Below are positions 1-17,253 of a stretch of DNA of 17,253 bases, piece by piece. The notes beneath the pieces were generated by a model. It did no database searches and was not told the DNA's origin. It worked only from the letters and a program-made list of their open reading frames with translations. The stretch is taken from the NCBI GenBank assembly GCA_964035545.1, contig CAXIUT010000276.1:1-17253 (forward strand), in the 5' to 3' direction. Every line of letters starts with the position of its first letter. Positions within the stretch are counted from its first letter, which is position 1. The DNA comes from Bugula neritina (Eukaryota > Animalia > Bryozoa). The position numbers were made by a program, and so were the translations under genes.

Positions 1-81
1 CCCAACCCCAACCCCAACCCCAACCCCAACCCCAACCCCAACCCCAACCCCAACCCCAACCCCAACCCCAACCCCAACCCC
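1..81. repeat. Left telomere, (CCCCAA)n
   Basis: C4A2 hexamer repeats from base 1 to 81; this is the Tetrahymena/oligohymenophorean-type telomere repeat. Confidence 0.98.
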
Positions 82-186
82 TACTTAGGACATTATAATT
101 TTATATATTCTTTCAAAATCATTTTATACTTAATAAGAATTTCAATATTATATATTTACCTAATTTTATTATAACATATCTTTCTT

Positions 187-3100
187 ATGGACTCATCTTA
201 GTGTGAACTACACTGTCCAGAGATCCCGCTAGACCATGAATAAACCAAAAAAATTGCTCTTGAACTTGAAAATATCATCAGAAAACAAGTGAATCCTCAC
301 CTAGCCCATGATCTCCAGCAATATTTAATTAATCTAAATGAATAATCTTCAATAATAGAGACAAAATAATTCTACCCACTTGAATTAAAAGATCAAATAA
401 ACATTCTAAGAACCTTTTTAAAAGATAAAAAGAAACATGAAATCAAAGACATGATCAATAAAATTAAAGATATCATCAAAACTATACCTTTGATTTAAAC
501 AAAGTTTTGGGAAGCTGCTGATTTATTTTTAGACTGTTAGAATATAAAATGTTTGCCATTAGAAGAAAGTAAAAACCTGATAAAATTAATAATGAAAAAG
601 GATAATGAGTAGATGATGAGTTATTTAGAGGAACTTTTTAAAAATAAGATAATATACAAAGAATCTTTAGAGGCTGAACTAAAATCAAAAAAATACAAAA
701 ACATTAATAAATTTAAAATCATTAATTAATCAAATATTTAAAAATAGACCAAGTACAGAAAAAAATATATACGAAGAATTGAATTTATCAAGAAAAAATC
801 CAAAGTAACATGAAGGAAAATAACTATAAATATAAAATTAAGATAAAACAAAATGTTTTAGGGGTAAAATAATAAAAGTTAACTATGCAGCAGATCAGTT
901 TAATATCAAAATTATAAACAAAAAGGAAGAAAAAAATATTTTCATAATTCTTAAAGATAGTTATATTCCTTAAATACAAATTTAACAAGAAGATCTTTAC
1001 CCTTTAGTCTAGTATTTAGAAAAAATCAATAAAAATCAAGGAAACTAATTTAATTTTTGTAAAGAAATAAAATTTGCAAAAAATGTTCATCGAAACTTAA
1101 AACTTTCCGAAGGAAAATATCATATAAGAAGAAAAAATAATTAAAAAAAAGGTAAGTATATTATCTAACTACAACATGCAAGCAAAAATAAGGAAATCTA
1201 TCAATTTCATATTGAACCACCAAGTTAGAACAATTCTAACTTAATCAGATGTCATTCTGTTCATTAAAACGAAAATATCTTCATTGATACTGATGAATTT
1301 ATTCGTTCTTATATGATTTCTTAGAAAAATACTTCCTTTTTGAACTATAAAAATTTAGAAAGTAACAAAAAATTAATAAGATTAAAATAGACGAAATAGT
1401 CAAGTGAATTAAATCGTTTCGAACAAATACTGATTATTTAAAGAAAATAAAAAGAATTAGCTGATAAATTACTTACAGATTCTACCTTTAAAAAATAATA
1501 TGAATTTCTCTTTAACAAACTAATAATTGAACAACTGTAAGAAACAGATCTTGATAAAATACTTGGTTTTGTTGATTAAATAATTGATTTAAAAAAGGCA
1601 ATAAAAATATAAAGTTCAAGGCTTTCAACTATTAAATCAATACTAGTGTCTGCTAATTTTCAAAGTCTTGTGAAGACTTAAAAAATAATAAATCATACTA
1701 AACTAATACATTTACTTAAATAGTCATAAGAAGTTATTTCAACATTAAAAAATAAAGACATCATATCATTTTATGGCTTTACAGGGTCTGGGAAAAGCAC
1801 AACTATAAACTATTTTATTGGTCATGATCTTTAATAATTTAATATTGGATTCAATGAAAAAGCTTATAAAATTAAAGAAGAAGAAAAATTATACTAAAAA
1901 AAGAAATAATGCGCATAAATAGGTCATTCCTTTAGTCTGTCTGAAACTTTGTACTCAAAAGGCTATTCACCTCTTAAATAGGCATATTAAAATTTGGATT
2001 AAAAGATGATATAAAATATAAATTTTTGTGATAATCCTGGCTTTCATGATACTAGGGGTTCAGTTTATGAGATATGTACCAGCTTTAGTATGGATCGAGC
2101 TATTGAAGTATGTTCTAAGCTTAAAGCTGTCATTTTAACTATTCCTTATTCTTCTCTTTTTGAAGGAAGAATGAGTTATTTAATGAGTCTTATGAAAAAT
2201 ATTGGATAAGTATTTCCTAATATCTTTGATATTAAGAGTAAAATTTTTGAGAATTTTTATATTTTTGTCACAAAATATAGAAAGTTTAAATTAAAAGAGA
2301 GTTAATAAGAGTTTATAAAGACGAAATCTGAGCTTGAAAATTTTTGTTAAAAAAATCAAGATCAATCGCTAGCATTATTAGAAGCTATTCAGAAGATAAA
2401 GGTTATTAGTTGTATTCTTGAATTATATAAACATTAAAGAATTATCAAAGTTTAACTTGATGACATCTATGAACGTAAAAATATTCTTTAATATATGACA
2501 TTACCTTAAAATGAAATCCAAAAGGAATAATATTCAAAAATAATGTAATCTTCTAATATGAACCATAAATATTCAGATCAATTATCAGATACATCTAGGT
2601 ATTGGAATTAATTTATTTTACTTCCATATATGAAGTCTATTCCTTAAAGAATATAAAATCATGAAAAATAAAGAGTTAATAAAAAAGAAGAAGTCAACTA
2701 AAATGAAGAAACAATCAATCAAATATATGTAAATGTTGATAATTTAAAAAGTCATATTATTAATTTAGAGAAAAAACATCTACCTTAAGTATATAAATAG
2801 ATTTAACGAGTAGAAAAACATAAATTCAATGAGGAGTAGTTACAAATGATTAATAATACAAAAAATAATAAATTTGAGATAAAAAATATTGTAAATTATG
2901 AATAAAATAAGCTTAAAAATATTGAATAAAAAAAGCAGACAATAAATTCAATAACAAATAAATTTAATTTTATCAAGGATAAATAAACTGCAACTTTAGT
3001 TAATGGGGTAAAGCAAATTGATTTATGGAAAAAATAAATTGATCATTATAATAATCGAATAGAAGAACTTTAAAAGATGTATGAGTTAGAAGAACTTTAT

Positions 3101-4167
3101 AAAAAAGAAAATTATCTTGGTTAAGTATTATAGACACATAGTCTTCAGTTGAAGATTTCATCTCATCCTTTCAGATTATTTTAAATTTACACTGTAAAAG
3201 GTTAGCCATTAAAAGTAGGATCGACATAATAAGAAACATTTTCTAATGTTCCACTAGATAATACTTCTTTTAATATTTAATATCCTTCATCTGCAGATCC
3301 ATAAAATTAAATTAAAAATTTTTAGAAAGAAATAAACCTGATAAAATTCAAGTAAAATTGTTATCAACTGTAGAAATGTTACAATTGATAATATTAGTTT
3401 TAATCAAAGCATGAATAAACATATTTTAAAAGTAGTTCAAAAATTTAATAAAACAAATGATAAAAATGATGTCCCTTATGTTAGGATTTATTAGAAAAAA
3501 TAAGGAAAGTTCTTTTATAAAGATTAAATAGATATTTTTAAGGAACAAATAAAAATAGTAACAAAATAAATCTTCTAAAAAAATTAAATCATGAAAAAAA
3601 TAAGTATAATGACCAATAATAATTCATAAGAAATAACACCTTTGATAGTTAAATTGATTTTTAACAAAATTGAATCATAAAAAATATAAAGTTAAAATGA
3701 AAGATATCGAAAAGACCAACAAAATGTTAATAGCAAGTAGTAAATAAACCAAAAAACAGGGAATAATTGAAAGTAAACGTATTAATCTAAAACAAGTCAA
3801 TGATGATATAAAAAAATATGAATAAATGATTCTAAGTGAAAAAGAAAAAGAAAATAAGTATATTTTAAAAGGTCAATAACTTATAAAATAACTCTAATAG
3901 CTTACAAAGAAAAGATAAAGAGAAGAAGAGGAATATAAAAAGTATGCTTATCTGATTTATGATCAATTAAACAACAATATTCCACAGACACTATTTGAAT
4001 TAATTAAGATGACGATGAACTCGAGGATGCAAAAGAAATAATCTTAGCAATTTACAACTAAGGAAGAATTTAGACAAAAATTTTTTAATGATTTTATCAA
4101 GACTTACTCATAGGTTAGATATGACCTCTAGAATAAAGTAAAGTATCATCTTGGTTTAAAAAAATGA
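187..4167 (+). CDS. Large P-loop GTPase (TRAFAC class, AIG1/GIMAP/septin-like) with long coiled-coil regions, about 1300 aa
   Basis: With TAR=Glu: G1 GFTGSGKST (from 1775), G2-like IGHSFSLSET (~1918-1947), G3 FCDNPGFHDTRG (~2024-2059), G4-like IFVTK (~2261-2275). The frame is open from ~620 to 3351. The full model needs a frame change between 617 and 810 (indel or intron), a 22-nt intron at 3352-3373 and a frame change between 3658 and 3768 (probable A-run error). TGA at 4165-4167. The GTPase domain is solid; the gene ends are less certain. Confidence 0.7.
3352..3373 (+). other. Putative 22-nt spliceosomal intron in the GTPase gene
   Basis: GTAAAATTGTTATCAACTGTAG. Its removal joins the upstream frame (which hits TGA shortly after) to the downstream open frame (...IKFK/NVTIDNISF). 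Confidence 0.55.
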
Positions 4168-4376
4168 TTCAAACCATTAAATTATCCTATCAATTATCTT
4201 ATTTGAATAATTATATTCTTTCTATCAAATAATAAAACATTTTAGGTAATAATAATCATCTAAAAAGAAAATAATTAATTCTCAAAAAATAATATATTTT
4301 TTCAAGAAATAATCGGTTTATAAACGACAATAATTTATTCTCATAATAAGTATTGATTTATCAAATAATAACAAAA

Positions 4377-6725
4377 ATGGAATCTTCTGATTCGAAACCT
4401 TCAAGGACAGGTGGACAAGAAGCTTAAAATATCAGAGTTGCAAAAGCAGCACATAGTTTAAGCAACAACTACGATGATGAAAAAGGTTGCCTTGGAGAGA
4501 AACTTTAATAGGTTGAATAAAAAGAGATGAAGGATAGACTTCATAAATATATTGGAGTTATTACATTTTTAGACAACTACAAAGATTTAGGATCAGGTAC
4601 AGGGATTATCATCTCACGTAATTTGGTTTTGACATGTGCTCATAATATCTATGATCATAAAAAAAAATCTCTTTATTCAGGTCTAAAGTTTTATCCTGGA
4701 CATAGAGGAGAATCAAAAAACTTCTACTAAGTTGAGTCATGGTTTTTCCCTAAATAGTACAAGATAGATCATGGATATAAATATGAGTATGCTTTACTAA
4801 AGCTAAAATAAGAATTTCAGAGTTCAGATTTTATTTCTTTAAATATAGGTCAAATGAAAGTCGATAATGAACTAAAAATAGCCATCTATGGATATCCTGA
4901 AGATAAATTCAAATTAATAAGTCATGAAAAAGAACTGTTTCTAGTTAACCAGTGGGGATTGAGTAAAAAAGGAAGAATTATTTAAATAAAAGAAAAAAGT
5001 GGATAAATAATTCACAATATATCAACTTTTCCTGGTCAAAGTGGTGCTCCATTGATCGGAATTGATAAAAACCAAAACCTCGCAATTATTGGTATTCATA
5101 AAGGAGGAATGAAATCAAAAGAAGCAAACATAGCAAGATTGATTACTCCTTAATTGATCACAGTTTTGGAAAAAGAAACTCTTAGTCTTAAAGCCTAAAT
5201 GTTTAAGCCATTGATTGATATTGATTACAGCTAGATAAAAGGTTACTTAAACTTTTAGATACATCCTTTATGGAAAGAAGAGATTTAATCAACTTCAAAA
5301 GTTAATCCAAGAGATCCGAAAGTTTATTATGAGCTAGGAAGTGAACTTTTAAGAATAAATAAAACCAAAGAAGCGATTAAGTGTTATGAAAAAGCAATTG
5401 AGATAAATCCAAACTATAAATAAGCTAACATAAAACTAAAAATTTCTCAATAATAATTGTTAAAAACAAAAAAAATAGGAGAACAAAAAGAATTAAATTA
5501 ATTTAAGATCTAAAAATAAAGATAAAATATTAATTTTGATCAAAAAAAGAAATAATAATCAAAAAATAATGATTATGAGATTGAAAAAGTGAATAAAGAA
5601 AGAAAAAATTAAATTATTTCGGGGTAATAATGAATAAATTAAGATTAAGATTAAAATAGGAAATAAAAATAAAATAAATGGAAAAAAAAGAAGAAATAAT
5701 AGATAATAAGATTCCTATCAAATAATATGGGTATTAAGGTATAATAAAGTTTATGAAAAATGAAACAAAATAAGAGAAAAAACTAAATGTCAGTGAATTA
5801 ACAGTCACCAATACAGTATTTAATCATCAATATAGTGTAAAAAATTAATAACTAAGTTGTACTTAATCATCGATATAGCGTAAAAGATTAATAACTAAGT
5901 TGTATTTAATCATTGATATAGTGTAAAAGATTAATAACAAAGATGTATTTAATCATCAATATAGTGTAAAAGATTAATAACTAAGCTGTATTTAATCATT
6001 GATATAGGGTAAAAGATTAATAACTAAGATGTATTTAATCATCGATATAAGGGTAAAAGATTAATAACTAAGGGGTATTTAATCATCGATATAGAGTAAA
6101 AGATTAATAACTAAGAAGTATTTAATCATCGATATAGTGTAAAAAATTAATAACTAAGATGTATTTAATCATCGATATAGGGTAAAAGATTAATAACTAA
6201 GATGTATTTAATCATCGATATAAGGGTAAAAGATTAATAACTAAGGAGTATTTAATCATGGATATAGAGTAAAAGATTAATAACTAAGATGTATTTAATC
6301 ATCGATATAGGGTAAAAGATTAATAACTAAGCTGTATTTAATCATTGATATAGGGTAAAAGATTAATAACTAAGATGTATTTAATCATTTATATAGCGTA
6401 ATATCATTGTAAAGTAGATGTGGTAAATCATTATTAACAAAGAAATCGTTTGGAGAGGAGTTGTCTAAGTTTCGAAATTTAAAGAAGTTGACCCTTGAAT
6501 TCAAGTAATTTTGGAAGAAAGAAGTCATTGTCTATTCAATTTTGGCTGTTTCAATTCTTGGATCAAGGCTATCAATGAGGATTTAACAAAACTTGAATCA
6601 ATTCAGCTAAATATCTACTAATTATACAAACAGAAAAATCATAAAGATAAGTAGTTGTTGCATGATACAGCTGGACAACTAAATTGAAGAGAAAGGATAT
6701 TCTTAAAGTGAACTACGTGCCTTGA
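4377..6725 (+). CDS. V8/glutamyl-endopeptidase-like serine protease + TPR + charged coiled coil + leucine-rich repeats (multi-intron gene)
   Basis: ATG 4377. Protease motifs GTGIIIS..LVLTCAH (His 4641), YEYALLKL (triad-Asp position is GAG, 4785), IYGYP, STFPGQSGAP (Ser 5040) and IIGIH. TPR DPKVYYELG..AIKCYEKAIEINPNY (~5313-5418). A 20-nt intron at 5624-5643 removes the in-frame TGA at 5631 and restores the frame into LNVSELTVTNT. After the 5816-6442 array come LRR-like KSFGEELSKFRNLKKLTLEF and LTKLESIQLNIY. Further 20-nt introns at 6505-6524 and 6651-6670; TGA at 6723-6725. Confidence 0.8.
5624..5643 (+). other. 20-nt spliceosomal intron
   Basis: GTAATAATGAATAAATTAAG. It contains the in-frame TGA; splicing gives GG|A and an open frame to 5815. 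Confidence 0.8.
5816..6401 (+). repeat. 43-bp tandem array, about 13.6 units; unit = 20-nt GT..AG + 1 nt + 20-nt GT..AG + 2 nt
   Basis: Unit starts at 5816, 5859, 5902, 5945, 5988, 6031, 6075, 6118, 6161, 6204, 6248, 6291, 6334 and 6377. Consensus GTATTTAATCATCGATATAG-N-GTAAAAGATTAATAACTAAG-NN. Units 6 and 10 are 44 bp. Confidence 0.97.
6398..6442 (+). other. Two non-repeat 20-nt introns (6398-6417 and 6423-6442) flanking a 5-nt micro-exon ATGTG
   Basis: GTAATATCATTGTAAAGTAG and GTAAATCATTATTAACAAAG are both exactly 20 nt and GTA..AG. Splicing yields C|AT GTG|AAA TCG = H-V-K-S, in the LRR frame. Confidence 0.65.
6505..6524 (+). other. 20-nt spliceosomal intron
   Basis: GTAATTTTGGAAGAAAGAAG. 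It falls right after the LRR strand LTLEF and moves the frame onto the next LRR (LTKLESIQLNIY). Confidence 0.7.
6651..6670 (+). other. 20-nt spliceosomal intron
   Basis: GTAGTTGTTGCATGATACAG. Splicing extends the frame to TGA 6723; without it the protein would end at an earlier TGA (~6685). Confidence 0.55.
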
Positions 6726-6903
6726 ATAAAATAAAATCAATTAATTAACATTATTTCTTGAGAGTAAAGTGTATCTATTAACAGTCCAGATAAGTAGACA
6801 CTTGTTGTATTGGTGATTATACTATCTTTAAATACTAAAAATATCATATCATTAAAATTAGATAATATCTTTGAAGATAATATATTTTGTATTTTATAAT
6901 CTT

Positions 6904-7341
6904 ATGATTGAAATCTAAGATAAAAATGAGTAATATACTAAAAATTATAGAGAAATGACCTTTCTTAGAAAAGAGATTTCAAAAATTTTGTCTATTTATT
7001 TGACTAAAGTTACTGTGCAAGCGAACTTTGTCTTATTTTAGTTCAATTTTCTTCAACATAAAAATAGATTTCAACAGCCATTTATCAAACAACTAGAAGA
7101 AGAACTATCATATGTTGGTGCAAATGATCTTAAAAGAAACGAAACACGACAATCTAAAGAGTTCGTACTTGGATATTACTACTTCTAGATATAAATGTCT
7201 CATCTAAATCCCAATTTTTACAAGAGATTAGGGATGATAGACATCTAATACTTGTTATCTAGAGGAAAAAGTACATATTTATCACATAGATCTCTACCAT
7301 TTCATTTGAAATAGATCCAAAAATAAGTGAGGAATGCTTGA
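6904..7341 (+). CDS. Hypothetical protein (3' end uncertain, may extend to ~7460)
   Basis: ATG 6904 after an AT-rich spacer; TGA-free frame to 7339-7341 under TAR=Glu. Possible tiny introns at 6930-6950 (21 nt) and 7271-7289 (19 nt). No motif recognised. Confidence 0.4.
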
Positions 7342-7560
7342 GTATGCTAGTTTAAAAGTGGATCATTCAAAAATAAAAAATGTTTCTATGCTGAACCTGA
7401 TAAATTTAGTAAGATTAGTGATATTGGCACTACTTTGCTTATTTTTCAGCTTAAAATGAATTACTTAATTTAATTTTTTTTAAAAAGTTCATTTTTTAAA
7501 ATTATCAAAAAATATCAAGAACTTGAATAATCCAAACTTGTTTATTTTATTTTATTAATA

Positions 7561-9036
7561 TCAGTGTTTATCACCTAAACCAGAACACTTAGGATGAACT
7601 GTCCTAGTATTGAGCATAATCGATGTTGCACTTGCTCTCTATTCAGGTTCAATTGTTCTTTTGCTTACCATTTAATACTTAGACTCTGTTTGAATATACT
7701 TAGTTATTTATTTGAACATTCCCTCTTGCTTATGACTACTTGTATTAAAAGGCATTAAAGTTTTAATAGGCGTGTATATTTAATCTTTCGAACAGAACTG
7801 TGAAACAGTTTCTTTGGGAGCCATTCTATCCAATTTAAATTTATCCATTTTTGCTTGTTTGTATTATCTAGGATTAGTTGCTATTGCTGATTTTGTCGAA
7901 CTGAAAAGATGCCTTGCTTCTAGATATATATCATGGATCTTTTTGGCATCAGATGTGGAAGGATTGCGGCTGTGAACTGTCTAATATGCTGAGTTGTTGT
8001 GAGTGTGACCAGTTTCGATTACTGATGGGTTGTGAGAATGACGACTGTCTTTTGGTAATTTATTGTTAGTCTATTTTTGTTTTAAGCAGTTGATTGCTTT
8101 TTTTGGAGTTTTTATATGTATTTTGTTCTATTTGGTGTTATTTTCTAGCTAGATTCCGAGTTATTATACTGATATTCTTTGTTATTTTTCATATTTTAGC
8201 ATTTTTTTAAGCAAATCTTTTATCTTTATATCATAATCTATTCTCTATATATCTTCATGAATCTACTTAACTCTTTTCTTTATCTTTTCCTCTCTAAAAA
8301 TAAATTTATTCTATCCAAATACTATATCAACAATCTAGCTCTAGAACTTAACTTATTTCCCTAGACACATTTCCAACACAACCATACCAAGCCCAAAGAT
8401 CTGACTCTTGCAAGTAACTGTGACATATTCTTAAGTTCCAACAATTTTCAATAACTCTGGAGCAATTCCATAATCTCTGCAAAGCATCATTTAATCAAAC
8501 TCTTAATAGAACCTCAAAGGATGACAAATCTACGAATCTTCTTCTTGAATCAACATGTACCTTCCAGCTTTATTTCGTAAAATAGATTGTTTACATATAT
8601 GATAATATTTGACATTATGATCTTCTGATAGTTTCAGAGCCAAAGTACAATGTCTTAGCAAAGTTAATATTTATTCAGAAGTGTAAGGTGTAGTTTGAAC
8701 TTTACGATAATACTGTTCTAAATGTAGAGTTGTAACAAAATGTTAATAAAATATTTACTGTTGTAATGATCTTGAACAAATTCCACTTTAACCATCTTGT
8801 CCATATACTTTTTTCAATATATGCCAGCATCCAGCATGATTTTGTTTCCCATTTAGCCATACTATCTTCCTATTGATCTCTTCTATCACTGTCTCACATC
8901 GCTGTTTCATCATGCATAGTTGACTTTTTCCTCCAAAAGTGACTTATACTTATATTAGTGGTCCTAGCAGGGGATGGAGGGTTAGTTTTTTTTGTTGGTA
9001 TTTGATTTTAAGTTGTTCTGATGGTTCGTTTCCCAT
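7561..9036 (-). CDS. Protein-kinase-fold pseudokinase with predicted N-myristoylation, 491 aa
   Basis: Uninterrupted frame beginning MGNEPS. Kinase C-lobe motifs: IFYEHF (hinge), YTSEEILTLL, GIAPELL, KSQIFGLGMVVLEM and LLKKMLKYEKEQRIS. The catalytic loop is degenerate (YYHICKQSIL) and there is no DFG. Confidence 0.8.
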
Positions 9037-9123
9037 AGAATTCGAGTTAGTATATTATACAATACTAGAACTTCAATTGATATACAATTCAAATATAACT
9101 ACAAAAATAATCTAATTTAAATA

Positions 9124-11701
9124 ATGCTGCATGAATTACTCTTCGCCTTGAAAGGAAAAACAGCATCAATAATAAAAAATACAGGTCATTAATTTACTAT
9201 TGATTCTAGCACTTCTATTCTCACAGAACCAGAAGCTGCGATGATAAGTGAAATTGCACAGACAGGATATTATTATCTTCAATTGAACAGTTTTGTGGAA
9301 AGCGAGATGACTGAGATATCATTTGGCGATATAAATAAAAATCCAAGTGTGTATCGTAAAGCTTTTGCTTATGGATTAAAAAAAGCATTGGCATAATATG
9401 AATAAGTAATCAATACGATTGAGAATGATTTTCTTGCTAGTAAATATTTTACTTTTGGCAACTTGAAATCTCTATTGACAAAATACAACATCATCATGAA
9501 AGAATTATGTTCTATTTTAGAAAAAATAATTAGTTAGAAATATCGAGGATCGACTATTATTGATTTACTATGGTAGTATAGTCATACTGGTTCTTTGTGG
9601 TTGAAATAGTGGATAAGTATTATTTTGAAAGAATGTCAAACTGTGTTTATCAATCAGGTGATTGCTTGGATTTTGCATGGATAGATTATAGATTGTTAGG
9701 GGTAGTTTTTTATTCATCGAGTTGTGCAGGTGGCTCAGTAGAGAGTTCAGTTTAGAAGTTAGAATAAAAAAAAAGTTTAAATGAATGCTTGGGATATCTA
9801 TACGCTTGATGGGTAGTTGGTTCCTCAAAGTATAGTTGGATTGGCAACGGCAGTAAAGATACTATTTATTGGCAAAAGTGTTAAAATACTAAGAAGTGCT
9901 GGTAAGATATCAGCCATCCCTTCATAGCAAATAATAAAAGATCTACGTTGTTTATTCCGATAAACTTACAGTCAGATGTTATTTTAAAGCGTTATCTAGA
10001 AAATTCGTTCAGCCATAGCCTCCTAGATGATAAATCTGATCATCGGCTAGCAAAACCTAATAAAATAGTTATAACTGATCAATGATTACTATTTAATGCA
10101 GAAGGGAGATTTCTATCATCATTTTTTATAGTAATCGCATTGTCTGACCCATATAACTAATAAATAGAAATTGCAAAGAAAAGTCAATGAGACTTGTTTG
10201 CCTAATGCTTTTATGCGGTTGGGTTAGTCAGAGGAGGGCAAGAAGGTGAGTTTTTAGATCAGGGCGAATGGTTTTAGTTATGTTGGTTTTAAAAATTTGG
10301 TTGATATCTGTCCTGTGGGTGGTGTTGATTTGGTTGAGGGTAAGTATGTGAGGTTGACGTCTTCTGGTGGTGGTCTTTGGCATCGTCGCAAGCAAATCGT
10401 TTAAAATAATTTCGTGGTGATGTTTAGTGTTTGTTTCAAGCGATCTAAATCTTTGTTCAGAGGGAGAAGATAGAATAGTAAGGAGTTGATGAATAATACG
10501 ATAGCTTTGGTGATTCAGAATCAAAAATAAATAACTGGAGCAGTCTATGACAATCCTGCCAATTTGAGTAGAATCAATGAGTACATAGCTATTTCTGTTG
10601 GATATCGTTATAGCAAATAATAACGTAATTACTAATCTTTGATATCTGTTAGTTATCGAAATTAGAAGAAGTATCATAAACCTATTGATATCGGCCAATT
10701 ACTACCAAAAAGAATTAATTTTATTGATGAAGGTATATATTTTATAAAAGTTGCTTATCAAAATTAGATTCTTAAGATATCAGTCAACCCTTTGAATTCA
10801 GTCTAGATGGCATAGTAAAACACCCTCAAAGTAGATAGTTTACGTATGTCGAGTTATTTGAATTTATAGATGCAAAAAGGAAGTATAGGTTTATTATCGA
10901 ATTTGACTGATCCATGTTGTCAGGTATAAATCTAGCAGTGGTAAATGGTTTGTAAACCGGCTAATTACTATACTGATTTCTTTACTGATTTGCATCTTAA
11001 ATTAGATATCCAATGGCCTTTGAATCTCATCTTGACGAGTGATTTGATGTAGGTTTTTTCTAGGATAAATAAATTTCTTTTTCCTATTAGGCAGATTCAG
11101 GTGTAAATCTAGATGTTGTGGGTGAGAATTCCTCGGAAGATCAAGGAGGCTAGGAAGGAGTAGTTGATGGAAGAGAGGGAGTTGAATATGTTTGAGAGGA
11201 ATTTGAGTGGGACGAGATCGAGGATGAACATGGTGTTGAATAATTTATGGAGGTATTATCAATTTGACGTGATAGCTACTGCTTGGCTCAAATTGAAAAC
11301 GAGTATCGCATAGAGCAACGATTTCTAAGGTAAATAATCATCAAATATAGATGTGATAAGGATGATAACAAAATATGCGAACACAATCCAGACTATGTTC
11401 TTTTTCAATGCTATTAAAATTCAGAGATATATTTATGATATACTTCGTTATGTGCGTAATTTTATCATATTTTTTTAGAGGTAGTTATTCTGTTAATGAT
11501 AGGTTATAGGGGTAAAACGTGATTGACGGACGAAGCAAGCGTGATCACAAGAGCATAGACTAGTAATTCAGAAGAGTAGTGAATGAATTTTATAAATTGT
11601 TGAAGGAGTTATCGAGAAATAGCAATTCTGCGCATTTGTTTCATCTGACGCAGAGGATGTAGGGGTGTGTGGAGGAGAAAAATACCTTTTTGGTTTATTG
11701 A
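9124..11701 (+). CDS. TUBGCP4: Gamma-tubulin complex component 4 (Spc97/Spc98 family) with an internal lectin-like insertion
   Basis: N-terminus MLHELLFALKG, plus SVYRKAFAYGL, QVIAWILHG, KILFIGKSV, DYYLMQKGDFYHHFL, IQWPLNLIL and NNLWRYYQFDVI, match GCP4 motifs. Introns at 11330-11350 and 11481-11502; TGA at 11699-11701. Confidence 0.88.
11330..11350 (+). other. 21-nt intron in GCP4 (3n, no stop)
   Basis: GTAAATAATCATCAAATATAG. AT-rich; removal gives SNDFE-D-VIRM, which fits GCP4 spacing. Confidence 0.65.
11481..11502 (+). other. 22-nt intron in GCP4
   Basis: GTAGTTATTCTGTTAATGATAG. It contains the in-frame TGA at 11497; removal is required to reach the C-terminal FYKLL...HLFHLTQRM helix. 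Confidence 0.85.
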
Positions 11702-11767
11702 TTATTCTAATAATCATTATTATTTTAAACAATTTTTATAAATATCAAGGATGTAGTTGATTATCAA

Positions 11768-12865
11768 TCATGCACTGGTGCCTAGATAGTGCTAGAGCTA
11801 GCTTTGAATTTGTGGGAGTTGGCAGTGTAGGTATGGTCTTTGTTGGATTAGTACTTTTAGGAGGTCGGATAGGGATGGGCTTTGTCGAAGGAGTTTGTTG
11901 AAGACTCGGGTTGATAGGTAGAAAGTGTGGTCGGATGAGGAGATGTAGATGCGACCGCCTTGGAATATTAAACATTTGTTGAGCTAGTTCTATTATTATG
12001 GTAGAGCAGAACAGGCTATCAGCTAGGATTTTTCAGGTTAATTTTCAAATTTATCTGATTAACAGTTTTTTATTTCTTCTTGAGGTTTTTATGACAATAC
12101 CTCATTTTATTGTATTTTTTATTTTAAATTTATTTATTGTGATTGTATTTGTTCTATTTATTCTGACGATTATTCTGATTCCTTTGATAACTGCTCCTCT
12201 TACTAGAAAAATGACTAATTCTACCTAACTAAATACGTAGAATGATAGTTGATATCTTTCTCCATCTAAACCTAAAATACAATATTCTCTTATTTACCAT
12301 CGTTTTTAGCTGAATTCTAACATATTTTTAAATTATCCATCTATTTATGCATATCTTGATAATTCTAAATACAACATTCCATCTTTTATAGACAACATAC
12401 CATCTCTCCACCTATTCGAATATCCCCAAAATCTTTATCTTAGACTTCTTATTTCTAATCCCCCATTTTCTAATCCTAAAAATCATTCAAATAGACATCC
12501 ACCTACTCCTATGATCTCTAATCTCGACTGCCTCGACTGATATTCACCAAAGACGCATATATTTTCATCTACAACTTATCTTCCTATTTCTCTTCCTATT
12601 TATTTTTATTTGACATCTTGATGCTTTTATTGATGGATATTTGGTGTTCTTATTTGAGTTGGTATTTGCTATTTTGGCTGTTTTATCTTTTTAAGGAATT
12701 GCTCAATTGATTTGAAGGTTGCTTTTTTAGGTGATGTTGTAAATAGGTTGTGCAGATTTCGTTTGGTTTTATTTTTTTGGTCGGGCGGGGTTAGTATTTG
12801 CGAAGGGAGTTTTAAAAACGGAATTGGATGTAAGATGTTTTTGTGTGGATTTTGTTGCGAGACAT
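11768..12865 (-). CDS. Hypothetical protein with an acidic Glu-rich middle, 365 aa
   Basis: Single TGA-free frame MSRNKIHTK...HYLGTSA*. TAA/TAG codons cluster with GAA/GAG in acidic runs. No family recognised. Confidence 0.7.
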
Positions 12866-12988
12866 AAAGGCTTCCGTTATTATTATAATTGCTTTTTAAT
12901 AAGATTAATTCGTATTATCTTTTTTATTAAGAATTATCAAAATATATCAAATAACCTATAATACTAATATAGCAATTTATCTTTCTAA

Positions 12989-13585
12989 TCATTGTTATTT
13001 TTTCAACATCAGTTCCAATACTTTTTCAACAAATTTAACATTTCTTTCATGAGAACTTAATTAGAATACTGGGAAATGTATGAAAAGGCTGCATACTTTT
13101 TAATTTTTCAATGCCAGTTAATGTGTGCTTTTGAAGTAGATATAATTGCATAGATATCTTCCTGGATCTGTACTCATTTGAACTGGAAATTATTTTAGCT
13201 GTCCCAGTAACCACTATAAATCAATCTTTGTTTCTATGCTTTTATCTAGTTGTGATTCTTTGCATATTTGTTCATTTCGTGGTTGGTAGCCATTGTTATC
13301 AGGGATGCAAAAATCTTTATTGTTGTAGCAACTTCGTTATAAATGATATATTTTGTTAGGTCCTACTCCGAAATGTAAATTGAGGATCTTTTTTGTTGGT
13401 GATGAGGTTATTTGTTGTTGTATTTTTGAGATGTAGTTGTCTGCATCTTGGGCGGTTACTTATACGATTGAACATGATAGGTTGGGTTGTTTTTGTTTGA
13501 GGAAGTGTTAGACTAGTAATTGGGTTGGGTTGACTTAGTGATTGCCGAATACTTTAAAACCTGTAAGATAGACTTCGTCGAACAT
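12989..13585 (-). CDS. PGPEP1: Pyroglutamyl-peptidase I (peptidase C15), 198 aa
   Basis: YLTGFKVFG..NPT, LHFGV, HLER (catalytic Glu), PDNNGYQP, STDPGRYLCNYIYF (catalytic Cys) and SLFIHFP (catalytic His). Confidence 0.93.
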
Positions 13586-13614
13586 GACAAATATATTTTA
13601 ATAATAATTGTAGA

Positions 13615-14268
13615 ATGCTAAAATTCAAAGAAATGAAAAACAGCATCATCAGAAAAAAAGATCCTCTTCTTCAAACACATACACCCAAACACCAACACAC
13701 CTCACCTATCAACTTCAACACCAAGAGCAGCAATCGCTCACCTCTTACCTTTCATAACTAGAAACTATCTGGAAGAGGTCACTAAGATAGAGATTAGTAT
13801 GGTTCTATCAGACCTAAAATATAGTGGAAAGAAAATGTTTATACTAATGGGAAAGTCAACTTTGGAGAGCCAAGCAGAGAGGGAAGTGAGTGGCAGCCAT
13901 TGAGAAAGCAAAATCGTAGACAGAGTAATATCTATACTGAATAGCGGTGTGAGACTCCAAGTAAGAAGTGTTTGTCTTTTGCTGGATTGGTGCAAAGTAA
14001 AAAACAGACTAGTAGCAAATACGCAGAATCAGACCGTAAAAATGAAAGGGAATCAAGTATATCAAAATTGAAGTGTAAGTTATTTGGTTTAAAAAAGATA
14101 ATATCATAGAAAGAGAGTAGTCATAGCAAACCTCAACAGATATTTGATGTTATGATAAGAAGAGAGCCTTAGGAAAAGAGGACAATGGAGGATGATTTTG
14201 TGAAGATATCTATTAAAGATGAAAAGGAGTTCAGGGAAGAATTAGATATGTCGCCTTATCTGTATTGA
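13615..14268 (+). CDS. Hypothetical low-complexity protein, about 217 aa (alternative start 13633)
   Basis: TGA-free frame from ATG 13615 to TGA 14266-14268, flanked by AT-rich spacers. Ser/Lys/Arg-rich; no motif recognised. Confidence 0.6.
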
Positions 14269-14355
14269 TTCATTTATTTTGTTTATTTAAGTGGATAATT
14301 TTGATGTTATTTAGTATTTAGAGTTATCTATATTATAGTATAAATTATAAGAGTT

Positions 14356-17039
<2,684 letters not shown>

Positions 17040-17179
17040 TTGTTGTATAAGTATTTTGTTGTTTTTGGTAGAAATATGACGAAAATGATAGAATTATTAT
17101 CATAGTTTTTAAATATTAATACTAAGTCAATATAGTAATAAATAATATGCTATCAAATATAGTTAAACCTAACATCAAA

Positions 17180-17253
17180 GGGGGTTGGGGGTTGGGGTTG
17201 GGGTTGGGGTTGGGTTGGGGTTGGGGTGGGTTGGGGTTGGGGTTGGGGTTGGG
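17180..17253. repeat. Right telomere, (TTGGGG)n
   Basis: G4T2 repeats to the end of the sequence, with a few one-base irregularities. Confidence 0.98.

Follow-up and report, generated by a model that had tools for sequence, protein, structure and literature searches.

A protease-TPR gene interrupted by a tandem array

The window (the whole stretch of DNA that was analyzed, 17.25 kb) is a complete, telomere-capped ciliate minichromosome whose code uses TAA and TAG as sense codons. It carries a repeat-bearing protease-TPR gene that belongs to a peritrich ciliate. From its frames and open stretches, this gene was placed at positions 4377 to 6725 of the forward strand, as are all features below, with about 568 codons once spliced; its start is the probable ATG at 4377. 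The predicted protein is laid out as a trypsin-like protease region, one TPR, a K/E-rich linker, and a leucine-rich C-terminal part. Pfam searches identified TPR_1 at 5289 to 5420 (E = 1.8e-11) and gave a weak match to Trypsin_2 at 4521 to 4727 (E = 0.022). The C-terminal part, searched as short stop-free pieces, matched no LRR family in Pfam, and its sole, weak match was to the TIR1 domain (E = 0.026). An LxxLxLxxN pattern is visible by eye in this leucine-rich part. Rfam returned no match at 5300 to 6900.

Three ordinary 20-nt introns interrupt the gene outside the array, each with a GTA start, an A at position 15 (A15), and an AG end. The first (5624 to 5643) shifts the frame from 0 to 2, and if it were kept, a TGA at 5631 would end the frame; it links the protease-TPR frame with the frame that enters the array. 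The exon before the array (5644 to 5815) ends in ...KKLNVSELTVTNT, on a codon boundary, and the exon after the array (6443 to 6504) encodes KSFGEELSKFRNLKKLTLEF plus two bases. There follow an intron at 6505 to 6524 (frame 2 to 1), an exon at 6525 to 6650 that encodes (N)HCLFNFGCFNSWIKAINEDLTKLESIQLNIYELYKQKNHKD, an intron at 6651 to 6670 (frame 1 to 0), and a last exon at 6671 to 6725 with its TGA stop at 6723 to 6725. The original prediction had matched the array segments in size to introns at 5624, 6505, and 11481 and had likened one segment type, A, to an intron in GCP4. The first two introns are indeed 20 nt long, but that at 11481 is 22 nt, and the GCP4 intron, for which the likeness holds, lies at 11330 to 11350 rather than at 11481.

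Anatomy of the array

The array occupies 627 bp (5816 to 6442) and consists of 14 units, each made up of a 20- or 21-nt GTA..AG segment (A), 1 nt, a second 20-nt GTA..AG segment, and 2 nt, followed by GTG and one closing GTA..AG segment of 20 nt. The units begin at 5816, 5859, 5902, 5945, 5988, 6031, 6075, 6118, 6161, 6204, 6248, 6291, 6334, and 6377. The first 13 (5816 to 6376) are full units of 43 or 44 bp in which the second segment is of type B (20 nt) and A is 20 nt long except in units 6 and 10, where it is 21 nt. The 3' end of the array (6377 to 6442) is diverged, comprising an A segment (6377 to 6396), C at 6397, a segment at 6398 to 6417, ATGTG at 6418 to 6422, and a segment at 6423 to 6442. 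Tandem Repeats Finder reported two periods, 43 (13.6 copies, 91% matches, score 951) and, at a higher order, 173, equal to 4 units (3.4 copies, 93% matches).

These data bear out the description of 29 segments of about 20 nt with 1- and 2-nt spacers, 27 of them repeat derived, with GT and AG ends retained and only two of 21 nt. The two tail segments had been called unrelated to the repeat. That at 6398 to 6417, the second segment of unit 14, differs from B, but the description does not hold for that at 6423 to 6442, which is identical to B at 16 of 20 positions, a similarity at about the 99th percentile for random pairs of introns. The independent segment types therefore number four (A, B, 6398 to 6417, and 6423 to 6442), all built on 20 nt, GTA, A15, and AG; the 27 repeat-derived GT..AG parses are copies and thus not independent events.

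Every AG is separated from the next GT by at least 1 base, with no zero-base AG/GT junction, and the inter-segment pieces comprise 14 of 1 nt, 13 of 2 nt, and one of 5 nt. As had been predicted, the array opens on a codon boundary: the codon ACA ends at 5815 and the same frame resumes at 6443, so that ...ELTVTNT joins the downstream exon in frame. In the predicted spliced order, the 45 leftover bases sit between ...ACCAATACA and AAATCG... and read FLYSDGKYDGNADHV.

The repeat is real and not an assembly artifact, since contigs from two further sequencing runs (X1 and X2) pile up on the array and break at its edge.

Array segments and the 20-nt intron class of the ciliate

Introns were scanned over 192 kb of ciliate DNA with a coding score and the associated frame shift, for GT..AG lengths of up to 60 nt. 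GT..AG introns showed a single excess, at 20 nt only. At a threshold of 3, the count at this length was 51, versus 17 to 21 in two size-matched dinucleotide controls and 92 in a TT..AA control, TT..AA being a far commoner dinucleotide pair. The corresponding counts were 16 versus 2 to 3 in the size-matched controls and 12 for TT..AA at a threshold of 5, and 4 versus 0 in all three controls at a threshold of 7. The consensus of the 51 introns has a GTA start, an A at position 15 (37 of 51), and an AG end. All 29 array segments (27 of 20 nt and 2 of 21 nt) have GTA, A15, and AG, and their matrix scores lie in the 84th to 97th percentile of background GT..AG 20-mers, where the gene's three ordinary introns lie in the 81st to 89th. 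In ends, length, and A15, the segments match what appears to be a fixed-length 20-nt class of spliceosomal introns. The A at position 15 is a putative branch point. Closely spaced intron-like pairs showed no excess over a reversed-sequence control in the 192-kb sample outside the array.

The array could instead be removed in larger pieces, as one 627-nt intron (5816 to 6442) or by pairing of a donor with a distant acceptor of the same type, leaving few or no micro-exon bases in the mRNA. GT stands at 5816 and AG at 6442, the direct join is in frame, and the anatomy implies that A-to-A or B-to-B pairing would drop a multiple of 3 exon bases. However, the scan found no GT..AG excess at any other length up to 60 nt, peritrich introns are reported to have a narrow length distribution (PMC13685798), and removal in larger pieces leaves unexplained both the column-specific variation and the in-frame codon-likeness described below. 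We consider it quite unlikely.

Recurrence of the geometry at other loci

The strict pattern AG-N-[20-nt intron]-NN-GTA had 21 matches versus 4 in the control. Only 3 of the 21 were in the approximately 200 Mb of host DNA, and the others clustered on three contigs (C147, C209, and C305) and the array contig. The opposite-phase pattern had 14 matches versus 1 in the control. Once the array was masked, the 192-kb ciliate sample had no match to the strict pattern. The geometry is shared by at least three other ciliate contigs, and the intron sequences there are unrelated to those of the array. Non-repetitive clusters of candidate micro-exons lie on C209 (about 14.0 to 15.2 kb), C305 (about 19.1 to 24.1 kb), C147 (about 61.5 kb), and C274 (about 11.1 to 11.6 kb).

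Within as much of the ciliate genome as the assembly contains, segments A and B (allowing up to 2 mismatches) were confined to the array, apart from a few chance-level matches. A mobile-intron origin was rejected for this reason: introner-like mobile introns would be expected as dispersed near-identical copies, and the ciliate DNA of the assembly had none beyond those chance-level matches.

Variation and coding signal between the segments

The repeat copies differ mainly in the bases between the segments. Minor letters fill 17 of 40 cells in the three inter-segment columns versus 12 of 540 in 40 intron columns (Fisher p = 1.4e-14), and two comparisons of higher-order copies gave differences at 4/12 inter-segment versus 3/161 intron positions (p = 4e-4) and at 8/12 versus 8/160 (p = 3e-7); the copies are not independent, and these column statistics therefore overstate the number of events.

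The inter-segment bases are strongly codon-like, and only when read in the frame that the flanking exons impose. In this frame, the coding score of the 45 leftover bases is 0.37 bit per codon (p of about 2e-4 versus shuffles, a figure that overstates the events for the same reason), and the gene's exons score 0.04 to 0.14 bit per codon. Scores are lower in both remaining phases, of which one has three TGA codons. The G+C content of the leftover bases is 57%, 31%, and 8% at codon positions 1, 2, and 3, respectively.

These results bear on a reading in which the array is translated directly as a normal exon, TAA and TAG being decoded as amino acids, to give a repetitive insert of 209 residues. 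The frame does run from 5585 to 6871 without a TGA, and 627 is a multiple of 3. That both hold counts against micro-exon splicing, the chance being about 0.1 (1/3 for a length divisible by 3, times about 0.3 for three TGA that miss the frame). With a unit of 43 bp, though, the reading frame shifts from copy to copy through all three frames, and even so variation falls on the same three columns in every unit, and the coding score of the read-through is about zero (-0.005 per codon) versus 0.04 to 0.14 in the gene's exons. Moreover, the open frame has a chance of about 0.3, because there are only three TGA in the array. Translation of the array as it stands is in our view very improbable.

Coding continuity across the array

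The downstream coding part, of 80 codons, contains no Met. In the structured coding parts that flank the array, the four listed strain differences, at 5006, 5249, 6472 (T>C, in three runs), and 6570 (likewise T>C), all fall on synonymous third positions. Two further differences, in the K/E-rich linker, turn a single E codon into an N codon, and indels upstream are in frame. Both flanks of the array look to be under purifying selection. Given the synonymous differences and the lack of a downstream Met, the coding sequence must cross the array. It could do so in frame in three ways: as the 45-nt spliced product, by read-through, or by direct join. The caution in the original prediction that frame alone does not prove the model therefore stands, read-through and one-piece removal both being in frame.

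The array could also be a selfish or neutral minisatellite that disrupts the gene or lies between two genes and has no role in mature mRNA, its intron-like look inherited from one duplicated intron pair. It is a tandem repeat with higher-order structure, and A and B, bar the few chance-level matches, occur nowhere else in the assembly. What speaks against a minisatellite of this kind is that the four flank differences listed above are synonymous, that the upstream indels are in frame, and that the coding part downstream lacks its own start codon; in addition, the array is present in other runs and its variable columns are codon-like. We judge this explanation to be a highly doubtful one.

Search for transcripts

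The locus was found in none of the RNA sequencing runs searched. Contigs from three runs (X1 to X3) are collinear with the genome, retain the ordinary introns, and have no joint across the array; because the ordinary introns are kept, these runs behave as DNA. A metagenome scan for any spliced join with 0 to 61 nt between the flanking exons gave no matches, nor did a metagenome scan for the array junction.

A model of serial micro-exon splicing

We propose that the array is probably a series of 29 separate introns that part micro-exons of 1 to 2 nt, and that most likely each 43-bp repeat would add one codon to the mRNA. The predicted micro-exon splicing is partly supported, by geometry, variation, codon signal, continuity, and recurrence, all of them properties of the sequence, and every test of this kind that could contradict it came out in its favor. 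The 29 spliceosomal introns would each have 20 nt, a GTA 5' end, a branch A at position 15, and an AG 3' end. Since all recognition signals would lie within the 20 nt, each intron would be self-defined and exon length immaterial. The introns, too close for simultaneous engagement, may be removed serially, whereupon the 1-nt, 2-nt, and single 5-nt exons would join into 45 nt encoding FLYSDGKYDGNADHV between ...ELTVTNT and KSFGEEL.... This 15-residue insert would fall in the C-terminal leucine-rich part of the protease-TPR protein; the neighboring putative leucine-rich repeat spans about 31 residues, and the spacing at the array would be 21 with a direct join and 36 with the insert, values that favor neither of the two. 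The array may have grown by tandem duplication, both of single 43-bp units and of blocks of four units (173 bp). As each unit would add exactly one codon after splicing, such expansion would be harmless to the frame.

A broader and rather unlikely proposal combines a spliceosome of the ruler type, to which the length of exons would not matter, with a role of the array as a generator of loop diversity. Genes could then be assembled from pieces of one or two bases, and each 43-bp duplication would mean one more loop residue. The micro-exon bases would be evolving about 20 times faster than the introns, through diversifying selection or homogenization of the introns only, and same-type donor-acceptor pairing could yield in-frame isoforms of variable length.

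If transcripts confirm the 29 introns, no exon-intron architecture described so far would be more extreme: runs of 1-nt and 2-nt exons, and 15 residues encoded by 627 bp of DNA. It would imply that a spliceosome can define introns without help from exons, that serial processing is possible for adjacent introns just 1 nt apart, and that a protein can be extended by single residues through a tandem repeat even when the unit length is not divisible by 3. Such genes will escape standard aligners and gene finders.

Comparison with known systems

In the literature consulted we found no description of a tandem array of 1-nt exons and, for ciliate introns, no account of back-to-back introns or 1- to 2-nt exons. 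A 1-nt exon has been shown by experiment in Arabidopsis APC11, where sequential removal of the flanking introns was proposed (PMC4674806), and a single 1-nt exon is also present in Fusarium CYP621A (PMC12940212). These cases resemble the array, as proposed, in having a 1-nt exon between AG and GT, in intron definition, and in the proposed removal of flanking introns in turn. They are, however, isolated single exons between introns of normal size and are proven by cDNA, whereas the array has serial predicted exons of 1, 2, and once 5 nt between predicted 20-nt introns, in the form of a DNA tandem repeat.

Introns are 15 to 16 nt long in Stentor and Blepharisma and have narrow length distributions in Paramecium and peritrichs (PMC9505925, PMC13685798). 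Like the array segments, the tiny introns of ciliates have the form GTA...A...AG, a near-constant length, and all signals within the intron; those in the literature consulted are scattered among normal exons, while the predicted introns of the array stand back to back. Annotated peritrich genomes with RNA-seq include those of Vorticella campanula, Epistylis hentscheli, and Campanella sinica (PMC13685798).

Recursive splicing in Drosophila and vertebrates (cited in PMC4674806) likewise places a 3' splice site next to a 5' splice site and removes introns stepwise. Its ratchet points, though, leave zero bases, regenerate a 5' site, and occur in very long introns, whereas the predicted introns of the array are complete and 1 to 2 bases would stay in the mRNA. 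Recursive splicing with zero-nucleotide ratchet points was rejected because 1 to 2 bases part every AG from the next GT.

A directly translated coding repeat was also rejected, given that the unit is not a multiple of 3 and that the variable columns are independent of frame. Coding minisatellites are similar to the array in that tandem repeats within a gene lengthen a protein loop and change in copy number by slippage or unequal exchange. The array departs from them in its 43-bp unit, a length not divisible by 3, from which a single residue would reach the protein, and then only by way of splicing.

A ciliate minichromosome with TGA as its sole stop codon

C4A2/G4T2 repeats close both ends of the window, as (CCCCAA)n at 1 to 81 and (GGGGTT)n at 17181 to 17253. 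From these telomere caps the window is recognized as an entire ciliate macronuclear minichromosome, 17.25 kb long and carrying several genes, with a G+C content of 20 to 38%. The right telomere includes the irregular units GGGGGTT, GGGTT, and GGGGT. The assembly (216 Mb, 321 contigs) is composed of nine very large contigs from another organism and about 300 small ones, and the same telomere repeat opens most of the small contigs sampled. In many of the small ciliate contigs the repeat is also internal (contigs C10, C11, C14, and C15; sampled loci L021 [at 9689], L022 [at 5250], L026, L028 to L031, L035, and L037); these could be alternative fragmentation sites or several minichromosomes fused in assembly.

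In-frame TAA and TAG are found all along the genes of the window, where TGA alone serves as a stop. At the in-frame codon at 5006, in the protease region, the window has TAA and two other sequencing runs have TAG, a strain difference that fits TAA and TAG being sense codons of equal meaning. A DEAH-box helicase-like gene at 15033 to 16535, recognized by motif and containing a candidate 20-nt intron (16162 to 16181), may be a spliceosomal helicase homologue.

Layout of the 43-bp array

When the sequence was reread, the layout claimed in the original prediction for positions 5816 to 6442 was borne out exactly: 14 units, each consisting of an A segment (GTATTTAATCATCGATATAG; 20 nt, or 21 nt in units 6 and 10), 1 base, a B segment (GTAAAAGATTAATAACTAAG; 20 nt), and 2 bases. 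Tandem Repeats Finder gave a period of 43 with 13.6 copies and a higher-order period of 173, or four units. The second segment of unit 14 (6398 to 6417) differs from B; ATGTG and one last 20-nt segment (6423 to 6442) come after it. The two closing segments had been described as unrelated to the repeat; this does not hold for the second of them, as 6423 to 6442 is identical to B at 16 of 20 positions (about the 99th percentile of random intron pairs). Given this likeness, the 3′ edge of the array looks like older, diverged repeat copies.

The array lies within a gene that must be read across it

The protease-TPR gene that holds the array probably starts in frame 0 at ATG 4377 with a trypsin-like protease region (motifs TCAHN and GQSGAP; the Pfam Trypsin_2 match is weak and covers a 69-residue piece), followed by a clear TPR at 5289 to 5420 (TPR_1, E value of 1.8e-11) and a K/E-rich stretch. 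A 20-nt GTA..AG segment on the plus strand (5624 to 5643) bridges TGA 5631 and moves the frame from 0 to 2, which is open to 5815 and resumes at 6443, directly 3′ of the array. Two further plus-strand 20-nt introns shift to frame 1 (6505 to 6524) and frame 0 (6651 to 6670), and the gene stops at TGA 6723 (+), for a predicted spliced product of 568 residues. Because methionine is absent from the 80 residues encoded 3′ of the array, this predicted downstream part cannot be a separate gene.

Contigs from three other runs show six listed differences from the window inside the gene, four of which (5006, 5249, 6472, and 6570) are synonymous third positions; those at 5481 and 5483 alter one codon in a low-complexity linker, and the lengths of small indels at 5551 and 5638 are divisible by 3. 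The flanks on either side of the array thus look like coding sequence under purifying selection. At 5638 to 5649, ATTAAG is tandemly duplicated at the 3′ end of the intron at 5624 to 5643; run X2 lacks one copy, as does X3 at low depth, and, depending on alignment, the loss is a two-codon exon deletion that leaves the intron at 20 nt. A satellite that simply disrupts the gene conflicts with the selection on both flanks and with the absence of a downstream start codon; with coding flanks and a methionine-less downstream part, the predicted coding sequence has to cross the array.

Array segments match the intron class of this ciliate

From 192 kb of ciliate DNA (the window and 17 samples of ten kb each) we took 89 long open frames to train a codon log-odds table, and we scored each GT..AG of 12 to 60 nt in this DNA for a frame switch of the coding signal, with three other dinucleotide pairs as controls; the scan is blind to lengths divisible by 3. 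Length 20 alone stands out, with 51 GT..AG at threshold 3 versus 17 to 21 in two size-matched controls and 92 for the far more frequent TT..AA, 16 versus 2 to 3 and 12 at threshold 5, and 4 versus 0 in all three controls at threshold 7. A narrow intron length distribution has also been described in three peritrich genomes (PMC13685798).

The 51 candidates share GTA (40/51), A at position 15 (37/51), T at position 18, and AG. GTA, A15, and AG are present in all 29 array segments, including the two nonrepeat and the 21-nt ones, and position-matrix scores place the array segments at the 84th to 97th percentile of all GT..AG 20-mers and the three ordinary introns of the gene at the 81st to 89th. 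An A-like intron had been reported in the GCP4 gene; it exists, as a 21-nt segment at 11330 to 11350, not at 11481, where the frame-shifting intron (11481 to 11502) is 22 nt. In that 22-nt intron and in the 21-nt array variants, the A stays at position 15 from the 5′ end and not at −6 from the 3′ end, which suggests that the fixed distance is set from the 5′ splice site.

Removal of the array in one piece would keep the frame, as the original prediction had cautioned, and so would pairing of a distant donor and acceptor, but both clash with this single length class.

Variation and codon signal are concentrated between the segments

In the aligned units, minor letters occupy 17 of 40 cells in the three intersegment columns versus 12 of 540 in the forty intron columns (Fisher P = 1.4e-14). 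Higher-order copies were compared so that inherited changes are not counted several times: units 5 to 8 and 9 to 12 differ at 4/12 micro-exon bases versus 3/161 intron bases (P = 4e-4), and units 1 to 4 and 5 to 8 at 8/12 versus 8/160 (P = 3e-7). The pattern is left without a reason if the array is one long intron, a satellite evolving neutrally, or a translated repeat, the last because each column of a 43-bp repeat would be codon position 1, 2, and 3 in turn. The uniform introns and diverse micro-exons possibly reflect either diversifying selection on a loop or short-tract homogenization, which would wipe out new intron variants while merely shuffling existing diversity at the three columns.

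Joined, the leftover bases read TTT CTT TAT TCT GAT GGG AAA TAT GAT GGA AAT GCT GAT CAT GTG. With the phase set by the exons on both sides, their score is 0.37 bit per codon (exons of the gene, 0.04 to 0.14). Shuffling of the letters reaches this value in 0.015% of cases and random sets of genomic triplets do so in 0.025%, optimistic figures given that GAT is present three times by descent. Scores are lower in the second phase, and three TGA fall in the third. G+C falls over codon positions 1, 2, and 3 (57%, 31%, and 8%), as it does in genes of A+T-rich genomes.

Translation of the array as it stands likewise keeps the frame and meets no TGA, but such openness is cheap (only three TGA in the array, and 627 divisible by 3 at one in three, for a joint chance of about 0.1), and this reading fails on the column pattern and on a coding score of about 0 per codon. 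One-piece removal or distant pairing leaves the variable, codon-like columns unexplained.

The same geometry at other loci

A search of the whole assembly found neither A nor B outside the array, beyond a few hits at chance level, and a dispersed mobile intron was therefore rejected. The pattern [A-N2-W-AG][N][GTAWW-N9-A-N2-W-AG][NN][GTAWW] gave 21 matches in the assembly versus 4 for a reversed control: ten in the array, three in about 200 Mb of host DNA, and the rest on the ciliate contigs C147 (2), C209 (4), and C305 (2). The opposite-phase pattern gave 14 versus 1, again on these three contigs, and a version with 21-nt introns added C46, C209, C274, and four places on C305; the 192-kb ciliate sample, with the array masked, held no match. 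Unrelated 20/21-nt intron-shaped segments spaced 1 and 2 bases apart cluster on C209 (14.05 to 15.15 kb, minus strand), C305 (19.1 to 24.1 kb), C147 (61.5 kb), C274 (11.1 to 11.6 kb), and C46 (37.1 kb). On C209, six matches (looser pattern) or five (stricter patterns) fall within 1.1 kb, all with different intron sequences, and on C147 overlapping matches form the chain ...AG|C|intron|AT|intron|G|GTA.... Such geometry kept under sequence drift is what selection for splicing predicts. Micro-exon triplets on C209 include TGC three times, and the product may be Cys-rich. The C305 matches at 20227 and 24071 have micro-exon letters in common and different intron letters.

Proposed splicing of the array

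The reading as 29 introns separated by micro-exons is partly supported: intron geometry, column variation, codon-like leftover bases, and the need to cross the array favor it, but no transcript was found, as none of the public runs recorded as RNA contains the locus. In the three runs that do contain it, the contigs are collinear with the DNA across ordinary introns and are interrupted at the array, and two scans of metagenome contigs found neither a join of the flanking exons with 0 to 61 nt between them nor the array itself. We think it probable, on the sequence features described here, that splicing yields the 29-intron, 45-nt form as its main product.

Every 20-nt unit would carry a 5′ site, a branch A, and a 3′ site of its own, allowing intron definition whatever the neighbor. 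Because the footprint of the spliceosome far exceeds 20 nt, neighboring introns would be removed serially. If any single 20-nt intron is kept, the shifted frame is predicted to hit a TGA, either within the kept segment or farther on at the last junction (GTG|A), and the protein would end after 479 to 494 residues, or after 510 if the last intron (6423 to 6442) is the one kept; one retained 21-nt intron would add seven residues in frame. Duplication of 43-bp units or 173-bp blocks would add one or four codons, and the predicted peptide has a four-residue rhythm (FLYS, DGKY, DGNA, DH[VK]). Spacing in the leucine-rich part (21 residues for a direct join, 36 with the insert, and about 31 in the neighboring repeat) does not discriminate.

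Relation to known systems

Tiny introns of fixed length are documented in several ciliates (PMC9505925, PMC13685798), and 1-nt exons are documented in Arabidopsis (PMC4674806) and Fusarium (PMC12940212). Those exons are single, whereas the array is a tandem series predicted from DNA sequence. Sequential removal of neighboring introns, which we propose here, has also been put forward for Arabidopsis APC11 (PMC4674806), where the 1-nt exon is proven and not predicted. In agreement with the original claim of no described equivalent, literature searches turned up no architecture of tandem or serial micro-exons, whether in ciliates or in other organisms; the array would join two known kinds of element, tiny introns and micro-exons, in a new form.

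What the first reader, a model, noticed from the sequence alone, without database searches (positions are those of the whole stretch)
5762..6525. Possible combinatorial diversity generator in an LRR loop
Inference from the geometry: gain or loss of a unit by unequal recombination adds or removes exactly one residue. Splicing from an A-donor to a later A-acceptor deletes whole codons in frame. Splicing from a B-donor to a later B-acceptor pairs the first base of one unit with the last two bases of another, creating new codons in frame. The cassette sits just after an LRR-like beta-strand, a region that often contacts ligand in LRR receptors. One locus could therefore yield many loop variants, at a much finer grain than the whole-repeat exon shuffling known in Tetrahymena LRR genes.
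Basis: inference. Interest (0 to 1): 0.8.

Follow-up and report, generated by a model that had tools for sequence, protein, structure and literature searches.

The report
Tandem mini-intron cassette, one codon per repeat
A 43-base repeat inside a ciliate gene reads as two 20-base introns plus three coding bases, so each copy would add one amino acid; the pattern is far from chance, but no RNA data exist to show it is spliced that way or gives many isoforms.

Summary
Positions 5816-6442 hold 29 consecutive GT..AG segments of 17-21 nt, separated by 1-nt and 2-nt spacers. Thirteen 43/44-bp units plus a diverged tail leave 16 codons. These codons are in frame with the flanking exons.

This is not chance:
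- Only about 0.6% of random 43-mers parse this way.
- The longest chance chain in 705 kb of related ciliate DNA has 7 segments, against 29 here.
- The three spacer columns differ 18 times more between units than the 40 intron columns.

The host is not Tetrahymena. It is a peritrich-type ciliate in which TAA and TAG encode Glu, it has C4A2 telomeres, and the window is a whole 17-kb minichromosome. This lineage is reported to have narrow, tiny intron lengths.

My best reading (about 0.45) is that each segment is an ordinary tiny intron removed on its own, and that the array grows by unequal recombination.

The LRR identity is only weakly supported. No RNA run exists for this organism, so nothing about splicing is shown.

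Other first-stage notes (s1-433998, s1-434000, s1-434058) claim similar hyper-fragmented genes on other DNA of this genome. I could not check them.

The parts
4377..5623 (+). First coding exon: V8-like (Glu-specific type) trypsin-fold serine protease, one TPR repeat and a Glu/Lys-rich linker
   Evidence: The frame is open under the peritrich code. TPR_1 scores 43.8 bits, above its cut-off. Trypsin_2 is weak on a 67-aa piece. There are 228 relatives, and JGI names some of them V8-like Glu-specific endopeptidase. Relatives align at 31-40% over 240-395 aa.
5624..5643 (+). Candidate 20-nt phase-2 intron GTAATAATGAATAAATTAAG; removing it deletes the in-frame TGA and joins the protease frame to the downstream frame
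   Evidence: Read from the sequence. Inferred; no RNA evidence.
5644..5815 (+). Exon ending ...EKKLNVSELTVTNT, phase 0 at 5815
   Evidence: Translation. An exact 254-nt contig of run X1 covers 5565-5818.
5816..6376 (+). Thirteen full units: A segment (20 or 21 nt), 1-nt spacer, B segment (20 nt), 2-nt spacer. Residual codons read FLYSDGKYDGNAD
6377..6442 (+). Diverged tail: A14 (6377-6396), C (6397), 17-nt GT..AG segment (6398-6414), 8-nt exon TAGATGTG (6415-6422), 20-nt GT..AG segment (6423-6442). Residual codons read LDV
   Evidence: The two tail segments resemble A (ATCATTG) and B (TTAACAAAG), as expected of decayed edge repeats.
6443..6504 (+). Exon KSFGEELSKFRNLKKLTLEF + AA (LRR-like LxxLxLxxN)
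   Evidence: The variant 6472 T>C in other contigs is synonymous in this frame.
6505..6524 (+). Candidate 20-nt phase-2 intron GTAATTTTGGAAGAAAGAAG
   Evidence: Removing it brings a second FG...L..L..I.L motif into frame. The variant 6570 T>C is synonymous only in the post-intron frame.
6525..6650 (+). Exon (N)HCLFNFGCFNSWIKAINEDLTKLESIQLNIYELYKQKNHKD
   Evidence: There is only a weak Pfam hit to the TIR1 LRR region, E 0.026.
6651..6670 (+). Candidate 20-nt phase-2 intron GTAGTTGTTGCATGATACAG (least certain)
   Evidence: Sequence. It is needed to avoid a TGA in that frame.
6671..6725 (+). Last exon, up to the TGA at 6723-6725

Best explanation
The array is a tandem cassette inside a protein-coding gene of a peritrich-type ciliate whose normal introns are about 20-25 nt. 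Each 43-bp unit consists of two complete, lineage-typical GT..AG introns: A in phase 0 and B in phase 1. These are separated by a 1-nt exon (codon base 1) and followed by a 2-nt exon (codon bases 2-3).

The nearest donor-acceptor pairs are the ones a short-intron spliceosome would pick, so each segment is most likely removed on its own. The array would then contribute 13 + 3 codons (FLYSDGKYDGNAD-LDV) between ...LTVTNT and KSFGEEL... .

The array grows and shrinks by unequal recombination or slippage, in single units and in 4-unit (173-bp) blocks, so each event changes the protein by whole residues. The intron bases stay nearly identical, while the three exonic bases have diverged almost to saturation.

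Shown: the anatomy, the frame, the non-random variation, the block duplication and the genetic code. Inferred: transcription, splicing of each segment, and the selective reason for the fast-changing bases.
For: (1) All 29 segments start with GTA and end with AG, are 17-21 nt long, and leave multiples of 3 nt with no TGA.

(2) Pairwise divergence is 0.61 at the 3 exonic columns against 0.034 at the 40 intron columns. The only indels, one extra A in units 6 and 10, lie inside an intron. They break the 43-bp period but keep GT..AG and the 3 exonic bases.

(3) The exonic bases look like codons: base 1 is G in 6 of 13 units and base 3 is T in 10 of 13.

(4) The host uses the peritrich code: the DEAH box reads IID*AH*R, and also TGQE*I and VP*IQR. 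Three peritrich genomes are reported to have narrow tiny-intron length distributions like Paramecium, and a bias away from phase 2 in later introns (PMC13685798).

(5) Other candidate 20-25-nt introns occur in the same window. The one at 11456-11480 is needed to reach the gamma-tubulin-complex protein C-terminus. Those at 5624-5643 and 6505-6524 are in the same gene.

(6) The downstream exons have no in-frame start of their own, and two variants are synonymous in the predicted frames. They therefore look coding and need to be joined across the array.

(7) Retaining any single 20-nt or 17-nt segment gives a premature TGA between codons 479 and 511, against the normal stop at 569. Such mis-spliced forms would be recognisable to surveillance.

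(8) Chance is excluded.
Against: There is no RNA evidence of any kind. No RNA run holds this chromosome, and the two holder runs cover coding and non-coding DNA alike with no splice joints.

I know of no precedent for runs of 1-nt and 2-nt exons. Neighbouring splice sites 1-2 nt apart cannot be occupied at once, so 29 ordered splicing events would be needed.

One 627-nt intron (5816-6442, a multiple of 3) keeps the frame equally well and gives a more canonical 23-residue repeat.

Near-identity of the intron parts could simply mean a very young minisatellite. The join to the protease gene and the LRR identity are inferred only. No second such array was found in any sequence I could reach.
Confidence: 0.45

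Rival explanations
1. Dead or dying locus. The cassette descends from a real two-intron unit, but this copy is an expanding minisatellite in a gene that is no longer expressed or no longer correctly spliced. The pattern of variation would be inherited from a functional ancestor or paralogue.
For: The C-terminal part has no detectable relatives. The LRR-like tail is short and weak. The third candidate intron and the end of the gene are uncertain. The region is the least conserved part of the chromosome between runs: 0.55 and 0.28 of sampled words held, against 0.87 and 0.68 for 9100-17100. Another gene on the chromosome, the DEAH helicase, carries five frame slips.
Against: Differences accumulated after the block duplication still avoid the intron bases (4/12 against 3/160), which implies ongoing constraint in this lineage. 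Variants in the protease part rarely hit second codon positions (1 of 15). The two in the LRR-like exons are synonymous.
Confidence: 0.2
2. One long intron containing a minisatellite. The whole of 5816-6442, or large chunks of it, is removed, and the spacer bases never reach the mRNA.
For: GT at 5816 and AG at 6442 give a 627-nt intron, a multiple of 3, that joins LTVTNT directly to KSFGEEL. This makes a canonical 23-residue LRR-like repeat. One loose end of a paralogous contig departs from the window at 5851 and reaches ...TTTACAG|GAGGAT, which is compatible with a roughly 61-nt single intron in a relative.
Against: It gives no reason for variation to pile up on exactly the three bases between AG and GT. 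It also gives no reason why the indels spare them. A 627-nt intron would be far outside the narrow tiny-intron range reported for peritrichs. The internal sites look exactly like the lineage's own introns and lie closer to each donor.
Confidence: 0.15
3. The cassette is a combinatorial diversity generator: alternative pairing of A or B donors with later acceptors yields many in-frame loop variants of an LRR receptor from one locus.
For: The geometry allows it, since every A-A or B-B pairing stays in frame. The exonic bases evolve fast, as in recognition loops.
Against: No isoform data exist. Skipping needs introns of 63 nt or more in a lineage with narrowly tiny introns. The LRR is not confirmed by any profile. 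The protein has no signal for a receptor role, and no paralogous arrays were found.
Confidence: 0.08
4. A DNA-level or RNA-structure element, such as a protein-binding array, an origin of replication or a structured RNA, whose GT/AG ends are incidental.
For: There are two conserved 20-mers at a 43-bp period, each with a 6-bp palindrome (ATCGAT, ATTAAT).
Against: There is no Rfam match. The fold is no better than shuffles, z = -0.47. The element sits in frame between two coding exons on the coding strand. Only about 0.6% of random units would mimic the intron parse.
Confidence: 0.05

Closest known systems
Tiny spliceosomal introns of ciliates (Paramecium about 20-30 nt, Stentor and Blepharisma 15-16 nt; narrow distributions also reported for three peritrichs, PMC13685798, PMC12862383)
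   Same: GT..AG ends, A/T-rich, 17-21 nt. Lengths are mostly not multiples of three, so retention shifts the frame into a stop.
   Different: Known tiny introns are scattered singly between ordinary exons. Here 29 stand head to tail with 1-2 nt between them, and they fall into two nearly identical sequence types.
Extreme micro-exons: the single-nucleotide exon of Arabidopsis (PMC4674806) and plant micro-exons of 15 nt or less (PMC8831610)
   Same: Exons of 1-2 nt that carry part of a codon between two canonical introns.
   Different: Those are isolated, conserved, and flanked by introns of normal length. Here there would be 14 one-nucleotide and 13 two-nucleotide exons in a row, and they are the variable part.
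[quoted passage not shown]
   Same: A tandem intragenic exon-plus-intron unit with a fixed phase, in a fast-evolving ciliate gene family. Unit number changes by recombination.
   Different: That unit is about 150-350 bp and encodes a whole 30-residue repeat. Here the unit is 43 bp and encodes one residue, the phases are 0 and 1, and the lineage and genetic code differ.
Recursive splicing with juxtaposed AG|GT sites, and nested or twin introns ('stwintrons', PMC8469720). Recursive splicing is cited from my own knowledge.
   Same: A long intervening stretch is removed stepwise through closely juxtaposed 3' and 5' splice sites.
   Different: Recursive sites leave no exon bases. Here 1 or 2 bases would be kept at every step and would be translated.
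Intron gain by tandem duplication across AG|GT, and introner families (10.1101/2020.10.14.339549, PMC4540971)
   Same: Near-identical intron copies within one genome. Duplication creates new functional introns. Unit A shares TAATCATC with two other candidate introns in the window.
   Different: Introners are dispersed and much longer. The two extra TAATCATC sites are no more than chance predicts for the motif alone.
Minisatellite with higher-order repeat structure
   Same: Head-to-tail 43-bp units, a 173-bp higher-order period, and more diverged edge copies.
   Different: A neutral minisatellite does not confine its variation to three columns that coincide with the gaps between GT..AG segments.

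Membership tests
Spliceosomal (U2-type) tiny introns of ciliates | GT at the 5' end and AG at the 3' end | tested here: met
   29 of 29 segments.
Spliceosomal (U2-type) tiny introns of ciliates | Length within the narrow range typical of the host lineage | tested here: inconclusive
   The segments are 17-21 nt. Other candidate introns in the window are 20-25 nt. The literature says only that peritrich lengths are narrow and Paramecium-like. No measured distribution exists for this species.
Spliceosomal (U2-type) tiny introns of ciliates | Removal restores or keeps an open reading frame joining coding exons | tested here: met
   The result is in frame with no TGA. However, removal of 5816-6442 in one piece does the same.
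Spliceosomal (U2-type) tiny introns of ciliates | Absent from mature RNA (splice junctions observed) | not testable with these tools
   No RNA run holds the locus. The laid runs behave as DNA.
Micro-exons | Very short exon retained in the mRNA and translated | not testable with these tools
   There is only indirect support: a codon-like base bias and variation confined to these bases.
Leucine-rich repeat proteins | Significant match to an LRR profile, or several tandem LxxLxLxxN-type repeats | tested here: inconclusive
   No Pfam LRR hit on the stop-free pieces of 20-36 aa. There is only a weak hit to the TIR1 LRR region, E 0.026-0.038. One canonical LKKLTLEFN and two looser motifs can be read by eye. 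The spliced protein could not be submitted to the profile or structure tools.
Tetrahymena 90-bp-exon LRR arrays | Exons of exactly 90 bp flanked by phase-2 introns, in the genus Tetrahymena | tested here: not met
   The exons are 1 and 2 nt and the phases are 0 and 1. The host uses TAA and TAG for Glu, so it is not Tetrahymena.
Peritrich nuclear genetic code (NCBI table 30) | TAA and TAG read as glutamate, TGA the only stop | tested here: met
   TAG stands at both Glu positions of the DEAH box plus the following ER (IID*AH*R). TAA stands at the Glu of TGQEEI and of PEIQR. The motifs themselves are established knowledge of DEAH-box helicases.
Neutral minisatellite | Differences between copies spread without regard to position in the unit | tested here: not met
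   16 of 26 differences fall on 3 of 43 columns, P 8e-13.
Combinatorial (alternative-splicing) diversity generator | Many isoforms from one locus, observed in RNA | not testable with these tools
   No RNA data.

The most novel reading that the evidence does not exclude
Peritrich ciliates may possess a class of 'codon cassettes'. These would be tandem pairs of tiny introns that split every codon after its first base. Recombination would then edit proteins one residue at a time, the coding bases would diversify rapidly under selection, and alternative donor-acceptor pairing would add a repertoire of loop isoforms from a single locus. The unchecked first-stage notes of hyper-fragmented genes elsewhere in this genome would be further members.
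Probability: 0.1. Interest if true: 0.9.

Novelty: new variant of a known kind. Interest (0 to 1): 0.62.

Why it matters
If the segments are spliced one by one, this would be the densest intron-exon packing known: 29 introns in 627 nt, with exons of one and two bases. It would show that a short-intron spliceosome can work with essentially no exon between neighbouring introns. It would also show that a minisatellite can be a protein-coding device that adds single residues. That bears on two open questions: how small an exon can be, and how new introns arise and multiply.

It would also warn that standard gene finders and read aligners cannot see such genes.

If it is not spliced this way, it remains a clear case of a repeat whose variation is confined to three columns, and that would still need an explanation.

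Tried and rejected
1. RNA evidence. Two run searches found only three holder runs, none on record as RNA. Laying X1-X4 on 4000-8999 gave DNA-like cover and no splice joints.

2. Tetrahymena origin and the TAA/TAG = Gln code. Rejected by the DEAH-box reading and by the gene compactness.

3. The uncultured oligohymenophorean PL0344 as source. Its median intron is 57 bp, so it is rejected.

4. Searching for the unit in public DNA. There were no matches in metagenome, viral or prokaryote genome collections.

5. Relatives of the gene. The word search was blank. The full search found 228 relatives, mostly short fragments of 36-66% identity from metagenomes, with no annotated gene model. Eighty-seven fetched loci, 83 of them scanned as the 705-kb set, hold protease relatives. 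None holds a comparable chain, and none matches the C-terminal part.

6. Structured RNA. No Rfam hit, and the fold is no better than shuffles.

7. ORF-bridging scan for tiny introns across the window. It was too noisy to give a length distribution, because with TGA as the only stop wrong frames stay open.

8. A two-intron reading with a 2-nt exon at 11456-11502 in the gamma-tubulin-complex gene. Rejected because it runs into a TGA; a single 25-nt intron fits.

9. Submitting the spliced protein to the profile, structure or database tools.

10. Literature searches found no description of runs of 1-2-nt exons in ciliates.
Full report
WHAT THE WINDOW IS. The window begins with 13.5 copies of CCCAAC and ends with 12.5 copies of GGGGTT. 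It is therefore a complete, telomere-capped 17,253-bp macronuclear minichromosome of a ciliate. It carries about nine tightly packed genes:
- a large Lys/Asn-rich ORF;
- the protease gene discussed here;
- a kinase-like gene on the minus strand;
- a gamma-tubulin-complex protein (825 uninterrupted codons);
- two further minus-strand genes, one a pyroglutamyl-peptidase-like protein;
- a DEAH-box helicase.

GENETIC CODE AND HOST. That is wrong. In the helicase, the invariant DEAH box with its following ER reads IID*AH*R, with TAG at both Glu positions. TAA stands at the Glu of TGQEEI and of PEIQR. So TAA and TAG encode glutamate and TGA is the only stop, which is the peritrich nuclear code.

A recent comparative paper states that three peritrich genomes have intron-length distributions as narrow as those of Paramecium. 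It also states that later introns in peritrich genes favour phase 1 and avoid phase 2 (PMC13685798). The exact length peak is not given there.

THE OBSERVATION. Tandem Repeats Finder reports 13.6 copies of a 43-bp unit at 5816-6401, and a 173-bp higher-order period. Parsed explicitly, 5816-6442 consists of 29 GT..AG segments: 26 of 20 nt, two of 21 nt and one of 17 nt.
- Type A (GTATTTAATCATCGATATAG) is followed by one base.
- Type B (GTAAAAGATTAATAACTAAG) is followed by two bases.
- The tail is C, a 17-nt segment, TAGATGTG, and a 20-nt segment.

The leftover bases read TTT CTT TAT TCT GAT GGG AAA TAT GAT GGA AAT GCT GAT CTA GAT GTG, that is FLYSDGKYDGNAD-LDV. They are in frame with ...KLNVSELTVTNT, which ends in phase 0 at 5815, and with KSFGEELSKFRNLKKLTLEF, which starts at 6443.

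IS IT MORE THAN CHANCE? Yes.
- Only 0.5-0.65% of random or shuffled 43-mers can be parsed as two 17-23-nt GT..AG segments leaving three bases.
- In 705 kb of 83 related ciliate loci, scanned on both strands, the longest chance chain has 4-7 segments, against 29 here.
- Variation is confined to the three leftover columns. Sixteen of 26 departures from the consensus fall there (binomial P 8e-13, or 1e-6 if only the minimum number of changes per column is counted). Mean pairwise divergence is 0.61 there, against 0.034 in the 40 intron columns.
- Units 5-8 and 9-12 are a duplicated block that shares a 1-nt insertion in the second unit. Since that duplication they differ at 4 of 12 leftover bases but at only 3 of 160 intron bases (Fisher P 4e-4).
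- The only two indels lie inside an A segment. They break the 43-bp period but preserve GT..AG and the three leftover bases.
- The leftover bases look like codons: G-rich at base 1 and T-rich at base 3.
- Contigs of two independent short-read runs cover the array and show no indel differences there, so the fine structure is not an assembly artefact.

THE GENE AROUND IT. The ORF at 4377-5633 encodes a trypsin-fold protease with the motifs TCAHN and GQSGAP. It has 228 relatives, mostly short fragments of 36-66% identity, and some are named V8-like Glu-specific endopeptidase. Alignments reach 31-40% over 240-395 residues. One TPR repeat follows (TPR_1, 43.8 bits).

A 20-nt GT..AG segment at 5624-5643 removes the terminal TGA and joins this ORF to the frame that runs into the array. 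This join is inferred.

After the array, a 20-nt segment at 6505-6524 brings a second FG...L..L..I.L motif into frame. Two variants seen in 90-97% alike contigs (6472 T>C, 6570 T>C) are synonymous in exactly these frames. In the protease part, only 1 of 15 listed variants hits a second codon position.

The downstream exons have no in-frame start codon of their own, so they need to be joined across the array.

The LRR identity is weak. One motif, LKKLTLEFN, is canonical, and two are looser. No Pfam LRR model matches the short stop-free pieces. I could not submit the spliced protein, because it has no reference.

OTHER TINY INTRONS IN THE WINDOW. The gamma-tubulin-complex gene needs a 25-nt GT..AG segment at 11456-11480 to reach a plausible C-terminus. 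It also holds a 21-nt segment at 11330-11350, GTAAATAATCATCAAATATAG, which resembles unit A. A 22-nt segment at 4246-4267 shares the same TAATCATC motif. However, two extra copies of that 8-mer are no more than chance predicts.

An ORF-bridging scan was too noisy to give a length distribution.

HOW IT MOST LIKELY WORKS. In a lineage with intron-defined splicing of introns about 20 nt long, the first donor at 5816 should pair with the first AG beyond its branch region, at 5835, and so on along the array. The default outcome is therefore removal of each segment on its own, which leaves one codon per unit.

Retaining any single 20-nt or 17-nt segment leads to a premature TGA between codons 479 and 511, against the normal stop at 569. 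Mis-spliced forms would thus be open to surveillance, as argued for Paramecium.

The array changes length by unequal recombination in units and in 173-bp blocks. The edge copies are the most diverged, as in arrays under concerted evolution.

What keeps the intron bases nearly identical while the coding bases approach saturation is not explained by constraint alone. Recent expansion combined with accelerated change (diversifying selection) at the coding bases is the simplest account, but it is an inference.

WHAT IS NOT SHOWN. There is no RNA. Searches with 4400-8400 and 9100-17100 found only three holder runs of unknown kind. Laid on 4000-8999, X1 and X2 cover coding and non-coding DNA alike and show no splice joint. 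Transcription, splicing of each segment, and any isoform diversity all remain untested.

One 627-nt intron (5816-6442) keeps the frame equally well and gives a neat 23-residue repeat. A loose end of a paralogous contig at 5851 hints at a relative with a single intron of about 61 nt.

No second array was found in the window, in 87 fetched loci, or in three public collections. First-stage notes on other pieces of this genome (s1-433998, s1-434000, s1-434058) claim genes with 63-69 introns of about 21 nt, 1-nt exons at first codon positions, and phases 0 and 1 only. That would be the same design, but these notes are unchecked and I could not reach that DNA.

ALTERNATIVES REJECTED. There is no Rfam family and no RNA structure beyond shuffles (z = -0.47). 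A neutral minisatellite does not fit the variation pattern.

COMPARISON WITH WHAT IS KNOWN. The parts are known: tiny ciliate introns, a 1-nt exon in Arabidopsis (PMC4674806), stepwise removal at juxtaposed AG|GT sites, and tandem exon-intron units in Tetrahymena LRR genes (PMC6564038). The arrangement is not. I found no description of head-to-tail tiny introns splitting each codon after its first base, with one codon per 43-bp repeat.

VERDICT. The interpretation as a combinatorial diversity generator is only partly supported: the geometry, the unit gain and the fast-changing coding bases hold, but isoforms and the LRR surface do not. I put the mini-intron, codon-per-unit reading at about 0.45. 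Its main rivals are a decaying locus (0.2), one long intron (0.15), the combinatorial model (0.08) and a non-splicing element (0.05). One cDNA amplicon would decide among them.

Noticed in passing
window 1-81 and 17181-17253: The window is a complete linear minichromosome with C4A2/G4T2 telomeres at both ends. The left telomere is perfect. The right one has several irregular repeats (GGGGGTT, GGGTT, GGGGT).
   Followed up: partly
window 15387-15545, 15733-15804, 16090-16200: TAA and TAG stand at invariant glutamate positions of the DEAH helicase (DEAH-ER, TGQEEI, PEIQR). The organism therefore uses the peritrich code (TAA/TAG = Glu), not the Tetrahymena/Paramecium code.
   Followed up: yes
window 14357-17030 (+): The DHX16/Prp2-like helicase needs five single-base frame corrections, near 15297, 15545, 16210, 16455 and 16770. 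Four of them lie at homopolymer runs, and the one near 15545 follows AAA at an AAA-TGA stop. The 825-codon and 503-codon genes nearby are intact. This means either a decaying paralogue or lower assembly quality towards the right end. I did not lay reads there.
   Followed up: partly
window 15541-15546: One of those slips is at AAA-TGA-A, which resembles the AAA-stop +1 frameshift sites of Euplotes, with the host's only stop codon. It may be coincidence.
   Followed up: no
window 11330-11350 and 4246-4267: Two short GT..AG segments, of 21 and 22 nt, share TAATCATC with unit A of the array. Several candidate introns carry ATCAT 8-12 nt before the AG, which may be a branch-site motif.
   Followed up: partly
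window 9072-9126: Only about 54 bp separate the divergently transcribed kinase-like gene and the gamma-tubulin-complex gene. Spacers are very short throughout the chromosome.
   Followed up: no
L001, L002, L003 (whole loci): These are complete 5.5-kb chromosomes capped by C4A2 telomeres, from JGI metagenomes. They encode a relative of the protease (39% over 240 aa) fused to a coiled coil and a different C-terminal domain. The protease head seems to be combined with varying tails.
   Followed up: partly
P0001 (JGI, 5690 aa): A single called protein holds 24 stretches that match the 67-aa protease piece. It may be a giant tandem array of protease domains or a run-on gene call.
   Followed up: no
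window 4000-8999 against 9100-17100: The left part of the chromosome (protease and LRR-like genes) is held far less completely by the same runs (0.55 and 0.28 of words) than the right part (0.87 and 0.68). Many contigs there are only 90-97% alike, which suggests a fast-evolving or multi-copy region.
   Followed up: partly

What the first reader, a model, noticed from the sequence alone, without database searches (positions are those of the whole stretch)
5836..6397. Variation is concentrated on the putative micro-exon bases
Hand count against consensus: about 16 differences in the 39 exon bases of units 1-13, versus about 14 changes in ~540 intron bases (3 in segment B; 9 substitutions and 2 insertions in segment A). 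All four bases occur at the 1-nt exon position. A neutral minisatellite should not confine change to exactly the bases between AG and GT. This supports the splice model independently of frame and suggests diversifying selection or targeted mutation of the encoded loop.
Basis: seen in the sequence. Interest (0 to 1): 0.85.

Follow-up and report, generated by a model that had tools for sequence, protein, structure and literature searches.

The report
Hypervariable micro-exon bases in intron chain
In a ciliate gene, a 43-base tandem repeat looks like 29 back-to-back 20-base introns that leave only 1 or 2 coding bases between them; almost all differences between repeats fall on those few bases, which suggests that each repeat adds one variable codon, although no RNA data were available to show the splicing.

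Summary
In the 43-bp array (5816-6442), the three columns lying between AG and GT carry 16 of 26 substitutions in units 1-13 (Fisher p = 4e-14). They still stand out when only the minimum number of mutation events is counted (p = 2e-6). The confinement is not absolute: a CG in one block is a secondary hotspot.

The splice reading gained independent support.
- The window is a telomere-capped chromosome of a ciliate that reads TAA and TAG as Glu. It sits in a mixed animal-plus-ciliate assembly.
- In about 190 kb of other ciliate DNA, introns have one sharp length, exactly 20 nt, with GTA at the start, A at position 15 and WAG at the end.
- 27 of the 29 array blocks fit that rule exactly. The other two are 21 nt.
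- A further 20-nt intron (5624-5643) removes the upstream stop codon. Splicing all 30 introns in silico gives one open 630-codon gene.
- At least four other loci of this genome (C209, C305, C147, C274) show the same 1-nt/2-nt alternation between GT-AG blocks. In the two fetched (C209, C305) these are long chains of dissimilar blocks.
- One of these (C305) splices in silico to a signal peptide plus a six-cysteine peptide.
- First readers of this scan noted similar chains on other pieces of this genome.

No RNA run exists, so splicing is inferred. The cause of the exon-base excess (diversifying selection, homogenised introns, or something else) is unresolved.

The parts
4377..5623 (+). Exon 1 of the proposed gene: trypsin-like serine protease region followed by a TPR repeat and a Lys/Glu-rich tail (reading frame position mod 3 = 0)
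   Evidence: Translation with TAA/TAG = Glu. Pfam TPR_1 E = 1.8e-11 and a weak Trypsin_2 match, E = 0.022, on stop-free pieces. The codon-model frame score is positive from 4360 to 5530.
5624..5643 (+). Canonical 20-nt intron GTAATAATGAATAAATTAAG. It contains the frame-0 stop TGA (5631-5633), and its removal joins frame 0 to frame 2.
   Evidence: Picked up blind by the frame-shift test for 20-nt introns. Intron weight-matrix score 9.6, A at position 15. The coding frame changes from 0 to 2 here. Run X1 has a contig over 5565-5818 with no differences, so this is not an assembly error.
5644..5815 (+). Exon 2: a 57-codon Lys/Glu-rich linker that ends on a complete codon (..ACC AAT ACA)
   Evidence: Open in frame 2, which is also the best frame by the codon model.
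5816..6442 (+). The chain. 29 GT-AG blocks: 27 of 20 nt and 2 of 21 nt (6031-6051 and 6204-6224). Type B (GTATTTAATCATCGATATAG) alternates with type A (GTAAAAGATTAATAACTAAG). Between them lie 14 one-base exons, 13 two-base exons and one five-base exon.
   Evidence: Register and entropy. Block scores, lengths and A at position 15. Parse and in-frame spliced product FLYSDGKYDGNADHV. The block sequence occurs nowhere else in the 216-Mb assembly.
5836..6397 (+). Span of the finding. One-base exons at 5836, 5879, 5922, 5965, 6008, 6052, 6095, 6138, 6181, 6225, 6268, 6311, 6354 and 6397. Two-base exons at 5857-8, 5900-1, 5943-4, 5986-7, 6029-30, 6073-4, 6116-7, 6159-60, 6202-3, 6246-7, 6289-90, 6332-3 and 6375-6.
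   Evidence: Columns 22, 43 and 44 of the unit alignment have entropies of 1.84, 1.66 and 0.95 bits. Statistics.
6398..6442 (+). Decayed 3' end of the array. Block GTAATATCATTGTAAAGTAG (6398-6417), then exon ATGTG (6418-6422), then block GTAAATCATTATTAACAAAG (6423-6442). Both blocks have diverged from the repeat but are still exactly 20 nt with GTA, A at position 15 and WAG.
Evidence: The frame is unchanged.
6443..6871 (+). Last exon: 142 codons (KSFGEELSKFRNLKKLTLEF...) plus the stop TGA at 6869-6871. An LRR identity was not confirmed.
   Evidence: Open in frame 2 while the other two frames score strongly negative. No Pfam match on its short stop-free pieces. No copy elsewhere in the assembly by DNA search.

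Best explanation
The 43-bp repeat is a chain of spliceosomal introns inside one protein-coding gene of a ciliate that reads TAA and TAG as Glu (peritrich-type code).

How it would work:
- This organism's spliceosome removes introns of essentially one length, 20 nt, with GTA at the start, a branch-point-like A at position 15, and TAG or AAG at the end.
- Each repeat unit holds two such introns (types B and A).
- After both are removed, one base and then two bases remain, so each unit contributes exactly one codon.
- The whole array gives 15 residues (FLYSDGKYDGNADHV) between a protease-TPR-linker part and a 142-residue C-terminal part.

Why variation sits on those bases: the three bases are the only coding payload of the unit. 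The 40 intron bases are near-identical because the array is young and/or homogenised by unequal exchange. The codons have been pushed or kept apart by selection on the peptide.

Shown here:
- the variation pattern;
- the fixed 20-nt intron rule in this genome;
- the fit of the blocks to that rule;
- the open spliced reading frame;
- sister loci with the same 1-nt/2-nt alternation, two of them (C209, C305) read as long chains of diverged introns.

Inferred: that the chain is really spliced, and the cause of the excess change at the exon bases.
For: 1. Variation: 16/39 exon bases against 10/520 block bases, p = 4e-14. The minimum-event test gives p = 2e-6.
2. Intron rule: in about 190 kb of other ciliate DNA, GTA..A..WAG motifs show a single peak at L = 20 (138 against about 65 at every other length). 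Motifs whose removal matches the coding-frame change number 38 at L = 20 against 1-8 at the other lengths not divisible by three. A is at position 15 in 79% of these, TAG ends 77% and AAG 23%.
3. Fit: all A and B blocks are 20 nt with GTA, A at position 15 and WAG, with weight-matrix scores of 8.8-13.8. The scores of the introns used to build the matrix have a median of 13.3.
4. The two decayed end blocks differ at about half their bases from the repeat yet keep a length of 20, GTA, A at position 15 and WAG.
5. Context: the intron at 5624-5643 removes the upstream stop. The coding frame is 0 before it and 2 after it, and frame 2 continues behind the array. Removing all 30 introns gives a 1893-nt open reading frame of 630 codons.
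6. Spacer lengths are constant (1 and 2, sum 3) in every unit.
7. Same alternation elsewhere: C209 has 84 blocks with exons of 1 nt x37 and 2 nt x34. There AGNGT occurs 39 times and AGNNGT 33 times, against AGGT 6 and AGNNNGT 2. Intron interiors are 42% identical against 37.5% expected from composition. C305 has about 75 blocks; spliced in silico from its ATG it gives a signal peptide plus a 6-Cys peptide that ends at TGA at the chain's end. Single pattern matches of two or three blocks also lie in C147 and C274; these two were not fetched.
8. One-base exons are experimentally established in plants (PMC8831610).
Against: - There is no RNA evidence. No run on record as RNA holds the locus, and the four runs laid are DNA-like contig sets with no joints across the array.
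- Two B blocks are 21 nt, a length with no excess among ordinary introns. However, 21-22 nt is common in the C305 chain, and retaining them would stay in frame.
- Type A blocks score in the lower part of the intron range (9.0). Unspliced-looking decoys of similar score lie in the last exon at 6505-6524 and 6651-6670. 20-nt motifs are not depleted in read-through coding context (14 against 13-22 for lengths of the same residue class), so the motif alone is not sufficient for splicing.
- The unspliced array is also open and in frame.
- The coding signal of the last exon is weak, and it has no detected homologue.
- A chain of 1-2-nt exons has no described precedent that I could find.
Confidence: 0.6

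Rival explanations
1. The array is a real minisatellite that expanded inside the gene but is not spliced as a chain. It is either translated straight through as a 209-residue repeat insert, or it has disabled the gene. Its GT/AG edges derive from one ancestral intron-exon-intron piece that was amplified.
For: The unspliced array is open in frame 2 and its length is a multiple of three. The array is unique and young, with blocks about 98% alike. The coding signal downstream is weak. The motif alone does not guarantee splicing.
Against: A 43-bp period cannot keep one reading frame per unit, so this reading gives no reason for 3-4 alleles at exactly the spacers. The blocks match the intron rule in length, GTA and A at position 15, including the decayed end blocks. 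The two sister loci read in full keep the same architecture after their block sequences have diverged, which argues for selection on splicing.
Confidence: 0.15
2. The array is a non-coding satellite in a spacer between two separate genes (a protease-TPR gene that ends at TGA 5631, and a small downstream gene). The column pattern reflects amplified unit subtypes plus mutation hotspots.
For: Frame 0 does stop at 5631-5633 if nothing is spliced. The region 5440-5815 is very AT-rich. Another satellite of this genome confines its variation to a few columns.
Against: A canonical 20-nt intron sits exactly over the stop and joins two frames that each carry the better coding score. About 200 non-repeat codons of frame 2 around the array have no TGA. 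The control satellite is strictly two-allele with four unit types, whereas here there are 11 different triplets in 14 units.
Confidence: 0.1
3. The array is transcribed but removed in large pieces, as one 627-nt intron or by variable pairing of any donor with any later acceptor. The spacer bases would then rarely or variably reach the protein.
For: Every block offers a donor and an acceptor, so many pairings are formally possible. All pairings that skip whole units stay in frame.
Against: Ordinary introns in this genome show no length class other than 20 nt between 14 and 40 nt, which argues for a length-measuring mechanism. If the spacers were discarded, nothing would explain their constant lengths or their excess variation.
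Confidence: 0.08
4. The variable bases are sequencing or assembly errors in a repeat.
For: The assembly does contain single-base frame breaks in a conserved helicase gene, and its telomere repeats are imperfect.
Against: Those errors are indels at base runs, not substitutions. The variation here is substitution to all four bases at fixed columns and is partly shared between duplicated four-unit blocks. Independent runs hold words of the array and lie on its edges.
Confidence: 0.03

Closest known systems
Fixed-length tiny introns of ciliates (15-16 nt in Stentor and Blepharisma; narrow length distributions in Paramecium and three peritrichs, PMC13685798)
   Same: GT-AG introns of a near-constant, very short length with an A a fixed distance from the 3' end. 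Here the length is 20 nt with the A at position 15.
   Different: In those reports most genes have no intron or only a few. Nothing I could find describes dozens of introns abutting each other with 1-2-nt exons. The peritrich intron length is not stated in the text I could read.
One-nucleotide micro-exons of plant APC11 and VPS55 (PMC8831610)
   Same: A single coding base flanked by two introns and shown by RT-PCR to be spliced in. This establishes that a spliceosome can handle a 1-nt exon.
   Different: Those are isolated, conserved, single micro-exons between long introns. Here there are 14 one-base and 13 two-base exons in a row, in a tandem repeat, and they are variable instead of conserved.
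TAL-effector-type repeats (near-identical tandem units with hypervariable residues). From my own knowledge, not tested here.
   Same: Repeat units are kept almost identical while a few fixed positions carry nearly all the variation, because those positions carry the function.
   Different: TAL repeat units are coding throughout (102 bp, 34 residues). Here 40 of 43 bases would be intron and only one codon per unit is coding.
Ordinary minisatellite with higher-order structure
   Same: Head-to-tail 43-bp units, a 173-bp (four-unit) higher-order period, and decay at the edges.
   Different: The variable columns have three or four alleles and coincide with the AG_GT spacers. The array lies between in-frame exons. 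The control satellite of the same genome has only two-allele columns.
Intron gain by tandem duplication of an AGGT-containing segment, and recursive (zero-length-exon) splicing. From my own knowledge.
   Same: Duplication of a piece carrying splice signals creates new GT..AG intervals, and adjacent splice sites are used one after another.
   Different: Those models give one new intron or the stepwise removal of a long intron. They do not give a stable array that leaves one codon per repeat.

Membership tests
Spliceosomal tiny intron of this genome (20-nt class) | GT at the 5' end and AG at the 3' end | tested here: met
   All 29 blocks, plus 5624-5643.
Spliceosomal tiny intron of this genome (20-nt class) | Length equal to the genome's single modal intron length (20 nt) | tested here: met
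   27 of 29 blocks are 20 nt and 2 are 21 nt. The mode was established.
Spliceosomal tiny intron of this genome (20-nt class) | GTA start, AT-rich interior, A at position 15, TAG or AAG end | tested here: met
   Block A: 12 of 14 interior bases are A or T, A at position 15, AAG end. Block B: 11 of 14, A at position 15, TAG end. Frame-supported introns average 11 of 14, with A at position 15 in 79%.
Spliceosomal tiny intron of this genome (20-nt class) | Removal restores or continues an open reading frame | tested here: met
   Removing all 30 introns leaves 630 codons open. This is weak on its own, because the unspliced array is also open.
Spliceosomal tiny intron of this genome (20-nt class) | Absent from mature RNA | not testable with these tools
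   No RNA run holds the locus. The runs laid are DNA-like and show no joints in the array.
Micro-exon (1-2 nt) | Coding bases flanked on both sides by introns and kept in the mRNA | tested here: inconclusive
   The flanking is met in silico. Retention in mRNA is untested. Constant spacer lengths of 1 and 2 in every unit, and in the sister loci read in full, favour coding.
Neutral minisatellite | Variation spread over the unit, or carried as a few amplified two-allele subtypes | tested here: not met
   An 18-fold excess per site on three columns, with 3-4 alleles each and 11 different triplets in 14 units. Contrast with the control satellite.
Neutral minisatellite | Lies in non-coding DNA | tested here: not met
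   It lies between frame-compatible coding stretches that a canonical intron joins to the upstream gene.
   No Pfam match on the three stop-free pieces of 21-25 residues. The full-length product could not be submitted because it reads through TAA and TAG.

The most novel reading that the evidence does not exclude
This ciliate writes parts of genes one codon at a time. Its length-measuring spliceosome removes abutting 20-nt introns and leaves exons of 1 and 2 bases. The window holds a young, still homogeneous cassette of this kind, in which each 43-bp repeat adds one residue and the codon bases change more than ten times faster per site than the introns. That would make it an expandable, hypervariable peptide module. 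Older relatives would be the diverged chains that encode secreted cysteine-rich peptides elsewhere in the genome.
Probability: 0.45. Interest if true: 0.92.

Novelty: new variant of a known kind. Interest (0 to 1): 0.8.

Why it matters
If the chain is spliced, this would be the most extreme fragmentation of a coding sequence that I know of. About 93% of the array would be intron, with exons of one and two bases in strict alternation.

- It would show that a fixed-length ('ruler') spliceosome can process dozens of adjacent introns.
- It would give a direct handle on how tiny introns are recognised.
- It would explain why gene finders and read mappers would miss such genes.

The variation pattern adds an evolutionary point: a tandem repeat in which only the codon changes is a simple way to lengthen and diversify a peptide.

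The young array in this window, next to the old diverged chains at other loci, offers a series for studying how such structures arise. It may also bear on whether introns are homogenised while exons are held apart.

A practical point also follows. The contig is ciliate DNA inside an animal genome assembly and should be flagged as such.

Tried and rejected
- RNA evidence: two run searches found no RNA holder. Laying the four best runs showed DNA-like coverage of genes and spacers alike and no joint in the array. The table of differing letters listed none inside the array among the rows shown, but 170 rows were not shown. So the runs neither confirm nor contradict the individual variable bases.
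- Other copies: the block sequence, the linker and the last exon have no second copy in the 216-Mb assembly. An exact-pattern scan of metagenome contigs found nothing.
The intron survey therefore rests on about 190 kb.
- Adjacent-intron pairs in ordinary ciliate DNA: only one other pair with a gap of 12 nt or less in the sample, so chains are local features and not a general habit.
- A contiguous, unfragmented relative of the C305 micro-exon peptide in this genome: none was found with a 34-residue query, which proves nothing.
- Depletion of 20-nt decoy motifs in read-through coding context: not seen (14 against 13-22 for lengths of the same residue class), so the motif alone is not sufficient for splicing.
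- Codon-usage scoring of the micro-exon codons in C209 against the shifted pairing: no useful difference (-0.04 against -0.14).
- A frame-0 to frame-2 assembly indel as the link between the two ORFs is rejected, because an independent contig matches 5565-5818 exactly.
- Loci L012-L015, L017 and L019-L021 are animal-host HSP70 genes fetched as by-products. They were not used.
Full report
**What the window is.** The 17,253 bases start with C4A2 repeats and end with G4T2 repeats, so this is a complete small macronuclear chromosome of a ciliate.
- In a DHX16/PRP2-like DEAH helicase (about 14370-17036), TAG and TAA stand where conserved glutamates are expected (D-E-A-H-E-R-S, G-Q-E-E-I-E, V-P-E-I-Q-R). 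TGA is the only stop.
- To my knowledge that code (NCBI table 30) is known only from peritrichs. This is an inference, not a taxonomic test.
- The assembly it belongs to (216 Mb, 321 contigs) is mixed. Multi-megabase contigs carry multi-exon genes in the standard code, so they are an animal. Many small telomere-bearing contigs carry the reassigned code.
- The window is therefore ciliate DNA inside an animal genome assembly.

**The observation.** Cut in register, the array 5816-6419 has 14 units.
- The three columns between AG and GT have entropies of 1.84, 1.66 and 0.95 bits. All four bases occur at the one-base spacer and at the first base of the two-base spacer.
- In units 1-13 I count 16 changes in 39 spacer bases, against 10 substitutions and 2 insertions in about 520 block bases. 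Fisher p = 3.8e-14.
- Units are related by descent, so I also counted the minimum number of events: at least 8 on 3 columns against at least 7 on 40 columns, p = 2.3e-6.
- The most recent duplicated block (units 5-8 against 9-12) differs at 4 of 12 spacer bases against 3 of 161 block bases, p = 4e-4.
- The pattern is real, with two qualifications.
  - The CG in block B is a secondary hotspot (six changes).
  - Confinement as such is not unusual. A 29-bp, 76-unit satellite in another ciliate contig varies at only five columns. Those columns are strictly two-allele and define four unit types. The array here has 11 different spacer triplets in 14 units.

**What introns look like in this organism.** I surveyed about 190 kb of other ciliate contigs plus the window with the array masked.
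- The motif GTA..A..WAG occurs about 65 times at every length from 14 to 40 nt, except 138 times at exactly 20 nt.
- A codon-model test asked whether the best coding frame upstream and downstream differs by the amount that removing the segment would cause. It gives 38 hits at 20 nt, against 1-8 at the other lengths not divisible by three, and 124 against 32-73 for bare GT..AG.
- The supported introns start with GTA, are AT-rich, have A at position 15 in 79%, and end in TAG (77%) or AAG (23%).
- An HSP70 gene on contig C291 shows a gap of this size between its two matched parts.
- A 2026 comparative paper says only that three peritrich genomes have narrow intron length distributions (PMC13685798).

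**Fit of the array to that rule.**
- Block B (GTATTTAATCATCGATATAG) and block A (GTAAAAGATTAATAACTAAG) are each exactly 20 nt, with GTA, A at position 15 and TAG or AAG. Their weight-matrix scores are 11.5-13.8 and 8.8-9.6. The introns used to build the matrix have a median of 13.3.
- The two decayed blocks at the 3' edge (6398-6417 and 6423-6442) have lost about half their similarity to the repeat but are still exactly 20 nt with the same landmarks.
- Two B blocks (6031-6051 and 6204-6224) are 21 nt, and ordinary introns show no excess at 21 nt. However, 21-22 nt is the commonest length in a sister chain, and retaining these two blocks would add seven in-frame codons each without a stop.

**Gene context.**
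- The upstream ORF is a trypsin-like protease followed by a TPR repeat (TPR_1 E = 1.8e-11; Trypsin_2 only E = 0.022 on a fragment). Read plainly, it stops at TGA 5631-5633.
- The blind intron screen flagged 5624-5643 (GTAATAATGAATAAATTAAG) as a frame-consistent 20-nt intron. It contains that TGA and joins frame 0 to frame 2.
- The codon model prefers frame 0 up to about 5530 and frame 2 from about 5620. Frame 2 is again the only acceptable frame after the array.
- A contig of run X1 matches 5565-5818 without a single difference, so this junction is not an assembly error.
- Removing this intron and the 29 blocks gives a 1893-nt open frame from ATG 4377 to TGA 6869-6871. The array contributes FLYSDGKYDGNADHV.
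- The last exon has only a weak coding signal and no detectable homologue or LRR match. It also contains two unspliced-looking 20-nt decoys.

**Reads.**
- No run on record as RNA holds the locus.
- The four runs laid (two organism labels, two studies) cover genes and spacers alike and show no joints in the array. They behave as DNA.
- They show that the locus, including both array edges, exists in related strains: contigs at 5774-5907 and 6356-6506 differ from the window by 6-7%. The output did not expose the spacer bases.
- Splicing is therefore untested.

**Sister loci.** Prompted by first-reader notes on other pieces of this genome, I searched the assembly for AG-N-GT / AG-NN-GT alternation at intron spacing. 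Apart from simple repeats in the animal contigs, hits fall on ciliate contigs C209, C305, C147 and C274.

| Feature | C209 | C305 |
|---|---|---|
| GT-AG blocks | 84 | about 75 |
| Block lengths | 20 nt x45, 21 x25, 22 x10 | 20-23 nt |
| Exons | 1 nt x37, 2 nt x34 | alternating 1 and 2 nt |
| Start of gene | signal-peptide-like exon | ATG and signal peptide in frame with the chain |

- In C209, AGNGT occurs 39 times and AGNNGT 33 times, against AGGT 6 and AGNNNGT 2. Intron interiors are no more alike than composition predicts (42% against 37.5%).
- In C305, in-silico splicing yields a 67-residue product with six cysteines that ends at TGA exactly where the chain ends. The unspliced reading stops after 66 codons.
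- In C305 the spacer columns have about 2 bits of entropy. The introns keep two flavours tied to phase: A-rich at positions 6-8 after the one-base exon and T-rich at positions 5-8 after the two-base exon. This is the same polarity as blocks A and B of the window.
- C147 and C274 gave only single pattern matches of two or three blocks and were not fetched.
- The C209 and C305 chains have diverged in sequence but kept GT, AG, length and the 1/2 alternation. That is what selection for splicing would give and what neutral decay of a satellite would not. The window's array looks like a young member of the same class.

**Why the variation sits on the spacers.** Given the splice reading, the three bases are the only coding part of each unit. 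Three processes could give the 18-fold per-site excess. I could not separate them.
- *Selection after duplication.* Each new codon starts as a copy and is driven apart. This is supported weakly by the excess seen even between the youngest duplicates.
- *Homogenised introns.* Unequal exchange keeps the units alike while ordinary selection keeps distinct codons distinct, as in TAL-effector repeats.
- *Intron spread.* Near-identical intron copies spread into pre-existing codons. This would explain the variable spacers directly, but not the strict alternation or the shared rare features of units 6 and 10.
- The first codon position is the most variable and the third the least (8, 6 and 3 changes). 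This is the reverse of purifying selection, but the numbers are small.

**What is known.** Tiny fixed-length introns (Stentor, Blepharisma) and isolated one-base exons (plant APC11 and VPS55, validated by RT-PCR; PMC8831610) are established. I found no description of chains of one- and two-base exons in ciliates or elsewhere in the library. That is not proof of absence.

**Verdict.**
- The splice interpretation is the best-supported reading (about 0.6) but lacks RNA proof.
- The selection claim is open.
- The scan's first readers had already noted similar chains on other DNA of this genome. Two loci were examined here, and I cannot say whether they are the same ones.

Noticed in passing
window 1-81 and 17181-17253; whole assembly G000: The window is a complete telomere-to-telomere ciliate macronuclear chromosome (C4A2/G4T2). 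It sits in an assembly whose large contigs are an animal with the standard code. The ciliate contigs are a co-assembled passenger, probably an epibiont. Many of them carry internal telomere tracts (for example C10, C11, C14, C15).
   Followed up: partly
window 14370-17036: The DHX16/PRP2-like DEAH helicase is read with TAA and TAG as Glu. It has 4-5 single-base frame breaks (near 15290, 15530, 15555, 16455 and 16790), mostly at A runs, and one lies just before an in-frame AAA-TGA. They may be assembly indels or real frameshifts. They were not checked with reads.
   Followed up: no
L046 = G000:C305:17677-20719 (+), chain at locus 957-2717: About 75 dissimilar 20-23-nt GT-AG blocks with alternating 1- and 2-nt exons lie behind an ATG and signal peptide. 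In-silico splicing gives a 67-residue, six-cysteine peptide that ends at TGA at the chain's end. The introns keep two phase-linked flavours: A-rich after the 1-nt exon and T-rich after the 2-nt exon.
   Followed up: partly
L045 = G000:C209:12673-15714 (-), chain at oriented locus 408-2386: 84 GT-AG blocks with exons of 1 nt (37) and 2 nt (34) lie behind a signal-peptide-like first exon. A few blocks start with GC or lack the G. Block similarities at offsets of about 25-29 blocks hint at an old duplication of a roughly 14-codon module.
   Followed up: partly
G000:C147:61501-61549 (-) and G000:C274:15191-15260 (+): Further matches to the 1-nt/2-nt micro-exon chain pattern on ciliate contigs. They were not fetched.
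   Followed up: no
L024 (G000:C11:1-10000), minus strand 2475-4690: A 29-bp satellite of 76 units ends at an internal C4A2 tract and resumes behind it. It has only two-allele columns and four main unit types. It was used as the control for an ordinary minisatellite of this genome.
   Followed up: yes
window 5828-5829 and equivalent positions (columns 13-14 of block B): The only CG of the unit is a secondary hotspot (TG x3, CA x2, GG x1), as if CpG-type transitions occurred.
   Followed up: no
window 6505-6524 and 6651-6670: Two 20-nt GTA..A..AG motifs with intron-like scores (9.9 and 9.6) lie inside the last exon. Splicing the first would open an alternative frame that also reads LRR-like (..IKAINEDLTKLESIQLNIY..). 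Alternative splicing is possible, or they are plain decoys.
   Followed up: no
window 9130-11500 (+) and 7564-9072 (-): A gamma-tubulin-complex-like ORF of about 790 codons with no intron, and a protein-kinase-like ORF on the other strand. Both names were judged by eye only. Genes on this chromosome are otherwise intron-poor.
   Followed up: no
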